The notes under the pieces: model-generated
Database searches by the model: none
Seen by the model: the letters and a program-made list of their open reading frames with translations, nothing else
Told to the model about the DNA's origin: nothing
Sequence record: PX436236.1
From: a phage
Strand: one strand, 5' to 3'
Length of the DNA: 64,000 bases
Made by a program: the position numbers and the translations under genes
Shown here: in pieces, positions 1 to 64,000 of the stretch
How positions within the stretch are numbered: the first letter of the stretch is position 1
Layout: each line of letters starts with the position of its first letter

Positions 1-384
1 ATAGGCTTCTAAGAACGAACGAAGGTGACGTTGAGCTTCAGCAACACCAGCACGGTCGAATTCGTCGATAACAATTACCTTACGTTTACCTTCGATAGAT
101 TTGGAAGATGCAAAACGAGTAAGTTCATTACGAACGAAATCAATACGGCAGTCGGAACCGTTAACAAAAAGCATATCTGAATTTGTATCAGCACACAATG
201 CTTTAGCTACGGTAGTTTTACCTGTGCCTGGTGAAGCAGAGACTAGGATAATGTTAGGGATTAGACCCTTATTAACAATGGCTTGGAGGGTTTCTTTATC
301 ATGCGCCGGCAGAATACACTCAGATAAAGTACCTGGACGATATTTCTGTTCCCACATGAATTCGTTATTGTTTACTGTAAGCAT
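1..384 (-). CDS. 44: Clamp loader subunit gp44 (AAA+ ATPase), N-terminal part only; gene runs past the window start
   Basis: Minus-strand ORF from ATG at 384-382 (MLTVNNNEFMWEQKYRP...) with Walker A SPGTGKTT; no stop before position 1; matches T4 gp44 N-terminus from memory. Confidence 0.85.
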   Translation of the reverse strand, partial: MLTVNNNEFMWEQKYRPGTLSECILPAHDKETLQAIVNKGLIPNIILVSASPGTGKTTVAKALCADTNSDMLFVNGSDCRIDFVRNELTRFASSKSIEGKRKVIVIDEFDRAGVAEAQRHLRSFLEAY

Positions 385-421
385 ATTAATTTCCTCAGGT
401 TTGTTTTTACATTATACTCCA

Positions 422-440
422 AGGGAGGAATCTCCTCCCT
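422..440 (-). promoter_or_regulatory. Intercistronic stem-loop between gp45 stop and gp44 start
   Basis: Inverted repeat AGGGAGG-n5-CCTCCCT directly after the gp45 stop; no U-run, so more likely an RNA structure or translational element than a terminator. Confidence 0.3.
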
Positions 441-445
441 ATGCT

Positions 446-1144
446 TTAGAACGAGTGGCTTGAGCCTGCTTCCATAGCCAATACATAAGAAGCTTGTGAA
501 CCTTCAAACTTGGCTGCGAAACGAGCGTCCTGACCTTCACCACGAGCCCATAACAATACATGGTAATCGGCAGGCATCATTTTCATATTAGTTTTGTTGA
601 TAATGAATTTGAATTCAGGGCCATCATGGTCTGCAACCACTAAGGAATACAATGGACGGGCCAGGTCCTTATCATCAACTTGTTTGTAGCCATTGATTAC
701 AATTTTACCATTGTCTACAGTAATAGCAAATGTATCAATACTCAGTCCAGAGGACACACGCATCAACTGTTGGTAATCTTCGGCTTTAAGGTCAAAAATA
801 ACTTCAGCCACCGGGAACGGAATAGCTTTGCTTGGGAATGCAATTGTACTTGGGTCGGCAATAGGCCACTTAATAGTTGAACGTTGGTCTTTAATAATTA
901 GAGTGGTTTGGTCTTCACTTACCGAAACTTCAGCACTTTCAGATACCAATGACAGAATACTTAAGAAGCCGTTCAGGTCGTAGATTGCGGCTTCGATATC
1001 AAAGGTATCACTTACAGTAGCTTCACCATAACTTGCACCCGTTACTGAACGAGTTAGAATAGTGTTACCAGGCTTAAGCATGATACCTGGGTTAATACTG
1101 GAGAAGTTTTTCAGAATGTTCAGAGTTTCTTTAGAGAATTTCAT
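446..1144 (-). CDS. 45: Sliding clamp gp45
   Basis: 232-aa ORF MKFSKETLNILKNF...; T4 gp45-like sequence and length; sits upstream of gp44 as in T4. Confidence 0.9.
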   Translation of the reverse strand: MKFSKETLNILKNFSSINPGIMLKPGNTILTRSVTGASYGEATVSDTFDIEAAIYDLNGFLSILSLVSESAEVSVSEDQTTLIIKDQRSTIKWPIADPSTIAFPSKAIPFPVAEVIFDLKAEDYQQLMRVSSGLSIDTFAITVDNGKIVINGYKQVDDKDLARPLYSLVVADHDGPEFKFIINKTNMKMMPADYHVLLWARGEGQDARFAAKFEGSQASYVLAMEAGSSHSF

Positions 1145-1168
1145 AATGTTTCCTTATCAAGTCAAAAA

Positions 1169-1582
1169 TTAAGCAATAACGATCATTTGTTTACGAATGG
1201 ATTCAGGCAGAGATTCAATATACTCTGGAATCTGGGAAGCAACAATAGCACCGGCTTCAAGCAGTTGTTCGTCAAAATCTACGCAATAATCATCTTCAAG
1301 ACGTTCAGAACCATCACGGTCGATAACCAGTTTAGCACCTGCGGCCAATGAATCATTATAATGGCGACGCATAATTTCTACCCACTTATCAGATACGTCG
1401 TTATCAATGATACCGTAGAGCATGAACTTAGTTTCTTGTGGAAGAGACTGGAGACGACGTGCAGAGTCGGTATCAATATTCAGTACCCATGATTTACGGA
1501 TACGGTTTTGATTGTGTGGGTTGGAGTCAGTACGAATGGTTTTAACTTGGATATCTTTAACAGTAATAGCGTTAGCAAACAT
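1169..1582 (-). CDS. rpbA: RpbA-like small protein (assigned by position upstream of gene 45)
   Basis: ORF 1169-1624; likely start at 1582 (MFANAITVKD) preceded by GAGAGAAA; position matches T4 rpbA. Confidence 0.4.
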   Translation of the reverse strand: MFANAITVKDIQVKTIRTDSNPHNQNRIRKSWVLNIDTDSARRLQSLPQETKFMLYGIIDNDVSDKWVEIMRRHYNDSLAAGAKLVIDRDGSERLEDDYCVDFDEQLLEAGAIVASQIPEYIESLPESIRKQMIVIA

Positions 1583-1644
1583 AATATTTTCTCTCATTTG
1601 GTTGGTAGATGTATTATAAATCAATATTTTAAAGCACTTAACGT

Positions 1645-1836
1645 TTAATCAAAGTATTCATAAACGAACCAGGCAGGGTTCCTGTTCGACATGATTCTAT
1701 CATACTCTGACTTAAAAGCATTTCGGAGATAATCTTCAGTAACAAGATGTTCGTCTCCAGAGAAGTTATTAACTAAAACATACCGCTTTAGTTCAGGAAC
1801 GGCCAACAAATGCTGGCCTGTTATAAAATCACTCAT
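1645..1836 (-). CDS. Hypothetical small protein (45.2 position)
   Basis: 63-aa ORF abutting the gp46 stop. Confidence 0.4.
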   Translation of the reverse strand: MSDFITGQHLLAVPELKRYVLVNNFSGDEHLVTEDYLRNAFKSEYDRIMSNRNPAWFVYEYFD

Positions 1837-3515
1837 TCCATCACCGTGAATCGTCCAACTTTCTTCATTTGAAGATGTTGGCCATATGCTTGTGGGTCAT
1901 GGTCTCGGTGAGAGATAATGAACACGTTCGTATCTTCAAGGCTATTCAAGATGGTTGCAATGCTCTTAACACCCTCGGCGTCAGTAGCACTGTCAAAAAC
2001 TTCATCAAGAATTAATGTGCTGATATTAACACCGGATACCTTTGAAGCAATATCACGCCAGGTAAAAAGTAGTGCGATATCAATACGTGCTTTCTCACCC
2101 TGTGAAAATGAAGCATAACTAAAGTCTTCACGTCCACGTGATTTAATCGTCTCATTGAATTCTTCGTCTAGGGTAAAGACGTAGTCGGCTTCCATAATCT
2201 TCAAATAAGAATTTATCTGCTTATTAAAGATAGGAATGTATTTCTTAATAATGGAACCTTTAATACCGGTATCCTTCAACATTTCTGTCAGAATTCCACG
2301 ATGATATTTTTCCATTACTAAGGACGATTTGGTAGAGACGATTTTATCAAGCTCTGCTTGAAGCGCGGCAATCTCTTCGGCATTACTTACGAACTCAGCA
2401 GCTGCTTGGTCGATTAATACTTTAACTTTTTTAGCTTTCTCTACGGCAGTAATGGCTTGTTGCTTATGAGTAGCTATCTGAGATTTAATAGCCAGCGCTT
2501 TATTACGTTGTTCGGTTACTTGGTCCTTAATGAGCTTGAGTTCTTGGTACTGCTCATTAATCTTATCCAAAGATTTTTGAAGCTCAAAGTTCTTATCCTT
2601 AATTTTAGTAAGGATGTTTCCATGCTCTTCCAATCCTTGCATACACGTAGGACAGCTGCCGCCTGTTTCGTATAATTTCACGACCTTAGTAAAGGTTGCC
2701 ATATCATTCTTGATTGCAAATCCTTTATTGCTCAGGTCACTCATAGAGTTGCTAGGGTCATCATCGACGATGACATTGAGTAATTCATCAGTTAGTTTTT
2801 CTATATTGCCCTTCGCAGTCCTGGCTTCTTTAACTAGCTCGTCATACATTACTTGTAGACGTGCTGCGTTCTCGCCGGATAATTTACGCTGACGTTCTTC
2901 GTTGTCATTATAAATTTTAATCTGTTGGGTAATAGAATCCTGCTTAACGTCGATTACTTGGATTTGGCTATTAGTCTCGCGAATCAAAGATTTGTTCAAC
3001 TTATCCATATCCGCTAATACAGAAACCTCTAAGAGGTCTTCCACAAGCTTTCGGCGCGCAGGGGTCGACAAACCCATGAAAGGGGTATACCCTGCCGTGC
3101 CAAGAACGACAATCTGTTTGAAGCTTGCATAGGACATTCCGATAAGCTGTTCAAATTCTGCTTGGAAGTCTTTACTGCTGGCAGATTCATCAAGACGTTC
3201 ACCGCCACAAGAGATTTCAAAAATATTGGGTTTTTGCCCGCGCTTGATATAGTATTCTTTGCCATCATATTCCATCCACAGTTCGACCAAAAGGTCTTTC
3301 TTATTACTTGAGTTAATCAACTGCCCTTTCTTAACATCACGAAAAGGCTTACCGAACAGAGCAAATGTAACGGCTTCAAGGAACGTAGATTTCCCAGCAC
3401 CATTTTTACCGGTGACTAAGGTCTTTTGGACCTTGTCAAGTTGGATTGTAATAGGTTGCTGGCCTACCGACATAATATTTTTATACGTTACTTTCTTTAA
3501 CTTAAACGTTTTCAT
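1833..3515 (-). CDS. 46: Recombination nuclease subunit gp46 (Rad50/SbcC-like ATPase)
   Basis: 560-aa ORF, N-terminal Walker A GKNGAGKST, long coiled-coil middle, CxxC hook (CPTC), C-terminal signature region; same length as T4 gp46. Confidence 0.9.
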   Translation of the reverse strand: MKTFKLKKVTYKNIMSVGQQPITIQLDKVQKTLVTGKNGAGKSTFLEAVTFALFGKPFRDVKKGQLINSSNKKDLLVELWMEYDGKEYYIKRGQKPNIFEISCGGERLDESASSKDFQAEFEQLIGMSYASFKQIVVLGTAGYTPFMGLSTPARRKLVEDLLEVSVLADMDKLNKSLIRETNSQIQVIDVKQDSITQQIKIYNDNEERQRKLSGENAARLQVMYDELVKEARTAKGNIEKLTDELLNVIVDDDPSNSMSDLSNKGFAIKNDMATFTKVVKLYETGGSCPTCMQGLEEHGNILTKIKDKNFELQKSLDKINEQYQELKLIKDQVTEQRNKALAIKSQIATHKQQAITAVEKAKKVKVLIDQAAAEFVSNAEEIAALQAELDKIVSTKSSLVMEKYHRGILTEMLKDTGIKGSIIKKYIPIFNKQINSYLKIMEADYVFTLDEEFNETIKSRGREDFSYASFSQGEKARIDIALLFTWRDIASKVSGVNISTLILDEVFDSATDAEGVKSIATILNSLEDTNVFIISHRDHDPQAYGQHLQMKKVGRFTVME

Positions 3516-3736
3516 GTATTGTTCTCACGAATTGTTTGTTCAGCATATTCTAGCATTTCTTCGGAAGAAGCAAACACGTCGTCAAGTTCCATGGCCCATG
3601 AAACACCTTCAGAATATCCAGAAGTGACATACATAGTTCCGGTATACCAAGAACCATCCACGTCCCATTCTACATTACCGAACCAGCCATCGCCAATATG
3701 AAAATCATGTTTATACATTTTCGTCATTATAAGCAT
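3512..3736 (-). CDS. Hypothetical small protein (46.1 position)
   Basis: 74-aa ORF tightly packed between gp47 and gp46. Confidence 0.4.
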   Translation of the reverse strand: MLIMTKMYKHDFHIGDGWFGNVEWDVDGSWYTGTMYVTSGYSEGVSWAMELDDVFASSEEMLEYAEQTIRENNT

Positions 3737-3974
3737 CCTTGATGCATGATTCAGCCATATGAATTAATGTTTCTGGAGTATCATCTACCATTACATTAAA
3801 GCTAAATTCCACAGCCCAATCAGTAGCAACATAAACTTTAATAAGCTCGTTGGTATCGCGAGTGCTCACGGCTTCAAACCAGAACTTAATGATATTCGTT
3901 TGGTTATCGTCATCAATAACTGTGCAGTCATGCTCCAGTTCAAGTCCTGATTTTTTGAATTCATCTAAAGTCAT
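3711..3974 (-). CDS. Hypothetical small protein (46.2 position)
   Basis: 87-aa ORF overlapping neighbours by a few nt. Confidence 0.4.
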   Translation of the reverse strand: MTLDEFKKSGLELEHDCTVIDDDNQTNIIKFWFEAVSTRDTNELIKVYVATDWAVEFSFNVMVDDTPETLIHMAESCIKDAYNDENV

Positions 3975-4993
3975 CGTGTAACCTCATTATAAAGTTGTGC
4001 GGCCATAGTCTTAAGGGCTTTAACATCGTCTTCAGTGTGGCCATCAGGGAGGGCATCGATATAATCATACATCATATCCAAGAGGGACTTAACTTCATCT
4101 TCCTCTTCAGAATCATCGATATCAACACTGTTATCTACCTTAGACACAATACGCAAAGAGTGGACAACCTTTTCAAGCTCTGATTCGAACTTGGTAAGGC
4201 CGTCATCGATTTTATCGACTATAACACGAACTGCGATATTTGTAAAATCTTTGTAATCGATAGTCGCGTTTGGATAATGAATCTTACGGTGCCAACAGGT
4301 TTCATTGATGATGAAATCCATTTTATGGGTTTCTGTATCGAAAATCCAGAAGCCACGAGGGTCGTTCTCATCACCTGCAGTCAGGGTCCATGGCGTACCA
4401 ATATACTTGACGTTTGCTGCATCAGAAATGGTGTGGAAGTGACCAGACCATACTTGCTTATACTTCTTAAGGAAATCAGGTTCTAAACCATGTGATTTCA
4501 TTCCTTTATAGAAATAGAAACCATTTAATTCCCAGTGGCCAATACAGAAATCGGCAGTAGTATTTTTGATATGGTCCATGATATCGGTCGTGTTTTCTTC
4601 ACACATCCATGGAATCAAATCAATTTCTGTACCATCAAAATTAACCGTAGTAGGTTTCTCAATAACCTTGATATGGTCGTATTTACCCAGAACTTCAGAA
4701 GCAGCGTTCGGAGTCAATGTGTTTTTGTAGTGCATATCATGGTTACCAACGACCGTATACATGGTAATGCCGTTGGCTTTAAGCAAATCGGAGATTTCGC
4801 GAGCGAATTCCATACACTTATGGGTAATTGCTTTACGAACGTCAAAGATATCACCGTATTGAATCCATACAGTAATGCCATTTGCTTTAGAATAATTAAT
4901 AGCGTCTTGGATACCTTGACGTTGGATATTTTGTACCCACACATCATCGGCCTTCACTCCAAGGTGCCAGTCACCTGTGTTTAATATTTTCAT
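3971..4993 (-). CDS. 47: Recombination nuclease subunit gp47 (Mre11/SbcD-like phosphoesterase)
   Basis: Start MKILNTGDWHLG (metallophosphatase motif I), GDIFD and GNHD motifs; 340 aa from the internal Met at 4993, versus 349 aa for the longest ORF. Confidence 0.9.
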   Translation of the reverse strand: MKILNTGDWHLGVKADDVWVQNIQRQGIQDAINYSKANGITVWIQYGDIFDVRKAITHKCMEFAREISDLLKANGITMYTVVGNHDMHYKNTLTPNAASEVLGKYDHIKVIEKPTTVNFDGTEIDLIPWMCEENTTDIMDHIKNTTADFCIGHWELNGFYFYKGMKSHGLEPDFLKKYKQVWSGHFHTISDAANVKYIGTPWTLTAGDENDPRGFWIFDTETHKMDFIINETCWHRKIHYPNATIDYKDFTNIAVRVIVDKIDDGLTKFESELEKVVHSLRIVSKVDNSVDIDDSEEEDEVKSLLDMMYDYIDALPDGHTEDDVKALKTMAAQLYNEVTR

Positions 4994-5133
4994 AAGCCAA
5001 GCGCCGTTATTGCAATGCAAAATAAAATTATTGAAATGAACCCGTCAGGAGTGGAAAAGAATCCTATCCAACAAGCTCGTGTGAATGTGTAGAATGCCAT
5101 GAATAACACGACATATCCTAAAAGTAGTTCCAT
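4990..5133 (-). CDS. Small hydrophobic protein (47 aa), translationally coupled to gp47
   Basis: MELLLGYVVLFMAFYTFTRACWIGFFSTPDGFISIILFCIAITALGL; GAGGAG RBS; its TGA overlaps the gp47 ATG (ATGA); below the ORF-track size cutoff. Confidence 0.3.
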   Translation of the reverse strand: MELLLGYVVLFMAFYTFTRACWIGFFSTPDGFISIILFCIAITALGL

Positions 5134-5176
5134 ATGTTCTCCTCAGTTGGTTCATTTTATCATCCAAATATAAAGC

Positions 5177-5196
5177 AAAAAAGGAGCCTAAGCTCC
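5177..5196 (-). terminator. Hairpin terminator (GGAGC-ctaa-GCTCC plus U-run on the minus-strand transcript)
   Basis: Inverted repeat followed by a T-run on the minus strand. Confidence 0.45.
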
Positions 5197-5361
5197 TTTA
5201 CCAACTAATACACCGTACAGAGGTTCGTGATTAGACCTGAACTTGATAGGCTTATAGGTAATAGTACCTTCATTTTCTGCTTTAATACGAGCGGCTTCAA
5301 ATTTAAGTATCATCTCATTTTTGTCAGATTTAATCTTATCAAAATCCATCGAATTCGTCAT
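5188..5361 (-). CDS. Small hypothetical protein (57 aa)
   Basis: MTNSMDFDKIKSDKNEMILKF...; AAGAGG RBS 8 nt upstream; stop lies inside the terminator hairpin; below the ORF-track cutoff. Confidence 0.2.
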   Translation of the reverse strand: MTNSMDFDKIKSDKNEMILKFEAARIKAENEGTITYKPIKFRSNHEPLYGVLVGKGA

Positions 5362-5419
5362 TCATACAACCTCTTAAACTTTTTCGTATTCGTCTTTCAT
5401 TAGCCGCCTGTCCACGTTA

Positions 5420-5620
5420 TCATCGTTGCCACCATTTCTTAAGTTGATGAGAATCTACCCAAACCTTGGCTACGGGCTCAATCCGAAAAATTCCATCGGA
5501 ATACTGGCCGACCATTTTATATTCGGTTTCGGACTGCTTAATACAGATATTACCGTATGAGCGAAGTCTAAAGGCGGCTCCAATAAGAAGCCGTTTAAAG
5601 GGTTTATTTACTAGGGCCAT
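5420..5620 (-). CDS. Hypothetical basic small protein
   Basis: 66-aa ORF in the gap between annotated neighbours. Confidence 0.25.
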   Translation of the reverse strand: MALVNKPFKRLLIGAAFRLRSYGNICIKQSETEYKMVGQYSDGIFRIEPVAKVWVDSHQLKKWWQR

Positions 5621-5915
5621 TGACGATTTCCCAAATTTGTTTGCGGGTAGATTCCCACATCAATTGAACAAGTTCATCAGTAACAGGTTGACGGTAAATA
5701 CCACGTAATTTAATTAAAGCGTACTTATATGCTTCAAAGTTGTTTTCAAGTACAGCGCCTTGGGCATGGAGATTTAAACGACGGATTTCACGAGCATTCT
5801 TCTTAAGAATCTTAGCCGCTTGAGAATTAGCTTCTTTAATATTGTGCTCTTCTAAACGTTGCTGGGCTTCTTCAATTTGCTCATCAGTCAATTGAGAAAT
5901 GTCATGGCTTTGCAT
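5604..5915 (-). CDS. Hypothetical protein
   Basis: 103-aa ORF downstream of gp55. Confidence 0.4.
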   Translation of the reverse strand: MQSHDISQLTDEQIEEAQQRLEEHNIKEANSQAAKILKKNAREIRRLNLHAQGAVLENNFEAYKYALIKLRGIYRQPVTDELVQLMWESTRKQIWEIVNGPSK

Positions 5916-5916
5916 A

Positions 5917-6147
5917 TTAATCCTTTGGAGTCAATTCAATAGTGAAGTAGAAATTAGCGTTCTCAACATGATAACGGTAATCTACGTTATTGTCAGGAGA
6001 AGTGAATTCAATATTCCTGACGTTAAGTGGGTCAATATCAATAGGAAGACCTTTAACATCCCGTAATATCAATTTAATAAAATAAGGGAGTGCTTCGAAG
6101 TCTTCCATTCCATCTAAAAGTGGAGTGATATTAATCTGATGTTCCAT
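5917..6147 (-). CDS. Hypothetical protein
   Basis: ORF 5917-6183; the internal Met at 6147 is the likelier start because 6183 would overlap gp55 by 53 nt. Confidence 0.3.
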
Positions 6148-6688
6148 ATAAAAAATCCAGTTCACCAACTTTAGGTTGGGCACTCTTATCAGACCCTGGT
6201 GCTTTAGTTAAAGAGGTTTCATACTGAGTCATTTTGTCGTAGATATCTTGGATAAAGGTTTCATCTGCAATACCTACCATGTCGTCATCATTACTGTCAT
6301 AGACATTATGGACGAAGTAGCTATATTTCTTTGCCATTTCTTTACGTTCTTTTTTGATACGCTGAACGAAGGCATTAAAACAAGCCATAGTGATATATGC
6401 ATGTGGGTTGTCGTATTTTGTTTCGTCGAAGTTGTGAAGACCTTTAATCGAAGCTTCGATTCCATCAGCAATCATTTCTTGCTTCCAAGATTGGGTATAT
6501 CCTGAGAAGTTGAAACGTTTACTTAGTCCTTCAGCAATGAGCATAATAGCCAAGCCGATAACGTCGTTCTGGCGAACTATTTTATTAGGATCGGTATTTT
6601 CTCTGAGTTCTGTTTTCCATTGGGTGATAGCTTTCAGAAGCTCCTTATTATTTACATAGTTATTTTTAGTCAGTTTAATTTCGGTCAT
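6131..6688 (-). CDS. 55: Late-transcription sigma factor gp55
   Basis: 185-aa ORF with ...NYVNNKELL...[52 protein letters not shown]...; T4 gp55-like. Confidence 0.9.
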
Positions 6689-6754
6689 TGTTACCTCAGA
6701 TAACTCAAATCATAGGTCTATTATATCATAGTATTTGAAGACCCTTTTAAAGCA

Positions 6755-7018
6755 TCAACGGAGTAAGCAATAAGCCTGAAATACGGTTTCAAGGATTTGT
6801 GTGAACTCGGAATAAGAAATTGTATCAGTACATCCATGTTCAGACATATATCCACAAAATTCTTTAAAAAGACCTGGATATTCGCGATGGTTGTATTTGG
6901 AAATATGAGACTTCCATACTAAAGAAGTCTCACCACAAACAAACTCAACATCCATACAGTTATCTATTAAGAAAAATCCGAGACCTTCGTAGGCGAGGGT
7001 GGTGGATATGGGTTTCAT
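6755..7018 (-). CDS. Hypothetical protein
   Basis: 87-aa ORF. Confidence 0.35.
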   Translation of the reverse strand: MKPISTTLAYEGLGFFLIDNCMDVEFVCGETSLVWKSHISKYNHREYPGLFKEFCGYMSEHGCTDTISYSEFTQILETVFQAYCLLR

Positions 7019-7281
7019 TGTAGGAATCGAGCTCCTTCCAATGCGTCATCTAGGTTATCGAACTCGTCGACGTAATCAACACCGCCAACCTCATCTTTTG
7101 CATACAGCCAATACTGTTTAAATTCGTATTCGATGATAAAGTGGTCACCCTCAATCTGGAGAGTCCCATCACCATTAAATTGAACTGCATAACCTGTAAA
7201 GCGGACATCATTCAAGAGTTCTTCTTTCATAGCAATCATTTCCAAGTTTTTATCGTAATTAGAGAGTTTTATTTTAATCAT
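7015..7281 (-). CDS. Hypothetical acidic protein
   Basis: 88-aa ORF, 4-nt overlap with neighbour. Confidence 0.35.
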   Translation of the reverse strand: MIKIKLSNYDKNLEMIAMKEELLNDVRFTGYAVQFNGDGTLQIEGDHFIIEYEFKQYWLYAKDEVGGVDYVDEFDNLDDALEGARFLQ

Positions 7282-7522
7282 TCAAATAATCCTCAAATTC
7301 ATTTAATGTCATGCCTTCATCCCAAGCTATTTTTGGGTCAGGCATTTTCATATAAGTGGTTTTAGAGCTTATAGGAAATATCCTGAAATCACGATGACTT
7401 CCACTTAGCATCTTAGCCGCTTTTATAATAGTTTCAATATTATTCATCATGGGTGTACGTTGGAACCCGGCTAAAGCTTTAAGGACTATTATAACCGATA
7501 CACCCTCAGGCAAATTATTCAT
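7274..7522 (-). CDS. Hypothetical protein
   Basis: 82-aa ORF. Confidence 0.35.
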   Translation of the reverse strand: MNNLPEGVSVIIVLKALAGFQRTPMMNNIETIIKAAKMLSGSHRDFRIFPISSKTTYMKMPDPKIAWDEGMTLNEFEDYLND

Positions 7523-7848
7523 TTAGCTGCCTTAACAATTTTCAGGTCGACGAATTTTTTCTTACGTTGGTTTTTCATACGACGGATAGTTTTATCCGTG
7601 ATTTCACCAGGGCACCAAGCTTTAGATTCTACACCAAAGGCAGCGACATCGAATTCATCGAGGATATATTGAACCAGGATTTCACGAATACCGTTCTTAC
7701 CAATTTTCTGGTCTTTAGAGTGCATGATAGGTAACAGTTCAGCAACCCATTGGTCAAGAACCTGAGGAGTTACAAAACCTGTTTTCATCAGTTCGTTTAC
7801 TTTATCGAAAGCGAAAGAGTTCAGTACGTTTTTAATAGCTTGTGACAT
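7519..7848 (-). CDS. Hypothetical protein (starts MSQAIKNV)
   Basis: Start at 7848 preceded by GAGGAAATTATT; the longer ORF to 8010 would run through an early promoter at about 7860-7900. Confidence 0.4.
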   Translation of the reverse strand: MSQAIKNVLNSFAFDKVNELMKTGFVTPQVLDQWVAELLPIMHSKDQKIGKNGIREILVQYILDEFDVAAFGVESKAWCPGEITDKTIRRMKNQRKKKFVDLKIVKAAK

Positions 7849-7916
7849 AATAATTTCCTCAGTTTTAAAGTTATAATCCGTAGGACCATTATACTCTGGT
7901 CCCAAGAGTTTGTAAA

Positions 7917-8165
7917 CTATTTTTGACTCATTGCACCTTTCCAGCCTTCGTACATAGATGCAGCTGAAATTAATAAAGCGCCTGAACAACTTGAATATTT
8001 GTGGTTCCAAAACCAGTTCAGAAAAACTTCGTCATCAATACCTTGGGCTATCATATTTTCAAAGAACTGACGACGAGCTTCAGCAATTCGCTGTGATAAT
8101 TTAGATTCAGGATTCATTTTAAATTTTCCAGTTTCCGTGTTTATCAATGAATTTAATCCAGTCAT
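7917..8165 (-). CDS. Hypothetical protein
   Basis: 82-aa ORF; true start may be the internal Met at 8117. Confidence 0.3.
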   Translation of the reverse strand: MTGLNSLINTETGKFKMNPESKLSQRIAEARRQFFENMIAQGIDDEVFLNWFWNHKYSSCSGALLISAASMYEGWKGAMSQK

Positions 8166-8257
8166 TTACTGACCACGTGGTTGTATCGCCCTTTGGACTA
8201 ACATTTAAAGTGTATAGTCCTTGCTTAAAAAGCATTCGTTTGATATTCATATTTTCC

Positions 8258-8551
8258 TCAGCTATAACGATAACATTCGTTTGATTTACGTTTTGCAACT
8301 CGATGAGAAGTATTGTAATCAGGTTCATCGTCATTGTAAACATCTTTTTTCAGCTTTCTCACTTCTTTACGAAGCTGGCGGTTCATTTCGTTCTTAACTT
8401 CAGAATCAACACCGCGCATACGTTTCCACTTGTCAGAACGGAAGATATTTTCTTCAACCAGTTCCTGACTTACGCCGTCCGGTGCTTTACGACGTCCGGA
8501 ATAATAAAAATCTTTTACAGACAATTCTTTACGACGAATAGTTTTACCCAT
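8258..8551 (-). CDS. Hypothetical basic protein
   Basis: 97-aa ORF rich in K/R. Confidence 0.35.
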   Translation of the reverse strand: MGKTIRRKELSVKDFYYSGRRKAPDGVSQELVEENIFRSDKWKRMRGVDSEVKNEMNRQLRKEVRKLKKDVYNDDEPDYNTSHRVAKRKSNECYRYS

Positions 8552-8553
8552 AG

Positions 8554-8808
8554 TTACCTCAGCAGTTTGTATCCAATAAGATTTTTAATGTATTGGACAT
8601 CTTTGACATCCAAATCTAACTTAATATCTTTCAGGCGTTCGGTCAGAGTAAGAAATGATACACGTTTCCAATTCTTAACAGGACAGCAATAAGTTTTCGG
8701 GCCGTTGGCGATTTCAATATTCTTATCAGTGACGGTGAGAAAAATCAGGCGCTCATCATCCAGATTAAGGGTGACGACATTTTTCATTGAATGTAATTTC
8801 AGGCTCAT
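8554..8808 (-). CDS. Hypothetical protein
   Basis: 84-aa ORF. Confidence 0.35.
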   Translation of the reverse strand: MSLKLHSMKNVVTLNLDDERLIFLTVTDKNIEIANGPKTYCCPVKNWKRVSFLTLTERLKDIKLDLDVKDVQYIKNLIGYKLLR

Positions 8809-8987
8809 GATTTAATTTCCTTAGCTACTGAACAAAATAAAGAACGGTCACACACCATCAATGGAGCATCAGGGTGAGTCAAAGGTTGATACCATACATC
8901 GAGATTTGTTACCTTTGTTACTTGAACAGGGTAGCCATTTACTGAATAATACTGGTCGGCTTTAATTTCTTTATCTTGGATAGTCAT
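8805..8987 (-). CDS. Hypothetical protein
   Basis: 60-aa ORF with GAGGAG RBS; degenerate PeSL-like promoter just upstream (about 9005-9045). Confidence 0.35.
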   Translation of the reverse strand: MTIQDKEIKADQYYSVNGYPVQVTKVTNLDVWYQPLTHPDAPLMVCDRSLFCSVAKEIKS

Positions 8988-9046
8988 AATGTTCTCCTCA
9001 TGTGTTGATAGGATAGACTATAACACGTGAGGAGAGGAAGTAAATA

Positions 9047-9364
9047 CTAATCTTCAATTAAATCTTGGTCATAACCAAGTTCAATCAAAAGCGATTTGAA
9101 GGCAGGAATATTTTCTATTTTCTTATTATCGACAAATATGACAGGATAGCGTATCGCTAAGCTCTTGAAGCCTGCACGTTTGGCCAATGATACTATAAGA
9201 GGCTTGTCGTATACTGCGCCTGACGGCGTCTGGTTAATCACAGGATAGAAAGTATGTGGGATAGAAAGGGAATTTAGGAGCGATAGAACAGCAATGCACC
9301 CTGGACAGCGCATGACTGTCTCAGGGATACCGTAAATCTCAATTTTAGTTAACTTTTGGTCCAC
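9047..9364 (-). CDS. Thioredoxin/glutaredoxin-fold redox protein (CxxC), NrdH-like by position
   Basis: 105-aa ORF with a CPGC motif near the N-terminus. Confidence 0.45.
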   Translation of the reverse strand: MDQKLTKIEIYGIPETVMRCPGCIAVLSLLNSLSIPHTFYPVINQTPSGAVYDKPLIVSLAKRAGFKSLAIRYPVIFVDNKKIENIPAFKSLLIELGYDQDLIED

Positions 9365-9641
9365 AGGAAATAACTCCTTGGTAGTCCCAGGTTTTTAGAA
9401 CTTCGTCATCAACAGTTTCATAAGGAACATAAATCTGTACAAGGAACCCGGTATCATCAAAAGAGAAATAGACAGTAGGTTTAATACCATGAATCTCTGA
9501 TAAAGCGTAGATGTCCTTGAGGTCTTCTTCCTTACCTTTAAAGAATTCCGGGTTCAGGTCACAGTCATGGAAGTACCAATCATCACCAAACTTGTCCCAA
9601 GCGGTCCAATTCAAAGCTACATATTCTTCAAAACGTTTCAT
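9345..9641 (-). CDS. Hypothetical protein
   Basis: 98-aa ORF. Confidence 0.35.
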   Translation of the reverse strand: MKRFEEYVALNWTAWDKFGDDWYFHDCDLNPEFFKGKEEDLKDIYALSEIHGIKPTVYFSFDDTGFLVQIYVPYETVDDEVLKTWDYQGVISCGPKVN

Positions 9642-9865
9642 TCTTTCACCTTCATCATTTTTGCAATAACACTATGAACAGCCTGGATTCGTTTTTCGAA
9701 CTCAGACCCTTCAAGACCTTTTTCAGTACTCAGGGCACCAATAATCATAAACAGCAATCCAAATGGGACGACCAGGATTAAAAGGCACACGATAAACAAG
9801 ACAAATGTAATATTGGCCAGGATATCAGAAACAGCATTACGAAATTTGTTCATACGATAGTCCAT
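9638..9865 (-). CDS. Small membrane protein
   Basis: 75-aa ORF with a central hydrophobic stretch (ITFVLFIVCLLILVVPFGLLFMIIGAL). Confidence 0.4.
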   Translation of the reverse strand: MDYRMNKFRNAVSDILANITFVLFIVCLLILVVPFGLLFMIIGALSTEKGLEGSEFEKRIQAVHSVIAKMMKVKE

Positions 9866-9994
9866 GTATTAGTTACAACAAATAACCATTGAGCAGGATA
9901 CTCAACACCCATGCGCCGGATAATATCATTCATAGATTCGGTTAAGGCATAAAATGCGTAGCCATAAAAATTAATCATTTAAGCGATTTCCTCA

Positions 9995-11068
9995 TTAAGA
10001 TTTCAAATAAGTTATATAACTTTCCAACCATTCAATCATTTCTGATTTTTCGGCAGTAGTCATAGGATTAACTATATCTTTAAAACTGTTAAGCATTACT
10101 TGAGACGTAACTTTTGTCTTTTCGGTTTTTACCAATTCGATAGAGCCAAGTTTTTTAATATGGTCTTCTTTGCTTTCGACTACTAATTTAACAGCTCTTC
10201 CATCTTTAATAGCTTTGTTAGCCTGACCGCGAGTCATACCGTAAAATTCTTCTAACTCGGAATTGGATAAAAATTTTGTTCCTGAAGAAACGTCCTGAAA
10301 TTTATAACGCTGACGAGCAATATCTGGTGGAAGGCCCCATCGGTCTTTAATTAGGTCGAGGGTTCCTTGAAGAAGCCTTGTTAAATGGTTGCTACTTAAA
10401 TCATTATTACGAGCGAATTCGTTTTGATTTATTACTTCCACCGGCTTGTTTTCTTCATAGTCCCATATAGTAAATTTAGAGCAATTATAGGTAACAGAAT
10501 GTTTTTCCATTTTAGAACGACCAAATTGCCATCCAGATTTAATATACTCACTAACTTCATCAGGTTTAACGTACTTGGTTTTCTGGCCAATTTTATACAT
10601 CATAGGCCAAGAAACATGCTCATTCCCTTTATCAAATTCCATCCATCTTGCAATATCATCCTCTGTTAAATCGTCAAAGCAGTTAGGGTTGAAATGCCCG
10701 CCAATTTGTTTATTGAGCCACATAGGGTCTCGTAAAACATCATTGGCTAATTGCATTTCCATTTCTGCCATAAGAGTTTTACCCCAAGTAGGGTACCATC
10801 CTACAATAAGATATTCTTTTGGACTTATACCCTTTTCTATCATTGCGTTCAATTCATTGGATGATGAGGTATAGGTTTTCCAATCAGATTCCTCAAACCC
10901 TTTTTTAGGACCACGTTTAAATGTGCAAGGTGCAGCTTTGATTCGTTTCCAAATCTTTTTAGCACCGACATATTTTTTGCCATCTTCAAAAGTGATTACA
11001 TACACAAATCCAATATAATTTTTAATATCAACTTCTTCAAATACCGCCCAATGCCCGAAATCTTGCAT
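9995..11068 (-). CDS. GIY-YIG homing endonuclease (Seg-like, free-standing)
   Basis: N-terminal GFVYVITFEDGKKYVGAKK resembles the GIY-(x10)-YIG motif of I-TevI/Seg enzymes; 357 aa. Confidence 0.6.
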   Translation of the reverse strand: MQDFGHWAVFEEVDIKNYIGFVYVITFEDGKKYVGAKKIWKRIKAAPCTFKRGPKKGFEESDWKTYTSSSNELNAMIEKGISPKEYLIVGWYPTWGKTLMAEMEMQLANDVLRDPMWLNKQIGGHFNPNCFDDLTEDDIARWMEFDKGNEHVSWPMMYKIGQKTKYVKPDEVSEYIKSGWQFGRSKMEKHSVTYNCSKFTIWDYEENKPVEVINQNEFARNNDLSSNHLTRLLQGTLDLIKDRWGLPPDIARQRYKFQDVSSGTKFLSNSELEEFYGMTRGQANKAIKDGRAVKLVVESKEDHIKKLGSIELVKTEKTKVTSQVMLNSFKDIVNPMTTAEKSEMIEWLESYITYLKS

Positions 11069-11105
11069 GACCTATACCCTTACCATTATTAGATAAGGGT
11101 ATTTA

Positions 11106-11315
11106 TTATTTTTCAAATGTACTATAAAACGAGCGATGCAACCGTTTAAATTGACGAATCATCTTTTTAGTAGGACGGGTGTATAACCCTACACAAGTGG
11201 CCATAAACTGATCAGTAGGACTTCCTTTAATAAGAAGTTTCCAGACTTTACCGCCATTTAACTTTTCAGTATAAATCAGTTCAGTTTTCATAGTAAAACC
11301 CATATTCCATATCAA
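11106..11315 (-). CDS. Hypothetical protein
   Basis: 69-aa ORF. Confidence 0.3.
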   Translation of the reverse strand: MIWNMGFTMKTELIYTEKLNGGKVWKLLIKGSPTDQFMATCVGLYTRPTKKMIRQFKRLHRSFYSTFEK

Positions 11316-11422
11316 TTAAATCATTGTTTGAAGGTTCATTATACTCTATTTCGGAATCGTTGTAAACGGGTTCCTCTGGCTCGGTAGGTTCTATCGTATC
11401 CCACCGAGCGACATACCATGGC

Positions 11423-11800
11423 TTAACGGTCACACCACCAACTACTTACTTCAAAATCAGGTTCACCGTGTTCCCAGTACCAAGGACCGACTGGATGCCA
11501 ATCACCGTGTTCATCTTCTTCAAATTCTTCAGATTCAAGGCCAACGTATTGCCATTGGACTTCATAAGCAGTGCCACCGATTACAACGGTGTTCTCGCCA
11601 TATGGATGAGCTACAGCAAAGTCTACACCTTCTGCTTTAGCCAGCCAAACCATATATTCGTATAGTTTATATTCCAGGTCATCTTCGGTACCATCACCTA
11701 GAAAAATGGTTTGTTCGTTTAATTCAATCATTTGAAGTTCCAGAATGAAGCACCAACCAGAAATAAAGGCCAACAAATCATAGACGTCAGCCATGAACAA
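11423..11800 (-). CDS. Hypothetical acidic protein (C-terminus ...EVSSWWCDR)
   Basis: 125-aa ORF; start probably an internal Met. Confidence 0.3.
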   Translation of the reverse strand: MFMADVYDLLAFISGWCFILELQMIELNEQTIFLGDGTEDDLEYKLYEYMVWLAKAEGVDFAVAHPYGENTVVIGGTAYEVQWQYVGLESEEFEEDEHGDWHPVGPWYWEHGEPDFEVSSWWCDR

Positions 11801-11885
11801 AAGTCACCTGAATCATCTAATTTAGCTAGGGTCTTAGCATAACCAATACCGATGATAAGATACAAAACAACCAACATTAATTCAA

Positions 11886-12149
11886 TCATTTGAAATACGC
11901 TCGCAGTTGGTCAAAGCCACCAATATGACTTCCATCAGGAGCAAATACCTGAGGCATAGTCAAACCTACCTGAGATTCACGTCCAAGAGCAGTCAAGAGT
12001 TCAGCAATCTTCTCATCATCAAATACGCCTTTTTCCGGCATCACGTTAATGAATTCGTAAGGTTGTTTCTTAACATCAAGCAGACGTTTGGCATTATCAC
12101 AGAAAACACAACGGTGAATATTTGAATCATAACCATAAACTTTAAACAT
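11886..12149 (-). CDS. nrdC: Glutaredoxin/thioredoxin NrdC
   Basis: 87-aa MFKVYGYDSNIHRCVFCDNAKRLL... with CxxC; T4 NrdC-like. Confidence 0.85.
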   Translation of the reverse strand: MFKVYGYDSNIHRCVFCDNAKRLLDVKKQPYEFINVMPEKGVFDDEKIAELLTALGRESQVGLTMPQVFAPDGSHIGGFDQLRAYFK

Positions 12150-12150
12150 T

Positions 12151-12387
12151 TTAAATTCCTAATATTTGTTTGAATGCTTCAGAACGGTCAAGTTCTGTTC
12201 CATATTTTTCCATGTGCTCATATTTTAAATTATACACATCAGATAGTATATTATTATACGAGCGAGTTAAAGCAGATTTCAATACTGAATAACTGTCCGG
12301 AAATTTACCATGCTCTTTATAATAAGCTAAAGTAAGTTCGCGGACTGCCTTATCGGCAGCCTCTACATATTCTTTACGCTTTGCCAT
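12151..12387 (-). CDS. Hypothetical protein
   Basis: ORF 12151-12501; likely start [12 protein letters not shown] at 12387. Confidence 0.3.
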
Positions 12388-12685
12388 TTTCTTCTCGCTC
12401 AAATTTATGTTTACAATGGCGGCATTTGTAACGAAGATTACTAGTCTGCCAATGGACCAATTGAACCTGTTCTGTGCCGCACTTAGGACAGTTAGGAACA
12501 TTCTTAGAAGCTTGTTCTCGTCGTGCGACCATAGCCATTACAGCATCCCAATTAACGGCATCATCATAATCATCACAACCATGAATTTTACCAACCAATT
12601 CAACTTCAACATCCGCGGCTTTAATAAATTTCAATAAACCAGTATTAGATGCTGAAGCAATATCTTCAGCTAAACGTTGTTTCAT
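12374..12685 (-). CDS. Zinc-ribbon protein
   Basis: 103-aa ORF with CPKCG...CRHCKH (C4). Confidence 0.4.
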
Positions 12686-13692
12686 TTCAGCAGCTCCAGA
12701 GCCTGTTCAAGACGGTCTAAACGATTGGTAGACTCTTCCCAAAGTTTCTTGGCGGCGGTATATTGGCCAGTCAGTTTTTTGTTGATAGCAAGGGCGTCTT
12801 TATACGCTTTTTCCAAGGCAACGACTTCCGGTAACTTGGATTTAGTAATTGGTGTAGGGGCCATGATAGGGCTGTTCAAGTCGTTAATCAAGTCTTCTAA
12901 TGTAGCAGGCTCTTTATCAGTGTTCACAATTTCCTCACATTTTTCTTTGTAAATTTCAGCATCAGTTTTTGGAACGGTACATTTGATTTCACGGACTGTT
13001 ACTAAGACTTCATATCCTTTCCAGCCTATGTGGTGTTTAACTTCTTGGGTCTCATATTTCTCTACGGTATCCATCAGAGCTAAAGCCTGTTCGATAGTAT
13101 TCAAGGTATCGTAAGCAATATCTTGATACTTTACAACTTCCACATCATCTTTAGGTTTCCTATTAGGTGACCAAATAACAGAAATAATAGCTTTTCCTTT
13201 ATAACTATTTGTTTTAATCATGCAATTAGCCATCGGGTGAATAGTACGACAATCACCGGAAACTATAGTTTTAGAGGCCGCTTTGAGAATTAATGCAGAG
13301 TTAGCCTTGAATTCGCTAACCCAACGTTGCGGAAATAAACTATTAGGGTCCATACCTTTAATTTTGATATAACCTTTTATGGTATCACCAAACCATTTGT
13401 AGCTAACAACACGGCTAGAACCTGGATGTTTCTCTTTGCCAAACTCTGAAAGGATGTCCTTATTGACCAGTCGAGAAAGCAGTCGAGAACCTTTAAATGT
13501 ATCTACGATATCAGAAATAAACAAACGGCCTGCAATCTTTTCGATTTCGGCTTTGAAACAGCGCGATAATGCATCATCAATTTGGTCGACCCATTTATTG
13601 ATATTAGAAACTATTACCTCGTATGGGGTTAACGGAGGGGTGTTGGTAGTGATATACGTAGTAAAGGCATTGATGTATTCAGTACGAGTCAT
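12682..13692 (-). CDS. Hypothetical protein (336 aa) with C-terminal coiled coil
   Basis: Start MTRTEYINAF at 13692 with GAGGAG RBS; early promoter TTTACA-N17-TATAAT at about 13714-13749. Confidence 0.45.
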   Translation of the reverse strand: MTRTEYINAFTTYITTNTPPLTPYEVIVSNINKWVDQIDDALSRCFKAEIEKIAGRLFISDIVDTFKGSRLLSRLVNKDILSEFGKEKHPGSSRVVSYKWFGDTIKGYIKIKGMDPNSLFPQRWVSEFKANSALILKAASKTIVSGDCRTIHPMANCMIKTNSYKGKAIISVIWSPNRKPKDDVEVVKYQDIAYDTLNTIEQALALMDTVEKYETQEVKHHIGWKGYEVLVTVREIKCTVPKTDAEIYKEKCEEIVNTDKEPATLEDLINDLNSPIMAPTPITKSKLPEVVALEKAYKDALAINKKLTGQYTAAKKLWEESTNRLDRLEQALELLK

Positions 13693-13750
13693 GATATTCT
13701 CCTCAGTAGATTTAAAAAGATTATACTCCATCCGTCCTTGGATGTAAACA

Positions 13751-14644
13751 TTATTTTAGAGCTAATACTGCCGCGCTAAGCTTGTCACGCTGGATTTCCA
13801 TGTTCTTGATGCGAATCAATACGTCTTGAATACTCTTTTTCTCATCTTCGATCTGACCATTTAAACGGTGGATTGATTCCTGGAGGCGGTCCTCATGATA
13901 CTTCTCGATAGGTTTCATCGTAGGGTTAGTAACAACCAAAGAATTATCAGGTTTAATTTTCCAATGATAAGGTTCGGAATTGAATGGACTCGGTACAGCC
14001 GTGGTTTTGAATCTGTCATAGGCTGCATACTGGCCTACGCTGTCACATGATACTGCAGAGATACGACGTTCCATTTGTGGGTCCTTTTGTTGGGATTGAT
14101 AAGGGGCATAAGACAAAAGATATTCACGAGTTAGTTTAACATTAAAATACACTGCATCAGGCCGTCCGGAACAATCAGCATATTCATCGGTTGTAACTTT
14201 ATATGATTCTACTGCCTTAATACGAGTCATTGCTTCCCTGAATAAGGTTTCGAATGCTTCACGAAGGGCCTTATTACCTTTTGAGGTAGGACGGAAACGA
14301 ACTTGAATACCGTCAGGCAGAATATTAATGACTAGGTTACGAGCCGTAAAATTAATATTCTTGATATTGACAGGAACCGTAGAAATACGTCCTGCAGTAG
14401 CCAAGAGGTCTTTGATATTAGCTCGCAGTGTTGCACCAAATAAATGAGCAGGGCAACGGCAATAATCGTTCAAAGAACTAATATAAGTCCCTTTACGACC
14501 TACACCATAAGTATAATTACCATTACAAATATGACCGAAGTCGGCCAGCCGATCGATAGCGATACGACGAGTCGTGTCATGGTCATAGATGGAATATTCT
14601 TTACGTGTTTTAATGTTCATATCAGAGTCCAAATAATTTTTCAT
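13751..14644 (-). CDS. Hypothetical protein (297 aa)
   Basis: Long ORF, no motif recognised. Confidence 0.45.
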   Translation of the reverse strand: MKNYLDSDMNIKTRKEYSIYDHDTTRRIAIDRLADFGHICNGNYTYGVGRKGTYISSLNDYCRCPAHLFGATLRANIKDLLATAGRISTVPVNIKNINFTARNLVINILPDGIQVRFRPTSKGNKALREAFETLFREAMTRIKAVESYKVTTDEYADCSGRPDAVYFNVKLTREYLLSYAPYQSQQKDPQMERRISAVSCDSVGQYAAYDRFKTTAVPSPFNSEPYHWKIKPDNSLVVTNPTMKPIEKYHEDRLQESIHRLNGQIEDEKKSIQDVLIRIKNMEIQRDKLSAAVLALK

Positions 14645-14837
14645 AGAGTTTAGCGATAGGCCACAGAATTAGCATACATAACCAGGCAAAGCAAAATACT
14701 GGCCATACAAATGTAATGAATACCGCATCATAGCTTGATTCAATTTTAACCGGGTTCCACGCGCCTGTTTTATGCGCAATCAAAGCAGTAATAAATCCTA
14801 TCACAAGATAAGCAAGAATAAAACCAATAATTTCCAT
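14622..14837 (-). CDS. Small two-helix membrane protein
   Basis: 71-aa ORF with two hydrophobic segments. Confidence 0.4.
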   Translation of the reverse strand: MEIIGFILAYLVIGFITALIAHKTGAWNPVKIESSYDAVFITFVWPVFCFAWLCMLILWPIAKLYEKLFGL

Positions 14838-14839
14838 AA

Positions 14840-15682
14840 TTAATCCTTAAGAAGATTTAGGATATCGATATATTTTTGACGTTCAGCCTTGGCTTTAGCA
14901 TTCAGACCAGAGAGTCGGAAAATCTCATCATCTTGTTGTTGAATTGTAACATTAAGACAAGTAAGCAAATTGCTAAAATACTCGATTTGAGCTTGGTGCT
15001 TCTCATTGCTGCGCACTGGCACAGGTTCCGGTTTAGGAGCTTGTTCTGAATGCTCTTCAGCCAGGTCTTTAATTTTATAAAGTTTAATACGCTGACCCAC
15101 CCCAGTTTCGGCATCACCAAAACTAAGAACACCGTGCTGTTCTAATTCGGACAAGGCTAATCGGAGATGGAACTTCCAGTTGTCATATTGACAACCACTA
15201 AAAGTTGAAATGGTATACTCATTTTCATTTCTGGGGTGGTTAACAATACTAAAGATAATCCAATCACCTGAACCATTAGTCTTAAAGGTCATTTGTTTAT
15301 CTTGACCTTTTGCAAGGCGAGCACCTAGTGCTAGTAGACGTCGTTGGTTGGCATGAAGGTCTTGAACCACTTCGTCAAATGACATCGCCGGGATTAAACG
15401 ACCATAGAGGTCGTAGCCTTTGTTATAATTTTTAAGAATAATTTTGGCATTAGCACGAGACAACATACCTGTTTTACGAAGAGTTTTCATGACCCGGTCT
15501 TCTAAGGTAAACGACCTGGTCTTGTCAAAGATTTTAGTGAAGTCATCTTTAACAGTACAAACGTTGAACTTGTCCCACATCATATATAGAACCTTTTCAA
15601 CCACTTCTTTAGAACTCGGAATACGACCAAATTTAATAACTTTTTTAACTTCAGAACGAATTTGATTAATTGCCTGTGACAT
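14840..15682 (-). CDS. Hypothetical protein (280 aa; starts MSQAINQI)
   Basis: GAGGAAATTATT-ATG initiation region identical to that of the gene starting at 7848; MotA-box-like CGCTTTA-N12-TATAAT upstream (about 15716-15745). Confidence 0.45.
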   Translation of the reverse strand: MSQAINQIRSEVKKVIKFGRIPSSKEVVEKVLYMMWDKFNVCTVKDDFTKIFDKTRSFTLEDRVMKTLRKTGMLSRANAKIILKNYNKGYDLYGRLIPAMSFDEVVQDLHANQRRLLALGARLAKGQDKQMTFKTNGSGDWIIFSIVNHPRNENEYTISTFSGCQYDNWKFHLRLALSELEQHGVLSFGDAETGVGQRIKLYKIKDLAEEHSEQAPKPEPVPVRSNEKHQAQIEYFSNLLTCLNVTIQQQDDEIFRLSGLNAKAKAERQKYIDILNLLKD

Positions 15683-15745
15683 AATAATTTCCTCAGTAAG
15701 TAATTAAGAACCTAGAACCATTATACCATCCTTGGTATAAAGCGT

Positions 15746-16270
15746 TTATGCGAGAACCGTCTTTAAACGCTCTTCAAATTTATGAAGCAGAGCTTGGCGT
15801 TCAGCTCGTTGTGATTTGTACTGCTCGATACGACCTGAAGTGAGGGCGTACTGTTCGTTTACTGATTCCCGCATAAATTCAGGAATCTCTTTACAAGCTT
15901 TTATTTCGTCAAACTTATCAATAACCGCTTGTTGTTCAGCAATCAGATTATCGAAATAAGCGATATCAGATTTAACGTTTGCCAGGTCTGATTCGGTAGG
16001 CATTAAACGTTTGTTACGTTCAGCTTGATAAGCTTGGTTAGTTTCACGACTCCAGTGAAGAGTACGTTTTTTGTTAGTGTTTTTATAGAGCTCTACAATA
16101 CCGACTGAATCGATGATAACAATCCAGTTCCAACGGCTTTTGTAAATCTCTCCTCCAGCAACGGTAATCTCATTACCACAAGCAACATCGTTAAAGAACT
16201 TGCTTTGTTTTTCAGATTTGAAATTACCATTATTAAAATTAATCAGTGAAAAAATATCTTTAGCGTTCAT
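15746..16270 (-). CDS. Hypothetical protein (174 aa)
   Basis: ORF directly downstream of a PeSL-type promoter; GGAGG RBS. Confidence 0.45.
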   Translation of the reverse strand: MNAKDIFSLINFNNGNFKSEKQSKFFNDVACGNEITVAGGEIYKSRWNWIVIIDSVGIVELYKNTNKKRTLHWSRETNQAYQAERNKRLMPTESDLANVKSDIAYFDNLIAEQQAVIDKFDEIKACKEIPEFMRESVNEQYALTSGRIEQYKSQRAERQALLHKFEERLKTVLA

Positions 16271-16285
16271 GATAACCTCCAGTAG

Positions 16286-16325
16286 TTGATAGGTCTATAG
16301 TATCATTTCTACCGGAGATGTAAAC
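16286..16325 (-). promoter_or_regulatory. PeSL-type early promoter/stem-loop repeat
   Basis: Minus-strand GTTTACA-N16-TACTAT with conserved core TGATACTATAGACCTATCAA; inverted repeat TCTCCGGTAG/CTACTGGAGG pairs the promoter spacer with the SD. Confidence 0.5.
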
Positions 16326-16327
16326 AA

Positions 16328-16669
16328 CTAATAGAAACTTTTTTCACCGGCTTGACCACTAAACCATGCGGATTGAGTGTTCTCTTTCCGTTGGTGTTCA
16401 ATACGAATGCGATATTCATTCCTGATGGCGCAGAGTTCATCTCGGAAGTCGCCTGCCAACTTTACCTGCTTGCGGTCTAGATTTATTAAGGCCTGGGTGT
16501 TAACGGCCAAGCGCAGTCTCCTGAAGTCTCCTCCACTACACGGATTTTTATAGAATTTCTCAGAAAACTTAGTACTACATTCATTAATATAGTCTTCAAC
16601 AGACTGTTTCATAGCTTTGGAAAAAGTCTGACCTGCTTTATAAAGATTGTAAATAAATTGTTCAAACAT
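16328..16669 (-). CDS. Hypothetical protein
   Basis: 113-aa ORF. Confidence 0.4.
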   Translation of the reverse strand: MFEQFIYNLYKAGQTFSKAMKQSVEDYINECSTKFSEKFYKNPCSGGDFRRLRLAVNTQALINLDRKQVKLAGDFRDELCAIRNEYRIRIEHQRKENTQSAWFSGQAGEKSFY

Positions 16670-16678
16670 AATTCACCC

Positions 16679-17659
16679 TTATTTCAGAAGTGTAACTTCA
16701 GCGATTTCGCTCCAGTCATTTTTATCGGTGGCAATGAAGTCCGCCAGATAAAGAGCTGTACGTAATGATACGTTACGAAGACGAGATACATTAGCCTTCA
16801 TCCAGGACAGTGCTTGATAAGTCTCGGCATCAGTCAGACCACGGTTTTGCATCATATCAGTGGACAGGATAACGTCTTCAACACGGACCATAATCTCTTC
16901 GTTAGAGTGAACTCCGAGGTCTAAGTAAACTGAACGAGATACTAAAGCCTGGAGGTGTGGAGCAAGTTTAGTTCCACGCTCTAATTCACGGTCAATATCA
17001 ACGTTGGTGATGAACACGATGGTGCCTTCATACTCAAATTCTTTATCGATATTTTTATCATCAAGATAAGAACTTGAAGTGCTCCAGCACACCTTACGTT
17101 TTTCACCAGTATCCAATGCTGCTTTTAACAGGTTCAGGATATCCATATCAGAGAATACATCAACATCATCAATAAGAAGAACACTATTAGGGCCGCGGTT
17201 ATTCCAAAGCTGCTCGTAAAGACCGATTCCACTAATCTTTCCGTTGATTGATTTATATTCGATAGTTTCATTTTCGTGGGCATTCTGTAATGCTTTATCT
17301 AAAGAATACGTTTTACCAATACCTGCGGCACCAGAGATGATAAGGGAACGAATTTTACCATCGATGATTCCGTTAGTCATCATGTTCATTACTTTAAAAC
17401 GTTTGTTGATGCGGTGTTTCATTTCTTCAGAAGATTCGGTAACCACTACAGGAGCTTCAGCACCTTCGGTTTCGATATCAGATTTGAATACCCATACACC
17501 ACGTTCAACACCATCAATCTGTACGAATACCTTACCATCACCGAGGTGAGCTTCAGATTCATGAATTTTATTAGGGAACCAGGTTTTACCTGAACTCATG
17601 AACGTACCAGAGATTTCATTACCGCGATAGACACCTTTGTTGATTTTGATAGTTAACAT
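16679..17659 (-). CDS. P-loop ATPase (AAA-like)
   Basis: Walker A GAAGIGKTY and Walker B VLLIDDVD; start MLTIKINKG at 17659 (GGAG 7 nt upstream) or MENIML at 17671. Confidence 0.55.
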   Translation of the reverse strand: MLTIKINKGVYRGNEISGTFMSSGKTWFPNKIHESEAHLGDGKVFVQIDGVERGVWVFKSDIETEGAEAPVVVTESSEEMKHRINKRFKVMNMMTNGIIDGKIRSLIISGAAGIGKTYSLDKALQNAHENETIEYKSINGKISGIGLYEQLWNNRGPNSVLLIDDVDVFSDMDILNLLKAALDTGEKRKVCWSTSSSYLDDKNIDKEFEYEGTIVFITNVDIDRELERGTKLAPHLQALVSRSVYLDLGVHSNEEIMVRVEDVILSTDMMQNRGLTDAETYQALSWMKANVSRLRNVSLRTALYLADFIATDKNDWSEIAEVTLLK

Positions 17660-17685
17660 TATATTCTCCATTTCACTCAGTAGAT

Positions 17686-17725
17686 TTGATAGGTCCATAA
17701 TAACATGCTCTACGAGAGTGTAAAC
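17686..17725 (-). promoter_or_regulatory. PeSL-type early promoter (variant core)
   Basis: Minus-strand GTTTACA-N16-TATTAT followed by GGACCTATCAA. Confidence 0.45.
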
Positions 17726-17744
17726 TCTTTTTTGCACTAAACCC

Positions 17745-17766
17745 AAAAAAGGCCCGAAGGCCTTTT
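17745..17766 (-). terminator. Hairpin terminator GGCC-ttcg-GGCC plus U-run
   Basis: Directly after the stop codon at 17768-17770; T-run on the minus strand. Confidence 0.5.
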
Positions 17767-17767
17767 A

Positions 17768-18778
17768 TCATTTATAATACGAGTTATGGTTTTCTAGGTA
17801 CACCTCTTCAACGAACTTGTCCCAGAATTTCATGTCTACCTTATCAGGCATACCATTCTTAGCGGCCCAGATAGCATTAGTTTCGACTTCATCTACAATA
17901 GCTTCAAGTTCAGCCTGCACATCTTTAAAAGCATGTAGCCCTTGTTTGATTTCAAGGATAAACGGTGCTGTACGTAAAGGATATTTGAGATCGCCGGTCA
18001 TATAGATTTCCTTCAACTGATAACCGGCACGATAAGCATGGCTCAGAGCTTTCCAATCGATACCTTCATTAGCTTCAGCCTTACGAGCACGTTCGCCATA
18101 TTCAGCATCAAGCTTATTCAGAGATTGCTTGAGCTCGATTAAAGACAAAGTAGTTTGGTACTTACGTCCTAGAACAGTATAGAACGTTTGAGGGCCTGTT
18201 TTCTCATGGTTATGGAATACCCATTCACAGAACTCATTTTCAGGGAGTCTGTGTTTGATATCTTCTACCTTAGTACGACGAAGTCTATCAGGGATTCCTT
18301 CTTGATAGTCAACCCACTGTTCAGGAATCTGGTTAACAATAGCCAGTACACCACGCAGTGCAGCTAGTCGAGAACCCTTAACACCATATTTAGAAGCTTG
18401 CTTACGGACGTACCCTAAATAGGCTTTCATGTTGGTTGTATAGAACCGTGAACGATTGTCTTGGATAAATTTCCATACACCAGGTAAATCAGATTTAACC
18501 ACCATTTCAGGTGGAGTGTGGAGCATATCCAGAGCAACGGTTTCGCCTTCAGCCGCTAGTTTAAAGAAATATTTCAGGCTGTAAAGCTCGTGGTCAACAT
18601 CATCTTTAGTGTTTTTGGAAGCAGTGTTATTCGTGTTCAGGTTGGTATGGTTCATAGCCGTACCTAACAGAATATCACGCGGATGTGGAACAAAGATTTC
18701 TTTAAAATCGACATCAGATTCTGGAGTACTTGTTCCATAAAGGTGGGAGCCAAAATATCCCTTCATAACTGTTCTCAT
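17768..18778 (-). CDS. Nucleotidyltransferase-fold protein (Pol-beta superfamily motif)
   Basis: N-terminal GSHLYGTSTPESDVD fits the GS-x(9-13)-DxD NTase signature; 336 aa. Confidence 0.5.
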   Translation of the reverse strand: MRTVMKGYFGSHLYGTSTPESDVDFKEIFVPHPRDILLGTAMNHTNLNTNNTASKNTKDDVDHELYSLKYFFKLAAEGETVALDMLHTPPEMVVKSDLPGVWKFIQDNRSRFYTTNMKAYLGYVRKQASKYGVKGSRLAALRGVLAIVNQIPEQWVDYQEGIPDRLRRTKVEDIKHRLPENEFCEWVFHNHEKTGPQTFYTVLGRKYQTTLSLIELKQSLNKLDAEYGERARKAEANEGIDWKALSHAYRAGYQLKEIYMTGDLKYPLRTAPFILEIKQGLHAFKDVQAELEAIVDEVETNAIWAAKNGMPDKVDMKFWDKFVEEVYLENHNSYYK

Positions 18779-19542
18779 TATTCACCTCTTTCATAGTCTT
18801 CAATAAATTGCATAATTAAACGTTGGTAGTTAGATTTGGGATATCCTAATTTACTAATATAAGTACCAAAAGCCCCACGCTTAGGCCTATTTAATTTAAC
18901 CCATAAAGAATAAAGCAAATCATAATCTTGCCAATGTTTTCCTATTCTTTGCTTTGCTTTAGAAGCATCAGATTGCCTCTTTTTAGTTTCCGGATTATTT
19001 AGAGATTTCTTAACAGCATTAGAATGCCTTTCTCTAACATCAGGGCGTTTAAATGCTTCTTTAATAGCTTTAGAAATTTTCTCTTTAACTTCAGGACGGT
19101 TTTGAGCTTCTATTTGAGCGGCAGACATTTTATCTTTTATTTCCGGTAGACTCATAGTTATAGAACGTTTATTTCTATACTCTTCAGTCTTCCATATTTC
19201 TTTCATCGCATTTGAATGAATTTCTGAAAATTTTTCTCTAACTAATTGGTATCCTCTAGAAGTTAGTTTAAGATTTCTTCCTAGAGAATCCTCACCGAAG
19301 CTATAAAACGACCACCAAGCATAAATTAGTCCAGAAGAATCAGAATGAATTCTAGCTAGAAGCCAGTGTGCTATAAAATGTTCTCTGGCTGTCAACAGAA
19401 CTAAATTATTAGGTTCATCACTCCCACCAATACATGATGGGAGTATATGATGGGACTCTGTATAAAAATTTAATTTGGATTTGTCTAATCCTCTAAGTTT
19501 ACCTCTTTGGATTAGACTATCATAAAGCTTGGTATAATTCAT
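18778..19542 (-). CDS. HNH homing endonuclease (Mob-like)
   Basis: ESHHILPSCIGGSDEPNNLVLLTAREHFIAHW HNH core followed by repeated basic DNA-binding modules. Confidence 0.65.
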   Translation of the reverse strand: MNYTKLYDSLIQRGKLRGLDKSKLNFYTESHHILPSCIGGSDEPNNLVLLTAREHFIAHWLLARIHSDSSGLIYAWWSFYSFGEDSLGRNLKLTSRGYQLVREKFSEIHSNAMKEIWKTEEYRNKRSITMSLPEIKDKMSAAQIEAQNRPEVKEKISKAIKEAFKRPDVRERHSNAVKKSLNNPETKKRQSDASKAKQRIGKHWQDYDLLYSLWVKLNRPKRGAFGTYISKLGYPKSNYQRLIMQFIEDYERGE

Positions 19543-20006
19543 TATGGGTTTGTTTTGTTCTCGAAGTGGATTACCGGACAGACCTTAGATTTACGAGCTT
19601 TAATGTATTGAATAACGATGTTTTCTTTAGTTTCTCGGCCTTCACGCTCAGCTTGAATACGTTGCCATTCCTTTTCTTCTCTACGGGCATCATACCATGC
19701 GTGTAAATTCATCACACCGAATGCCAAACCAATGGATAGCGCAATAATAAGAGCTATTGAAACCAATCCTAAAACAAACCCTAGACTCAACAGAACAGGG
19801 GTACTTAATACAAAGAAATGCTCTAATACACCAACACCTGCAACAGTTAATCCAAAAAGCGTACTACCTGCAACAACAGCACAAGCAAAACAAGCCCAAA
19901 CCATTTTCCAGAAGTAAGCACATAAAGAGTGCGGTCGAGAATGACTGTCATAAAAACGGTCATGAAGTTTAGCGTGCCAAGAGTTTGCATTGATAATCAT
20001 AATCAT
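19542..20006 (-). CDS. Multi-pass membrane protein
   Basis: 154-aa ORF with several hydrophobic helices. Confidence 0.4.
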   Translation of the reverse strand: MIMIINANSWHAKLHDRFYDSHSRPHSLCAYFWKMVWACFACAVVAGSTLFGLTVAGVGVLEHFFVLSTPVLLSLGFVLGLVSIALIIALSIGLAFGVMNLHAWYDARREEKEWQRIQAEREGRETKENIVIQYIKARKSKVCPVIHFENKTNP

Positions 20007-20016
20007 AATATTTTCC

Positions 20017-20577
20017 TTAAGAGTTCATAGTTGGGATAACAGAGTTCAGATAAGAGACTAAAACTTTTAGTTCGTCTTTAGTAAATACCACTTCACTTTC
20101 ACCATCGTGTCTTTGGGTCAAGGATAACAAATCACGGCCCTGATGTTGATACACGGTTAATTCAGTATCATAATTCAGTTCTTCTTCATCACCTTCAAAG
20201 GTTTCACTAGAACGAATCACGGCATCTTGGCCAGGGACTTTCCATTCAACTTCCGGCTTGCATTCTTCCTGGAACAGTTTGAAAATACAATCAAAGAATT
20301 TATCAGAATCGCTGATGCTCAGACATTCAATACCATTTTCCAGATTAAACCCGGTTTCATTTTTATAGATATAGGCAAACATATCATCATTGATATCGAT
20401 AGGAGCACTAGCCCGACCGTTAAGATAATCGTGTCTATCTAAAACCATTAAATCATAAAGCGGTTTAATATCAGCGATAGTCAGTACGATTTTATCGTCT
20501 TCTTGTGAAAGCTCAATTGCGTTATTAACTACTTCAGCGGACAGTTCGCCAAACAATTCAGTTGTTTCAATAATCAT
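20017..20577 (-). CDS. Hypothetical acidic protein
   Basis: 186-aa ORF rich in D/E. Confidence 0.4.
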   Translation of the reverse strand: MIIETTELFGELSAEVVNNAIELSQEDDKIVLTIADIKPLYDLMVLDRHDYLNGRASAPIDINDDMFAYIYKNETGFNLENGIECLSISDSDKFFDCIFKLFQEECKPEVEWKVPGQDAVIRSSETFEGDEEELNYDTELTVYQHQGRDLLSLTQRHDGESEVVFTKDELKVLVSYLNSVIPTMNS

Positions 20578-20587
20578 TTTCTATTCC

Positions 20588-20785
20588 TCAACGGTTATGT
20601 TTTAAAATACTATAAAGCTCTTCGACTTGGTCTGCATTCAGACAAATCATATCATTTTCTTGTTGGAGCGTGATTCCACCTTTTTCTTCCCAATCTTTAA
20701 CAAAGACGTCATCGTCAGATTCTTCAACATCTGCTAAAAGGGCAATCACACCATCTTCAGAACAACCATTTGGATCGTATAACAT
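20588..20785 (-). CDS. Hypothetical acidic small protein
   Basis: 65-aa ORF. Confidence 0.3.
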   Translation of the reverse strand: MLYDPNGCSEDGVIALLADVEESDDDVFVKDWEEKGGITLQQENDMICLNADQVEELYSILKHNR

Positions 20786-20906
20786 TTACAATTTCCTCAC
20801 TAACCATGAAAAGAATAAACCGATTAAAATAGGGCCTATAATCATTGTTGACCAAGCCCAAGGTTCAAGATAGTAAATCATCTTCAGGCTCCTGTGCCAT
20901 CAGCCA

Positions 20907-21089
20907 TTATGCTTTCAACTCATTAAGATACTCAACCAAGGCCGCTTTAGAATTAGCCAAATCTCGTTTACACTGCTCTATTCCGGAATATGAATAGCCT
21001 TCGCAATGTTCTACTGCACTATCATAAGAATCACGTTCAATAGCAGTAGCTAGTTTAAGGATTTGTTCAATCTGTTCAGTAGTTAACAT
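20907..21089 (-). CDS. Hypothetical small protein
   Basis: 60-aa ORF. Confidence 0.3.
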   Translation of the reverse strand: MLTTEQIEQILKLATAIERDSYDSAVEHCEGYSYSGIEQCKRDLANSKAALVEYLNELKA

Positions 21090-21093
21090 AATA

Positions 21094-21330
21094 TCACCAG
21101 TATTTGTTGATAGTAGAAATTAATTCTTGGGCTTGGGTAGTCTTCAGTTTACATCCACAACCCTTTAATGTGTCTTTAAGGAGCCACGGTTCCTTGAGCT
21201 CGTCCTTTTCTAGACGAATTCTGTATCCTCGATAATCAGCGAAGATACTTCGGTCGTCGAATATCTTAATCTCAAGGATACGACCGTTGATTTCATATTC
21301 TAATGAAACCGTAGTACTTGTAAGTTTCAT
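21094..21330 (-). CDS. Hypothetical small protein
   Basis: 78-aa ORF downstream of a PeSL promoter. Confidence 0.35.
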   Translation of the reverse strand: MKLTSTTVSLEYEINGRILEIKIFDDRSIFADYRGYRIRLEKDELKEPWLLKDTLKGCGCKLKTTQAQELISTINKYW

Positions 21331-21347
21331 ACTGTTCTCCTCATTAG

Positions 21348-21387
21348 TTGATAGGTCTATAGTATCATGTTCCTAGAGGATGTAAAC
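21348..21387 (-). promoter_or_regulatory. PeSL-type early promoter/stem-loop repeat
   Basis: GTTTACA-N16-TACTAT plus conserved core and GAGGAG SD. Confidence 0.5.
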
Positions 21388-21396
21388 ACCTAAACG

Positions 21397-21422
21397 AAAA
21401 AAGGTCCCACCGAAGTGAGACC
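21397..21422 (-). terminator. Hairpin terminator
   Basis: GGTCCCAC-cgaa-GTGAGACC followed by a T-run on the minus strand, just after the stop at 21428. Confidence 0.5.
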
Positions 21423-21427
21423 TTTGA

Positions 21428-21811
21428 TTATTCTAACGTCAGCAAATACTTAGTCTGGTAAAAGACGCCAGTGATATCGTCCAAAGTCGACTGGATGGCC
21501 TTAGGAAGTGTATCATAGATTTTATCAGATGCTTTAAGAAGCTCGTCAAGGAAATCTACAGGGTCCTTAGGCAAGTCTGAAGCAGACGGTAATGATGCTT
21601 TATATTCTTTGCCACTGAATCCAAGATATTGCTCACTAAATTGGTCCAGCGGTCCTTGAACTTCTACATAATAGAAGTCATACGCTTTGTGTCTTGCATA
21701 GCTTTTGGTTTCTAAATGGGCTGACTTAAAATAGGCTAAAGAAACCAGTAGCCAACCAATATAAGAATCCACTTCAGACCCTCGACTGGGTACGAAATCA
21801 TTGAACTTCAT
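21428..21811 (-). CDS. Hypothetical protein
   Basis: 127-aa ORF. Confidence 0.4.
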   Translation of the reverse strand: MKFNDFVPSRGSEVDSYIGWLLVSLAYFKSAHLETKSYARHKAYDFYYVEVQGPLDQFSEQYLGFSGKEYKASLPSASDLPKDPVDFLDELLKASDKIYDTLPKAIQSTLDDITGVFYQTKYLLTLE

Positions 21812-22091
21812 CTTCCACCTTCATTAGTTTTACATAACGCTCTCCGATGGCCCGACCTTCAATTGAGCACGCTTCTATAGTCCGACAACTTGAAATCTTC
21901 CAGGAAGCCGTAACATAGGCCCAATAGTCTTCGGAGGCCTTTACGCTGGGTCTACTCATTTGCGCATAAACAGGCATCGCACTACTAGCAAATGCATCCA
22001 TCAATTTATCATTGGCACCATTTGCTAGTGAAACTGTAGGGCTTAAACATCCCGCCATAAGGATACAAGCCGCTGTACGGAAAATATCCAT
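21798..22091 (-). CDS. rI: RI-like periplasmic lysis-inhibition protein (signal anchor or lipoprotein)
   Basis: N-terminal AACILMAGCLSPTVSLA and C-terminal CRTIEACSIEGRAIGERYVKLM resemble T4 RI; lies just downstream of tk as in T4. Confidence 0.4.
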   Translation of the reverse strand: MDIFRTAACILMAGCLSPTVSLANGANDKLMDAFASSAMPVYAQMSRPSVKASEDYWAYVTASWKISSCRTIEACSIEGRAIGERYVKLMKVEDEVQ

Positions 22092-22183
22092 ACAAAAGTC
22101 CTTTGTTGTTTTATACTATTTGCCTTTCGGCCTTAACCGATAGCGATTACCAAAAGCTAAAGCTCTACGGTTAGTATTATTAT

Positions 22184-22462
22184 TTATAGCTTTTTAAGCT
22201 TACGACAATAAGAATAGAACACGTCGTTAAAATTATATTCAACCCAATTCCTCTGTATAGGCGAGGTAATGGAAAGCATATAATGCGCTTTAATTAAATC
22301 CATCCCGTTTTTATTAGGACACTCTTTATTATTAGCATTATACGTCGCTGCTACAACCTCTATCTCTCTTTTGTAAGCCACATCATCCATGATAGGCGAA
22401 AGAACAATATAAGAAATAGCCACAGCGAACGCTAGAATTAAAATCTTTGAATTTAGGTCCAT
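22184..22462 (-). CDS. Small signal-anchored protein
   Basis: 92-aa ORF with N-terminal hydrophobic segment. Confidence 0.35.
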   Translation of the reverse strand: MDLNSKILILAFAVAISYIVLSPIMDDVAYKREIEVVAATYNANNKECPNKNGMDLIKAHYMLSITSPIQRNWVEYNFNDVFYSYCRKLKKL

Positions 22463-22469
22463 AATACCC

Positions 22470-23042
22470 TCAACTCGTTATTTCTATCCAGTGCTTCCTG
22501 CACAATGACACGTAAGAATCGTTGCCACCTATAGAAACTTGGGCGCCGTCCTTAATTGCGATACCATCCTGGACCCTAGCAGTCATAGTAGCTTTACGGC
22601 CACAATGGCACACACCTTTGTACTCAACGAGTTTATCTGCCGTAGCGAGTAATTCAGCAGAGCCAGGAAACAGTTTACCCTGAAAATCAGTTCTTAGCCC
22701 ATAGCACATAACCGGAACATTATAATTGTCTACTATCTTTGCCAGTTGTTTTATCTGTGCAGGTTCTAAGAACTGTGCTTCATCCACAAATACGCAGTGG
22801 ATATCTTTTTGAGATTCAGCCCAACGATAGAACTCGTATAGGTCCATATCCGGAGTCACGGCATTAGCCTCTTGACTAATCCCTATACGAGACGAAATGC
22901 TATGGCTTGATTCTCTATTGTCTATCGCAGGCTTTAAAAGGAGTACGCCCATACCACGTTCTTTGTAGTTATGAGCTGCCGTTAGCAATGAAGCGGTTTT
23001 CCCGGAATTCATCGCCGCATAATGAAAATAAAGTTGAGCCAT
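22470..23042 (-). CDS. tk: Thymidine kinase
   Basis: P-loop AAMNSGKTASLL and C-terminal zinc ligands CHCGRKAT...C; 190 aa. Confidence 0.9.
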   Translation of the reverse strand: MAQLYFHYAAMNSGKTASLLTAAHNYKERGMGVLLLKPAIDNRESSHSISSRIGISQEANAVTPDMDLYEFYRWAESQKDIHCVFVDEAQFLEPAQIKQLAKIVDNYNVPVMCYGLRTDFQGKLFPGSAELLATADKLVEYKGVCHCGRKATMTARVQDGIAIKDGAQVSIGGNDSYVSLCRKHWIEITS

Positions 23043-23051
23043 ATTACCTTC

Positions 23052-23246
23052 TTAAAGACTATTTACATAAGCAATTAATTCATTTTCCTTTTTAGAAAAC
23101 TCATCCTCTTCACCACCTCTCCAATCCCAATCCAGAGAGTTATCAAATTCACATTCTATGTTGAGTTCCATAAGCTCATGGATAAGCTCAAACAATTTAT
23201 CTTTCTGTTCTTTACTCAGACTCATAACCATTGCACCTTTAAGCAA
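23052..23246 (-). CDS. Hypothetical acidic small protein
   Basis: 64-aa ORF. Confidence 0.3.
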   Translation of the reverse strand: MLKGAMVMSLSKEQKDKLFELIHELMELNIECEFDNSLDWDWRGGEEDEFSKKENELIAYVNSL

Positions 23247-23434
23247 TATTCTTCTACATGCTGTTTACGTTTATTTTTATCTATAAAAATATATTCAACG
23301 TATTCACCGATATACCATTTATCAGTGTTGTGTTGACTTTTTATAGGGCATTTAGTTACTCGTGTTTCGGTCCAGCGTCGAATAATTTCCGCTTTGTTTT
23401 TAGGGTCAAACGGATGCGGGTAATGGGCTTTCAT
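23222..23434 (-). CDS. Hypothetical small protein
   Basis: 70-aa ORF. Confidence 0.3.
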   Translation of the reverse strand: MKAHYPHPFDPKNKAEIIRRWTETRVTKCPIKSQHNTDKWYIGEYVEYIFIDKNKRKQHVEEYCLKVQWL

Positions 23435-23873
23435 AATCTACCACCACTAAATTAATATCAGGAGTAAACAAATTAATCAATTGATAAACCTTGTCCCAAT
23501 CACCACCAGCAATACCACAACCAATGCGAGGGATATAAATTCTTGGTTTAAACAAAAGACCTTTTGCTTGTTGATTTAATTCTATCATACAGTTTACTAA
23601 AGCACCATAATCAAGATTAGGGCCTGGTTCGTATTGGGTATATAAATTATAGCAAATTTGGCCATTATTACCTGTAGCTTGAGTAAACGTGCCAAGTTTT
23701 GCCAAATTGCCTAAATAAGTAGTTTTATCGATAGCGAGAATAGGCGGATAAGCCTTAGCTAATTGTCCAGCTACACCTGAACCCATTGTGTGGAAACAGT
23801 TGCACCCGTGTGCAACATTATTACCTTGAAGAAATAGGGCGACAATATCGCCCTTAATATAATCAATAATCAT
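23406..23873 (-). CDS. Macro-domain-like protein (putative ADP-ribose binding or processing)
   Basis: IDYIKGDIVALF...VAHGCNCFHTMGSGVAGQLAKAYP and later IPRIGCGIAGGDW resemble macrodomain motifs. Confidence 0.5.
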   Translation of the reverse strand: MIIDYIKGDIVALFLQGNNVAHGCNCFHTMGSGVAGQLAKAYPPILAIDKTTYLGNLAKLGTFTQATGNNGQICYNLYTQYEPGPNLDYGALVNCMIELNQQAKGLLFKPRIYIPRIGCGIAGGDWDKVYQLINLFTPDINLVVVDYESPLPASV

Positions 23874-24226
23874 TTAGAGTTTAATCCTCGGTTGTAAGAG
23901 TCAACGAGTCTGTCTACCATAGACGCGCACATTTCTTTGTACTTTTTATCAGATGGAATACATTCAGTAACGTTTAGACGTTGCTCGTATCTTTTAGAAA
24001 GAGTTTTCTCTTTCATTCGACGATGCTCTACGTCGTTCTGCCCATCTTTAAAAGCAGCTGTGATTTTTGAACTGAATTCGATAATGCATTCAGTATTACT
24101 CGGATGACAATAATCTTTTGCTGTACGGGTAGCATACTCGACAATTGAATTATTACTATCACCAACTTGTGACGCTAATACTCCCGGAGCAATCAACATA
24201 AGCGCTATAGTCATCTGCTTAATCAT
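23870..24226 (-). CDS. Secreted Cys-containing small protein
   Basis: Signal peptide MIKQMTIALMLIAPGVLASQ; 118 aa. Confidence 0.4.
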   Translation of the reverse strand: MIKQMTIALMLIAPGVLASQVGDSNNSIVEYATRTAKDYCHPSNTECIIEFSSKITAAFKDGQNDVEHRRMKEKTLSKRYEQRLNVTECIPSDKKYKEMCASMVDRLVDSYNRGLNSK

Positions 24227-24766
24227 TTAATACACCGCCTCAAACATCTTTTTAGATTTTAGGTAATTGGCCTTTTCTAGAACTTCAGAAGCATATTTAC
24301 TGCCTGCTTTGGCGTTCCAGCCCGCATTATAAGAAGCAATCGCTTTTCTCAGGTCACCTTTGTGAACATCAATCCAATAAGACAGTTCAATGTAGGCCCA
24401 AGAGGCACTGTTCTGTCGTTTTTGGACCATACGAATTATTTCTTTGTCAGACATCTTCCAACCTACCTGTTGAACACGACTTCTTAACGTAGGCAAGTAA
24501 TTTTGGAACATGCCATAAGCATGGTGCTTATCTTTATTTAAACCCTGATTAATTCCGGCAGATGATTCCTGCCATAGTAATCCGGCCATAATATATCCTA
24601 ATCCTTTTTGATTAGGGTTTTCTTTGAACTTTCCCGACTTTTGGTATTGTTCACCGAAAGCATACGCATAATGTAAATTATCGAGTTGTTCATTACTGAA
24701 AGTAGGCTCTACGCTATGGGCAGACATACTAACTGTCAATAGTAAAGTGGCTAATACTTTTTTCAT
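24227..24766 (-). CDS. Secreted lytic transglycosylase-like protein (SLT domain; Vs.1 position)
   Basis: Signal peptide; LLWQESSAGIN (catalytic Glu context), AYGMFQ and ASYNAG motifs. Confidence 0.6.
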   Translation of the reverse strand: MKKVLATLLLTVSMSAHSVEPTFSNEQLDNLHYAYAFGEQYQKSGKFKENPNQKGLGYIMAGLLWQESSAGINQGLNKDKHHAYGMFQNYLPTLRSRVQQVGWKMSDKEIIRMVQKRQNSASWAYIELSYWIDVHKGDLRKAIASYNAGWNAKAGSKYASEVLEKANYLKSKKMFEAVY

Positions 24767-24778
24767 GAGACCTCATTA

Positions 24779-25237
24779 TTAAAGATAGATTACTTTCGTG
24801 CTGGTTTTACCTTCTAAACGTTTAGAGTTAACAAATGCCATACGACATTTAAGGGAATATCCTTTATCAGGATGTTTACGGTCTACAGTCATACCTAGCC
24901 ATAAGGTTTTATCGGTAATTTCGAGACGCAATGGGCGATACACTTTACCAGGGACAATTTCGGATTCTACATCAGGTAGAGGTTCCTGGATTAAAAATTC
25001 ATGAATTTCTTTAACATGGTTATGGAGTTGCTTGAATAAAGCAAAAACGTATTTTTCGTCGATTTCACGTTGGATAGCACGGTCCAACAAGTGATTAGAG
25101 TACTTAATAAAGAAGGCTGGGACTCCGCTCTTGATGGCGGCTTTTTTGATGGACGTATTCAGTTCACGGAATTCGGTTTCGAACTGACGACGTAATTTAT
25201 TGCGGCGGATGAATACTTCTGAATTAATTTCTGACAT
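24779..25237 (-). CDS. regB: RegB endoribonuclease
   Basis: 152-aa ORF ...EVFIRRNKLRRQFETEFRELN...HLLDRAIQREIDEKYVF...LEITDKTLWLG; T4 RegB-like. Confidence 0.85.
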   Translation of the reverse strand: MSEINSEVFIRRNKLRRQFETEFRELNTSIKKAAIKSGVPAFFIKYSNHLLDRAIQREIDEKYVFALFKQLHNHVKEIHEFLIQEPLPDVESEIVPGKVYRPLRLEITDKTLWLGMTVDRKHPDKGYSLKCRMAFVNSKRLEGKTSTKVIYL

Positions 25238-25254
25238 TTTGTAATCTCCTGTAG

Positions 25255-25294
25255 TTGATAGGTCTATAGTACCACGTCTACAGGAGATGTAAAC
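25255..25294 (-). promoter_or_regulatory. PeSL-type early promoter/stem-loop upstream of regB
   Basis: GTTTACA-N16-TACTAT; inverted repeat TCTCCTGTAG/CTACAGGAGA pairs the spacer with the regB SD. Confidence 0.5.
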
Positions 25295-25298
25295 TGCT

Positions 25299-25508
25299 TT
25301 ATTCTTGGAATGGGGTAAGTTTTCCAGCAGCTGAACAAATTTCTACCAGTACAGGGTAAAACTCTTTCACTTGTTCAAGGCGTTGGGCTGCATACTGTAC
25401 TTCACCTTCTTCGAGACAAGCCATTTGGTCGTCAAGCAAGTATTTGTGGTAGCCAGTACAGGCTTCACCGATGATACGCTGGAAATCTTGTAAACTTTCA
25501 ATTTTCAT
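25299..25508 (-). CDS. Hypothetical small protein
   Basis: Start MKIESLQDFQ at 25508 with GAGGAAAAA RBS. Confidence 0.35.
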   Translation of the reverse strand: MKIESLQDFQRIIGEACTGYHKYLLDDQMACLEEGEVQYAAQRLEQVKEFYPVLVEICSAAGKLTPFQE

Positions 25509-25786
25509 CAGTATTTTTCCTCGGGTTGGAAAACGGAACGACACGCCCACATACTAGCTTCTTTAAGACGGTCAATTGCATTACGAATCTGGGTAATGCG
25601 TTCATGAGCCTGGTCTAGTTCTTGTTCAGAAACCTCTTCGGTATCTAAGTTCATATAATAGGTAACATGTTCTTCTTCTAGAGCTTTAAACATCAGCCCT
25701 AACCGAATTTCGGCATCTTTGATAGCGTTTACTTTACCGATTTTATCGTCGGTATGCGGCTTATAACCCTTGATATCTTCAATCAT
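25508..25786 (-). CDS. Small helical protein at the vs.4 position (possible Acb2-like anti-CBASS sponge)
   Basis: 92-aa ORF MIEDIKGYKPHTDDKIGKVNAIKD...; assignment rests on position between regB and denV and on size only. Confidence 0.35.
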   Translation of the reverse strand: MIEDIKGYKPHTDDKIGKVNAIKDAEIRLGLMFKALEEEHVTYYMNLDTEEVSEQELDQAHERITQIRNAIDRLKEASMWACRSVFQPEEKY

Positions 25787-26001
25787 TTCACTTCCTCGCC
25801 AGTTGCGATATCATATTCTACCAAACGAAGGCCTTCAGTCCAACCTTGCACGGAGATATAGGTAGTCGGGTAAATCATTTCTTTACCATTCCACCGACCG
25901 CCATCCCAGACTTCCAGAAAGTCTTGTTCACCTGGTCCATTAAGCCATTCAACAAATCTTTTCAGAGCTTCTTCAGAACCTTCAATTGTCAATTTAGACA
26001 T
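25783..26001 (-). CDS. Hypothetical small protein
   Basis: 72-aa ORF. Confidence 0.35.
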   Translation of the reverse strand: MSKLTIEGSEEALKRFVEWLNGPGEQDFLEVWDGGRWNGKEMIYPTTYISVQGWTEGLRLVEYDIATGEEVK

Positions 26002-26338
26002 ATTTTTTCCAATCAGAAATCATATGAATCTCTTGGTCATAAGTCAAGAGACTACGAGCAATAATACCCTTACAAGGCCCTGAGATGAACTCGAGAGTGA
26101 AGTAAGGAACCTGTTTCATTAATCGGATACTAGGAGCATGACATCTAAAACGAGAGCCCTTAAAGGGCCCTGTCATGAATACATATTCCAATGGGTAGAA
26201 ATAAGCATATTCGAAATTTGCAGTAAGGTCCTCTCTTCGAACCTTACGTGAGAAATAACAGAACTCAAAAAGTTCTTCATCAGTCATCATTGCATTCCTA
26301 TCACAAAGAACAGAGGCAAAGGCTTGTCGCCTTGGCAC
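25994..26338 (-). CDS. Hypothetical protein
   Basis: 114-aa ORF. Confidence 0.35.
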   Translation of the reverse strand: MPRRQAFASVLCDRNAMMTDEELFEFCYFSRKVRREDLTANFEYAYFYPLEYVFMTGPFKGSRFRCHAPSIRLMKQVPYFTLEFISGPCKGIIARSLLTYDQEIHMISDWKKYV

Positions 26339-26814
26339 ATAAATTTATTAATCATTACCTGGTAAGCTTCATAGAACTTATCCATCGCTGGAAGGCGCAT
26401 TGGCTCTTCGATAATAATCAATAATCGAGTAACGGATAGTCCACGATACTTATGGAAATTGTCTTCATCAAGGAAACTGCGCACAGTATCATAGACAACA
26501 AAACCAGGACCTTCGACTTGGAGATGTGGGTGTGCCTTAGAAACCTGTTTTATTACATTACAAATTTCTCGCGAGCGATGCGAAGAACTCGACATAACAA
26601 TCACATCATTACCCTTGGAAACCCAATCAGCGGCGAACTGAGCAAGGGCACTTGTTTTACCTGTTTGGCGTCCGCCATCAAGTCGAAGAGTACCAAACTC
26701 TTGCATTCTTGAAGCGGGTTCATACCATGTGTATTGGTCTGAGTCTAAACGTTCAATGGCGCGTTCAGCGAAGGCGTGCATTAAGGTTAGATAAATGGGA
26801 GTTAAAAATTTCAT
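26287..26814 (-). CDS. Small P-loop NTPase-like protein
   Basis: GGRQTGKTS Walker-A-like and LLIIIEEP Walker-B-like segments; 175 aa. Confidence 0.4.
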   Translation of the reverse strand: MKFLTPIYLTLMHAFAERAIERLDSDQYTWYEPASRMQEFGTLRLDGGRQTGKTSALAQFAADWVSKGNDVIVMSSSSHRSREICNVIKQVSKAHPHLQVEGPGFVVYDTVRSFLDEDNFHKYRGLSVTRLLIIIEEPMRLPAMDKFYEAYQVMINKFMCQGDKPLPLFFVIGMQ

Positions 26815-26974
26815 AGTAGTCTCTTAGTGGTGGGGCCATTCCTTGGCACATAATTCGTCCATGTATCCGTATGTAAACCCTTTACCGCACTTGGGCTCGA
26901 CCTTATTACAGGTAGGGAAAGGTCCATCACTCAGAGGACGCGACGTTCATGAGGAGAGGGCCGGCTTGCCTTTA

Positions 26975-27274
26975 TTAGAAAGAACCAGAACCTCTAATTG
27001 TGTTCTGGCGACCTTTATTTTCTAATTCGGAGTGGTCGATTTCATATGCTTGTGCTACGCCAAAGGCCTTTTTAACTTTAGCTAAAGAACCTTTAGATGT
27101 AACAATATTAAAAGTATTACCTTTGGTAAAATCAACAAAATCGACTTGTACGCCCTGTTTACCGAGGCTTGCTACAATAGCATCAACATATTCTTGGTCT
27201 AAATTGCCTTGAACTCCAATTTGAAATGCTTTAGGAGCTTTGGCTTCTGTGATAAATTCTTGATAAGTTTTCAT
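26975..27274 (-). CDS. Internal-protein-type virion cargo protein (CTS MKTYQEFITEA)
   Basis: N-terminal capsid-targeting sequence shared with T4 IPI/II/III; 99 aa. Confidence 0.55.
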   Translation of the reverse strand: MKTYQEFITEAKAPKAFQIGVQGNLDQEYVDAIVASLGKQGVQVDFVDFTKGNTFNIVTSKGSLAKVKKAFGVAQAYEIDHSELENKGRQNTIRGSGSF

Positions 27275-27317
27275 TGTTATTCCTTAAGTTGATAGAAGTA
27301 TTCTATCACGGATTTAA

Positions 27318-27734
27318 TTAAGCGTAAATAGCCTTGCCATAATGTTTGTACCAGGTAGGACGCTGTGCAATTTTTTCATCCAAACGGGTCTGAGATATAG
27401 CAATAGAAGCTTCGTGTGGAGTATAGTCACCACGGAATTCCTGAGGAATGTCACTAATGTCCTGGACAGTAGTATCCTTGATATTAAAACCACGTTTTAA
27501 ACATTCGGCTATAAGCTCAATTTGTCGCTTACGTAAAAATTCAAGCTTATCGTAAAAGAATGTAACATGGCCTGTGCCAAGGATAAAAGTAGGACTGATT
27601 TTGAAATCACGGACATGTTTACCATTAGCAACATGCTTACGAACTGCACCGAAAACACGTGGTAATTCACGATATTCAGCCATTAAGTGTTGGTCAGCCA
27701 ATTCAGATACTAAGGTAAGGTTGATACGAGTCAT
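27318..27734 (-). CDS. denV: Endonuclease V (pyrimidine-dimer DNA glycosylase) DenV
   Basis: Start [35 protein letters not shown] at 27734 (GGAG RBS); 138 aa; T4 DenV-like. Confidence 0.9.
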
Positions 27735-27794
27735 TTTAGTGTTCTCCATGTTTGTATGAGAACACTATATCACAACTATCGTAAAAATAAACCG

Positions 27795-28097
27795 TTATTT
27801 ACCTTTAATTGCTTTAGCTGCTTCGGTAGCCGCTTGCTGAAGGTCATCCATAGACATACCGAACTTAGAAGCAAAGTTATCAATTTTCTTTTCGACAGAA
27901 TTCAAAGGCTTGGCCTGTTTACCTTCATTAGCGCCTGGGAGAGCGAGAATACGCTCTTTGTCAATATAAAGGCTTACAAGTTTCTTACGGTCTTTATCGG
28001 GCAAATCATGAAATGAATGGGCCTTTTTATTTACGGCGGCTTCTAATTTACCCGCACTTACTCGCGCTTCGGTGATAAATTCTTGATAGGTTTTCAT
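27795..28097 (-). CDS. ipII: Internal protein II-like (CTS-bearing)
   Basis: MKTYQEFITEARVSAGKLEAAV...; 100 aa; lies beside denV as T4 ipII does. Confidence 0.6.
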   Translation of the reverse strand: MKTYQEFITEARVSAGKLEAAVNKKAHSFHDLPDKDRKKLVSLYIDKERILALPGANEGKQAKPLNSVEKKIDNFASKFGMSMDDLQQAATEAAKAIKGK

Positions 28098-28138
28098 ATG
28101 TTTCCTTTAAATGTAAATAGGTCCGAGTATTCGCTTTA

Positions 28139-28735
28139 TTAATTACCACGGGCTGCATTAGCAACGGCGTAAGCGTACTGAATATTAGCGTCTTTAAACG
28201 TACCTTTAGAGGTATCTAGTTCTGCCTTAAAGCCGCCTTTAACCATAACATCAGCAAATTCTTTACGGAAAGTCATTGCATCAAGACCTTTCCATGCGGA
28301 TTTATGCTTGGCAAATTCAAGACCGGCGAAGTTAACTGCTTTAGCCAATTTATTATCAATAGTCCATTTACCTGCTTTAGGTACAAACACCGGGCCTTTC
28401 TGTTTAGAGAACAGTTTTAAATTCCAGCGACGAAGGTCACCGTCAGCTTTAACAAAAGCTGCGTCCAAGTTACTAGCAACAACATCTTGGATATGGGCAA
28501 ATTTAAGTCCATCAGCTTCAATATTTAGGTCGTTACGCCAGCGAAGTCCTTCCCAGGCGAAAGCTTTAAAGTCGGAAGCTTTTGTAGCCAAGTACCGTTC
28601 AATAGGAGCTGTTTTAGCGTCAAAACCGTTTCCTGGGTTGTCAACGCCGTTTCCTTTGTAAGTCCACTCATCTTTATTAATGCCTTGGACCTTTCCTACA
28701 GAAGCTTCGGCGATAAATTCTTTATACGTTTTCAT
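28139..28735 (-). CDS. ipIII: Internal protein III-like (CTS-bearing)
   Basis: MKTYKEFIAEASVGK...; 198 aa; between the ipII-like gene and e. Confidence 0.6.
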   Translation of the reverse strand: MKTYKEFIAEASVGKVQGINKDEWTYKGNGVDNPGNGFDAKTAPIERYLATKASDFKAFAWEGLRWRNDLNIEADGLKFAHIQDVVASNLDAAFVKADGDLRRWNLKLFSKQKGPVFVPKAGKWTIDNKLAKAVNFAGLEFAKHKSAWKGLDAMTFRKEFADVMVKGGFKAELDTSKGTFKDANIQYAYAVANAARGN

Positions 28736-28782
28736 ACGGGTTCCTTAAAGGAAAATATTTTAATTGGTCTGTTCAAGTAACT

Positions 28783-28816
28783 GTAGATATACTATCACAA
28801 TTCTAGGAGATGTAAA
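28783..28816 (-). promoter_or_regulatory. Early promoter GTTTACA-N16-TAGTAT (PeSL variant)
   Basis: Minus-strand promoter upstream of the ipIII-like gene. Confidence 0.4.
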
Positions 28817-28817
28817 C

Positions 28818-29216
28818 TTATTTATAGGTCTTCATCCAATTCTTGAACAAAGCCGCGACGTCTTTCTCTTTAACGTTCAGTTTAATGTCCAACATTTTAC
28901 CACCCGCTGCTCTGGTTTGGCGAATCTTAGCAGTACCGGTTTCGCCATTCCACTCAACATAATACTGTCCAGTGTTCATTGCAATACCATCACCGTAGTC
29001 TTCATTTTTAGAAGTGGTGAATGCTAGCTTCATAGTCTTAGATACATGAGCCTGCATGCCTGTCTGAAGGGCATTACGAACGCGAATAACCTGAGGAGTG
29101 GCCTGGGTCAAGTTCTCATTCAGTTCTTCAGTGAACTCTTCAGATTCAAACATCGCCAAAAGTTCTTTAGATGCAGGAATTACATTCTCTGCGATAAATT
29201 CATTATAAGTTTTCAT
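28818..29216 (-). CDS. Internal-protein-type virion cargo protein ([14 protein letters not shown]), no T4 counterpart recognised
   Basis: N-terminal CTS; 132 aa; start overlaps the 3' end of e. Confidence 0.55.
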
Positions 29217-29697
29217 ATGCTTTCCAAGTACCTGTTTTAAATGTTGAAATCACGCGCTTAGCACGATTAGGAGTTTGTTTATACCAACGGGATTGAGCCA
29301 GGTTAACTGCCGCATCGTTCCAACGTTTCTGTTGGAGCATACGTAAAGAGTTAGTGAACCCTGCTACGCCTGCTTCACCCATTTGGAAGACCATGTTAAT
29401 TAAAGCACAACGACGAACTTCGTCCAGTACATCATAAACAGGTTTCAATTTAGGATTACGCAGAATAGCTCTACGAGCATTTTCAACCGATCGGTTAAAG
29501 AGTTGTTCAGCTTCAGCCATAGTAATACGACCATTACAAACTCGACCTATAAGCTTATCAAGTTCAGCACGAGCAACATCTTTAGAAGGGTTCTTAGTAA
29601 TCAATTGGCCGATACCAATAGTCCAATAACCTTCAGTGTCTTTATAAAGATTTAAATCAAGACCTTCGTCTTGACGTAACATATCAAAAATATCCAT
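29203..29697 (-). CDS. e: Endolysin (T4 lysozyme e)
   Basis: 164-aa [30 protein letters not shown]...; catalytic Glu11/Asp20 context conserved. Confidence 0.92.
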
Positions 29698-29700
29698 AAT

Positions 29701-29727
29701 ACCTCCTGAGTATAGGAGGTATTTATA
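29701..29727 (-). promoter_or_regulatory. SD-sequestering hairpin plus late promoter TATAAATA upstream of e
   Basis: Minus-strand TATAAATA (29720-29727) followed by ACCTCCT-atactc-AGGAGGT enclosing the SD of e. Confidence 0.5.
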
Positions 29728-30177
29728 TCAAAAGAGCGAATCTAAAACCTTAAACATCGACGGGCCCATGACATATTCCCATTGCGGACGTTTAATCAAG
29801 GCAAAAGCATCAAATTCAGGAATAGTACGACCGTCAGGGAACGTATGGTAAGCCGTACATTTGCAATCCTTGAACTGCTCGTGTTCCACAGGCACCGTAT
29901 ATAAGAACAGATGTAGATTCTTATTGCTTGAATATTTGAACTCACCCAGGTCTTTCAGGAACGCAGGATCGTATGCTGTGAATCCAATCTCTTCTTCGGT
30001 TTCGCGCATTGCCGCTTGAATGGGCTCTTCGCCTGGTTCGACATGACCCTTAGGAATGTCCCATTTATGACGCATATTCTCTGGATTACGAGAGCCTGTT
30101 ACACGGCCCATGACCAGTTCTTTATCAACGGTCATGAATAAAATACCGGCAGATAGTTCTTTCACTTTCTTACTCAT
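29728..30177 (-). CDS. nudE: Nudix hydrolase NudE
   Basis: Nudix box GHVEPGEEPIQAAMRETEEEIGF; start MSKKVKEL at 30177. Confidence 0.8.
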   Translation of the reverse strand: MSKKVKELSAGILFMTVDKELVMGRVTGSRNPENMRHKWDIPKGHVEPGEEPIQAAMRETEEEIGFTAYDPAFLKDLGEFKYSSNKNLHLFLYTVPVEHEQFKDCKCTAYHTFPDGRTIPEFDAFALIKRPQWEYVMGPSMFKVLDSLF

Positions 30178-30406
30178 CGTCTCGTTCCCATGATTGTTTA
30201 AAAATATCTTGCATAATAATTTGAAGTCTATTTTCTGATGATGGACTTTCACTATCAGACACTTGAAGCATATAGTCACCAATAGGACAGAACATATCCA
30301 TATCGCTTTCTAAGTCTTCTTTAATTTTCTCTTCTGATGTTCCGGTATCATAGGAATACAGGTAAGAATCACATGACTCAGATTTAATATAAATTGCAAT
30401 ACTCAT
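30170..30406 (-). CDS. Hypothetical acidic small protein
   Basis: 78-aa ORF rich in D/E/S. Confidence 0.35.
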   Translation of the reverse strand: MSIAIYIKSESCDSYLYSYDTGTSEEKIKEDLESDMDMFCPIGDYMLQVSDSESPSSENRLQIIMQDIFKQSWERDDE

Positions 30407-30996
30407 TTACGGCATTCCTCAATAAACTCATTTAAATTCTGTTTGATTTTACCTTCGTCGTAAAGACGTTGTTGACGACGTAAACGCCATGGCATTTCAA
30501 TAGCCAAGCACCAAATACTTAAAGCAGCGCCAGCGGCGGCAAGGTTCATTAATCCAGCGCCAATAATAGTTCGTTCTAGCGCATCATTCCAGTTGGCATC
30601 GATTAAAAATGAACTCAGCACTAACATTGGAAGTAAAGTAATAAAATACGCTACAACATATCGTCCGAACGTAAGCCATTCAGTATCAATGAGCCTGGCC
30701 TTTCCATCTTGGAGACAAATATACTTATCGTCAGTGCGAGTGATTTTCTTTACTGGTTGCCAGCCGTTTACAATATAGCCCATTTTATATTCCTCAATTA
30801 AAAGCTGTTTCATTTCGGCAGTACAACCTGACCAATCTATTGTACTGGCTGAAATTCCTTCATCACCGTCATCGATATTTCGCCAGGACTTTTTAATAAT
30901 CATATGTTCACCACTTGGGATAATAATTCCGGCATTTTCCGACCTACGGATGAAGTTTGTATCAATACCCATACATCCAGGTTCATAAAGGGCCAT
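30403..30996 (-). CDS. Membrane protein with C-terminal NLNEFIEECRK tail
   Basis: 197-aa ORF; two or three hydrophobic helices; C-terminal motif shared with two other ORFs. Confidence 0.45.
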   Translation of the reverse strand: MALYEPGCMGIDTNFIRRSENAGIIIPSGEHMIIKKSWRNIDDGDEGISASTIDWSGCTAEMKQLLIEEYKMGYIVNGWQPVKKITRTDDKYICLQDGKARLIDTEWLTFGRYVVAYFITLLPMLVLSSFLIDANWNDALERTIIGAGLMNLAAAGAALSIWCLAIEMPWRLRRQQRLYDEGKIKQNLNEFIEECRK

Positions 30997-31685
30997 TACC
31001 AGCCCTCCATAGGAAATTCCAGATATACTTGAGCATTAACACGGATTTCATTAGTAATCTTTTTAACACGGTCTGTATTACGAGACACACGACCAAACCA
31101 GCGCCACCCATTACTTACTGCACGAGAACCTGTATGCCACGTCTGCCAATCAAACTGGAGCAACGTGCGGTCAGGAGCATCCCACTTAGTTAATTCATTA
31201 GACTCAATTTTTTCCAGAACTTCTTTATGCCACTGGCGATAGATAAGTTCGCCTTCAGGAATCTGACTGAACTGTGCAGTTCCGGTTGCAAAATGAGTAG
31301 GACACACATCAGCGTTAACAAGACCAAGAATATGTTCAGAATGGTATCGAGGATTGTCATAATCAGGTTGCCCTGCGGTAATAAAGTGTTGACCCACCGG
31401 AATATCCGGGCGTGGTACATCATCATGGTGATAACCTGGGATAGCAGGATACCAACCAGGCATCAGCATGTGAACACGAGAATCAAATACAATATCAGGG
31501 CCACATTGCCAATCTTCAGGCAGGTTTTCAATAAAGCTACGAGTAATAGGACCGCCGTGTTTATGAGCAAAATAAGCATCGCAATTAAAGAACATAGGCT
31601 CATTTTTAATCATATCATTACTGATATCTTGAGCAAAACCACCGACTGCACGAGCTTGAGAATTAAAAGTTTTCGGACCGTTCAT
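30996..31685 (-). CDS. Hypothetical protein (229 aa; His/Asp-rich, possible metalloenzyme)
   Basis: Long ORF; PGWYPAIPGYHHDD segment; no confident family call. Confidence 0.45.
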   Translation of the reverse strand: MNGPKTFNSQARAVGGFAQDISNDMIKNEPMFFNCDAYFAHKHGGPITRSFIENLPEDWQCGPDIVFDSRVHMLMPGWYPAIPGYHHDDVPRPDIPVGQHFITAGQPDYDNPRYHSEHILGLVNADVCPTHFATGTAQFSQIPEGELIYRQWHKEVLEKIESNELTKWDAPDRTLLQFDWQTWHTGSRAVSNGWRWFGRVSRNTDRVKKITNEIRVNAQVYLEFPMEGW

Positions 31686-31699
31686 AATATTTTCCTCAC

Positions 31700-31912
31700 T
31701 TACTTTTTGTTGAAAAAGTACATTTTACCTTTAGGGGATAAGGATACACGAAGTGCGTTACCAATACCAACTGAACATTTAACCAGGTCAGCAGATTTCA
31801 ATTCACCAAATGCTTGACGAAGGTCACCATCACGAGTGTTAACCATCAGGCATTTAGCACCAGCTGCACGAACTTCGTTTAACATGTTGATTGCTTGGTT
31901 AGAAAGTTTCAT
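31700..31912 (-). CDS. Hypothetical small protein
   Basis: Start MKLSNQAINML at 31912 with GGAGAA SD; PeSL promoter upstream. Confidence 0.4.
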   Translation of the reverse strand: MKLSNQAINMLNEVRAAGAKCLMVNTRDGDLRQAFGELKSADLVKCSVGIGNALRVSLSPKGKMYFFNKK

Positions 31913-31938
31913 TTTATTCTCCATTTCACTCTGTTGTT

Positions 31939-31978
31939 TTGATAGGTCTATAGTATCACACCTATAGACCTTGTACAC
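31939..31978 (-). promoter_or_regulatory. PeSL-type early promoter/stem-loop repeat
   Basis: GTGTACA-N16-TACTAT with conserved core; GGTCTATAG...CTATAGACC inverted repeat. Confidence 0.5.
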
Positions 31979-31990
31979 TGTTTTGTGCAA

Positions 31991-32950
31991 TTATTTTTCG
32001 AAAGGACGAATTAAATGATGGTTATCTTGGAAACGCTTGATGTAGTCGTTTTCACCTAAAGTCTTATACATATTCACTACAGCTTGGTAGTTTTCCCAGG
32101 CGTACTCGCGGAACCAACCTGAAGTGATTGAGGTACACACTTTCTCAAGAGCCATATAAAAACTTAATGATGGTGAAATATTGAAGTCATTAGGAACCTG
32201 TGAACGTTCTAGTGCCAGGACACAAGTTTCTTCATATACACCAGCCAGTTTAATAGCTTCAGGCAAAGCCTCGAACTTCTCACGAGAGGTCATGACTTCA
32301 GAACCTTCCTTCATATAAAAGGTATATGCAGGGCGTCCAGCCAATGCTACTGCTTCATGAATAGAGTCATGGTCCAGCGTATAAATGGTATCATTAAAGA
32401 ACGATGATTTGTTTACGTCCAATTTAGGGTGAGAATAGCTCAACGTTTCTTTTTGACGTTGCAGCATAATTTCCTGGAGTTCTTCGTTAAGGGTGATACC
32501 TTTATTACGAAGGTATTTGATGTGTGACATAGTTTTCAAGAAGAACGGATTATTCTTAAGGAAACGATGAGAGGTTTTGATAGCCAGACAGATATCAGGG
32601 GTGGCCCAATAGAAACCAGTAAGACGGTCCTTTTTAATATGATTTTCAGCATATTTCAGGAGACGATAGCTTGAAGTGAAATCTTCGTCTTGAAGCTCAC
32701 CGGTAATTTCTCGTACGTTAGTCAGAGCACGAACGATATAAGCTTCAAAATAGGTTTCTTTACCATTATGCATACATTTGAAAGCCTGGACATCAGGATT
32801 GTCAACGTGTACATGGGCGCCGAACATACGTGCTTTAAAGTGATTCCATGAGCCTTGGTCGGCAATGAAATCCCAATCAGAATTTTCGATATGCTTACTT
32901 TCAATCAGACCAGCGTGGTGCAGTGCACGAGAACCAATAACTAACATCAT
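31991..32950 (-). CDS. Hypothetical protein (319 aa), possible nucleotidyltransferase fold
   Basis: Start MMLVIGSRALHH at 32950 (GAGGAAAAT RBS); GS...SDWD arrangement loosely fits an NTase motif. Confidence 0.4.
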   Translation of the reverse strand: MMLVIGSRALHHAGLIESKHIENSDWDFIADQGSWNHFKARMFGAHVHVDNPDVQAFKCMHNGKETYFEAYIVRALTNVREITGELQDEDFTSSYRLLKYAENHIKKDRLTGFYWATPDICLAIKTSHRFLKNNPFFLKTMSHIKYLRNKGITLNEELQEIMLQRQKETLSYSHPKLDVNKSSFFNDTIYTLDHDSIHEAVALAGRPAYTFYMKEGSEVMTSREKFEALPEAIKLAGVYEETCVLALERSQVPNDFNISPSLSFYMALEKVCTSITSGWFREYAWENYQAVVNMYKTLGENDYIKRFQDNHHLIRPFEK

Positions 32951-32969
32951 AATATTTTCCTCAGTAAAC

Positions 32970-33209
32970 TTAAATTTCAGCGACGTAATCGTTATGCAAT
33001 TCCCACATATCATCAGAATTATTCTTAATGATAGGAATTATCTCATTAGAGATTTCTTCAGCATAAGGGTCATTGATACAGTGGGCATCTTCAAAACGAA
33101 CACCGTAATCAGACTTCTTATAAGAGAAGCCATAAATCTTTTTAAACTTGGCGCGAGTAATGCGTACCGGTTCATTAGACTTATCGGACATCGGAGCGTA
33201 ATACCACAT
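32970..33209 (-). CDS. Hypothetical small protein
   Basis: 79-aa ORF with GAGGAG RBS; promoter ATGTACA-N17-TACTAT upstream. Confidence 0.4.
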   Translation of the reverse strand: MWYYAPMSDKSNEPVRITRAKFKKIYGFSYKKSDYGVRFEDAHCINDPYAEEISNEIIPIIKNNSDDMWELHNDYVAEI

Positions 33210-33252
33210 ATGTTCTCCTCATGTTTGTGTAGGGTAATAGTAACATGATTTT

Positions 33253-33603
33253 CTAGAGTTGTACATCACTTCTGCAATATTCTAAAAATAATTTATCATT
33301 GTCTACTGTATCCCAACGACGCCAAGACGGGTTCCAGACCAAAGCGTTGTCACCACAATCATTGAGCTTAAAATGGTCGTAGTACATAGCTATGTGTCTA
33401 GTCTCGTCACCAGAGAACCCCAGTATAGGCTCACCGCGGGTGTGATACATATGATGGTGCATTGAGAGGTCGCATTTGTAAAACATCTCACGTTTACCAC
33501 GAACGAACAAGAAGGCCTGTCCATTCATATAGAATTCTTTATTTGTTTTCAAAAGATATTTGAATACTGAATCTTTATGCATAAGTCCTCCTACCACATC
33601 CAT
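33253..33603 (-). CDS. Hypothetical protein
   Basis: 116-aa ORF. Confidence 0.35.
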   Translation of the reverse strand: MDVVGGLMHKDSVFKYLLKTNKEFYMNGQAFLFVRGKREMFYKCDLSMHHHMYHTRGEPILGFSGDETRHIAMYYDHFKLNDCGDNALVWNPSWRRWDTVDNDKLFLEYCRSDVQL

Positions 33604-33612
33604 GTGGTTAAA

Positions 33613-33840
33613 TTATTTTCCTAACGAAATACGAGTAGGTTTTTTACCGAAATAGTCTTCATAAGAACCATCTAAACGACCTGCTTTAGACCGACAATAT
33701 GAATCGTACTTTTTGTAATAAGTCATCTCAGTATTATAACGCGGGTGTCTATCAGCCATAATAATACTTAACGGCCAACCTTTGGCATAATCGCGAAGAC
33801 CATTTATTTTACGAATGTATCTTTTCTTTAATTTTAGCAT
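33613..33840 (-). CDS. Hypothetical basic small protein
   Basis: 75-aa ORF; its ATG overlaps the stop of paralog 1 (ATGCTAA). Confidence 0.4.
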   Translation of the reverse strand: MLKLKKRYIRKINGLRDYAKGWPLSIIMADRHPRYNTEMTYYKKYDSYCRSKAGRLDGSYEDYFGKKPTRISLGK

Positions 33841-34058
33841 GAGCTCGGATACCAGATTTTACCATCGGCCTGAGCAACGAAGGTGCGACCAGCTTCTTCG
33901 CCATAACACGAGCTATTCAGCCAATCTTCGAGACGAACTTCACCGTCATAATCGTCGAGCTCAACACCAAAACTTTGAGCAGAAGCCATATCTTTTACTT
34001 TCTTATACAGTGCAGCCAGTTCAAGTGCAGCTTTTTCTAATTCATTAATATCAGACAT
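33834..34058 (-). CDS. Paralog 1 of the W-x-SS-x-C-terminal small acidic protein family
   Basis: 74 aa, ends ...GKIWYPSSC; GTTTACA at 34088-34094 upstream. Confidence 0.5.
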   Translation of the reverse strand: MSDINELEKAALELAALYKKVKDMASAQSFGVELDDYDGEVRLEDWLNSSCYGEEAGRTFVAQADGKIWYPSSC

Positions 34059-34069
34059 TTTTTATCACC

Positions 34070-34282
34070 TTAGCAAGACATAGAGGATGTAAACCAGAAA
34101 CCTTCACCTTCCGGAATACCGTAGTCATCACGGACCCATTCGTAATCATCATATTCCGGGTTCTTTGGAGAAATGTATTCTCCACGACCAGAAACACGGA
34201 ACTCTTCACCCGTTTCGTCAGCCACAGACTGGCCTTTACGTACTAATTCACGGATTTGGTTTTCAATTTCATCAATAGTCAT
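34070..34282 (-). CDS. Paralog 2 of the W-x-SS-x-C-terminal small acidic protein family
   Basis: 70 aa, ends ...GFWFTSSMSC. Confidence 0.5.
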   Translation of the reverse strand: MTIDEIENQIRELVRKGQSVADETGEEFRVSGRGEYISPKNPEYDDYEWVRDDYGIPEGEGFWFTSSMSC

Positions 34283-34291
34283 TTTATTTCC

Positions 34292-34573
34292 TTAACATTC
34301 AGAAGAAGAGGACACCCAACCACCATTTTCTAGGCTGGTAGTGTAATCATGTTGGTTTACAATAGCGTACTGAGCTTCACCGTATTCTTCCCAGTGGGCA
34401 AGGTCGGCTTTCAAGGCGCCAGGAGAATAATAGTCACCGCCCATACCGCGAGCAGGGTATATATTAAAATGAGTCTCATATTTGTTTGCAATTTCCTCGG
34501 CACGACGAATAGCTTTATGGATATCATTTACTGCTTCAGCCAATTCTTTATTTTTATGGTAATCATTCATCAT
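34292..34573 (-). CDS. Paralog 3 of the W-x-SS-x-C-terminal small acidic protein family
   Basis: 93 aa, ends ...GGWVSSSSEC. Confidence 0.5.
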   Translation of the reverse strand: MMNDYHKNKELAEAVNDIHKAIRRAEEIANKYETHFNIYPARGMGGDYYSPGALKADLAHWEEYGEAQYAIVNQHDYTTSLENGGWVSSSSEC

Positions 34574-34582
34574 AAAATTTCC

Positions 34583-34873
34583 TTAGCACATTGCCGAAGA
34601 GGAGATCCAAGCACCAACTGTAACGACGCCATTTTCAACTTCACCACCGTTGTTTTCAATTTCATCTTTAAACCACTGGGAGCATTCATAACCGACAGGA
34701 TAATATGTACGGCCTGAACCATAATCACCAGTACCGAATTGGATACCATACTTATCGGCAATAGCTTCACATTCATGTTCGATGGTATTCACTTTATTCA
34801 GAAGAGCATAGATAGCCTTTTCTGCAGATTTCTCATCATTGTGTTCCGGGATTTCAATTTCAATTTTATTCAT
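34583..34873 (-). CDS. Paralog 4 of the W-x-SS-x-C-terminal small acidic protein family
   Basis: 96 aa, ends ...GAWISSSAMC. Confidence 0.5.
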   Translation of the reverse strand: MNKIEIEIPEHNDEKSAEKAIYALLNKVNTIEHECEAIADKYGIQFGTGDYGSGRTYYPVGYECSQWFKDEIENNGGEVENGVVTVGAWISSSAMC

Positions 34874-35223
34874 GATTTACATTCCTTAATAAAGGTTTCA
34901 AGGTCATTACGTTTAGTTTGTTTTACATACTCATTATAATTAGCCATAGCTAAAGCATATCTCTTTTTACGTGGCTTGTTTATTTTATTAGTTTGGGCAA
35001 TATCAAAGACCCATGGGATAAAAAATCCTATTAAAGCCGGAACCCAAATCCATGCAAGGCTCATATCTTCAAACGGATGGCGAGGCATACCATTAATAAT
35101 CCCACCGACAAGAAATCCAATTATCCCTGCAGTCATACTAGTAGCAATGCCGAGGAATAAGGAAATAGCTATATCATAATCTGCTAATGCGTAACCAGGG
35201 TCGGTTTTACTAGGCTTATGCAT
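34870..35223 (-). CDS. Membrane protein with C-terminal DLETFIKECKS tail
   Basis: Start MHKPSKTD at 35223 (AGAGG RBS); hydrophobic helices; shared C-terminal motif. Confidence 0.4.
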   Translation of the reverse strand: MHKPSKTDPGYALADYDIAISLFLGIATSMTAGIIGFLVGGIINGMPRHPFEDMSLAWIWVPALIGFFIPWVFDIAQTNKINKPRKKRYALAMANYNEYVKQTKRNDLETFIKECKS

Positions 35224-35752
35224 TTTGAACCTCTTTAGCGTATTCGCGACATTCAGCAATAAAACGATTAAGCTTACGTTGTTGTTTACGACTTTCTAAT
35301 GTGTACTCATTAGCCAAAATAATAAGCTCATCTTTATCGTAATTTTTAATATCAGAGTAAGATGGGCGACGGTCAACCATTCCAAATACATCACCATTTT
35401 CTAAAGCTACATAACATACTAAATGGTAATCATCGTCTGCCATATTAAGAAGCACACAATCAGCGCTCTCGTTTAAAGAATATACCGAATAACGTAGTCC
35501 AGCGAATTCCACTCGTTGAATAGCCAGATTTACGTCAATAATTTCCAAAGCATCTTCAAAAGAAAGGTCTTCAGCTAAAGCAAAAATAAAAGGTAATTTG
35601 GTAGTATCGCCACGGCTAGATGTTCTGCTTAAGAAATCGTTTGAATAGCCTAGGTCTTGGCGAATTCTATAAAGAACTGAATTAGTTTCATGTGAAAGAC
35701 CACTATGCTTAAACCAATCAATATTTGATATCAGGTCGTCATATAAACTCAT
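35216..35752 (-). CDS. Hypothetical protein with C-terminal KLNRFIAECRE motif
   Basis: 178-aa ORF; stop overlaps the next gene's start. Confidence 0.4.
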   Translation of the reverse strand: MSLYDDLISNIDWFKHSGLSHETNSVLYRIRQDLGYSNDFLSRTSSRGDTTKLPFIFALAEDLSFEDALEIIDVNLAIQRVEFAGLRYSVYSLNESADCVLLNMADDDYHLVCYVALENGDVFGMVDRRPSYSDIKNYDKDELIILANEYTLESRKQQRKLNRFIAECREYAKEVQNA

Positions 35753-35800
35753 AATATTCTCCTCTCCTCCAAATAGGGAGACCGAAGTCTCCCAGTAACA

Positions 35801-36394
35801 TTACTTAAGTGAATTAATGTAGTCTTCGATATCAGCAGAAGTCGTATCCATTCCAACTTGTGGGCCTTTAAACGTTTCTACACGAAGCAGGGTGTCTTCA
35901 ATATCAATCTTAGTCAATGCAGCGATTTCAACAACATCATCGGCAGTAGCAATACCCAGGGCAGCCATATTACGAGTTTCACGAATGTACTCAAGCTTAA
36001 CCGCTAGTTCCTGGCGAGAGTCATCAAGTTCCTTAACCTTCAGTTTAATTTCATTACGCATTTCGATATAATCATCGGCTTTCTTACGAAGCTGGGTAGC
36101 TGTACGACGATAAAGGAGGCCAAGTTTAGCATGTACCTGGACATCAGCGCCTCCGGCAATCAGTTTACGAATTTCACGTTCTTTAGAAGCAGCGAGCTGG
36201 TCTTTTTCATTAGCCAATGCACGAATACGTTTTTCTTCATTCACAGACTTAACATGAGCAGTCTGGAGTTCAGTGATTTTATCAATCAGAGTAGAAGCAG
36301 CTTTTGTGTATTGGTCTTCGATTGACAGGTTCTGAGCCATTGCGGTGCCCAGTTTAGAACGAATGAATTCAACGATTTTCTTTAAAGTGTTCAT
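35801..36394 (-). CDS. Coiled-coil protein (197 aa)
   Basis: Long heptad-like helical sequence; promoter TTTACA-N17-TATAAT at 36438-36467 with a hairpin enclosing the -10. Confidence 0.4.
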
Positions 36395-36470
36395 AGTATT
36401 TCCTTCAGTTGGTTAACGTTTTGTAATCCATGAGGACATTATACCCTGTCCTCTGAGGTTTGTAAACATT

Positions 36471-36869
36471 TTATTTCATTTTTGCGAGGCAAATTTCATT
36501 GGCTTCCCATTGAGCTTGCTTAATAATAGCTTTGGATACAGGAGCCCTTTGGCCATAAGTTTTTGACGTTGAGAGAACAATATGTTTGTTTGCTTCATTA
36601 TGCCAGCCCCATGATTTTTCGCCATGAGTACCTTTAACTACAGCTGACACCTCAACAGAGCAACCACCATCAGAAATCTTGGTTTCGACAACCCATTCAT
36701 TTCTCTCAGCAGCTTCAATTTCTAATCTAGTTTTTTCTTCATACATCGCGGCCCAATCAGTTTTTGCCAAGTTGAAAGTAAGAGCTTTCTCTAGTTCTTT
36801 GGCATATTTTTGTTGTTCAGGTGTTAATGAATTATACAACTCTTGCATTTCTTTATCTTCGATATTCAT
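36471..36869 (-). CDS. Hypothetical protein
   Basis: 132-aa ORF; promoter TTTACA-N17-TATTAT with a GGGCTCAT/ATGAGCCC hairpin upstream. Confidence 0.4.
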   Translation of the reverse strand: MNIEDKEMQELYNSLTPEQQKYAKELEKALTFNLAKTDWAAMYEEKTRLEIEAAERNEWVVETKISDGGCSVEVSAVVKGTHGEKSWGWHNEANKHIVLSTSKTYGQRAPVSKAIIKQAQWEANEICLAKMK

Positions 36870-36927
36870 TATGTTCTCCTCAAATTATGGGCTCATAATA
36901 TCTTAATCATGAGCCCATGTAAACGTT

Positions 36928-37191
36928 TTATTTCATATTATTGAAATAATTTTCTGCATCAAAATCATTACCATGGTAAACTTTGGTAGACGATTTGGCG
37001 TAACCTTCAGCTGAGAACATATTAATCACAACTTTAATTGTATACCACTGTCCATCTTCATTACCCATTACTGCATAGGTTTCATACACCGGGTGTTCAG
37101 GACCGATAACCTTAATATCGTTAACTGTGGCACCAAATTCTTCCGGAACACATTTCATAAAGAAATTAAACACTTCACCATAATTATCCAT
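36928..37191 (-). CDS. Hypothetical small protein
   Basis: Start MDNYGEV at 37191 with AAGGAGAG SD. Confidence 0.4.
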   Translation of the reverse strand: MDNYGEVFNFFMKCVPEEFGATVNDIKVIGPEHPVYETYAVMGNEDGQWYTIKVVINMFSAEGYAKSSTKVYHGNDFDAENYFNNMK

Positions 37192-37215
37192 TTTACTCTC
37201 CTTCACTCTGTTGTT

Positions 37216-37255
37216 TTGATAGGTCTATAGTATCATGTTCTACGAAAGAGTAAAC
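37216..37255 (-). promoter_or_regulatory. PeSL-type early promoter/stem-loop repeat
   Basis: GTTTAC-N17-TACTAT with the conserved core. Confidence 0.5.
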
Positions 37256-37279
37256 ATCTTTTTTAAACCTTTTAGAAAC

Positions 37280-37307
37280 AAAAAAGGCCCAACCTTTCGG
37301 AAGGGCC
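37280..37307 (-). terminator. Hairpin terminator (GGCCC...GGGCC plus U-run)
   Basis: Same hairpin sequence as at 38418-38438; just after the stop at 37313. Confidence 0.5.
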
Positions 37308-37312
37308 TAGAA

Positions 37313-37867
37313 TCAGTTCTTGTAGAACCGGAATGGGTTTATGTGGAAGGCTAACATAGCCTTAGGGATTTTACGAGACAAAAGACTCTTAAGTTTCCAA
37401 CCACAGTATACACGAAGGTAAAAGGTAATCCCACCTACTTTAAGATACGGAACTGAAGCAAAGACTCCCCATGCTTCGTCATTCCACATCCATAACCATC
37501 CATGATGAGCTTTATCAGGAGAACCGGATTCAACGTCAGGATTACCACGATAATGGAATTCTGAGCTACAATCGCGTCCAAGTTTATGGTAAGCAAAGTT
37601 ATAAGCTTTATTTCGCCATAGCCAAGCTACCCTCTGGAGATAAACACCGCCCGGCATTTTCCTGATTTTAGCCCAACGTTTAATATGACCTTTGTCACCG
37701 TCAATTGGATTATCGTATGTCATCATCCAATCAAAGCCGTACGGTAATTTACCTGTCTTTTTATTGTGGAAAGGAACCACAAATGGGGCAAGGATAACAG
37801 CCAGAACCATAGAGATAAAATCTAGTGGGACCAACAGAACCCAACTCAAATATTTTAAAAGTTTCAT
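37313..37867 (-). CDS. Signal-anchored or membrane protein (184 aa)
   Basis: Start MKLLKYLSWVLLV at 37867; the longer ORF to 37972 would run through a terminator hairpin. Confidence 0.4.
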   Translation of the reverse strand: MKLLKYLSWVLLVPLDFISMVLAVILAPFVVPFHNKKTGKLPYGFDWMMTYDNPIDGDKGHIKRWAKIRKMPGGVYLQRVAWLWRNKAYNFAYHKLGRDCSSEFHYRGNPDVESGSPDKAHHGWLWMWNDEAWGVFASVPYLKVGGITFYLRVYCGWKLKSLLSRKIPKAMLAFHINPFRFYKN

Positions 37868-37885
37868 ATATTTCTCTAAGTTAAC

Positions 37886-37906
37886 CAAAAAGCCCCAGAT
37901 GGGGCT
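37886..37906 (-). terminator. Hairpin terminator AGCCCCA-tct-GGGGCT plus U-run
   Basis: Immediately after the internal-protein gene stop at 37911. Confidence 0.5.
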
Positions 37907-37910
37907 TTCG

Positions 37911-38375
37911 TTATTTGATTTGTTTAGCAGACCAGATACGGTCTTTGATGATTTTCTGAATATCTTCAACATACTCTAAGTCGTGAGCATGTGGATTATC
38001 TTTGAAGCTATGTGCTCGTGCCAGTTTCTGGCCTTCTGTTTTGATTACTAAAAGCTCTTTAAGAATTGCTTCATACTTAGAAATAATTCCTTTGGCGATA
38101 TTTTTTTCTTGAGCGGCTTTAGGGTCCGCTTTTGACGCAGGTGCTTTACCTGTAGCTTTCTGGAACAATTCACCTGATGCAGCTAGGCTTTTAAAAACTC
38201 GGCTAACAGTATTAGCATTAGTAAAACCTTCGGCTTTAAAATCTTTAATAAAACGGAAACGTTCTTCATCAGAGGCGTCTTTGTAAGAATATTTACCTGC
38301 TTGAATTGCTGCAATCGCAGCGGCTTTTACATCTGAACTAGATTGTTCAGTCAAAAATTCATTGTAAGTTTTCAT
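37911..38375 (-). CDS. Internal-protein-type virion cargo protein (CTS MKTYNEFLTEQ), no T4 counterpart recognised
   Basis: N-terminal CTS; 154 aa; own late promoter and flanking terminators. Confidence 0.55.
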   Translation of the reverse strand: MKTYNEFLTEQSSSDVKAAAIAAIQAGKYSYKDASDEERFRFIKDFKAEGFTNANTVSRVFKSLAASGELFQKATGKAPASKADPKAAQEKNIAKGIISKYEAILKELLVIKTEGQKLARAHSFKDNPHAHDLEYVEDIQKIIKDRIWSAKQIK

Positions 38376-38402
38376 ATTATTTCCTAAGTTAGTTTACTAC
38401 AT

Positions 38403-38410
38403 ATTTATAC
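38403..38410 (-). promoter_or_regulatory. T4-type late promoter TATAAATA
   Basis: Minus-strand TATAAATA about 25 nt upstream of the internal-protein gene start. Confidence 0.5.
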
Positions 38411-38438
38411 AAAAAAAGCCCAACCTTTCGGAAGGGCC
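38411..38438 (-). terminator. Hairpin terminator downstream of the tRNA cluster
   Basis: GCCC..GGGC hairpin with GNRA-type loop and a 7-nt U-run on the minus-strand transcript. Confidence 0.5.
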
Positions 38439-38489
38439 TTTAACCTAGGGTAACCTTGTCGGGGTTCCACCTGCTAGGCAAGTGTTTGT

Positions 38490-38562
38490 ACGAAACGCCG
38501 GGATTCGAACCCGGTTATTAAGTAGTTGACGCCACTCAATATTTTTAAAAGGCCATATCTCG
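38490..38562 (-). ncRNA. tRNA-like element (possible degenerate tRNA or stable RNA)
   Basis: Perfect T-arm CCGGG-TTCGAAT-CCCGG, 6/7 acceptor pairing and canonical 73-nt spacing, but D and anticodon stems pair poorly. Confidence 0.25.
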
Positions 38563-38820
38563 ACCATATCCGAACGTTCCGTCAAAAACGCTACTCGGCT
38601 TACGGCAAAGATATTTCCTCGAATCGATAATTCGGTGCGCCGTTTCTGCTGTGATGTAAGGGGACGTTAACAGATCGTAAAGATTTGTTAATGCCAGTCC
38701 TTACTCAGGGAACATCAGTCCGACGACTTACCGGTAGCGACCCGGTTTCTTGTTTGTTGCGCCGGTGAATGCTGGTAATCAGTCTTCATACGACGGCTTG
38801 ACTATATAATAGTCTTCATT

Positions 38821-38895
38821 TGGTATCCCGCCCTGGGATCGAACCAGGACCGCAAACTTAGAAGGATCGTATGCTATCCATTACACCAGCGGGAC
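38821..38895 (-). tRNA. tRNA, probable Arg (anticodon UCU)
   Basis: Cloverleaf on minus strand: acceptor GTCCCGC/GCGGGAT, T-arm CCTGG-TTCGATC-CCAGG, anticodon loop CTTCTAA, encoded CCA. Confidence 0.7.
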
Positions 38896-38900
38896 GTAGT

Positions 38901-38977
38901 TGGTGACCCAGACCAGATTTGAACTGGTAACCTTTCCCTTATGAGGGGACTGCTGCTAACCATTGAGCTACAGGGCC
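38901..38977 (-). tRNA. tRNA with anticodon CAU (Met or Ile2)
   Basis: Acceptor GGCCCTG, D-arm TAGCTCAATGGTTAGC, anticodon loop CTCATAA, T-loop TTCAAAT, encoded CCA. Confidence 0.7.
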
Positions 38978-38982
38978 TTAAA

Positions 38983-39255
38983 TCAAACTACAAATCCAGC
39001 AGGAGCATTATCATCTTTAGCCATGTGCTGAATTGTATGATAAGTCATTTCTTCAGGAGCAACCAGATAAGCCGCAGCGTTAACTAGTGGAATTATTTTT
39101 GGTTTAGCGAATGTGCTATCGGCAATTGCCATAAAGGGCTCGCCGTCGGTCTCAACTTCACCAAATTGACATTCATACGAAATAGAACAACGTTTGGTAG
39201 TTGTTGTCTTGGTTTCTGGGTCGTAAAAAGCTAATTTTAATACTAACATAAACAC
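38983..39255 (-). CDS. Hypothetical protein
   Basis: 90-aa ORF ending 6 nt upstream of the tRNA cluster. Confidence 0.35.
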   Translation of the reverse strand: MFMLVLKLAFYDPETKTTTTKRCSISYECQFGEVETDGEPFMAIADSTFAKPKIIPLVNAAAYLVAPEEMTYHTIQHMAKDDNAPAGFVV

Positions 39256-39428
39256 CTCAAATAAAATTAAGTAAAGTAAGTTTGATTAATAGACCTTGTC
39301 TATTATGAAAGGCTCTTTGAGGGAAGAACCTTTGGTAATAGAGGGTTACTTAATAATGTTAGAGTAATAATAACACATTACTCTTAAAGCATATTACTAT
39401 TTTTAGGAATAGTCTGGTCAAATTTGAT

Positions 39429-39719
39429 TCATTGTGGCCACATATTAATGTAATCAAGTTTAATAGAAGCAATCTTCAAAGGATTTTTAAAGATGTCGTA
39501 TTCGATCAATCCGTTTTCAGTTGCGGTGTAGAAAGTAAAGTTAACAGAATTATAACGGCGACCATTAACTTTTAGTTTAACGTCGCTTGAACTACGACCA
39601 ATATTAACCTGTTGGACATCAAGCACAGCACCTTTGCCAAAGTTGCGAATCAGTAGCTCTGCTGCAACCTGGTCTGAATTATAGCCATTCTCTGGATTAG
39701 TAACCTTAACGTATAGCAT
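39429..39719 (-). CDS. Hypothetical protein
   Basis: 96-aa ORF. Confidence 0.35.
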   Translation of the reverse strand: MLYVKVTNPENGYNSDQVAAELLIRNFGKGAVLDVQQVNIGRSSSDVKLKVNGRRYNSVNFTFYTATENGLIEYDIFKNPLKIASIKLDYINMWPQ

Positions 39720-40100
39720 TTAACCCTCGTCTACAATAGTATGGGTATTAGCATTAACAATCTGCCACCAGTCAAAACGATTGGAACCGTAAAGAGGGTT
39801 ATTCTCATTTTCTTTAATGATATCGCGCAGTTCATCTTCAGTAGCGGCCTTTGCGATTAAGTCGGCATAACCGCCACGAGGGTAATAGTTATCACCCGCA
39901 AAGAGCAAAAAGTTTGTTTTGATATTCTTGAATTCTTCAAGTGTAATAACGGACCCATTGGGTTGAACAATATCCACATAACTATACCCTAATTCCTGGG
40001 CTTTATCTACCGCCTCAAGCAGGGTGTCGTGTGCCCACCCAATTTGACAATCTGGTTTTTCAGATGGATTTGCCTGATAATCTGCATACACTTTATACAT
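39720..40100 (-). CDS. Hypothetical protein (126 aa)
   Basis: Start MYKVYADYQ at 40100 with AAGGTGAG SD. Confidence 0.4.
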   Translation of the reverse strand: MYKVYADYQANPSEKPDCQIGWAHDTLLEAVDKAQELGYSYVDIVQPNGSVITLEEFKNIKTNFLLFAGDNYYPRGGYADLIAKAATEDELRDIIKENENNPLYGSNRFDWWQIVNANTHTIVDEG

Positions 40101-40101
40101 T

Positions 40102-40287
40102 TTACTCACCTTTAGAGATTTTATCCATAACAAAAGAAATTGAACCAATTAAAAATGCCACTACTAAAGAGATTATATTCTCGGAAGTTGAAAGCATATC
40201 GAGCATGAATCCTGCAAACATACTAAAGCCAAAAGCGGTAACAGCGGCCAGTGCAGTAACATTTCTAATTAATTCACAACGTTTCAT
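40102..40287 (-). CDS. Small membrane protein (61 aa)
   Basis: MKRCELIRNVTALAAVTAFGFSMFAGFML...; GGAGAA SD; PeSL promoter upstream. Confidence 0.4.
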   Translation of the reverse strand: MKRCELIRNVTALAAVTAFGFSMFAGFMLDMLSTSENIISLVVAFLIGSISFVMDKISKGE

Positions 40288-40312
40288 TTTATTCTCCAAT
40301 CACTCATTTGTT

Positions 40313-40352
40313 TTGATAGGTCTATAGTATCACACCTATAGACCTTGTAAAC
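40313..40352 (-). promoter_or_regulatory. PeSL-type early promoter/stem-loop repeat
   Basis: GTTTACA-aggtctataggtgtga-TACTAT; spacer identical to the copy at 31939-31978. Confidence 0.5.
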
Positions 40353-40354
40353 AA

Positions 40355-40627
40355 TTATTTTAGATAAATTGCATACTTTTTATAACCAGCTGTTTCGTGA
40401 CGCAACCCTTTTTCATTAGCAAAACGTTCAATATTGTTAATTTGATTCTGGTCGAGTTCTGAAGTATCAAAAACAAAAAAGTTTCGCTTATTGCCTAAAG
40501 TTACGTGATTAGTCAAATCGATGTTATAGAGATGATTTATATCATCAATCATAGTCTTAACAGATTTGTTAATTTTTACTTCCTCATTAAGAATAGATTC
40601 AGCGATAAATTCTTGATAAGTTTTCAT
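40355..40627 (-). CDS. ipI: Internal protein I-like (CTS MKTYQEFIAES)
   Basis: N-terminal CTS; 90 aa; lies beside 57B as T4 ipI does. Confidence 0.55.
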   Translation of the reverse strand: MKTYQEFIAESILNEEVKINKSVKTMIDDINHLYNIDLTNHVTLGNKRNFFVFDTSELDQNQINNIERFANEKGLRHETAGYKKYAIYLK

Positions 40628-40650
40628 TTTGATTTCCGTGCGGTTAGTTT

Positions 40651-40692
40651 GTTTACAAGGTCTATAGTATCATGCCTATAGACCTTGTAAAC
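40651..40692 (-). promoter_or_regulatory. Palindromic PeSL promoter
   Basis: GTTTACAAGGTCTATAG-gcatgatac-CTATAGACCTTGTAAAC near-perfect palindrome carrying GTTTAC on both strands. Confidence 0.45.
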
Positions 40693-40703
40693 ACCTTTTT
40701 AAA

Positions 40704-41396
<693 letters not shown>

Positions 41397-41404
<8 letters not shown>

Positions 41405-42158
41405 TTTTATTTCCTAATAATTTATCAATAGTGGTGTATAGTTCAGAAAGAGTGCCGTTATTTTCAATAACAACGTCACCGGGTAAAATTGGTAGACCCG
41501 CTTCAGTGATGTGCGAGTCTTGTACTTGACCGGTTTCAGCGCGAACTACATGAATAATCGTAGCACCCATCGCTCTGAGCGAATCAATTTCGTGTGTTTG
41601 ACGAACATCAGGTACGACATAGTATTTCGCATCAGAGTATATTTTATCAAAATAGTCTAAAGCGAACAACTTAACCCAATACATCTTATCAAATTGGTTA
41701 ACAATAATATCAGTCCCAAGGGTCTGCATGAGACGACGTACTGACCAATTGTTATTTTTATTTATTACTTCAAACAGTTGGTCTTTTGTTTCTTCAGACA
41801 GATACTGGACTGGGGTAAGACCATAATGATATGCGGTACGAACGTCCATTCCTGGAATAGGAAGGATATTATTCAGTTTGACAATAGCATTTTCAAAGAT
41901 ATCAATCACATCATATGGTTTTAAAGGAATGATTTCTTCACGGTCGTAACCGATACCTTCAAAACAGTTAAAATCTAGTTTAGGCATGTAACTACGGTCG
42001 AATACAGGGTCATCAGAGATGTATTCATAGGCTTCAGCCAGATACTTTTTAATAGGACCTGCGAGCTGAAATTTTACCGAATCCATATTTTCGATTACAT
42101 AGTTAGCAACGGTATCCTTACCGCTACGTTTGATTCCTACAATTGATATTAGTTTCAT
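41397..42158 (-). CDS. 1: Deoxynucleoside monophosphate kinase gp1
   Basis: P-loop GIKRSGKDT; ...WSVRRLMQTLGTDIIVN...YWVKLFALDY...; T4 gp1-like. Confidence 0.85.
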
Positions 42159-42748
42159 TATTTTCTCATAGATGGATGCATAGACATACGAGCCACTCGT
42201 TGTTCGGCATACGAATCAATTTGTGGACGACCTGTAACTATTGTACCATCTATTTCTACAGCAAACGATTTGAAGTTGAATGTTGCTGTGGCGATAATCG
42301 CCGGGTCAGAATCCTCTTTATAAGAGTACTGGATTTCCGAGAGGTCGGATGGCCAACCACCGTAGTAATGAATGCTCATTACGATTTTCTGTTTGTTGTT
42401 ATCAAGGATGTGGAGGGTGATAGCTTCCGGTTGACCTTTAGGATGCCAGGCTTCTGAATCATGGGTTACATAGTTGTTTAATGACAACATCCACTTATAA
42501 ACGTCAAGCCACGATTTCAATTCACGGTCCACAAGAAAGTTCACAATCAATGGGTCGAATTCTACAGTAGAACCTGGCAGCTTAGCACGATGTATGCCCT
42601 GGGTCGATCCTGGGACGTCTGAGACCGGAATATGGATACCCGGTAGTGTTACATCTTGTACGTTCAATTTGAATGCCTGCGTCATTCCTGCGTCACTAAC
42701 CTCTAAGATAAAGTTAGTAGTGTTAGTTTGGTTAAATAAACCGTTCAT
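42158..42748 (-). CDS. 3: Tail completion / sheath stabiliser gp3
   Basis: Start MNGLFNQTNTTNFILEV at 42748; ...VIMSIHYYGGWPS...; the longer ORF to 42883 would overlap gp2. Confidence 0.75.
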   Translation of the reverse strand: MNGLFNQTNTTNFILEVSDAGMTQAFKLNVQDVTLPGIHIPVSDVPGSTQGIHRAKLPGSTVEFDPLIVNFLVDRELKSWLDVYKWMLSLNNYVTHDSEAWHPKGQPEAITLHILDNNKQKIVMSIHYYGGWPSDLSEIQYSYKEDSDPAIIATATFNFKSFAVEIDGTIVTGRPQIDSYAEQRVARMSMHPSMRK

Positions 42749-42830
42749 AGGGTTCCTATATTGCTTAAGTCCCAGACAGTGTATAATGGTCCTAGGTCTG
42801 TTCCATTCAATAACTGGCTGGGATAATAGA

Positions 42831-43667
42831 TTATGAATTCTTCCATACTTTCTGAGCTGAATAACGCTTACCTTTCGATACAAATTGCTGGAGTGGTAAT
42901 CCTATTACATTAGCCCAATCAGACGGTTTTATCTCTACTAAAGGTCCCTTAATATTTCCAGGGATATAAGCCTTAATCATCACGTCGGCGCCAGCGAATC
43001 CTTTTACCTTACTCCAATCGATTTTTAATTTAGTCGAGTTCGTAATGGTAGGCGTACTCGCGTATTGCTTCAGCAATTCTTCCAGAAATTGCTGACGTGC
43101 TTTAGGTGGAATATAGTGTAAGTTCAGTCCGTACATTAAATTATGCTTACCTAACCCAAGATAAATTATTAAAGGATATTTGTCCCAGTATGGTAGGGTA
43201 TCCTTATGTTTGGCATCATAGATATAAGCATAAAGCTTACCAGGAGACGGTTTAGATACCTGGTGCCCACGAATTCCTTTCTTTAATGTTTCTGTAAACC
43301 ATTTAGCCGATTTATTGTTTACAGCGGCGCCCTCGTTAGCAATCTTATCACGAATACTCTTTCTAAAACTATTCACCAAAATTAATTGACGTTCGGCTTT
43401 GGTTAATTTATTGCCAGGTTTCTTCTGAAGTTTTTCAACCTGTACAGCAGTTTTAATTCGACTCGAGTATCGAGACATCGCAGATGTAAAGCTAGAATAC
43501 TTGATGCCTTTATCTTCAGCGAATTTCTTAGCCGAAACACCTTTAGCCTTAGCGTTGGCATATTCAACGCCTAAAGCTATCCATTGTTGTTCTGAACGAG
43601 TAGGCTTGGAACCTTTTGTAGTTTCAGTAGCCTCGTTGATGTAAGAAAATATACTCATCCTTTCCAT
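42831..43667 (-). CDS. 2: DNA end-protector protein gp2
   Basis: ...[23 protein letters not shown]...[28 protein letters not shown]...; T4 gp2-like. Confidence 0.8.
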
Positions 43668-44104
43668 CCTAATTTTTTCAGTGAGTTTTCGGTAATCAAT
43701 CTGAAATTAATTCCCATTTTATCTGCTGTAGCTTTAGCAGCTTTCCATTTATCTTTATTTACACTCCATGTATAATGTTCGTTGATATATCTCTTTTTAG
43801 CAGCTGTAGTCATTTTAGCAGGCGCCGCTGGAGGATGGGTCTCTTTAAAAGGTTTGACTTCGAAAAAGAATTGTTGACCATTGTCGAACTTCACCCAGAA
43901 GTCCATAAAATACCGACGTTTCTTTCCATCAGCGTTACTAAAATATGGAATCACAACCTCTTCCGAGTTCCACTGGACGACATTAGGATGGTTGTCAAGC
44001 CAACGCATAAGCCATGCTTCCCAAGAGGAACGATATTGGATTTTCTTCCAATCACCTTTATATTTTTGTAAGTTTGTAGGTTTAAATTTCCCTGAGTAGG
44101 CCAT
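43655..44104 (-). CDS. 4: Head completion protein gp4
   Basis: [37 protein letters not shown]...; T4 gp4-like; RBS GGAGG. Confidence 0.85.
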
Positions 44105-44114
44105 AGTGCCTCCT

Positions 44115-44137
44115 TATAAATATTAATATTATTTATA
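44115..44137. promoter_or_regulatory. Divergent late promoters: TATAAATA on plus (44115-44122, for gp53) and on minus (44130-44137, for gp4)
   Basis: Two TATAAATA boxes in opposite orientation inside a 45-bp spacer flanked by mirror-image GGAGGCACT-ATG initiation regions. Confidence 0.55.
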
Positions 44138-44149
44138 CTCGGAGGCACT

Positions 44150-44752
44150 ATGCTCTTCTCATTTTTCGATCCTATAAATTACGAATCAAAAACAGTCAAG
44201 CCAGATTCCGGCTCATTAACTGATGCCGATGTACTGAGCGTACCGATGACTGATATATTTAGAAACTATAAAGAATATTTTGATAAAGTGGCTAAAAATT
44301 ATACACTTAAAACATATTATATCAGTGGGGCCCCTCGTCCAGAAGAATTAGCCCATCAACTTTATGGTAACGTGCAATTATATTGGGTTTTATTGATGTG
44401 TAATAACGTATACGACCCTTATTACGGCTGGATTACAGGCCAAGAATCTGCGTATCAAGCAGCTATTCAACGTTATGCTACTGCAGGCGGAAACCAAGTC
44501 CTTTATCATGTCAATGAAAAGGGTGAGAAATTCTGGAATCTAGTAAATACTCCGGAAAATCCTTATACTTGGTACGATAAAGGTGATACAGAAAAACGTT
44601 ATCCTCAATATGAAGGTCCTTTGGCTGCAGTAGATATTTACGAGGACGCCATTCGTAAAAATGAATATAAGCGCGAAATAAAGATTATAGACCCTAATGA
44701 CATCGAGTCCTTTGTTTCCGCTTTAATTAGAGAAATGGAAAAAGCGCTATGA
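44150..44752 (+). CDS. 53: Baseplate wedge protein gp53
   Basis: MLFSFFDPINY...MTDIFRNYKEYF...LYWVLLMCNNVYDPYYGWIT; T4 gp53-like. Confidence 0.85.
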   Translation: MLFSFFDPINYESKTVKPDSGSLTDADVLSVPMTDIFRNYKEYFDKVAKNYTLKTYYISGAPRPEELAHQLYGNVQLYWVLLMCNNVYDPYYGWITGQESAYQAAIQRYATAGGNQVLYHVNEKGEKFWNLVNTPENPYTWYDKGDTEKRYPQYEGPLAAVDIYEDAIRKNEYKREIKIIDPNDIESFVSALIREMEKAL

Positions 44753-46536
44753 TTAACATGTCTGATAATGTAAGTTGGTTCGTCGGTGTAGTTGAAGACC
44801 GAATGGACCCACTCCAACAAGGCCGAGTACGCGTGCGCGTATGGGGTATGCATCCCTATGAAAAGGTGCAAGGTCCTGTAAAAGGCCTTCGTACAGAAGA
44901 TTTACCATGGATGTCGGTATTAATGCCTACATCTTCAGCCTCCGTTTCTGGTATCCAAACAGCCATGACTGGTATGGTTCCAGGTACACAGGTTTACGGG
45001 CACTTTCTTGATAAGTGGAAATTAAACGGACTTGTCCTTGGTACATACGGTTCCGCTTCAAGACAAAAGGCTAATCCTAATGAAGGTTTTAGTGACCCGA
45101 CAGGTCAATATCCACTTTATTTAGGTAACGATGCCGCTGCACTAAACCGAGGTGGTGAAGTTGGATATGATGCCACTTCCAACGTAATACAAGATGCAAA
45201 CACCGATGTAGGTATTAATCCTGACGGGTTGGATTTAAGTCAAGTCAAACCAGACGATAATCCTAATTTCACAATAGAAAACATGCTTCATCGTGATGAA
45301 GGGCTTAGACTGAAGGTATATTGGGATACCGAAGGTTATCCTACTATAGGTATAGGCCACCTTATCACACCACAACCTATTAGAGATATGAATCGAATAA
45401 ACAAAATATTATCTAATCAGGTAGGACGAGAAGTTAAAGGTAACCCTGGTGCAATATCAATGGATGAGGCTTCTAAATTATTCCAAGAAGACCTTAAAAA
45501 AGTCCAAAACGATATAGGTCGGCATAGTGTTGTAGGTCCTGTTTACAATAAAGAAAACCGTTCAAGACAAATGGCTCTTGAAAACATGGCTTTCCAAATG
45601 GGATTAGGTGGATTGGCTAAATTCCGTGGAATGCTTAGTGCAATGCTAATAGGCGATTATAAAAAGGCATTTGAGGAAGCTCGTAATTCAGTATGGTTTA
45701 ACCAAACTAAAGGTCGCGCATCAAGGGTGTCAATGATTATCCTCACAGGTAACATGGAATCATATGGTATTATGGCCCCTAAAGAAAGGTCATTTAATGG
45801 CCGTTCGTATAGAATGATTCAAACCTTTGTGGCCCCTACAAATTCAGACCCTGCCGACCCGTGGACTCCAGAAGACACAAGGATTCTTTTTAAAGAACCT
45901 GATTCTAGTTATAAAGGCGAATATCCATATGTCCAAACCATGCAAACTGAAGGCGGGCATATCCAAGAATTCGATAATACCCCAGGGCAAGAACGATACC
46001 GTTTAATCCATCCTACCGGTAGTTATGAAGAAGTTGCTCCTGATGGACGTAAAACTTCTAAGACGGTAGCCGATGGTTATTATATGACCCAAGGCGATTC
46101 AAATACTTATGTTGGCGGTAATAATAAAGTCAACGTTGGCGGCGATGAAACCTATTATAATATGGCAAACGTGCGCCGTCAAACTGATGGGTCTGAAAGC
46201 ATTCATATTCGAGGGAATGAAACCAAAACTGTAGAAGGTAATGGAACTCTGCTTGTTAAAGGAAATGTTAAAATAGTTATTATGGGTACTGCTGATATAA
46301 CTGTTGAACAAGAAGCATATATTACGGTTGAAAAAGATACAACAGTTAATGTCAACCAGAATGCAGATATAAGCGTTAAACAAAAGGCCACAATCAATGC
46401 TCAAAATATGGATGTAAATGTCGAACAAGATTTAAATTTTGCAGCGACGAACATTAATTTAAACGCATCAAATACTGTGCATATGGATGGCGGTTCATTA
46501 GCTAAAGTATCTGGTGGCAACGTACAGGTCGGTTAA
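44749..46536 (+). CDS. 5: Baseplate hub/spike protein gp5 with lysozyme domain and C-terminal beta-helix
   Basis: Internal lysozyme domain (EGLRLKVYWDTEGYPTIGIGHL...) and C-terminal repetitive V-x-G-x beta-helix. Confidence 0.9.
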   Translation: MINMSDNVSWFVGVVEDRMDPLQQGRVRVRVWGMHPYEKVQGPVKGLRTEDLPWMSVLMPTSSASVSGIQTAMTGMVPGTQVYGHFLDKWKLNGLVLGTYGSASRQKANPNEGFSDPTGQYPLYLGNDAAALNRGGEVGYDATSNVIQDANTDVGINPDGLDLSQVKPDDNPNFTIENMLHRDEGLRLKVYWDTEGYPTIGIGHLITPQPIRDMNRINKILSNQVGREVKGNPGAISMDEASKLFQEDLKKVQNDIGRHSVVGPVYNKENRSRQMALENMAFQMGLGGLAKFRGMLSAMLIGDYKKAFEEARNSVWFNQTKGRASRVSMIILTGNMESYGIMAPKERSFNGRSYRMIQTFVAPTNSDPADPWTPEDTRILFKEPDSSYKGEYPYVQTMQTEGGHIQEFDNTPGQERYRLIHPTGSYEEVAPDGRKTSKTVADGYYMTQGDSNTYVGGNNKVNVGGDETYYNMANVRRQTDGSESIHIRGNETKTVEGNGTLLVKGNVKIVIMGTADITVEQEAYITVEKDTTVNVNQNADISVKQKATINAQNMDVNVEQDLNFAATNINLNASNTVHMDGGSLAKVSGGNVQVG

Positions 46537-46537
46537 T

Positions 46538-48601
46538 ATGAATTACTACGATAAAGTTGATGAAGTGGTAGGGACTGTAACAAGTCCCTGTGATGACGCA
46601 GTAGGACCCGGTGAATATCGCCGGGTTAAATGGGAATTATATAACCCAACAGGTGCTTTTATTCAACCTGGGAATGGCGTTGAATGGGATACCGAGATTA
46701 TTCCACTAGCTACACATTTATACACACAAAATCCATTTGGTAATAAGTCCGAAACTTTTCCCGCACCTCCCCCACCGGAAGATGGAACAAGTCAAGGTAT
46801 CTGGTGTGCTAAACTCGGAATATTCTTTATTACGCAATTGGATTTAGAAAATTATGTAGAATCGATTGGTGCAACTCTTTTGCCCGGTAATGATTGGTAC
46901 GGCGCTGATTTATCAAAATCTGTATTGTATAAAACATCTATTGAATATGATATGTATCGCATCGAAAACTGTGGCGGTGTATGGACATCACAAGGCCCCA
47001 GAATGGACCCCAGGACGATGATTGCAGTTACGGCTGATTATCATATGTATGTCAACTTTAACGGCCTTGGTGACTCCCGCAGGGCTTATTTGAAGTACTA
47101 TGAGACAAAACCTTGTACTTATGTTGGACTGGTATTAAATCTAGATGTTGATATGAGTATCCCAGGAACTCCGATTCCGGGACCGGTATCCATCGGGTCT
47201 TTACCGCCAGAAATAACCGGGCGAGCCAGGGCAATAAGCTGTGTTCCTTTTACAGCGGAATTCCCTTACAACGGATTGACCAATGCGATTATGGCTTCAT
47301 GGAATACATCTAGGAATTCATTCAAATTATATTGGGATATGCTCCCTGGATGGCCATCATCTGGTGGAACCGATTGGGAAAAATTCTTCGATTCTGGTTA
47401 TAGTAAGCTATCGGTCGCAATGGAAGAGCTAGGCAACTCGGCTGTTGCTATGTGTCAATATGTTCAGCAAATGGCTTTTCTTGCATTTAAAGATGCCATA
47501 TCACAGGTCTTGAATATTGTTGGCGGTGGGTGGGACTTACTTAAAAGCTTTTTACCCTCGATTACTATTATGGGCATGACTATTGACCTAGAAGACCTCT
47601 GCACTTCAGGTGATGGTGTACAGAAATTAAAAGAAGCATGGAAAAACTTTAATTTAGAAGAAACCATCCAATCGATTTATTCTGCCATTGGGTCTGCATA
47701 CGATTATTCGGTTGAACGCGTCAAGATGTATTCGCGTGACCTTATTGATGCAATTACAGACTTGTATGACTGGGCCTGGTCTCAATTGCTTATGGCTGGT
47801 GTTGCATTATCAAAACTGTGTGTAGACCTCGCTCAAATATGGAGTATGCCTCCTATAGTTCCGAACCCAGTTTGGAGCGTTATTACTGCGGTCAAGGAAA
47901 TGATGAAGCAAGTTAAACCACTGGACATGATAATGAGCGGTAACTTTCCAGGATTCACAGCATCAGATGTTTATCAAATGGTTATGGAAAAGGTAGACCA
48001 GAAAATAGACGAAGCTTATGCAATGATTGAGGCTCTTAAAACCCAGGCACTCAATCTGTGGAATGAGATTAAGCTCAAAAAGCAAGAAGTACAAAAACAA
48101 GCTATTGAATTTAAACAATATCTTTCAGGAATGTACGAAAAAGTTACAGACGAGCTAACTGCTCAGAAGGAAGCCGCATTAGCACAAGCTGAAGCTGCAC
48201 TCGAACTTTTAAAGAATAAATATAATCAGATTAAGAACTCTATTACCGAAAGTCAAACCTCCGTTTCTGATGTATTAGATATGGCTTTAGAAGAATTCAA
48301 AAAACTTCCTATTGTGGCTCAAATGGAAGAACTTCTCGGTATGCTCGGAGCTACTGTAGATGATATCATGGTTATATACGAGAACTCAGTAACTAAAGCA
48401 AAATCTTTATATCACGAATTTACTGATGGTTCCAGGTCAATGAAAGACTTGTGCAAATCAATGTATAACCAAATATCAACATTATCCTTAAGTAAGGTGG
48501 TACAATGGATTAATAAGATGCTGGGAATATTCGGTTTAACGATTGCATTTCCATCCCTTTCCATTTGCATACCTTGTTTAGAATCTCCTACTAGGAATTA
48601 A
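46538..48601 (+). CDS. Large hypothetical protein (687 aa) between gp5 and gp6; beta-rich N-half, helical/coiled-coil C-half, hydrophobic C-terminus
   Basis: Start MNYYDKVDEV 2 nt after the gp5 stop; occupies the slot where T4 has small 5.x genes. Confidence 0.6.
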   Translation: MNYYDKVDEVVGTVTSPCDDAVGPGEYRRVKWELYNPTGAFIQPGNGVEWDTEIIPLATHLYTQNPFGNKSETFPAPPPPEDGTSQGIWCAKLGIFFITQLDLENYVESIGATLLPGNDWYGADLSKSVLYKTSIEYDMYRIENCGGVWTSQGPRMDPRTMIAVTADYHMYVNFNGLGDSRRAYLKYYETKPCTYVGLVLNLDVDMSIPGTPIPGPVSIGSLPPEITGRARAISCVPFTAEFPYNGLTNAIMASWNTSRNSFKLYWDMLPGWPSSGGTDWEKFFDSGYSKLSVAMEELGNSAVAMCQYVQQMAFLAFKDAISQVLNIVGGGWDLLKSFLPSITIMGMTIDLEDLCTSGDGVQKLKEAWKNFNLEETIQSIYSAIGSAYDYSVERVKMYSRDLIDAITDLYDWAWSQLLMAGVALSKLCVDLAQIWSMPPIVPNPVWSVITAVKEMMKQVKPLDMIMSGNFPGFTASDVYQMVMEKVDQKIDEAYAMIEALKTQALNLWNEIKLKKQEVQKQAIEFKQYLSGMYEKVTDELTAQKEAALAQAEAALELLKNKYNQIKNSITESQTSVSDVLDMALEEFKKLPIVAQMEELLGMLGATVDDIMVIYENSVTKAKSLYHEFTDGSRSMKDLCKSMYNQISTLSLSKVVQWINKMLGIFGLTIAFPSLSICIPCLESPTRN

Positions 48602-48602
48602 A

Positions 48603-50561
48603 ATGGCTACTCCTACGAATTACCAATTAACAAGAACCGTTAACGCTATCCCAAAAGTATTTGTGGGAGCTACGTTTGAAGAGATTAAAAAGAATATTAT
48701 CGATTGGCTTTCTAGCCAGGACGAATTTAAGGATTACGATTTCGTTGGTTCGCGAATGAATATCCTGATTGACATGTTAGCTTACAACACCCTGTATATG
48801 CAGCAGTTTGCTAATACCGCGGTATATGAATCTTTCATCGGTACTGCTAACTTGCGTTCCTCCGTCGTCCAGGCTGCACAGGATAACGGCTATTTGCCAA
48901 GTTCTAAATCAGCAGCCAAAACAAGTATCATGTTGACCTGTACCCAAGCCCTGAATGAAAAGAATATTCGTATCCCACGTGGTACTAAATTCTTGGCCTA
49001 TGCCCGTGATACTTCAGCAGACCCGTATGCTTTTGTTACCACGGAAAACGTTATTGCCGTACGTGATGTTAATAACCAATATCTTCCTATCGTATCTTTA
49101 GCACAAGGTCGTATTATCCGTACTGAACTTAAGTATGACCCTAAAACTCCTATTCTTATTCGTGACCCGGATATTGATAGACAGGAAGTTAAACTTTATG
49201 TCGATGGCGCAGAATGGACTAACTGGACTAATAAATCCATGGTTCATGCTGGTAGTACATCAACAATTTACTATATGCGTGAAACCGTAGATGGTAATAC
49301 TGAATTCTTCTTTGGTGAAGGTGTTGCTGAAAAATCAGTTGCAGGTGGGGTATTAGAAGCTAATTATATTGGTGGTTTAAAACCTGTTAAAGATGCTACC
49401 ATTGTTATAGAATACCTTCGTACAGATGGTGAAGTTGCTAACGGGGCAGTGGACTTTAGTTATGCGGATTCTTTGGCATATATTACGGTTGAAAAAATTA
49501 CAGAAAACTACGATGAAAACCCGGATTATGTAGGTGCTGACGGTGGTGGTGACCCTGAAGATATTGAACGTATTCGTGAACTTGCTGTAGTTAAACGTGA
49601 AGCCCAGATGCGTGCTGTAACCGGTACAGATTATGATACATTCGTTTCGGAGCGATTTGGTTCTATTGTACAAGCAGTACAAACCTTTACAGACCCAAAT
49701 AAACCAGGTTATGCCTTTGTTACCATTAAACCTAAATCAGGATTGTATTTGACGGCAGTACAACGCGAAGATATCCAAAATTATCTTTCAGAATTTAACT
49801 TGGCACCTATTACCCCTTCGGTTATTTCTCCTGACTACTTGTTCTTGAAGCATAAAATTAAGGTTTCATATGCACTGAACAAATTACAGGAATCCGAACA
49901 ATGGTTAACGGCTCAAATCCTTTCCCAAATAGACCGTTATTATATTAACGAAGTTGAAATATTCAACCACGGATTTGCCAAGTCTAAAATGCTGACTTAT
50001 ATTGATAATGCAGACCACAGTATCCTTGGCTCTTCGGCTACGGTAACAATGGTTCGCGAGGTATTAAACTTCTTCAAAACACCTGAAGCAGGTATTAAAT
50101 ACTATAATCAATACACCAACCGTTCTGTAACTTCTAGTGAATTTGAGTTCGTCCCAACAAACGTATCTGATGTTGTTAAATCTTACAACGTACGTATTGT
50201 TGCCACAGATAAAGACGAACGAGGCGATGGTAAAATGGTTATAGGTCCTTTCCGACCTGGCGATGTAATTGAAAACCAATACATCCAACCTTACACCGGA
50301 GATGACTTCGATAAAATGGCAGCGCCTGCAGACCAATCGGTCTACTATGTTATTGGCGAAATTGATTATTACTCGGACTTTATTTTCTGGGATATCGCCG
50401 CAATAGGCCTTACTTCCGACCGTTTTGAAGTCCAGTCTATTGAACTTTATGCAGGGCCAGACCAAGACAACATCTTTACCAAAGACGGTTCTTTAATCGT
50501 ATTTGAAGATGACCTTCGTCCTCAGTACACAACTATAGAGTTGGAACCAATTACAATATAA
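48603..50561 (+). CDS. 6: Baseplate wedge protein gp6
   Basis: 652 aa; position and length as T4 gp6. Confidence 0.8.
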   Translation: MATPTNYQLTRTVNAIPKVFVGATFEEIKKNIIDWLSSQDEFKDYDFVGSRMNILIDMLAYNTLYMQQFANTAVYESFIGTANLRSSVVQAAQDNGYLPSSKSAAKTSIMLTCTQALNEKNIRIPRGTKFLAYARDTSADPYAFVTTENVIAVRDVNNQYLPIVSLAQGRIIRTELKYDPKTPILIRDPDIDRQEVKLYVDGAEWTNWTNKSMVHAGSTSTIYYMRETVDGNTEFFFGEGVAEKSVAGGVLEANYIGGLKPVKDATIVIEYLRTDGEVANGAVDFSYADSLAYITVEKITENYDENPDYVGADGGGDPEDIERIRELAVVKREAQMRAVTGTDYDTFVSERFGSIVQAVQTFTDPNKPGYAFVTIKPKSGLYLTAVQREDIQNYLSEFNLAPITPSVISPDYLFLKHKIKVSYALNKLQESEQWLTAQILSQIDRYYINEVEIFNHGFAKSKMLTYIDNADHSILGSSATVTMVREVLNFFKTPEAGIKYYNQYTNRSVTSSEFEFVPTNVSDVVKSYNVRIVATDKDERGDGKMVIGPFRPGDVIENQYIQPYTGDDFDKMAAPADQSVYYVIGEIDYYSDFIFWDIAAIGLTSDRFEVQSIELYAGPDQDNIFTKDGSLIVFEDDLRPQYTTIELEPITI

Positions 50562-50575
50562 ACCTCTTCGGAGGT
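50562..50575 (+). promoter_or_regulatory. Stem-loop ACCTC-ttcg-GAGGT immediately upstream of the gp7 RBS
   Basis: Perfect 5-bp stem with UUCG loop in the gp6-gp7 spacer. Confidence 0.3.
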
Positions 50576-50588
50576 TTAAGGAGATTTA

Positions 50589-53500
50589 ATGTCTGTACAA
50601 GCGCCTTATGTTACTAGTCTGAGAATTGATAAACTCTCGGCTAACCATGTGAGCATTCTTTGGGATGACGTAGGCGCCAACTTCTATTATTTCGTAGAAC
50701 TGGCCCAAACGAAGGATGCGGGTGTAGAAATTCCCGACGATAGATTATTTTGGAGAAATTTAGGTTACACCCCTAATAACGAATGGTTTGAAGAGGCATT
50801 CATTTCTCCTAATTCATTTTATAAAATGCGAGTTGCGGTGGCCGCCCAGGGGTTTGAGCAGTCCGAATGGGTTTACACTGAAGAATTTGAAACTTTCTCT
50901 ACCAACGCATATACATTTGAGCATATGCGCGAATTCACTTTGTCTAATAAATTTATTGAAGAAAAATTCACAAAAAATAATCAGAATTATGTGAACTTTA
51001 ATACCGATGCCATTATGGCTTCCTTAATGACGGAAGATTTTAACTTTACGCCAGCGTATTCGCATTTGTCATCTATATCAAATTATGTTTTAAAAGCCGA
51101 CCGTTTCCATGAAATCCAAGGAAGCATCCAAGCGGTTTGTAAAGACCCTAAACGTTCTATTTTAATGGAACTTGGTGGTGTACTTTACCTTTTAGAAAGA
51201 TTCCAAAGTACTGCTAAGGTTTCTAATGATAAAGGGCAGAACTGGCATTATATCCGTTTGTTTAATGACCGAGTAGGTAACCCTGTTTCGCGTACAGCAC
51301 ATTACCAAACTGAAACTACTACGTATGTTCTAGGTTATGACCAAATATTTTACGGACGTAAATCAAGTGATATTCGTTGGTCTGCTGATGATGTCCGTTT
51401 TAGCTCCCAAGATATAACATTTGCTAAAATAGGTAGTGATATCGACCTTCCATTTGAAATCGAGATATTTGGGTCATATGCAAAACTTCCTTTGCCTATT
51501 TCCACTATTGCTGAAGCTATATGCGCTTCTGATGATTTCATTTATGTTGCAGGTAGAGACAGAGTTTATAAAGCAAAAACATCTGAGGCACCTATAGACA
51601 CCGACCCTAGTTCTCCGACTTATGGAGAGAAGATATTTGAAAGCGGATATTCGACTATCACAGGGAACCCTAAAGCAGTTTGTTATAAATTAGATTCTAT
51701 CCAAGGCCATACATTTGCTTTAATTACAGGTGAAGTTAAAGAAGAAAAAATGGACCCTACGGTCGAATCCAATGTGGTTGATTCTGAATCCAAAGGTGTT
51801 TATTGGTTAGACACTTCAACTGATACATGGACCCGTGTATTTGGAAACACTGAAGAAGAACGTCGTCGTATAGAGCATGGATATACCAGCATGTCTACTG
51901 ATGGAGAGGAATTATTTTTCAGTTCAAGCAACTTTAGATATGAAGTAGAGGTTGATTCTGAGCTTCCTTTGGAATACCCTGAAATTGTCACCTCCGCCGT
52001 TAAATATGTTAAAGATGAACAATGGATTCACGATAAACATTATTTGATGATGAGTTTTAGGTCTAACTCTAAATCCGATTTCAAAGAATTTAAACCTGGG
52101 CGTATGGCTTATTATGCCGAACCATTCTTTAGTTGGTCTCGACGCGATGGAACCCGTTCATGGATTACCACCGGTGACCATGCGATGGTTGTTTATAACG
52201 ATGCTTTATACCAGAAAATTATCGACCTGAACAGTGGTTCTTCACCTGAACGTATTGTTCATGAGATTTGGAGTAAAGGTTTTTGTAAAGTCACATCTCC
52301 TAATATAGAGTTCAACGGCTTTAAGAAATATTCTTCTGGAATGATGATTCACAAATCTACAGGTGAATTGGTTGGATATTTTGAATTTGACTATCGCGTG
52401 CGTGATGAAGTCCGTGTTATTTGGAAGCCTAAAGAAATTATGTTTACGGCAGAATTGCAAAACCAAGAACATGAAATCCCGTGGAAACCTAAAGAGGAAG
52501 TTGGTGAGCAGGACCCAGACCTCCAGCCTTTACTGGTTAAAATGATTCCAGATAGTTATTTGCTTCAAGATAGCAACTTTGAAAAATTCTGTGAATACTA
52601 TCTCCAATTTATTAGTGATGGCTCAGGTACACACTATAATAATTTGTTGAATCTTATTCGTAACCAATACCCACGTGAAGAAGATTCATGGGAATATTTG
52701 TGGTCGGAAATCTATAAGCGTAATATCTATTTGTCGAAAGAAAAACGCGACGAAGTAGTTCGTTTTTTCCAGGCGCGCCAAACCGATTTTTGGTCTACAA
52801 AAGGTACCGAAGCTTCATATAAATTCCTGTTTAAATTGCTTTACAATGAAGATGTAGAAATTGATATCGAGTCCAAGAACTCTATCGAATATGATATCAT
52901 CGTAGAATCTGATAATATCAGTGAAGATATCGTAGGCCAAACGATTTATACTCCTACAGGTCGTAGTAATGTTACTTATATAGAACGAAATTACAAAGAT
53001 GGTAAACTGCAATGGCGTTTAACCATTCATAATCTTTTAGGTCGTTTTATAGTCGGACAGGAAATTAAATCTGAACGTACTTCGTTCAAGGGTATGATTG
53101 TTCAGGGCGTACGTGGTAAAGAGCTTTTGAGTAACAATATCGACTATATCAACCGTAACCGTTCTTATTATGTGATGACCATTAAGTCTAATCTCCCTAC
53201 TTCTCGTTATCGCAACGATGTTTTGAGATTTGTTCATCCAGTAGGTTTCGGCTTTGTAGGTATAACTTTGCTTTCTATGTTCGTTAACGTAGGTTTAACG
53301 CTAAAACATACAGAAACTATTATTAATATCCTTAAGAACTACAAATGGGACTCAGGTTTGCCATCTGAATGGTATGATAGAGTTGCTGTAATAGGTTTTG
53401 ATGGTAATATAGAACGAGACCCTAGAACAGGACTTCCGGTTTATAACGTTGGACCTAAAGCAGGAGAACCGTTTGATATCCCTGCAGATTATGATGCGGA

Positions 53501-53684
53501 AAATGATTTCTCTGTATTCCAAGGTCAATTACCACACGAACGTATTAAAAAGCATAGTCCATTGTTTGACCAAAGTGCTGTGACCTTTGCCAATTGGCGT
53601 GCACTGGTTGATAAGCGTCTTAAAGACGATATTGGAAATCCTAGAGACCCTAAAGTTCCAACTCAGGTAAAAATTAATGATTAA
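50589..53684 (+). CDS. 7: Baseplate wedge protein gp7
   Basis: 1031 aa; order and size as T4 gp7. Confidence 0.8.
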   Translation: MSVQAPYVTSLRIDKLSANHVSILWDDVGANFYYFVELAQTKDAGVEIPDDRLFWRNLGYTPNNEWFEEAFISPNSFYKMRVAVAAQGFEQSEWVYTEEFETFSTNAYTFEHMREFTLSNKFIEEKFTKNNQNYVNFNTDAIMASLMTEDFNFTPAYSHLSSISNYVLKADRFHEIQGSIQAVCKDPKRSILMELGGVLYLLERFQSTAKVSNDKGQNWHYIRLFNDRVGNPVSRTAHYQTETTTYVLGYDQIFYGRKSSDIRWSADDVRFSSQDITFAKIGSDIDLPFEIEIFGSYAKLPLPISTIAEAICASDDFIYVAGRDRVYKAKTSEAPIDTDPSSPTYGEKIFESGYSTITGNPKAVCYKLDSIQGHTFALITGEVKEEKMDPTVESNVVDSESKGVYWLDTSTDTWTRVFGNTEEERRRIEHGYTSMSTDGEELFFSSSNFRYEVEVDSELPLEYPEIVTSAVKYVKDEQWIHDKHYLMMSFRSNSKSDFKEFKPGRMAYYAEPFFSWSRRDGTRSWITTGDHAMVVYNDALYQKIIDLNSGSSPERIVHEIWSKGFCKVTSPNIEFNGFKKYSSGMMIHKSTGELVGYFEFDYRVRDEVRVIWKPKEIMFTAELQNQEHEIPWKPKEEVGEQDPDLQPLLVKMIPDSYLLQDSNFEKFCEYYLQFISDGSGTHYNNLLNLIRNQYPREEDSWEYLWSEIYKRNIYLSKEKRDEVVRFFQARQTDFWSTKGTEASYKFLFKLLYNEDVEIDIESKNSIEYDIIVESDNISEDIVGQTIYTPTGRSNVTYIERNYKDGKLQWRLTIHNLLGRFIVGQEIKSERTSFKGMIVQGVRGKELLSNNIDYINRNRSYYVMTIKSNLPTSRYRNDVLRFVHPVGFGFVGITLLSMFVNVGLTLKHTETIINILKNYKWDSGLPSEWYDRVAVIGFDGNIERDPRTGLPVYNVGPKAGEPFDIPADYDAENDFSVFQGQLPHERIKKHSPLFDQSAVTFANWRALVDKRLKDDIGNPRDPKVPTQVKIND

Positions 53685-54681
53685 TTCTACAGTAGTTTAT
53701 CGTTCTATTGTTACTTCAAAATTTAGAACGGAAAAAATGTACAACTTTTACAGAACAATAGGTGATGGCGAAGACCAGAACACTATGTATGTATCTTTCG
53801 GAAGGGCCCGACCATGGGCCGATAACGAAAATGACCCAGGTTTTGCCCCGCCATATCCTGTAGATGATTCTGAAGGCGTAGAAGACGTCTGGACAAACAT
53901 GATGGGATGCGTTAAGGTTTATAAGAGCATGTTGGATTGTGTTGTCCCGCGCAAAGACTGGGGCGATACCTCTTATCCTAACCCATTTACTTTCCAGATT
54001 GGTGAAATTGTAGTGGCGAACAGCCAGCCGCAAAACCGTACTGATGTCGGTGCCGGGTGGATGGTTTATCGTTGTGTAGATATTCCAGAATCAGGTACAT
54101 GTTCTATTTTGTCCCTTGATAATAAAACCGAGTGTATTAAACTTGGTGGTAAATGGACTTCAAATGTACAGTCGGTTAAAGCCCCTGCAGGACAAGGCGA
54201 TACGGAAGGTATGGTTGATACGGGTGATGGGTATCTCTGGGAATATTTGTATGAGATTCCACCTGATGTAAGTATTAACCGTTGCACTAATGAATATATC
54301 GTGGTTCCATGGCCAGAAGAAATTGCCGAAGACCCGGAACGTTGGGGATACGAGAATAATCTTACTTGGCAGCAAGACGATTATGGATTGATTTATCGTA
54401 TTAAAGGCAATACCATTCGTTTTAAAGCATTCTTAGATTCAGTTTACTTCCCTGAATTTAGTCTTCCTGGTAACAAAGGATTTAGACAGCTTTCGATAAT
54501 CTCTAATCCATTAGAAGCTAAAGCTCACCCATCCGATCCGATCATTAAAGCCGAAAAAGAGTACTATGATGTTATAGACCTCTCCCGCCATTCAGGTGAA
54601 ATGATTTATATGGAAAACCGTCCTCCGGTTATTCGTTCCATGGACCAAACAGAAGAAATTAACATTATCTTCGAATTCTAA
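53677..54681 (+). CDS. 8: Baseplate wedge protein gp8
   Basis: 334 aa; ...VYRSIVTSKFRTEKMYNFY...RCTNEYIVVPWPEE...GEMIYMENRPP; T4 gp8-like throughout. Confidence 0.9.
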   Translation: MINSTVVYRSIVTSKFRTEKMYNFYRTIGDGEDQNTMYVSFGRARPWADNENDPGFAPPYPVDDSEGVEDVWTNMMGCVKVYKSMLDCVVPRKDWGDTSYPNPFTFQIGEIVVANSQPQNRTDVGAGWMVYRCVDIPESGTCSILSLDNKTECIKLGGKWTSNVQSVKAPAGQGDTEGMVDTGDGYLWEYLYEIPPDVSINRCTNEYIVVPWPEEIAEDPERWGYENNLTWQQDDYGLIYRIKGNTIRFKAFLDSVYFPEFSLPGNKGFRQLSIISNPLEAKAHPSDPIIKAEKEYYDVIDLSRHSGEMIYMENRPPVIRSMDQTEEINIIFEF

Positions 54682-54684
54682 TAA

Positions 54685-54705
54685 GGGCCGCAAGGCCCTT
54701 TCGGG
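54685..54705 (+). terminator. Hairpin GGGCC-gcaa-GGCCC followed by T-rich tract
   Basis: Directly after the gp8 stop. Confidence 0.4.
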
Positions 54706-54742
54706 TTTAATAAATACAGTATATCAATAATGAGGCATACCT

Positions 54743-55603
54743 ATGATTAAGCAAACTGGTAAAGAACTAATTGACGTCGGTGAAATTGGTAATGCCAGCA
54801 CCGGCGACATTCTTTATGATGGCGGTGTTAAACTGAACACTGACTTAAACAACATATATAATACTTTCGGCGACCAACGCAAAACTGCTTTAACTGGTGA
54901 ATTAACCGGTCAGAAATTACACGCTACAGGTTATTATCAAAAATTTGGTGATATGGACCAAGCAAGCTCAGTAGATTTAGGCTCTTTGGTGGATATCGAT
55001 GCTTCTACCGGTTCTATCGTATTAACCACTGTAAAAGGTGCAGTCGGTGAAGGAATCGAGATTATCAACTCTAACGGGAGTATTTCTTCCACTAATTATC
55101 TTGAAATCCGTATATTGGATACTTTTGCAAGCCATTCAACTTCGACTTTGCGTATCGTAACACCCTATACACGGGTTCTTTTATGGTGTGTATCGGATAC
55201 AAACGGCGTTGCAGTATGGGATTATTCAATTGAAAGTATGTTTGGTGATAAACGAGTTCCATTAAATAAGACATATAATATATCTTCTGTCGCTCGTGAT
55301 ATTCCGGTGGTTTATTCCGGCCAGTATTCATTGGTCAAACTTTTAGTTACGGCAGTGAATGCCAACGAAACCATTTACAAAGCTTCAGAATATCTTGTGT
55401 TTATCGACAACCAAGCTAAAAAGATTTATTCCACCGAATACGCTGTTATTAAACGTGGGCAAACTTCAGATGATGACGAAATTTATTCCCTAGATTTTAA
55501 ATTCGATACATCAAACTATATTATCGCGACCGCTTCTTCTGTCAATCCTATGAGGCTTGCAATTAAGGTCGTAGAAACCCAAACTATTGGAGTTCCAGTA
55601 TAA
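54743..55603 (+). CDS. 9: Baseplate wedge / long-tail-fibre attachment protein gp9
   Basis: ...GEIGNASTGDILYDGG...HATGYYQK...; T4 gp9-like. Confidence 0.85.
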   Translation: MIKQTGKELIDVGEIGNASTGDILYDGGVKLNTDLNNIYNTFGDQRKTALTGELTGQKLHATGYYQKFGDMDQASSVDLGSLVDIDASTGSIVLTTVKGAVGEGIEIINSNGSISSTNYLEIRILDTFASHSTSTLRIVTPYTRVLLWCVSDTNGVAVWDYSIESMFGDKRVPLNKTYNISSVARDIPVVYSGQYSLVKLLVTAVNANETIYKASEYLVFIDNQAKKIYSTEYAVIKRGQTSDDDEIYSLDFKFDTSNYIIATASSVNPMRLAIKVVETQTIGVPV

Positions 55604-57414
55604 TGAAACAAGACTTAAAAGTAGGTTCCGCTGTTGATGACGGGTCCGGTGATTACCTGCGTGCAGGTGGTCTTAAAATTAATAACAACTTCAATGAGCT
55701 TTATTACCAATTAGGTGATGGCAACAACCCTCATGCAGCAGGCGCTTGGAAACAGCATTCTACTGCAGATGGTGCTTTGTTGAACGCTGTAATGGGTCAT
55801 AGCTATACCCTTAATACTCAAGGCGGGCGTATTAACGTTCAGCTTCCTAAAGGCTCTCCTGAAGAATATAACTTTGTTATCCGTGTACGTGATGTGTATT
55901 CCTCATGGCAAGCTAACCCTGTAACCCTAATCCCTGCCACGGGTGATACCATTAAGGGTTCAGCTACTCAAGTAGAAATTGCTCGCAACTTCTCGGACCT
56001 TGAATTAGTTTATTGTGCCCCAGGACGATGGGAATACGTTGAAAATAAGCAAGTAAACCGTATTCCAAATAACGACCTCGCTACTGTAGCAACTAAGCAG
56101 TTTATTGCCACTGAAGGCCAAACAGATTTTCTAGACATTTTCCCAGGGCTTTCTTATAACGTAGCAAGTTTAAGCGTTTCGCAACGTGGTAACAATTTGT
56201 TCTACGGTGTTGATGATATTTTTGATGCGGCTACTGCAGAGTTCGGTTCTCCGGGTGCTCAACCAGGTGAATTGGTTGCCTTGAATGGTAAAGACATCCG
56301 TTTAAAATATCCTTGTGAAGCAGGTGATACTGTTATTATCAAATCATATAATGACGGGCTTGCTCAATGGCGCAGTTCTTATAACCGCCGTGATATAACA
56401 ATCCAAAGTTCAGAATTGACTAAAAACGTTTCTGTTCCTGGTTCTTCTTTCGTGGCTGATTTGAATACTTCGCATGTTATATCGGCCGCAGATTTGAATA
56501 TTTCTGTTAATAGTCCTATCAACCCAAATGCTTGCCAAGTTATGCTGAATAGCACATTACTTCATCAAGCTGGTACGGCAGGACTTCCTTCGTTTTATTG
56601 TGAAGGTGCTGATGGTCGTACTGCTACCGAGTGTTTTAATGCTGGTGGTCAATGGACCCAATCTAAATCAGACTATATTTTTAATTTGACTCCTGAAGAC
56701 AAGATTGAATCCATCGAATTTGGACGTAACTTTGAACATGGCGATATTCTTACAGTAATTTGGTACAATAATGATATCGGTACTACCATGGAAATTGATG
56801 AGATTTTGGATTATACCAACAACATCTATATTTCTAAAGGTCCATCGATTGATATAACAGGGCAGGTTCGTATTACTGATGTAGATAATCCTTTTGCACC
56901 TAACGTTGAACCGGTCGCCGCGTCCAATATTACAATAGATACAGCAGCAACGTTTTTTGATTTGGTCTATCCAATAGGAACCATCTATGAGAATACGGTG
57001 AACCCTAATAACCCTAAAACTTATATGGGCTTTGGTTCATGGAAGCGTTTATCTGATGTGTTCTTGGTAGGTTGGTCTCCAGACGCAGCTTCTTTGTTTA
57101 ATGCAAATAATAACGATCTGGATTCTGCTGGTATTCCACAGTCAACTGCCGGTGGTACTGGTGGTGCTCATGTGGCTAATTTGAAATATGAGAATATCCC
57201 TGAACTTAATACCGATGATAAAGTCCTTATTGCTGATAACGATGGCCCTATTTTTGTAGGTGGATGTTTAGTTGACCCTGATTCACAAGGACCGGCTTAT
57301 ACAAAATATCGTGAAGATAAAGCCAGTATTAATAAGGCTCAAGGAACCACTCCTATCCCGGTTAATACTCTACCACCATACTTAACTGTTCATCGCTGGA
57401 TGAGGATTGCATAA
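55603..57414 (+). CDS. 10: Baseplate wedge protein gp10
   Basis: 603 aa; position and size as T4 gp10. Confidence 0.8.
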   Translation: MKQDLKVGSAVDDGSGDYLRAGGLKINNNFNELYYQLGDGNNPHAAGAWKQHSTADGALLNAVMGHSYTLNTQGGRINVQLPKGSPEEYNFVIRVRDVYSSWQANPVTLIPATGDTIKGSATQVEIARNFSDLELVYCAPGRWEYVENKQVNRIPNNDLATVATKQFIATEGQTDFLDIFPGLSYNVASLSVSQRGNNLFYGVDDIFDAATAEFGSPGAQPGELVALNGKDIRLKYPCEAGDTVIIKSYNDGLAQWRSSYNRRDITIQSSELTKNVSVPGSSFVADLNTSHVISAADLNISVNSPINPNACQVMLNSTLLHQAGTAGLPSFYCEGADGRTATECFNAGGQWTQSKSDYIFNLTPEDKIESIEFGRNFEHGDILTVIWYNNDIGTTMEIDEILDYTNNIYISKGPSIDITGQVRITDVDNPFAPNVEPVAASNITIDTAATFFDLVYPIGTIYENTVNPNNPKTYMGFGSWKRLSDVFLVGWSPDAASLFNANNNDLDSAGIPQSTAGGTGGAHVANLKYENIPELNTDDKVLIADNDGPIFVGGCLVDPDSQGPAYTKYREDKASINKAQGTTPIPVNTLPPYLTVHRWMRIA

Positions 57415-58079
57415 TGACTTTAACTGAAATGAAAAGCGGGTTAAAATCCCGCTTAGCCGATTATTTGGAATTATCTTACACTAGTGACAAGCCTACTGCT
57501 GTCGCTGACCAACGTCCTATCGGTGGGCCTTCTGCAAACCAAACCCAGAAGGGTGTTTATTTTCCTACAGTCCAAAGTGCAATAGATGATATTGCATTTA
57601 GAACAGAGCTTCCTGTGAACTCTGTTATTATTACCACAGAAAACAGAGCACCTGGATTTATCCAGCAATCTGATAAAATTACATTTACCGGTTCTATTTC
57701 TTCAGGCGGTGAACTTGGCGACCCGGTTATTATTAAAGTGTTCGGACTTCCTGTAGAGGTCTTAGTTGGCGATTCATCTGTATTGGTTGCATCTAAAGTA
57801 AATGATGTGTTTTTAGACGCTATTGCTAATAGCTATATTTTAGCCGAAACTGCTATTGATGCCTTAGACCAATCTACCTTGAATATTAAATACAATGACT
57901 ATCAGAATCATATTTTTTCACCATATAAACAATCGGGTTGTACAATTTCCCATACTATAGTCCAACAGCCAAGGGCTGGATACGGTAAGTGGGAATACTT
58001 AGGTAACTCTACCCAATCGTTAGCAGGTGGTACAGTTAACGGCACGATTCCTTTATATTACTATAAGAGATTATATTAA
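57414..58079 (+). CDS. 11: Baseplate wedge / short-tail-fibre attachment protein gp11
   Basis: 221 aa; position and size as T4 gp11. Confidence 0.8.
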   Translation: MTLTEMKSGLKSRLADYLELSYTSDKPTAVADQRPIGGPSANQTQKGVYFPTVQSAIDDIAFRTELPVNSVIITTENRAPGFIQQSDKITFTGSISSGGELGDPVIIKVFGLPVEVLVGDSSVLVASKVNDVFLDAIANSYILAETAIDALDQSTLNIKYNDYQNHIFSPYKQSGCTISHTIVQQPRAGYGKWEYLGNSTQSLAGGTVNGTIPLYYYKRLY

Positions 58080-59605
58080 TGTCAACAAACACACTAAAAC
58101 ACATTAGTGATAAATCGGAATTCAAATCATTCGACCCTACTGGGTCGAATTTCCCGCCTGATATTACTAATGTTCAAGAAGCATTGGCAACTATTTCATT
58201 AATCGGCGTCACAGGTAATGTTCCTTCAGCTACAGAAACATCCCAAGGTATTATTCGTCTTGCAACCACACAAGAAGTAATGGATGGATTGGATGCTTAT
58301 AGTGCGGTGACTCCAGCAACTTTAAAAGCCCGTTTAGATATTCCTACTCAGGCAACAGAAACTTATGTAGGTATCACCCGTTATGCTACTAACGCTGAAG
58401 CTATAGCAGGCACAGAGCCCCAGGCTGCAATCGTAGCAACCTCTTTGAAAGCGGTAATGGATTATACATTTGAGAACCGTTTATCAACAGAGAACGCTAC
58501 AGGCGTTATCAAGATTTCAACTACACCTGCCGCATTAGCTGGTACCGATGATACCACAGCAATGACCCCACTTAAAGTATCTCAGGCAATTGGTGCAGCG
58601 ACGGCCGCGTTACCGGTTTATTCTACAGCAACGACTACAAATGAAGGTTTAGTTCGTTTAGCGACCAATGCAGAGGTTGGTAATGGAAGTCTTTCGGTAG
58701 GTATCGCTATTTCTCCGGCAGGATTAGCCACATTAACTTCCACCGAAGAACGAAGCGGTATTATTAAACTCGCAGGTTGGGATATGGTATCTAATGGTAC
58801 CGACCATACCGCCGCAGTTACACCGGCTTCTTTGTTAGCTCGCACGGGTAATACTGGACGTATTGGGTTGGTTCGTTTATCTACTACTGTAGGCCAAGGC
58901 GATGGTAATACGGCGCTGGCTTATAATGCTAACGTTATTTCTACTTCAGGCGGCGAAATATGGGGTACTTTAAACGTTAATGGAGCATTACGTCGTAATG
59001 GTGTTGATGTTGTTACCCATGACCAATTATCAGATAGCGTTCCGGTGGGTACTATTTGCATGTGGGGTGGCAATGAAGGTAATATACCTGGTAAATGGCG
59101 TGCTTGTGTAGGTGGGACTTACACTGGTGGTGCATATTTAAATGCTGTTGGTGGGCGTTGGGGATGGTGGGGTGCTATTCCAGATTTCCGTGGATTATAT
59201 CCTCGTGGCGCTAACATGGTCGGTGGATATTCTGAAGGCGAAGTTAACCCGCATATTGCCGGTAACCGAGGAGAAGACGGTAAAGGTAAAGCCCGTTTAG
59301 GTAATGGTGTTGGTTCTTTCCCGCAATCTTCCGTTCAAGCCCAAGCATTACGTTATCATAAACATGCTGGTGGTTTTGGTGAACATGATAACTATGGCGC
59401 TTTTGGTAACACCGCTAACTCCGGATATGTTGGTACTCGTAAAGGCCTTGACTGGGATAACCGTAGTTATTATACCAACGAAGGTTTTGAGACCACCGAT
59501 CCTTGGAACCGTGATGGACATACCACATTGAATAGTGAAGGTCTTATTGCCAACGAAACACGTCCATGGACAATGTCCGTTCTTTTTATTATTAAAGTAG
59601 AATAA
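58079..59605 (+). CDS. 12: Short tail fibre gp12
   Basis: ...FDPTGSNFPPDITNVQEA...TPLKVSQA...SYHKHAGGFGEHDNYGAFGNT...LIANETRPW...; T4 gp12-like. Confidence 0.85.
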   Translation: MSTNTLKHISDKSEFKSFDPTGSNFPPDITNVQEALATISLIGVTGNVPSATETSQGIIRLATTQEVMDGLDAYSAVTPATLKARLDIPTQATETYVGITRYATNAEAIAGTEPQAAIVATSLKAVMDYTFENRLSTENATGVIKISTTPAALAGTDDTTAMTPLKVSQAIGAATAALPVYSTATTTNEGLVRLATNAEVGNGSLSVGIAISPAGLATLTSTEERSGIIKLAGWDMVSNGTDHTAAVTPASLLARTGNTGRIGLVRLSTTVGQGDGNTALAYNANVISTSGGEIWGTLNVNGALRRNGVDVVTHDQLSDSVPVGTICMWGGNEGNIPGKWRACVGGTYTGGAYLNAVGGRWGWWGAIPDFRGLYPRGANMVGGYSEGEVNPHIAGNRGEDGKGKARLGNGVGSFPQSSVQAQALRYHKHAGGFGEHDNYGAFGNTANSGYVGTRKGLDWDNRSYYTNEGFETTDPWNRDGHTTLNSEGLIANETRPWTMSVLFIIKVE

Positions 59606-59614
59606 GGGTAAAAA

Positions 59615-61204
59615 ATGATTAACAAATTGGAACTTAGTGAGTTACCATTTGTTGACGGCGTACCTGATGCTCCTCAAAAGCGTATCCAATGGATACGCGA
59701 GGGTGATTGTATGTCTGCAGCAAAAACAAAATATGGCAATGAAGGTAATTTGAACGCTGCTGCTTTAGGAGTTCAGAAAAACGTTGAAGCTCTTGATGCG
59801 AATGATTTGAAAACCGCAGATAAAGTTAACGAACTGGTAGAAAACGTTAATAATATCAATGATGCCTTAGAAATGGCTACGGATATTTCCGTCATCCAAC
59901 AAATTGAGAAAAACCGTGTTGATATCGTAGAGCTTAAGAGAGTAGAAGGCGAAACCACTACTGGGCTAAACAATTTAACCATAAATTTAGACCACCTAAA
60001 AGAAGACGTTGGTTACCATGACCCTTTACAAGATGGCCCATATTTAACTGTACGTGAAAATATTGTTCTTCTTAAAACCGAAATAGGTCATTATGAAAAC
60101 CAGGATATAAATGGTAATCCGTTGCCTCCTGGTGAAACCAGCGAAGCCACCGGTATGAAACGTCGCATCATTGATAATACCACCCAATTGGTCGACCATC
60201 GTCTTCGCATTGATACCCTTGAAAGGAATTATGAAGATTCTGACGTCGGGCAACTAGGTATTAAATTAAATGAAATTCGTGCTGAACTTGGGCCCCATTC
60301 CGATACGGTAGGTAAACAACAGGCTTATACCCGAATTTCTGTATTAGAAACGGCTGCAATTAATTTCAATACATCTATCGACGAAATTAAGACTAATATT
60401 GATTTCTCCGGTATGCCTATAAAGGACCGAGTAACTACTTTAGAAAGCAAAACTCTTACCCTAGAAAATTCAGTCAACGTTGATTTAAAACCTCGTGTAA
60501 CATCAATTGAAACCCAAATAGGTTCTGAATCAACTCCTACTTCTATTAATGGACGTTTAAGCGGCCTTCGTACTGATGTAAATGACCTTAAAACCATAGT
60601 GGGTGTTAGTTCAAGTGATGGCTTACGTTTCCAAGTTACTGATATCAACCGCCGTTTAGGTAGTGAAGTATCTCCGGCAGCTGGGACCATTAATAAGCGT
60701 TTAAATGACGTTATTATCCAAGCAAACCAATCTACTTCATCTATCCAGGATATTCAAGTAGAAATTGGAAATAACCAATCCGGTATTAAGGGTACTTTAC
60801 TTAAACTCACCAATAAGGTTGACGGGACAAACCCTAACGGTACTACTGTAGAAGAACGTGGTCTTATTAACGCGGTTACTTCTTTAGAAACCCAGATGTT
60901 AGGTAAGTTGAATGATGCCCCTTCCGATGGTAAGCTTTATGCTCGTCGTAATGCTACGTGGACCGAAGTTCCTAACGTTTCTACTGAAATAGGGACCGTT
61001 AAAGCTGATTTAGTTGTTACCGATGGTAATGTGGCAGCTTTAACTTCTAGAGTTACTACAGCAGAAGATAAAATCACTGCATTAGAAACTGAACTTGCTA
61101 AACGTCCACCAGTGGCTCCAGTTGCTGATGGACTTCCATATGTTCTTGTTGATAATGCGTGGGTGCTATTGTCAGATTTTGTGACTTTAAACCCAGCACC
61201 ATAA
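59615..61204 (+). CDS. wac: Fibritin (whisker protein wac)
   Basis: Long coiled-coil with repeated segments and foldon-like C-terminus ...DGLPYVLVDNAWVLLSDFV. Confidence 0.8.
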   Translation: MINKLELSELPFVDGVPDAPQKRIQWIREGDCMSAAKTKYGNEGNLNAAALGVQKNVEALDANDLKTADKVNELVENVNNINDALEMATDISVIQQIEKNRVDIVELKRVEGETTTGLNNLTINLDHLKEDVGYHDPLQDGPYLTVRENIVLLKTEIGHYENQDINGNPLPPGETSEATGMKRRIIDNTTQLVDHRLRIDTLERNYEDSDVGQLGIKLNEIRAELGPHSDTVGKQQAYTRISVLETAAINFNTSIDEIKTNIDFSGMPIKDRVTTLESKTLTLENSVNVDLKPRVTSIETQIGSESTPTSINGRLSGLRTDVNDLKTIVGVSSSDGLRFQVTDINRRLGSEVSPAAGTINKRLNDVIIQANQSTSSIQDIQVEIGNNQSGIKGTLLKLTNKVDGTNPNGTTVEERGLINAVTSLETQMLGKLNDAPSDGKLYARRNATWTEVPNVSTEIGTVKADLVVTDGNVAALTSRVTTAEDKITALETELAKRPPVAPVADGLPYVLVDNAWVLLSDFVTLNPAP

Positions 61205-61209
61205 TAAAA

Positions 61210-61227
61210 GGGCTTCGGCCCTTTTTT
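61210..61227 (+). terminator. Hairpin terminator GGGC-ttcg-GCCC plus TTTTTT
   Basis: Directly after the wac stop. Confidence 0.55.
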
Positions 61228-61229
61228 GC

Positions 61230-61237
61230 TATAAATA
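61230..61237 (+). promoter_or_regulatory. T4-type late promoter TATAAATA upstream of gp13
   Basis: Exact TATAAATA 22 nt before the gp13 ATG. Confidence 0.55.
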
Positions 61238-61258
61238 CGGTTATTAGAGGAATAAACC

Positions 61259-62194
61259 ATGGCAAGTGAATCATATAACCCTAAGCAACTCAAGGACGCA
61301 ATCCTGCGCCGCCTGGGTGCACCGATTACGAATATTGAAGTAACTACAGACCAAGTATACGATTGCATCCAGCGCGCCCTGGAGCTCTACGGTGAGTATC
61401 ATTATAACGGCTATAACAAAGGTTATCAGGCTTTTTATATAGGCCATGATGACGAAGAAAAATTCCGTAACGGCGTATTTGACCTTAAAGGCCGTAATAT
61501 ATTTGCAGTAACACAAATTTTAAGAACTAATGTAGGTTCTTTAACATCTATGGATGGCCAAGCGACTTATCCATGGTTTACTGATTTTGTATTAGGCCTA
61601 GCTGGTATTAACGGCGGTCTTGGAACTTCTTGTAACAGCTTTGGGCCTAATGCCTTTGGTGCTGACCTCGGGTATTTTACACAATTAATGCAATATCGTT
61701 CTATGATGCAGGACCTTTTGGTTCCATTGCCTGATTATTGGTATAACGATGCCACTGAACAGTTGAAGGTAATGGGTAACTTTGTTAAAGGCGATTTTAT
61801 TGTAATTGAAGTTTATACTCGCTCTTTTAATGGGGTCGATTCTATGGTAGGAAATACCGCAGGATATGGATATGCCTCTGGTGGGTGCGACGAAAATGAA
61901 TGGAGCCCCGGAGCTATTTGGGATAACCCGGCTCGTCGTATTTCAGGTATGAGGGCAGGTGAAGACCTTGGTTTGCAAGATGGTTCATATAATAACCGTT
62001 GGGTCAAAGATTATGCGACGGCATTGGTTAAAGAAGTCAATGGTAATATTTTGGCCAAACACCAAGGCATGCAACTTGCGGGTGGAACCACTGTAGATGG
62101 TATTCGATTGATTGAAGAAGCTCGTTTAGAAAAAGAACGCCTTCGCGAAGAATTAGATTTACTCGACCCACCAACACCTATTTTAATTGGATAA
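61259..62194 (+). CDS. 13: Neck protein gp13
   Basis: ...[18 protein letters not shown]...[13 protein letters not shown]...; T4 gp13-like. Confidence 0.9.
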
Positions 62195-62196
62195 TT

Positions 62197-62970
62197 ATGG
62201 CTACTTTCGATTCGAGTTTATTTGCCAAGCTGGAAAATAATACTGGCTATGCTAACACGAACGAAACTGAAATAATGAATCCGTTCGTCAACTTCTACAA
62301 GCATGAGAATACCCAAACATTGGCTGATGCTTTAGTTGCTGAGTCTATTCAAATGCGTGGTATTGAGCTTTATTATATACCACGTGAATACGTTAATCCA
62401 GACCAGCTATTTGGCGAAGACCTTCAGAACAAATTTACTAAAGCCTGGAAATTTGCAGGTTATTTGGATTCCTTTGAAGGTTATTCCGGTGACAATACTT
62501 ATTTCAGTAAGTTCGGTATGATGGTTAATGACGAAGTAACAATCACAATTAACCCTAACCTTTTTAAACATCAATGCAATGGCACTGAACCTGTTTCAGG
62601 TGATTTGATTTATTTCCCAATGGACAACAGCCTATTCGAAATTAACTGGGTACAACCTTACGACCCATTCTATCAAGTAGGAGCTAACGTCCAGCGGCGC
62701 ATCACCGCTACCAAGTTCATTTACAATGGTGAAGAACTTCGCCCTGAATTACAGAGAAATGAAGGTATTAATATCCCTGAGTTTAGTGAGCTTGATTTAA
62801 TGCCTGTTAAGAATATCGACGGATTGGCTGATATCTCCGACATTCAATATGAAGAGGTCAATGAGATTAATGCTGAAGCGGCGGAATTCGTACATCCTTA
62901 TGTTGTAATTAATGGACGAGGAGAGGATGCTCCTCCTACAGCATTTGATGATGCTTTTTTAGATGATTAA
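62197..62970 (+). CDS. 14: Neck protein gp14
   Basis: 257 aa; position and size as T4 gp14. Confidence 0.8.
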
Positions 62971-62977
62971 ATAATAC

Positions 62978-62996
62978 ATGGCGCATGGTGCGCCAT
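62978..62996 (+). promoter_or_regulatory. Stem-loop ATGGCGCA-tgg-TGCGCCAT between gp14 and gp15
   Basis: Perfect 8-bp inverted repeat; followed by TTTTA and the gp15 RBS. Confidence 0.3.
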
Positions 62997-63006
62997 TTTA
63001 GGAGGT

Positions 63007-63876
63007 TTGATGTTTGGACATTGGTATAATAGTTCGCTACGTCGCTATATTGTTTTGATGGGTGATTTATTTTCCCATGTTCAAGTAGCACGTCAAAGAG
63101 AAGATACAGGACTTAAATTTATTAAGGTTCCTATTACGTATGCTTCTAAAGAAAGATTTATGGCAAATTTGGGTAAATGGACGGCAGTACAGAATATTCC
63201 AAATCCTAATATGACAGCTAAAGAACGGGCCGAACAAAAAGCTAAAGTGGAAACAGTTCTTCCGCGTATGAACCTCCAAATGGTTGATATGCTTTACAAC
63301 TCACAATATAAAACAGCCCTTCAAAACAGAACACAAATTCAATTTGAGAATGGCGACCCACGTAAGCGTGTCAGCCAATATTCTCCTACTCCGGTTAAAA
63401 TGATTTTCGAACTGGGTATTTACACTAGAACCCAAGATGATATGTTCCAAATTGTAGAACAGATTATGCCTTATTTCCAACCCCACTTCAATACAACTAT
63501 CACTGAACTCTATACAAACGAAATTAAATTTGACCGTGATATCCGTATTGTGTTCCAATCTATAGCAATGGATGAACAATTAGAAGGTGATACCACTTCT
63601 AGACGTCGCTTAGAGTGGTCTATGATGTTTGAGGTTAATGGTTGGTTATATCCTCCTGTGAAGGAAATGGAAGGCGAAATTAAAACCATTTATCTTGATT
63701 TCTTTGCCAACTCAAAGGAACTCGCTCCTGAAGGTAATTTCGAATCGGTTGATAGCGAAGTGGTTCCTAGAGGTGTAGAAGAAAAAGAATGGGACGGTAA
63801 GTCCATTCAAACATATTCACAAGATATTCCAGTGCCTGTCGAGCCAGCGCCTCCAGCACCAAGGAGAAACCCATGA
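63007..63876 (+). CDS. 15: Tail sheath stabiliser / tail completion protein gp15
   Basis: ...[17 protein letters not shown]...VPITYASKE...[19 protein letters not shown]...; T4 gp15-like. Confidence 0.85.
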
Positions 63877-64000
63877 GCGATTTAGATATCAGTAAATTAA
63901 TGGATATTACCGACCTCCCTGGCTTGACTGGGGACGAGGTAGTTCCTTATGAACCATTAGTATTAAAAGAAGTGGAAAGTAATCCTCAGAACCGTACTCC
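63874..64000 (+). CDS. 16: Small terminase subunit gp16, N-terminal part only
   Basis: [42 protein letters not shown] matches the T4 gp16 N-terminus; ORF continues past the window end. Confidence 0.8.

Follow-up and report, generated by a model that had tools for sequence, protein, structure and literature searches.

The e-to-tRNA region of this Dhakavirus-type T4-like coliphage (record PX436236.1; the 64,000 nucleotides analysed are referred to here as the window) contains two mid-sized genes, ORF-A and ORF-B, raising the question of what they encode and whether they act with each other or with a nearby array of four small paralogous genes. The preliminary description proposed that both are enzymes with no recognised T4 counterpart. 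We found that both reading frames are real and lie on the minus strand, which had not been given before (Table 1). They are not chance ORFs, since database searches at E ≤ 1e-3 returned 1465 relatives of ORF-A and 2033 of ORF-B, and of 50,697 phage records, 472 contain a relative of ORF-A and 734 a relative of ORF-B. Both genes are absent from the e-to-tRNA region of T4, the only part of that genome to which this statement applies. The best explanation is that they are two unrelated accessory enzyme genes of a variable region, and the earlier guess stands at the level of enzyme class.

For the start of ORF-B, an ATG at 33013 would give a 340-aa protein. We consider this reading unlikely because the PHROG and Pfam profiles and all homologues start at MMLVIGS or MLVIGS, the longer form would run into the preceding ORF, a 960-bp form is annotated in phage Bp7, and the Shine-Dalgarno sequence in GAGGAAAATATT precedes the ATG at 32950. 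The same Shine-Dalgarno and spacer, letter for letter, precede the ATG of ORF-A at 31685. The small ORF separating the two genes occurs only in close relatives and falls outside both conserved units. PHROGs 2141, 1843 and 899 and the Pfam families DUF7277 and DUF7275 are all annotated as ‘unknown function’, and no paper mentioning DUF7275 or DUF7277 was found. Single public records name relatives ‘tail sheath monomer’, ‘prohead assembly scaffold protein’ or ‘major capsid protein’; we regard these as annotation errors, as both the folds and hundreds of other records contradict them.

Table 1. Positions in the window of the genes, domains and putative catalytic codons discussed in the text
Feature	Position	Strand	Details
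ORF-A	30996..31685	-	229 aa; phrog_1843; no Pfam family
ORF-A codons H184 to R195	31101..31136	-	proposed third iron ligand and 2-oxoglutarate-binding Arg
ORF-A codons H86-H87-D88	31422..31430	-	proposed H-x-D iron ligands
Small ORF separating ORF-B from ORF-A	31700..31990	-	phrog_6001
ORF-B	31991..32950	-	319 aa; phrog_2141; Pfam DUF7277 and DUF7275
DUF7275 (PF23940), helical C-terminal domain	32036..32593	-	259.7 bits
DUF7277 (PF23942), N-terminal alpha/beta nucleotidyltransferase domain	32648..32947	-	E 2.5e-27, 95.8 bits
ORF-B codon E69	32744-32746	-	within DUF7277
ORF-B codons D25-x-D27	32870-32878	-	within DUF7277
ORF-B codons G6-S7	32930-32935	-	within DUF7277
Four tandem small acidic Cys-tail ORFs	33834..34873	-	74, 70, 93 and 96 aa; all match phrog_899

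The predicted model of ORF-A (pLDDT 89) has a double-stranded beta-helix (cupin-like) core, and its best 60 structural matches are nearly all Fe(II)/2-oxoglutarate oxygenases, the remainder, with one exception, being other cupins. Small-molecule hydroxylases of the PhyH clade come out best, by small differences in Z. The peptide quoted previously, PGWYPAIPGYHHDD, is present in the translation, and the GYHHDD segment, suspected of being a metal site, contains H86 and D88. Across 104 family members with identities as low as 31%, H86 and R195 never change, and D88 and H184 are conserved to at least 90%. Judged from the sequence, H86-x-D88 and H184 form a predicted 2-His-1-carboxylate facial triad, and R195, 11 residues past H184, is the predicted ligand of the 2-oxoglutarate C5 carboxylate, an H-x10-R spacing typical of PhyH-type enzymes. 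The H-x-D motif is carried on an invariant 40-residue loop (residues 75-116), and in a weak alignment with the BesD halogenase (E 1.3, not significant) H falls on H and R on R. Searches of Pfam, NCBIfam and PADLOC found no family for ORF-A; Pfam PhyH (PF05721) was matched by just one of the 104 relatives (E 0.068). By sequence, neither ORF-A nor ORF-B had a significant match among solved structures, whether searched as single sequences or with three profiles. The names ‘phytanoyl-CoA dioxygenase family’ and ‘2OG-Fe(II) oxygenase’ have already been given to relatives in one UniRef entry and one GenBank record. We propose that ORF-A is an active enzyme, a stand-alone Fe(II)/2-oxoglutarate-dependent oxygenase from an uncharacterised family carried by phages, in which H86, D88 and H184 would hold the iron and R195 the 2-oxoglutarate. 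Its substrate would most likely be a conserved small metabolite or some other universally conserved target, hydroxylated as 2-oxoglutarate is turned into succinate.

Within the region, ORF-A shows the highest conservation, with 81-83% identity to its counterparts in Aeromonas and Citrobacter-type phages, compared with 44-66% for ORF-B and 52-53% for e.6 in the same phages. This conservation, together with its occurrence in phages of both Gram-negative and Gram-positive hosts, points to a broadly useful reaction. Across some 50 viral loci, and in a prophage and Klebsiella phage-plasmids as well, ORF-A has no constant neighbour. The joint action of the two proteins that had been implied finds no support here: only about 25 loci, all from T4-like or Aeromonas phages, have ORF-B upstream of ORF-A, and about 50 further ORF-A loci have no ORF-B within 6 kb, so we rejected a functional pair. 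In seven very divergent loci, nicotinamide phosphoribosyltransferase precedes the ORF-A relative directly or within two genes, and in two of these (L033 and L040) the genes share a 4-bp overlap. A tie to NAD+ salvage is suggestive only; no oxygenase is mentioned in the NARP2 paper, and NARP3 consists of another pair of genes.

ORF-A might instead act on a macromolecule, either as an AlkB-like enzyme of DNA or RNA repair or base hydroxylation, or by hydroxylating a conserved host protein, for instance EF-Tu or a ribosomal protein. The slight lead in Z of the small-molecule hydroxylases among its best matches leans away from such a role. We detected no nucleic-acid-binding domain or partner fused to ORF-A or conserved beside it, longer relatives have no recognisable fused domain, and the nicotinamide phosphoribosyltransferase adjacency points to metabolite chemistry, leaving a macromolecular target doubtful.

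ORF-B, for which a resemblance to a nucleotidyltransferase-type motif had been suggested, has both the motif and the alpha/beta fold of a Pol-beta-type nucleotidyltransferase. The quoted stretch MMLVIGSRALHH...SDWD occurs in its translation, and ‘IGS...DWD’ corresponds to an invariant G-S...D-x-D. DUF7277 and DUF7275 are found in that order, both above the Pfam cut-offs (27 for PF23942 and PF23940), and a Pfam scan at E ≤ 1 gave these two families only, with no AbiEii/DUF1814 (PF08843); PADLOC gave no match at E ≤ 1. In 79 family sequences, down to 43% identity, G6, S7, D25, D27 and E69 are invariant, and GS...DxD is also present in relatives of 25-33% identity from Gordonia, Streptomyces and Vibrio phages. 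Two methods matched the predicted model (pLDDT 93) to the MenT/ANT/Lnu fold, with the MenT1 toxin, ANT(2'')-Ia and MenT3 as best structural matches, in a superposition on known nucleotidyltransferases that covers about 145 of the 319 residues. DUF7275, the larger half and best-conserved part of the protein, has no solved structural relative that we could find. A confident match to a non-enzymatic fold or a structural phage protein, which the preliminary description had named as grounds for abandoning the enzyme proposal, was seen for neither ORF-A nor ORF-B.

The gene neighbourhood of ORF-B proved to be highly ordered. Each of the four small acidic proteins encoded upstream ends in a tryptophan- and serine-containing tail with a terminal cysteine (...WYPSSC, ...WFTSSMSC, ...WVSSSSEC and ...WISSSAMC), an ending found in no other of the 365 ORFs of the window. 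Counting ORFs that end in W-x-[SPAGTN]-S-x(1-3)-C-stop, we found such Cys-tail ORFs in 75 of 80 ORF-B loci, with one to six copies per locus, and the linked loci cover all 15 ORF-B clusters (60% identity), from T4-like phages to jumbo phages of 350-370 kb. Of 202 Cys-tail ORFs at these loci, 200 are on the same strand as ORF-B and 198 are upstream of it, the nearest being within 1 kb in 69 loci; other genes often lie between the copies and ORF-B. None of 51 control viral loci contained a Cys-tail ORF (Fisher p 5e-31). In the reverse direction, three of four divergent Cys-tail proteins are encoded within one gene of a DUF7277+DUF7275 gene, and the e-to-tRNA region of T4, where ORF-B is missing, contains no Cys-tail ORF either. 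Exceptions were a jumbo-phage Cys-tail gene with no ORF-B within 6 kb, about five of the 80 loci with an intact ORF-B and no Cys-tail ORF within 6 kb, and the relatives of 25-33% identity (actinophages and KVP40), which have no Cys-tail ORFs. Since the linkage is near-universal and specific in strand and order across 15 clusters whose contexts are otherwise unrelated, we believe that ORF-B and the Cys-tail proteins are functionally tied. The earlier remark on the neighbouring four-paralog array proves relevant to ORF-B and not to ORF-A.

The Cys-tail proteins are 60-150 aa long and highly acidic (median net charge -8), and no Pfam domain was detected in the upstream phrog_899 proteins or the other small ORFs. 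Counted back from the C-terminus, three residues of the family alignment never vary, W(-7), S(-4) and C(0), and a fourth, S(-3), is conserved to at least 90%, all at fixed distances. Because the members are short and divergent, a profile search recovered just 36 proteins, and the alignment has no block of 7-10 columns with conservation sufficient for a pattern scan. Confinement of conservation to the last eight residues suits a tail that is recognised or modified. Enzymes with the fold of ORF-B use hydroxyl groups as nucleotide acceptors, and in MenT3 a Ser of the active site becomes phosphorylated (PMC10435456, PMC11375011).

Our best guess, purely an inference, is that ORF-B nucleotidylylates or binds the Cys tail. 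As a Mg-dependent Pol-beta-type nucleotidyltransferase with G6-S7, D25, D27 and E69 as its putative catalytic residues, it would use the DUF7275 helical domain as specificity module to bind the G-x-W-x-S-S-x-x-Cys-COOH tail of the upstream proteins, and would place a nucleotide (or phosphate) on one of two serines, the invariant Ser at -4 or that at -3. Such a change may mature or switch the small proteins, which would be the actual effectors. That ORF-A is an active 2-oxoglutarate oxygenase while ORF-B nucleotidylylates the tails of Cys-tail effectors is, taken jointly, a tentative model to which we give slightly less than an even chance. Covalent modification by ORF-B of the W-x-S-S-x-x-Cys-COOH tail of a variable effector set, by O-nucleotidylylation possibly followed by elimination and cyclisation, is on the unlikely side when judged separately. 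A role of the Cys-tail proteins as regulators or inhibitors fits the linkage equally well as a role as substrates.

This other role belongs to a reading in which ORF-B is a MenT/AbiEii-like RNA nucleotidyltransferase that extends or repairs tRNA 3' ends, whether for host translation shut-off or for mending tRNAs hurt by host defence, and the Cys-tail proteins are its antitoxin-like inhibitors or regulators. MenA1, a 68-aa helical protein encoded upstream, neutralises MenT1 (PMC10435456), and the phage Cys-tail proteins are likewise short and upstream. ORF-B relatives are found near tRNA arrays or tRNA-repair genes in several phages: in Gordonia Engineer near a tRNA gene array or tRNA-repair genes, in Streptomyces Wakanda near a polynucleotide kinase and an RNA ligase, and in 8-9 jumbo-type loci near Rnl1/PNKP; in the window, tRNA genes lie about 6 kb from ORF-B, and the ORF-B loci that lack Cys-tail genes would also suit this reading. 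However, the vicinity of ORF-B shows no enrichment of tRNA genes (4 of 51 distant loci compared with 10 of 51 controls), and the Rnl1/PNKP loci are mostly from one lineage. The one to six divergent Cys-tail copies, often apart from ORF-B, are unlike a 1:1 antitoxin, their conservation is at the extreme C-terminus with an obligatory terminal Cys whereas MenA1 acts through an N-terminal helix (PMC10435456), and ORF-B does not match Pfam DUF1814. We therefore regard a tRNA-directed ORF-B as rather improbable.

The Cys-tail proteins could also be RiPP-like precursors, each built of a helical leader followed by a C-terminal core. Nucleotidylylation or phosphorylation by ORF-B would activate Ser(-4), after which the tail would be cyclised by elimination and attack of the terminal Cys, or through a Trp-Cys link. 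Several divergent precursor-like genes upstream of a single enzyme, the tail residues at a set distance from the C-terminus, and the invariant Cys243 and Cys272 and several His of DUF7275 would suit this idea, and the i+4 spacing from Ser to Cys is the size of known lanthionine rings. Against it, the fold of ORF-B does not resemble those of LanC, LanB, LanKC or other RiPP enzymes, we know of no dehydratase with a nucleotidyltransferase fold, the proteins exceed the typical precursor in size, and neither a protease nor an exporter is conserved near ORF-B, all of which makes RiPP-like maturation very unlikely. Equally poor are the prospects for ORF-B as a nucleotidyltransferase of small molecules, similar to ANT(2'')-Ia or LnuA, that would inactivate or make a metabolite, antibiotic or signalling nucleotide and be only co-regulated with its Cys-tail neighbours. 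It is almost twice the size of those enzymes, and the strand- and order-specific linkage across 15 clusters would be difficult to account for if the genes had no functional tie.

Hundreds of cultured phages, some of them therapeutic candidates against E. coli, Klebsiella, Acinetobacter and Aeromonas, have ORF-A and ORF-B annotated as ‘hypothetical’, and assignment to enzyme classes with intact catalytic residues makes them testable targets. We consider the near-obligate, ordered linkage of DUF7277/DUF7275 and Cys-tail genes the more valuable result, as it defines a conserved module from T4-like to jumbo phages and provides a candidate enzyme with which the four-paralog array may be partnered. 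If true, tail modification by ORF-B would be a new and, given the number of phage records with a relative, widespread kind of phage-encoded post-translational maturation.

When compared with known systems, ORF-A resembles members of the PhyH clade (EasH 4nao, ColD 8xpf, EctD 4nmi, proline hydroxylase 7dzz and human PhyH 2a1x) in its double-stranded beta-helix, its H-x-D...H triad with an Arg 11 residues past the distal His, and a common size of about 230-280 aa. It differs from them in a structure-based identity of 5-15%, the unmatched Pfam PhyH profile, the invariant loop and its carriers, which are phages, prophages and phage-plasmids. T4-like cyanophages carry 2OG-Fe(II) oxygenase and ‘PhyH-domain’ genes, for which 2-oxoglutarate modulation or DNA repair has been proposed (Sullivan et al. 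2010, PMC3037559); ORF-A is likened to these by description only, as an accessory oxygenase in a T4-like genome, and cyanophages do not figure among the ten organism names found most often when phage records were searched with ORF-A. ORF-B shares with the MenT/AbiEii (DUF1814) toxins (MenT1 8an4, MenT3/TglT 6j7n and MenT4 6y56) a bi-lobed architecture of an alpha/beta nucleotidyltransferase domain and helices and, with MenT1, a small protein encoded upstream. It is set apart by the missing DUF1814 match, an extra conserved helical domain of ~170 residues, its phage origin, and a canonical GS...DxD, the residues of MenT1 important by mutation including T39 and D41. No AbiEi/COG5340 or MenA1-type antitoxin gene, the partner of MenT/AbiEii enzymes, was found immediately upstream of ORF-B, whose partner is a multi-copy family defined by its C-terminal tail. 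ANT(2'')-Ia (4xje) and LnuA (4wh5), which perform O-nucleotidylylation, likewise combine a minimal Pol-beta domain with a helical substrate-binding lobe, at about half the size of ORF-B and with no sequence similarity to it, and ORF-B has no antibiotic context. Set beside a RiPP cluster, the ORF-B locus has multi-copy small genes with a conserved tail, together with an enzyme fold that matches no known RiPP enzyme. ORF-B and the Cys-tail array look like an undescribed enzyme-plus-partner module.

ORF-A (229 aa) and ORF-B (319 aa), in the window of this T4-like coliphage of the Dhakavirus group, both have enzyme folds with intact catalytic signatures, which supports the enzymatic reading of the preliminary description; both ORFs are present, as that description had noted, and they lie on the minus strand. 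In fold, each adds a new member to a known enzyme superfamily, and the classes of both had already been guessed in a few public records. Phages QL01, MX01 and Bp7, whose records label the two as ‘hypothetical protein’, are 95-97% identical to the window over this stretch. Upstream of both start codons lies a common GAGGAAAATATT-ATG initiation region, identical over 15 bases (GAGGAAAATATTATG), and a 340-aa version of ORF-B is unlikely because the profiles and all homologues begin at M(M)LVIGS. The co-directional run passes through e.6, several small ORFs, four paralogs, three small ORFs and ORF-B, and continues with one small ORF, ORF-A, e.2, one small ORF, nudE and the e lysozyme gene; ORF-A, ORF-B and the paralogs are all missing from the equivalent T4 region. 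The membrane-protein gene e.2, adjoining ORF-A, is a local mosaic replacement. It is 99% identical to the copy in locus L067 and only 53% to those of Bp7, JS98 and other close relatives, in which the flanking genes match the window at 92-99% identity. Three consecutive ORFs immediately downstream of e lysozyme begin MKTY(Q/K/N)EFI(T/A)E, which we take for the capsid-targeting N-terminus conserved among T4 internal proteins. In T4 the matching place is occupied by ipII and ipIII, and the three ORFs probably encode a variable complement of internal (injected) proteins.

ORF-B comprises an N-terminal DUF7277 (E 2.5e-27) and a C-terminal DUF7275 (E 2e-77) Pfam domain, neither name being found in the literature searched. 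Across 79 homologues (identity down to 43%), G6, S7, D25, D27 and E69 are invariant; together they make up the hG[GS]...DxD motif and third carboxylate that mark Pol-beta-type nucleotidyltransferases, and the C-terminal domain has many more invariant polar residues. Relatives from Gordonia phage Engineer, Streptomyces phage Wakanda and KVP40, at 25-33% identity, keep the GS...DxD residues. Confidence in the AlphaFold2 model is high (pLDDT 93, pTM 0.87), and Foldseek ranked MenT1 first (E 1.4e-3, probability 1.00). Superposition on solved structures covers ~145-185 residues only, the rest of the helical DUF7275 part having no solved relative at the thresholds of these comparisons; this helical part ranks as the most conserved portion of ORF-B because distant tblastn matches span residues ~112-318 only. 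Relatives were found in 734 records of Escherichia, Acinetobacter, Aeromonas, Pseudomonas, Vibrio, Gordonia, Streptomyces and other phages, one already labelled ‘putative nucleotidyltransferase’. The names ‘prohead assembly scaffold protein’ and ‘major capsid protein’ for ORF-B relatives and ‘tail sheath monomer’ for an ORF-A relative, each from a single GenBank record (P0016, P0126 and H35 are the misnamed records), are at odds with the folds and with the remaining records, and probably arose through shifted annotation. In one relative, P0176 (308 aa, on a 3-kb contig), an N-terminal DUF1190 segment is fused to DUF7275 in place of DUF7277; either a domain swap or a chimeric assembly could account for it.

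When the neighbours of ORF-B were clustered in 80 viral loci (40-99% identity), including 350-370-kb jumbo phages and otherwise unrelated contexts, we found one small-protein family upstream of ORF-B in most of them, with the exact C-terminal ending G-x-W-x-S-S-x-x-Cys-stop. Counted as ORFs ending W-x-[SPAGTN]-S-x(1-3)-C, at least one of these Cys-tail proteins is encoded in 75 of the 80 loci (48 of the 51 distant ones), at 1-6 per locus, and 200 of the total of 202 lie on the ORF-B strand and 198 upstream; the ending occurs in none of 3,754 ORFs from 51 control viral loci. The association (Fisher p 5e-31) is found in 15 of 15 ORF-B clusters at 60% identity, with the nearest Cys-tail ORF <1 kb from ORF-B in 69 loci. 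Within the window, exactly four of 365 ORFs have the ending, and these are the paralog array. One of five ‘negative’ loci carries the variant tail WVQSSC, and ORF-B is retained in the other tail-less loci; L104, L141 and L142, at least, have it intact, and in L145 it is split. By reverse look-up in public assemblies, three of four divergent Cys-tail proteins were at most one gene away from a DUF7277+DUF7275 gene, and the remaining one, from a 310-kb contig, was not. The genetic linkage is strong and ordered. The Cys-tail family corresponds to phrog_899, has no Pfam model and is acidic (median net charge -8 at 82 aa); its only invariant residues are W(-7), S(-4) and C(0), with S(-3) at least 90% conserved.

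The Cys-tail family is absent beside the remote ORF-B relatives of actinophages and KVP40. In Streptomyces phage Wakanda, Gordonia phage Engineer and Vibrio phage KVP40 these adjoin other paralogous small proteins (~100-150 aa) with a common motif at the C-terminus, approximately F-R-K-x-G-[WY]-Y-x-S-[WY]...[YW]-D-G...E-V-x-P...T-[IV]-T. A nucleotidyltransferase with a small-paralog array therefore recurs with a second partner family. Of 51 distant loci, 8-9 have the tRNA-repair genes for T4-type RNA ligase 1 and polynucleotide kinase-phosphatase no more than 6 kb from ORF-B, against 0 (ligase) and 3 (kinase-phosphatase) of 51 controls; most cases come from one jumbo-phage lineage, so this may be synteny only. 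A metallophosphatase gene is often found just downstream of ORF-B in these loci.

ORF-A falls in phrog_1843 (E 3e-95) and matched no Pfam, NCBIfam, PADLOC or PDB sequence profile. A large protein collection held 1465 relatives, the best 120 still 68-92% identical, and an exhaustive profile search returned 736 cluster representatives. The AlphaFold2 model, built from 54 homologues, is confident (pLDDT 89, pTM 0.87) and consists for the most part of beta-strand; residues 75-116 form an irregular stretch of 40 residues. Across 104 aligned representatives (identity down to 31%), only H86 and R195 are invariant, and D88, H184, H118, R92 and R199 are at least 90% conserved. As read from this alignment, H86-x-D88...H184-x10-R195 matches a classical facial triad with a predicted 2-oxoglutarate-binding arginine, and the metal site proposed earlier therefore falls inside ‘GYHHDD’, where H86-x-D88 of the predicted triad lies. 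Two public labels on relatives agree with this (a UniRef name, ‘phytanoyl-CoA dioxygenase family’, and a GenBank record, ‘2OG-Fe(II) oxygenase’). The nearest structures are small-molecule hydroxylases, by a narrow margin over nucleic-acid and protein hydroxylases. ORF-A would be an active 2OG oxygenase whose candidate substrate is probably small and universal. T4-like cyanophages are already known to carry oxygenases of its superfamily as accessory genes, whose roles are unproven (PMC3037559).

Among 80 viral loci surveyed for ORF-A relatives, ORF-B lies 1-3 kb upstream in T4-like and Aeromonas-phage loci only, and ~50 more distant loci lack ORF-B within 6 kb and have no constant common neighbour. 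ORF-A is independent of ORF-B. Our analysis separates two enzymes that the preliminary description had placed together beside the four-paralog array: the tie to the adjoining array stands for ORF-B, the pairing of the enzymes does not. Cultured phages with ORF-A account for 472 records, including RB69 and Aeromonas, Mycobacterium, Gordonia and Bacillus phages, and a 611-kb bacterial contig has one relative at the border of a prophage. Others, 70-74% identical, are on ~100-113-kb Klebsiella contigs that also carry a Rep3 replication gene, gp32, RecA and SbcCD-like genes and look like phage-plasmids. ORF-A is the best-conserved gene of the region, ahead of every neighbour (window against L009-L017): it is 81-82% identical to Aeromonas phages, where ORF-B is 44-45% and e.6 53%, 83% in one comparison where e lysozyme is 66%, and 81-83% across coliphage, Citrobacter-type and Aeromonas phages (lysozyme 64-77%, nudE 56-63%, ORF-B 44-75%, e.6 52-63%). 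Either unusually strong constraint or a recent horizontal spread could explain this. Strong conservation across hosts in a stand-alone gene suggests a single-protein enzyme acting on a universally present candidate substrate.

The sole recurrent neighbour of ORF-A is a nicotinamide phosphoribosyltransferase (NadV/Nampt), upstream in seven very divergent viral loci: it adjoins the ORF-A relative, overlapping it by 4 bp, in L033 and L040, and is either adjacent or no more than two genes off in L057, L069, L073, L077 and L081. The other NadV proteins are just 29-34% identical to that of L033, and three of the seven loci also have an NMNAT-Nudix gene. NadV/Nampt and NMNAT-Nudix form a NARP2-type NAD+ salvage pair. 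Since 7 of 80 loci also have a nicotinamide phosphoribosyltransferase no more than 6 kb from ORF-B, we regard the tie to ORF-A as a lead, not a finding. In the window, nudE, a Nudix hydrolase active on ADP-ribose and NADH according to the T4 record, is three genes from ORF-A.

Positions of the features discussed, in the window and in the loci compared
Feature	Record	Position	Strand	Length
Internal-protein-like ORFs	window	27795-28097, 28139-28735, 28818-29216	minus	
e.2	window	30403-30996		
ORF-A	window	30996-31685	minus	229 aa
ORF-A initiation region	window	31685-31699	minus	15 bases
ORF-B	window	31991-32950	minus	319 aa
ORF-B initiation region	window	32950-32964	minus	15 bases
Cys-tail paralog array	window	33834-34873		
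ORF-A relatives, Klebsiella contigs and prophage	L169/L170	6001-6690		
ORF-A relatives, Klebsiella contigs and prophage	L166	6001-6693		
NadV/Nampt, upstream of ORF-A relative	L033	4559-6004		
NadV/Nampt, upstream of ORF-A relative	L040	4580-6004		
Second paralog family	L164	4594-4893, 5648-5959, 6493-6846		
Second paralog family	L163	4890-5800		
Second paralog family	L165	3705-4001		
RNA-repair-linked ORF-B locus	L172	1690-4497		
RNA-repair-linked ORF-B locus	L173	258-3046		
RNA-repair-linked ORF-B loci	L113, L114, L121, L127-L131, L133, L146, L150			

No description of the ORF-B/Cys-tail module was found in the literature searched; its best-rated reading is a nucleotidyltransferase with a small upstream partner, and it offers a real chance of new chemistry. 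The nucleotidyltransferase site of ORF-B would act on the small proteins at their conserved tail. Enzymes with such a fold put nucleotides on hydroxyl groups, and MenT3 is phosphorylated on serine (PMC10435456, PMC11375011), so the most economical chemistry would be O-nucleotidylylation or phosphorylation of Ser(-4) or Ser(-3). The main alternative, a MenT-like RNA/tRNA nucleotidyltransferase regulated by the small proteins, has a precedent in MenT1, which is blocked by MenA1, a 68-aa helical protein encoded upstream (PMC10435456); we consider it less likely, since the copy number of the Cys-tail genes, their spacing from ORF-B and the centring of conservation on the C-terminus speak against it. 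RiPP-like dehydration and cyclisation by the ORF-B/Cys-tail system is improbable, and we hold it equally doubtful that ORF-B is a small-molecule nucleotidyltransferase. Tail modification by ORF-B remains our preferred reading. ORF-B did not match the AbiEii/DUF1814 profile and, while not itself a member of the MenT family, may by analogy resemble it in its working.

Follow-up and report, generated by a model that had tools for sequence, protein, structure and literature searches.

Why should a phage encode, side by side, several small acidic proteins which all end in a tryptophan, a short run of serines and a strictly terminal cysteine? The arrangement occurs in the 64,000-nt window analysed here (the whole stretch of DNA, one strand of phage record PX436236.1), and a preliminary description had read it as a tandem array of translationally coupled paralogues with a functional tail. 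The ORF list gives exactly the C-termini claimed there for four adjacent minus-strand ORFs: paralogue 1 (34583..34873, 96 aa, tail GAWISSSAMC), paralogue 2 (34292..34573, 93 aa, tail GGWVSSSSEC, with the motif ARGMGGDYYSPG), paralogue 3 (34070..34282, 70 aa, tail GFWFTSSMSC) and paralogue 4 (33834..34058, 74 aa, tail GKIWYPSSC). The tails follow the form W-x-[S/T/P]-S-S-(x-x)-Cys, and 4/4 terminate in the Cys. Coupling is supported by the gene spacing, with intergenic gaps of 9, 9 and 11 nt, each of the form TAA-GG(A/T)..ATG; moreover, the start of the first ORF overlaps the stop of an upstream e.3-like ORF (ATGA), and at the other end of the array the last gene shares nucleotides with the start of the ORF that follows. 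The acidity of the proteins is equally clear (pI 4.2-5.0, with 15-17 D+E versus 7-8 K+R). A chance origin of the shared W..SS..C tail is excluded; six-frame translation of the window yields 268 ORFs of 50 aa or more, of which nine end in Cys, and a terminal W..SS..C is found in the four of the array only.

Pairwise BLASTP among the four proteins gave no matches, so that their paralogy rests on profiles, at which level it is evident, all four matching phrog_899 (E 2.8e-23, 2.4e-20, 6.2e-14 and 1.4e-9 for paralogues 1 to 4) in alignments which reach the C-terminal end of the profile. In the same order, pN/pS values of 0.13, 0.26, 0.16 and 0.15 against the Dhakavirus orthologues indicate purifying selection on every one of them. 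PHROG 899, of which the four ORFs are genuine and diverged paralogous members, is a large family with a common plan: a helix at the N-terminus, then a Y-G-M-G-G-T-Y-Y-P hairpin, a variable acidic linker and, at the C-terminus, a near-invariant G-W-x-S-S-S-x-x-Cys. Paralogue 1 displays the N-terminal helix, a GDYGSGRTYYP hairpin and the acidic linker, and its AF2 model (pLDDT 91.9) consists of a helix at residues 14-42 and then a small beta/alpha unit, with lower confidence (77) over the last six residues; the model is confident elsewhere and least so in the tail. Paralogue 4, which scores below E 1e-3 against the 149-sequence family HMM, belongs to a 'double-motif' subtype, with DWLNSSCYGEE internally and KIWYPSSC at the end and without the YGMGG hairpin, a subtype also present in Phapecoctavirus ESCO13 (...EDWQSSSCYGEGDEGFVVNSQGVWHSSSC).

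The tail is kept throughout the family. Terminal Cys occurs in 380 of the 397 distinct family sequences (96%) and penultimate Cys in 11 more, while over the same 397 sequences W stands at -7 in 93%, S at -4 in 95% and S at -3 in 94%. The view of the tail as a constrained functional element is upheld by this conservation, which extends to very distant phages. Furthermore, the W-x-SS(-x-C) unit is tandemly repeated in some members, which fits a modular site. One member of 134 aa (P0188) carries two family-type domains within one polypeptide, and no domains were found in the N-terminal extensions of longer members. The assumption that the family is not well characterised also proved right, PHROG 899 being listed as of unknown function and the small proteins having no match in Pfam, NCBIfam, PADLOC or the PDB. 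In fold searches the small-protein model matched none of the solved structures, not even those of DNA mimics, and the Pfam scan revealed no HEPN domain. A JGI label of 'seryl-tRNA synthetase' on one member (P0211) was treated as spurious. The family, with at least 393 records, has so far been seen only in phage and viral-type sequences; its source-named matches are phage records, except for one 'Shigella sonnei' record whose longest contig, of 168 kb, is phage-sized.

The array, at first described as self-contained, is really one half of a conserved module, placed upstream of a nucleotidyltransferase gene, and in this light a different role becomes the most likely one for the tail. The enzyme gene of the window (31991..32950) lies 0.9 kb downstream of the array on the same strand; in most other phages the family directly abuts it. 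Among 80 loci seeded on the enzyme, the HMM finds at least one same-strand upstream family ORF in 70, and the tail motif adds 4, giving about 74 of the 80, with one to six diversified copies per enzyme locus. In about six of the 80 no family member is detectable, and a divergent form of the enzyme without one is found in Vibrio, Gordonia and Streptomyces phages; since some loci carry the enzyme without the family, the enzyme has a role independent of the small proteins. Grouped at 70% identity, 28 of 34 enzyme clades have the family, whereas the next most widespread neighbour family reaches 6/34; no third component of comparable conservation was found among the neighbours in these 34 clades. 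Look-ups made from the opposite side, seeded on distant family members, returned a DUF7277+DUF7275 gene 0-700 bp downstream in 6/6, a 395-kb jumbo phage and Myxococcus phage Mx1 among them. The same order of family and enzyme recurs in Otagovirus, Phapecoctavirus, a Ralstonia jumbo phage and an Acinetobacter phage, and host-genus counts (393 family records, 734 enzyme records) are consistent with the family occurring only where the enzyme is present. Varying from 1 to 6 copies, the family is the upstream partner of one highly conserved enzyme gene; as it is almost always found immediately before that gene, family and enzyme probably function jointly, as a module of two parts not described before.

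The partner enzyme, a minus-strand product of 319 aa, is a Pol-beta-type nucleotidyltransferase whose only Pfam matches, in a scan at E up to 10, are DUF7277 and DUF7275. Its predicted fold comes nearest to those of the MenT/AbiEii tRNA-nucleotidyltransferase toxins and of antibiotic nucleotidyltransferases. Its frame is open up to 33013, and homologues begin at the MMLVIGS methionine. The invariant residues include G6-S7 and D25-x-D27, with a motif spacing of GSx17DxD, and since GS...DxD and further residues are invariant, the enzyme is probably catalytically active. Only about 145 of the 319 residues align to known nucleotidyltransferases; the C-terminal half is strongly conserved, and Cys243, Cys272 and several His of the C-terminal domain are invariant. 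The enzyme is present in at least 734 sequenced phages. Other identities were considered and set aside: neither RlaP, the RNA-ligase-associated Pol-beta nucleotidyltransferase (PF10127), nor the anti-Gabija protein Gad2 (PF26128) gave a profile match at E up to 10, and for a 'DefenseFinder protein' label on an Acinetobacter phage homologue all that could be reproduced was a weak AbiEii HMM match in a different homologue.

Array and enzyme form part of a minus-strand block absent from T4 (30996..34873), located between e.3-like and e.2-like genes; besides the four paralogues and the enzyme, it contains three small ORFs and two further ones of 96 and 229 aa. T4 has e.3 next to e.2 and, in its e-tRNA region, neither family nor enzyme, in agreement with the initial failure to recognise a T4 counterpart; e.3 and e.2 also flank the block in the annotations of Bp7 and Shf125875. 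The location between lysozyme e (29203-29697) and the tRNAs (tRNA-Arg and tRNA-Met, 38821-38977) was described correctly. Family and enzyme are the only conserved, co-distributed part of this 3.9-kb insertion. The three small ORFs between them (32970..33840, minus strand; 75, 116 and 79 aa; phrog_7065, phrog_9796 and phrog_3723, all of unknown function) are limited to enterobacterial T4-like lineages and do not belong to the conserved module; the family of the 79-aa ORF, which does not end in Cys, occurs in only 5/34 enzyme clades. As for other neighbours, a 2OG-Fe(II) oxygenase adjoins the module in one locus (L003), a domain which the 229-aa ORF of the window does not have; Acb1 directly follows the enzyme in another (L097), and in a third (L006) a separate nearby gene bears a precomputed Pfam Gad2 label which a direct scan did not reproduce.

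The promoter proposed within the array has to be abandoned. The GTTTACA at 34088-34094 belongs to the codons TGG-TTT-ACA (W-F-T), which encode part of the tail of paralogue 3; it lacks a -10 box and was not called in the promoter scan. The best early-type candidate, TTTACA-17-TATAAT (36438..36466, minus strand, 11/12 consensus matches), stands upstream of a tightly packed minus-strand run which includes both array and enzyme; it is a consensus match only, and promoter-like sites in this region do not exceed the shuffled expectation.

What, then, might the tail be for? The reading that we favour, tentatively and with rather less than even confidence, is that the small proteins, the multi-copy upstream component, are substrates of the single MenT/AbiEii-like Pol-beta nucleotidyltransferase by way of their tail. 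The flexible Ser-Ser-Ser-x-x-Cys tail would enter the active site of the enzyme, where a tail hydroxyl (or thiol) would take a nucleotidyl or phosphoryl group, and the diversified paralogues would constitute alternative modified effectors, acting early in infection in host takeover or counter-defence. The family, the conservation of its tail, the gene linkage and the fold of the enzyme with its intact catalytic residues are established here; a physical interaction of the two partners, the acceptor function of the tail and the biological role are what we infer. A single enzyme accompanied by one to six diversified small genes upstream is more readily understood if these encode substrates than if they encode antitoxins. 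A point against the reading is that, to our knowledge, the protein acceptors of Pol-beta nucleotidyltransferases are Tyr residues, not Ser or Cys.

The precedent for such chemistry is the HEPN/MNT type VII toxin-antitoxin pair HepT/MntA, in which a minimal GS...DxD Pol-beta-type enzyme is likewise encoded beside its partner, and MntA polyadenylylates HepT (PMC7641770). The two systems differ in that MntA has a GSX10DXD motif, compared with GSx17DxD in the much larger module enzyme, and in that HepT is a HEPN RNase with a Tyr acceptor, whereas the partner here is non-HEPN and offers a Ser/Cys tail as candidate acceptor. In addition, MenT enzymes move phosphate onto an active-site Ser/Thr (PMC11375011). 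Against the substrate reading stand the fact that the MenT toxins, the closest structural relatives of the enzyme, act on tRNA 3' ends and not on proteins (PMC10435456), the three unrelated ORFs which part the array from the enzyme in the window, the limited stretch of about 145 residues over which the enzyme aligns to known nucleotidyltransferases, and the loci and phages in which it occurs without a detectable family member.

A somewhat unlikely alternative, over which the tail as nucleotidylation or phosphorylation acceptor is favoured, takes the small proteins for antitoxin-like regulators or inhibitors of the enzyme, with the tail as pseudo-substrate or as a plug that binds metal; in this way a nucleotidyltransferase directed at tRNA or RNA would be restrained, or retuned in its specificity, during infection. 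It is favoured by the control of MenT1 by a small helical protein, MenA1, encoded upstream (PMC10435456), and the gene order of MenAT1 in M. tuberculosis and of AbiE, with the antitoxin gene directly upstream of the nucleotidyltransferase, is alike. Nevertheless, the C-terminus of MenA1 is dispensable (PMC10435456), whereas the C-terminal tail is the most conserved part of the present family, which resembles no solved structure in sequence or fold and, with its distinct fold and invariant Ser/Cys tail, no known MenA or AbiEi. MenAT1 and AbiE are chromosomal, while the module is phage-borne, and its one to six diverged small genes per enzyme are unlike antitoxins. The enzyme itself departs from MenT by a large additional conserved C-terminal domain and by a full, canonical DxD in place of the S/T-x-D phospho-acceptor arrangement (PMC11375011); Pfam scans gave no DUF1814 match to it. 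Finally, the phages which carry the enzyme without the family speak against this alternative.

It is unlikely that the small proteins are independent early effectors, such as anti-defence or host-takeover binders or acidic decoys, with the tail as binding site for a host target or a metal and the enzyme as a mere syntenic companion in an accessory-gene island. Their acidity, the diversification and variable copy number of the paralogues and the position of the genes downstream of an early-type promoter candidate would all suit such a role, as would the occasional anti-defence neighbours (Acb1 and, as an unreproduced label, Gad2). However, the same-strand upstream linkage is kept across at least 28 enzyme clades whose neighbourhoods are otherwise unrelated, and in 0/6 independent look-ups was the family found away from the enzyme; linkage kept through such divergence makes synteny without function improbable. 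Acidic phage DNA mimics (Ocr, Arn) are likewise small, early proteins, but they are defined by a DNA-like surface charge, whereas the present family is defined by its nucleophilic tail and its enzyme linkage, and neither DNA mimics nor other inhibitors resemble its model in fold. Acidity is thus all that speaks for the nucleic-acid mimicry suggested in the preliminary description.

Two further readings have little chance of being correct. That the enzyme repairs or modifies RNA or tRNA 3' ends, with the small proteins as acidic RNA-mimicking adaptors or chaperones whose tail imitates the acceptor end, is distinctly improbable: MenT-type enzymes do extend tRNA 3' ends (PMC10435456), RNA ligase or tRNA genes adjoin the enzyme in some loci, and two tRNA genes lie 4-5 kb from the window module, but tRNA genes occur in just 8/52 loci examined, not clearly above expectation for tRNA-rich large phages, the enzyme is not RlaP, and the small-protein model is unlike RNA-binding or RNA-mimic folds. 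Least probable is a thioether reading, in which a tail Ser would be activated by O-nucleotidylation or phosphorylation, the C-terminal domain of the enzyme would drive dehydroalanine formation, and the Cys would add to give a lanthionine-like S-x-x-C ring, or else a dehydroalanine warhead would be left. The required spacing is present in the Cys-terminated members (S at -3 in 94%, C at 0 in 100%), and S-x-x-C is the spacing of lanthionine and AviCys rings. RiPP precursor-enzyme clusters likewise place several diversified small genes (LanA) with a Ser/Cys-rich reactive region directly upstream of a single enzyme; here, however, the products are folded proteins of 70-100 aa, not leader-core peptides, the enzyme has a nucleotidyltransferase fold, and Pfam scans found no lanthipeptide synthetase, dehydratase, kinase-lyase, cyclase or flavoprotein domain. 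If true, this reading would mean a new nucleotidyltransferase-based route to ribosomal thioether modification, acting on one to six phage effectors.

The window proteins are clear members of PHROG 899 and PHROG 2141 and of Pfam DUF7277 and DUF7275, entries which record no function, no tail motif and no pairing of the families. A literature search on DUF7275/DUF7277, the RB69 ORF names, the PHROG identifiers and the combination of C-terminal cysteine with nucleotidyltransferase returned nothing relevant, and neither the tail motif nor the pairing of family and enzyme was found in the searchable literature. The carriers of the module are large virulent phages which serve as models and in therapy, among them T4-like Dhakavirus, Mosigvirus and Karamvirus, rV5-like phages, Otagovirus and jumbo phages. 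A near-invariant Ser-run/Cys tail tied to a toxin-like nucleotidyltransferase suggests an undescribed protein modification or regulatory mechanism. Should the small proteins be substrates, a phage nucleotidyltransferase modifying its own effector proteins would be new; should they be inhibitors, the module would represent a MenT-like enzyme carried by phages and paired with partners of a new class. Either outcome would assign a function to two uncharacterised families and provide a handle on the biology of early host takeover or counter-defence.

The four minus-strand ORFs of the array were recovered with exactly the coordinates, lengths and C-termini of the preliminary description, namely 34583-34873 (96 aa, ending in GAWISSSAMC), 34292-34573 (93 aa, GGWVSSSSEC), 34070-34282 (70 aa, GFWFTSSMSC) and 33834-34058 (74 aa, GKIWYPSSC). 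Successive genes are separated by 9-11 nt, always of the form TAA-GG(A/T)...ATG, and the outermost two overlap the stop and start codons of their neighbours. The window has 268 six-frame ORFs of 50 aa or longer; nine terminate in Cys, and the W..SS..C ending is found only in the four adjacent array ORFs. Since all four show pN/pS values of 0.13-0.26 against their Dhakavirus orthologues, they are real genes under constraint. The window belongs to a Dhakavirus, a T4-type coliphage of the JS98/Bp7/WG01 group, and the array region is 99.6% identical to that of phage vB_EcoM-E33, where all genes are labelled 'hypothetical'. The proposed paralogy stood at the profile level, where all four proteins match PHROG 899 (E 1e-9 to 3e-23), but pairwise BLASTP linked none of them to another. 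Between about 36.4 and 30.4 kb, the minus-strand genes form what reads as a single tightly packed unit. It includes an e.3-like membrane protein gene (34870-35259, 129 aa), whose end shares an ATGA with the first paralogue, and whose open frame overlaps the upstream 178-aa ORF (35216-35752) by 44 nt, the phrog_2330 match starting only at residue 13. For the array's gene run, the best early-type candidate in the promoter scan lies at 36466-36438; the scan did not call the GTTTACA element at 34088-34094, formerly read as a promoter, which is coding sequence for W-F-T within the 70-aa ORF's tail.

A word-indexed search returned close relatives only, all of which keep the tail. The exhaustive HMMER search of 1.84 billion representative proteins (E < 1e-3) found 375 clusters, and among the new representatives the terminal Cys was present in 138/147 and a penultimate one in 8/147. 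When representatives, homologues and locus ORFs were pooled into 397 distinct family sequences, 380 ended in Cys and 11 more carried it in the penultimate position; counting back from the terminal Cys as 0, W occupied -7 in 93%, S occupied -4 in 95% and -3 in 94%, and S, A or P was found at -5, which supports the earlier suggestion of a functional tail. The consensus runs from an N-terminal helix through F-x-F...Y-G-M-G-G-T-Y-Y-P and an acidic linker of variable length to G-W-x-S-S-S-x-x-C, and the Cys-tail is a hallmark of the family. In some members the W-x-SS(-x-C) unit is repeated in tandem, the 74-aa paralogue being of a 'double-motif' subtype (DWLNSSCYGEE and WYPSSC) shared with the rV5-like phage ESCO13. 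Two family-type domains occur in one metagenomic polypeptide of 134 aa, P0188 (...GWAASSQSC, then ...CVWDHSGCAF), which has the look of two tandem copies fused together; its first Cys is accordingly internal.

The real unit is larger than the array, comprising the four Cys-tailed genes and a nucleotidyltransferase gene at 31991-32950 on the minus strand. The first two pairings came to light when distant members of the family were looked up on long contigs: one in a 395-kb jumbo phage, the other in an unrelated phage of 122 kb, each with a DUF7277+DUF7275 gene of 313-349 aa immediately after the family gene. The same gene in the window (319 aa; Pfam E 2e-27 and 2e-77; PHROG 2141) lies 0.9 kb downstream of the array, with three small lineage-specific ORFs in between. 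Four further family-seeded look-ups, including Myxococcus phage Mx1, placed the enzyme gene 0-700 bp downstream, for a total of 6/6. Among 80 IMG/VR loci seeded with the enzyme, the HMM placed one or more family ORFs in 70. All of these ORFs share the enzyme's strand, and all lie upstream except for a single extra copy downstream in L083; four more loci were recovered by tail-motif search. Upstream copies numbered one to five per locus, and the median gap between the last of them and the enzyme was 605 bp. The family accompanies 28 of the 34 enzyme clades (70% enzyme identity), compared with 6 for the next most widespread neighbouring family. The pairing is present in Pseudomonas phiPsa374, E. 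coli ESCO13, Ralstonia RsoM2USA and an Acinetobacter phage, and is lacking for the divergent forms of the enzyme in phages of Vibrio, Gordonia and Streptomyces. The enzyme is present in 734 phage records and the family in 393, and the counts by genus agree with a family found only alongside the enzyme. Family and enzyme are, in our view, very probably functionally linked. The largest array seen, in the uncultivated phage L083 (168-kb contig, 8506-11367), has five family copies upstream of the enzyme and a sixth downstream. No T4 counterpart had been recognised before, and indeed the T4 e-tRNA region contains neither gene and e.3 abuts e.2, exactly where the window carries a 3.9-kb block. Also inside this block, 30996-31990 (minus) holds a 229-aa ORF (phrog_1843) and a 96-aa ORF (phrog_6001), neither with a Pfam domain.

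Judging from its confident AF2 model (pLDDT 92), the enzyme is a Pol-beta-type nucleotidyltransferase, nearest to the DUF1814/AbiEii group and with intact catalytic residues. The family (2033 proteins at E < 1e-5) is strongly conserved, with 40-60% identity across very different phages and invariant residues including G6-S7, D25-x-D27, E69 and K125/H128/R129, together with a Y-D-H-D-x-I-H segment and the motifs CVLALERSQIP and KVCTSITSGWFREYAWENY. Known nucleotidyltransferase structures align over only ~145 of the 319 residues, and the C-terminal half is highly conserved. One homologue gave a weak AbiEii match, the enzyme did not match the DUF1814 profile, and PADLOC and NCBIfam scans of the window protein were empty; identity with RlaP or Gad2 was ruled out by Pfam scan. 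A literature search found no paper mentioning either family, and the catalogue entries to which the window proteins clearly belong (PHROG 899, PHROG 2141, DUF7277/DUF7275) all lack a function, in agreement with the earlier view of the small family as uncharacterised. Some GenBank records (e.g. vB_EcoM_005, vB_KpnM-VAC36) call the small ORFs or the enzyme 'tail completion protein', 'prohead assembly scaffold protein' or 'major capsid protein', and JGI calls one small-family member 'seryl-tRNA synthetase'; these labels look like annotation errors. The enzyme's open frame (31991-33013) runs 21 codons upstream of the start common to all homologues (MMLVIGS...), overlapping the end of a 79-aa ORF, so longest-ORF gene callers will mis-start it. 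Two divergent actinophage homologues have no detectable Cys-tailed partner. That of Gordonia phage Aphelion (locus L088, 3809-4600) lies beside a tRNA cluster and that of Streptomyces phage TunaTartare (L089, 3878-4636) beside an RNA ligase gene, which hints that the enzyme's ancestral role was related to RNA.

What the small proteins conserve are nucleophilic side chains, carried on a flexible tail at the C-terminus. Since the enzyme would transfer nucleotidyl groups (phosphoryl in MenT auto-phosphorylation) to hydroxyls, we propose that the tail docks in its active site, and favour a role for it there as the acceptor, which would make the small proteins substrates. Unlike the linkage, this specific mechanism is one that we infer and hold tentatively, at somewhat less than even chances. 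It is favoured by the several diverged small genes per single enzyme, by the modular tail motif, duplicated in some members, by the family never occurring without the enzyme, yet the enzyme being able to stand alone, and by the fact that Pol-beta-type enzymes do modify partner proteins, as in the polyadenylylation of HepT by MntA (PMC7641770). The S-x-x-C spacing and invariant Cys and His residues in the enzyme's C-terminal domain also raise, purely by analogy, the very improbable idea that serine activation and elimination, followed by attack of the terminal Cys, might yield a thioether ring or dehydroalanine warhead. The main rival is that the small proteins inhibit or regulate the enzyme, as MenA1 does MenT1. 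MenA1, a helical protein of 68 aa whose gene lies upstream of that for MenT1, induces auto-phosphorylation of MenT1 and blocks its active sites (PMC10435456, PMC11375011). Two points speak against this rival: MenA1 can do without its C-terminus, and antitoxins do not as a rule come in several copies. Weaker readings make the small proteins independent early effectors, only syntenic with the enzyme, or adaptors that mimic RNA and serve a tRNA-directed enzyme; the module has tRNA genes nearby in only 8/52 loci, a count that points neither way. For the nucleic-acid-mimic role suggested before, acidity (pI 4.2-5.0) is the only argument, and the promoter reading was wrong; the earlier interpretation stood for the functional tail, the uncharacterised family and the lack of a T4 counterpart.

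The module fits the broad type of a small partner protein with a nucleotidyltransferase. It resembles MenAT/AbiE in gene organisation, but differs in its small protein, in lying in phages instead of on a chromosome, and in having no DUF1814 profile match; with HEPN/MNT it shares possible chemistry, but not a HEPN partner. Its partner family is without a matching solved structure and is defined by an unusual terminal-Cys motif. In the uncultivated 136-kb phage L097 (5363-6765), the gene right after the enzyme has a precomputed Pfam match to Acb1 (anti-CBASS), which suggests that, at least here, counter-defence genes can be neighbours of the module. In the same phage, ARAGORN calls a permuted tmRNA-like gene (3036-3371, tag ANADTYLMAA) and three tRNA genes a short distance upstream of the family gene. 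At locus L006 (13139-14071), a gene 3.7 kb downstream has a precomputed Gad2 label that a direct Pfam scan did not reproduce. From the early-type promoter candidate upstream, the position in accessory-gene regions, occasional neighbours such as Acb1 and the variable copy number, all of them circumstantial, the module probably serves early host takeover or counter-defence.

Follow-up and report, generated by a model that had tools for sequence, protein, structure and literature searches.

The locus is composed of a candidate internal head protein gene (154 aa) and a gene with a DUF7338 product (184 aa), lying with three hairpins and one T4-type late promoter element between the homologue of the T4 small stable RNA rnaC and gene e.8. 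The window, i.e. the whole stretch of DNA analysed, has 64,000 nucleotides (PX436236.1). Its region 36900-39100 has 99.3% identity with each of the Escherichia phages WG01 and vB_EcoM-E33 and 98.5% with QL01; the three are members of Dhakavirus (Tevenvirinae). The window is a WG01-like Dhakavirus, a relative of T4. The genes around the cassette are all coded on the minus strand, and are given here in minus-strand order:

38977-38901, minus: tRNA-Met
38895-38821, minus: tRNA-Arg
~38750-38634, minus: homologue of the T4 small stable RNA rnaD, from alignment with the annotated T4 rnaD
~38631-38489, minus: homologue of the T4 small stable RNA rnaC, from alignment with the annotated T4 rnaC
38411-38441, minus: hairpin T1 with U-run (stem 38441-38414, GAAA tetraloop, U-run to 38411)
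38402-38409, minus: TATAAATA, T4-type late promoter -10 element, exact match, 26 nt 5' of the ATG
38376-38401, minus: leader of 26 nt with RBS AGGAAA (38385-38380); with ATGAAA it forms the upstream copy of repeat D3 (38370-38391)
37911-38375, minus: candidate internal head protein gene, ORF of 154 aa starting MKTYNEFLTEQ
37884-37909, minus: hairpin T2 with U-run (AAAGCCCC-AUCU-GGGGCUUU, stem 37909-37888, then UUUUU)
37862-37883, minus: leader, RBS and ATGAAA of the DUF7338 gene, downstream copy of D3, 82% identical to 38370-38391
37313-37867, minus: DUF7338 gene, 184 aa, hydrophobic N-terminus (PF24027, E = 4.4e-63; phrog_2143)
37278-37308, minus: hairpin T1' with U-run, second copy of T1 and downstream copy of repeat D1
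between T1' and e.8: early-type promoter
37191-36928, minus: e.8

In an E-value-mode Rfam search of 36500-40500 the matches were the two tRNAs only, with no rnaC, rnaD or hairpin family; a match to sroH was dismissed (E = 0.55). The GC profile shows the cassette to be unremarkable in composition and without a compositional island, and there is therefore no sign of an origin outside the T-even gene pool. The CTS-bearing gene at 37911-38375 and both of the hairpins described beside it in the sequence-only reading, upstream at 38411-38438 and downstream at 37886-37906, were found again, the stems extending as listed.

Promoter element, hairpins and repeats

T4 late promoters consist of a -10 element without a -35 requirement, lie 20-40 nt ahead of the start codon and depend on gp55. 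The element at 38402-38409 has the sequence and the spacing of such a promoter, and gene 55 (late sigma; 6134-6688) is encoded inside the window, as is gene 45 (449-1144). A late promoter had already been read from the letters directly after the U-run; TATAAATA is indeed there, beginning one base past the U-run of T1, but at 38402-38409 and not at 38403-38410. The predicted transcript start is near 38396. No sigma-70-like -35/-10 pair was reported by a promoter scan at this position.

With 7 occurrences against 7.5 expected, TATAAATA shows no enrichment in the window; its significance rests on its positional conservation in homologous loci. In 11 of the 15 tabulated gene starts of Dhakavirus and Tequatrovirus its position is fixed, and it is present in the Jiaodavirus locus too. 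Within it ATAAATA is invariant in 12 loci, the first base being T, but A in Mosigvirus-type loci, whose alleles carry AATAAATA in place of TATAAATA. In four genera ATAAATA stands at a fixed distance from the U-run, despite the divergence of the leaders into at least four sequence types. A second composite of hairpin, U-run and TATAAATA lies at 61206-61237, ahead of a gp13-like gene, so that this succession of terminator and TATAAATA is the normal syntax of late units here. From these data we infer late transcription of the cassette from TATAAATA.

The hairpins were evaluated by their folding energy and by z-scores against 200 shuffles. Folding was used in place of a consensus terminator scan, in which the hairpins of the minus strand went unnoticed, their U-run being taken up by the extended A-U stems. 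T2 has a dG of -15.8 kcal/mol (z = -4.2), none of the 200 shuffles being as stable; in relatives the stem is kept and the loop is variable (ATCT, GTCT, AGAT). T1 has a dG of -15.2 kcal/mol, which taken alone is moderately unusual (z = -1.98; 10/200 shuffles as stable), and in this phage it is weakened by two U-U mismatches and one G-U pair. In the alignment of T1, 85.5% of the cells are paired, against 68% at most in slid-partner controls, and among 11 variants the stem shows one compensatory change from a C-G to a G-C pair. T1' folds with -17.4 kcal/mol and has its U-run. All three have the stem-loop with a direct U-run of intrinsic terminators, the structure being conserved for T1 and T2 as described, and in PhAPEC2 ARNold terminators are annotated at equivalent positions. 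T2 would end the internal-protein transcript or act on it as an attenuator, and T1' would terminate a two-gene unit ahead of the early promoter of e.8.

The recurrence of the hairpin sequence at 37286-37307, which had been noticed from the letters, is real: 37286-37307 matches exactly and 38417-38438 with one mismatch, while by chance none is expected even at up to three mismatches. The two copies belong to the direct repeat D1 (31 nt; 37278-37308 and 38409-38439; 30/31 identical; 1131 bp apart), between whose copies is nested D3 (22 nt; 37862-37883 and 38370-38391; 82% identical; 508 bp apart). D3 consists of the leader, RBS and ATGAAA of the two successive genes and brackets the internal-protein ORF together with T2.

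The DUF7338 gene starts 20 nt past the T2 stem, inside the bracket of T1 and T1'. No TATAAATA is found between T2 and its start, and the sole site given by the promoter scan for this gene is a weak (9/12) sigma-70-like one at 38024-37995, inside the internal-protein gene. As the gene follows T2 without a recognisable promoter, read-through of T2 is likely, and T2 is probably leaky. Since a further hairpin copy stands 3' of DUF7338, the hairpin-bracketed unit here comprises two genes.

The 154-aa protein

The capsid-targeting N-terminus (CTS) of the 154-aa protein is MKTYNEFLTE (codons 38375-38346), identical in 7/10 positions to MKTYQEFIAE of T4 IPIII, with Tyr4 and Phe7 kept. In IPIII, experiments assign residues 4 and 7 to capsid targeting and residues 8 and 10 to processing (PMC9026906; also PMC8442874). 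The 154-aa protein retains Tyr4, Phe7, Leu8 and Glu10, i.e. all the mapped capsid-targeting determinants. The gp21 motif Leu8-Thr9-Glu10 is present, and predicted cleavage after Glu10 would yield a mature protein of 144 aa with pI 9.5 and 21 Lys, basic and Lys-rich like the T4 internal proteins; a second LxE site is found at Glu107. A homologue of the prohead protease gp21 is annotated in WG01, the 99.3%-identical relative.

The CTS-coding start pattern occurs exactly six times in the window, where 0.2 are expected, and the six ORFs with a CTS start align with each other and with T4 IPIII and IPI over the first ten residues only. As a separate observation, a relic of a CTS start is present nearby, in an ORF at 29216-28818 which ends ...MKTYK-stop. 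The protein matches phrog_2280 ('unknown function') with E = 5.7e-53, and a phrog labelled 'internal virion protein' over residues 1-44 only (E = 6.8e-4). In Pfam nothing was above threshold, LAMB1, GemA and MerR at E >= 0.06 being noise. The mature part has no similarity to T4 IPI, IPII or IPIII, the alignment being confined to the CTS; this is not disqualifying, since outside the CTS the known internal proteins show no relationship among themselves (PMC3012670). The AlphaFold2 model, built from an 8-sequence alignment, is all-helical (pLDDT 74.5, pTM 0.45), with an N-domain of three helices, followed by a Lys/Pro/Ala linker and then a long helical hairpin. Foldseek with this model returned its own family only in BFVD, and in PDB nothing below E = 0.85, the matches being generic helical bundles.

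By tblastn a full or partial homologue is found in ~511 phage records, the match spanning at least 80% of the length in 470, while 764 records match at least part of the 2.2-kb region; a search of 5.8 billion proteins gave 9 clusters only. In the GenBank records whose annotation was examined the homologues are called 'hypothetical protein'. JS98 orf135 (E = 1e-59) and PhAPEC2_133 (E = 2e-54) also belong to phrog_2280, from which it follows that the site carries diversified paralogues of one family. PhAPEC2_133 had been considered as the DUF7338 gene; this was rejected, as it is a second CTS protein of phrog_2280. Full-length homologues and two paralogous phrog_2280 subfamilies all keep Tyr4, Phe7, Leu/Ile8 and Glu10 at an overall identity of ~70% or lower. 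In the literature we found no mention of RB32ORF133c, RB69ORF149c or CTS variants, and no virion proteome covering a phrog_2280 member, the RB69 paper being without virion proteomics; the covered parts of the supplements of a Jiaodavirus study (PMC13119998) contain no predicted tryptic peptides of the KpV477-type homologue. Going by its N-terminus and composition, the 154-aa protein is probably packed inside the head.

The same site in related phages

The same site was compared in 20 loci from GenBank phages and IMG/VR. This comparison for presence or absence, which the sequence-only reading had proposed, found the gene lacking in T4 and present in RB32. The layouts are:

T4: rnaC followed by the orthologous hairpin (AGCCCCGACCGAAAGGTTGGGGCT + T-run) and directly by the e.8 promoter; cassette absent
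RB32, L027, L018: T1, TATAAATA, homologue (~70% aa identity), second T1 copy, T4-like downstream sequence
PhAPEC2, ZN18 and similar: T1, (A/T)ATAAATA, homologue, T1 copy, AATAAATA, second CTS gene (187 aa, RB69ORF149c-like), another hairpin
JS98: T1, TATAAATA, leader (2 bases differ from that of the window), DUF7338, T1 copy, TATAAATA, 205-aa CTS gene orf135, another hairpin
PSD2002, IME341: layout of the window, DUF7338 internally deleted
L015, L016, L020, L028: further layout variants
Klebsiella Jiaodavirus KpV477: unrelated hairpin (UUCG loop), TATAAATA, MKFKEFLAE gene, homologous in the N-domain

After T1 there are at least eight alternative layouts in the 20 loci, assembled from T1, TATAAATA, a phrog_2280 gene and/or DUF7338, and hairpins. 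The order of hairpin, TATAAATA, capsid-targeting gene and hairpin recurs in four genera, and the 154-aa family is at one and the same site in every locus examined. When 12 filled sites are aligned with T4, the hairpin and ATAAATA are invariant, and the crossover to the 'empty' sequence of T4 falls within GGTAT, just past the U-run. For RB32ORF133c a note in GenBank (NC_008515) reads 'flanked by 34 bp imperfect direct repeat'.

Several loci are mosaic. In L028 a leader identical to that of the window drives DUF7338, whereas in the window this leader drives the internal-protein gene. In the allele of vB_EcoM_005 the body of the 154-aa family is joined to the leader and initial 39 nt of JS98 orf135. 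Gene order differs as well, the internal-protein gene preceding DUF7338 in the window and DUF7338 preceding the 205-aa CTS gene in JS98. Recombination between the copies of D3 would restore the layout of JS98 and L028, and recombination between the copies of D1 would give a T4-like empty site.

The self-contained, insulated module proposed from the sequence holds as an insertion/deletion unit beside the tRNA cluster, since the site is empty in T4 and filled between T1 copies in RB32. Its full insulation does not: the promoterless DUF7338 gene sits directly behind T2, which implies read-through, and the cassette is for this reason not fully insulated at the 3' end. Neither would the upstream terminator be a part of the cassette. 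T1 follows rnaC and T4 has the orthologous post-rnaC hairpin without any cassette, and T1 is therefore assigned to the neighbouring unit; on this comparison it is taken as the resident terminator of the tRNA-rnaD-rnaC unit, a shared junction and not a property of the cassette.

Probable function of the cassette and relation to known systems

We consider it likely that the locus is a late-transcribed, terminator-delimited cassette for a CTS-targeted, polymorphic internal head protein, in a hyperplastic site behind the terminator of the tRNA-rnaD-rnaC unit. Four observations speak for a cassette: the presence/absence polymorphism, the flanking direct repeats, the architecture conserved in four genera and the mosaic junctions. 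In such a cassette T1 would halt the transcripts from the tRNA/rnaC unit, and RNA polymerase programmed by gp55 would initiate ~6 nt downstream of TATAAATA, near 38396. The transcript of ~510 nt would stop mostly at T2, with some read-through serving the promoterless DUF7338 gene and stopping at T1'. The N-terminal CTS, by its Tyr4 and Phe7, would direct the 154-aa product to the scaffolding core of the prohead, the gp21 protease would cut after Leu8-Thr9-Glu10, and the basic mature protein of ~16 kDa would remain in the head and be injected with the DNA, where its most plausible role would be that of a host-takeover or anti-defence factor or of a DNA-associated protein. Over evolutionary time the unit would be gained, lost and re-assorted via homologous recombination, in which the repeated terminator hairpins would act as 3' and outer arms; the 5' arm would be the stretch of promoter, leader and CTS that the genes share. 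Injected internal proteins are the earliest phage products to contact the host, and to our knowledge IPI* of T4, a dedicated anti-restriction factor, is the only internal protein of known function.

It is unlikely that the gene has no independent transcription, TATAAATA being weak or fortuitous, the transcripts coming by read-through from the tRNA-rnaD-rnaC unit over a leaky T1, and the hairpins acting mainly as processing or stabilising 3' structures. Such a view would accommodate the chance-level count of TATAAATA, the AATAAATA of Mosigvirus alleles and the imperfect T1 of this phage with its z of -1.98; DUF7338 would depend on read-through of T2 anyway, and as RNAC and RNAD of T4 are classed as late RNAs (PMC9697503), transcription upstream would be active late. 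Against it, ATAAATA keeps a constant distance from the U-run in four genera despite the divergence of the leaders, hairpin and TATAAATA also stand ahead of the gp13-like late gene, and the stem of T1 is maintained by compensatory change. A product which stays in the cytoplasm, its MKTY start being a relic of recombination carried along with the shared leader, appears very unlikely. Leader and CTS have demonstrably been swapped between genes, a CTS-start relic does exist nearby and the mature region is unrelated to known internal proteins, all of which would fit a relic; however, Tyr4, Phe7, Leu/Ile8 and Glu10 are kept in the full-length homologues and in both paralogous subfamilies at ~70% identity or lower, and the composition is basic and Lys-rich. 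Moreover DUF7338, behind the same leader in JS98, has no CTS, which argues that the CTS is not simply dragged along with the leader.

The polymorphism itself might be the outcome of repeated deletions only, by slippage between the terminator repeats of an ancestral multi-gene array, with no gain or exchange. PSD2002 and IME341 are plain internal deletions of DUF7338, the constant site of the family would suit a common ancestral array, and so would the ~511 records with a full or partial homologue set beside the 764 that match part of the region. We hold this to be rather unlikely, because the chimeric junctions between leader/CTS and body require recombination between different alleles, for which deletion alone is insufficient, and the gene order of the window differs from that of JS98.

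With the reading as a late internal-protein cassette, phrog_2280, whose 154-aa subfamily is found in ~510 phage genomes, gains a testable role, that of a packaged and injected protein, and the 31-nt and 22-nt repeats become concrete sites at which gene swapping can be assayed. For annotation this means that, in T-even-like therapeutic phages, genes recorded as 'hypothetical protein' beside the tRNA cluster are likely to code for virion components.

Polymorphic CTS internal proteins, T4 late promoters, intrinsic terminators and shuffling mediated by terminators or promoters are already established, and the annotators of RB32 had already recorded the flanking repeat. The cassette is in this sense an ordinary feature of T4-like phages with an unannotated gene family. 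The analysis makes a modest addition to this: it proposes phrog_2280 as a family of candidate internal proteins, points to the rnaC-e.8 junction as a putative second internal-protein hot-spot besides the ipI locus, and describes an apparent late-promoter analogue of PeSL.

T4 IPI, IPII and IPIII and the polymorphic T-even internal-protein genes were described by Repoila et al. 1994 and Mullaney & Black 1996 (as cited in PMC3012670, PMC9026906 and PMC8442874). The 154-aa protein shares with them the 10-residue N-terminal CTS, the L/I-x-E gp21 motif, a small, basic and non-conserved mature part and a place in a variable T-even region. It differs in its mature region, which is dissimilar to IPI, IPII and IPIII, in the label 'unknown function' of its family phrog_2280, and in its location between rnaC and e.8 and not at the classical ipI (57B-tRNA.4) or ipII/ipIII loci. 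RB32ORF133c (NC_008515), a direct homologue sharing ~70% of its amino acids, occupies this site in RB32. There a single gene lies between the two repeats, whereas in the window T2 differs from T1 and the repeat copy is 3' of the second gene; neither a function nor a CTS nor a promoter is given in the RB32 record. The succession of hairpin, U-run and TATAAATA within a few bases is that of standard boundaries of T4 late units, e.g. between wac and gene 13; the boundary in that example separates conserved core genes and, unlike the cassette, is not linked to indels.

The promoter-early stem-loop (PeSL) cassettes of T4-type phages (Arbiol et al. 2010, PMC2839356; Comeau et al. 2014, PMC4122927) are likewise a composite of terminator stem-loop and promoter repeated around non-essential genes in hyperplastic regions, where indels between close relatives break in the repeats or in the stretch from promoter to ATG and result in transcriptionally self-sufficient modules. 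Repeats flanking ORFs and indels explained by recombination are found here too (D1 and D3; T4, RB32, JS98 and PSD2002). In distinction to PeSL, the cassette lacks a strong sigma-70-like early promoter, having the late TATAAATA instead, and the 5' homology arm is enlarged by the CTS-coding sequence; late promoters are not mentioned in the two PeSL papers (PMC2839356, PMC4122927). By its architecture the cassette would be functionally analogous to PeSL and not a PeSL itself. More tentatively, and with some doubt, the terminator hairpin, TATAAATA, leader and CTS start may together form the late-gene counterpart of PeSL, a 'docking' module whose 3' arm would be a terminator. Through it, Tevenvirinae of at least four genera would exchange and stack genes for injected head proteins, always in the fixed place behind the tRNA/rnaC unit, and phrog_2280 would then be a diversifying family of such effectors, possibly with an anti-defence role, each phage having one to two paralogues.

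CTS-starting ORFs and their upstream regions

[quoted passage not shown]

26975-29216 and 40355-40627, minus strand: regions of the ORFs with a CTS start, apart from the gene starting at 38375
29216-28818, minus strand: CTS-bearing ORF of 132 aa, phrog_15461
40627-40355, minus strand: ipI-locus gene of 90 aa with a MKTYQEFIAE start, phrog_7673 internal head protein

None of the five CTS ORFs other than 38375 carries an exact TATAAATA, the -10 element of T4-type late promoters, within 130 nt upstream of its start. Among these five, a recognisable promoter motif is found over the same distance for two, 28735 and 40627, both preceded by early-type GTTTACA...TA(n)TAT sequences.

The 132 aa ORF terminates in ...NWMKTYK followed by the stop codon, and ATGAAGACCTATAAATAA (28818-28835, minus strand) looks like the relic of a second CTS gene start joined in frame to this ORF. 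Of the seven TATAAATA matches in the window, one is due to this same stretch.

Other predicted late promoter arrangements

61206-61237, plus strand: second terminator hairpin (AAAAGGGCTTCGGCCCTTTT) directly adjoining TATAAATA, between ORFs 59615-61204 (fibritin-like) and 61259-62194 (gp13-like)

The divergent intergenic region at 44115-44137 (both strands) contains two facing TATAAATA motifs with 8 nt between them, each followed by GGAGGCACTATG. They make up a symmetric pair of putative late promoters with near-identical leaders.

Surroundings and homologues of the 154 aa gene

The loop of T2, the hairpin 3' of the 154 aa gene, was compared at 37895-37902 (minus strand) in the window and at about 2010-2020 in comparison locus L005. 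The window has ATCT here, QL01 and IME341 have GTCT, and PSD2002 has AGAT, which is the window loop reverse-complemented; the stem is identical in all four. Such loop variants on a constant stem suggest that the loop was inverted through intra-hairpin template switching.

The Jiaodavirus homologue of the 154 aa gene (Klebsiella phage KpV477, L014 2400-3060) has an in-frame stop after 78 aa, which is kept in 17 of the Klebsiella and Raoultella phage records listed, with an identity of at least 98.7% over 78 aa. More coding sequence follows this homologue in the same region of KpV477, as does a hairpin whose U-run is poor. The 78 aa form is possibly an allele that has been split or shortened.

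38489-38820, minus strand: rnaD and rnaC homologues (stable RNAs in T4), downstream of tRNA-Arg

No Rfam family was found for these homologues. The approximately 70 nt between tRNA-Arg and rnaD in the window are missing in T4, and JS98 is devoid of rnaC entirely.

The ipI locus and comparison with WG01

The 90 aa ipI-locus gene lies between two copies of a motif that combines an early promoter with a palindrome, GTTTACAAGGTCTATAGG..TGATACTATAGACC. The whole arrangement spans 40316-40693 (minus strand), and the upstream copy forms an 18-bp palindrome at 40650-40693. This motif pair is PeSL-like, resembling the promoter-early stem-loop cassettes of T4-type phages. The window at 40355-41159 differs from the ipI region of WG01 (L029 6455-8059), which has in addition an 'Ip7' gene and, between the 90 aa 'Ip9' gene and 57B, the small ORFs ORF146 and ORF147; the phage of the window is therefore not WG01 itself.
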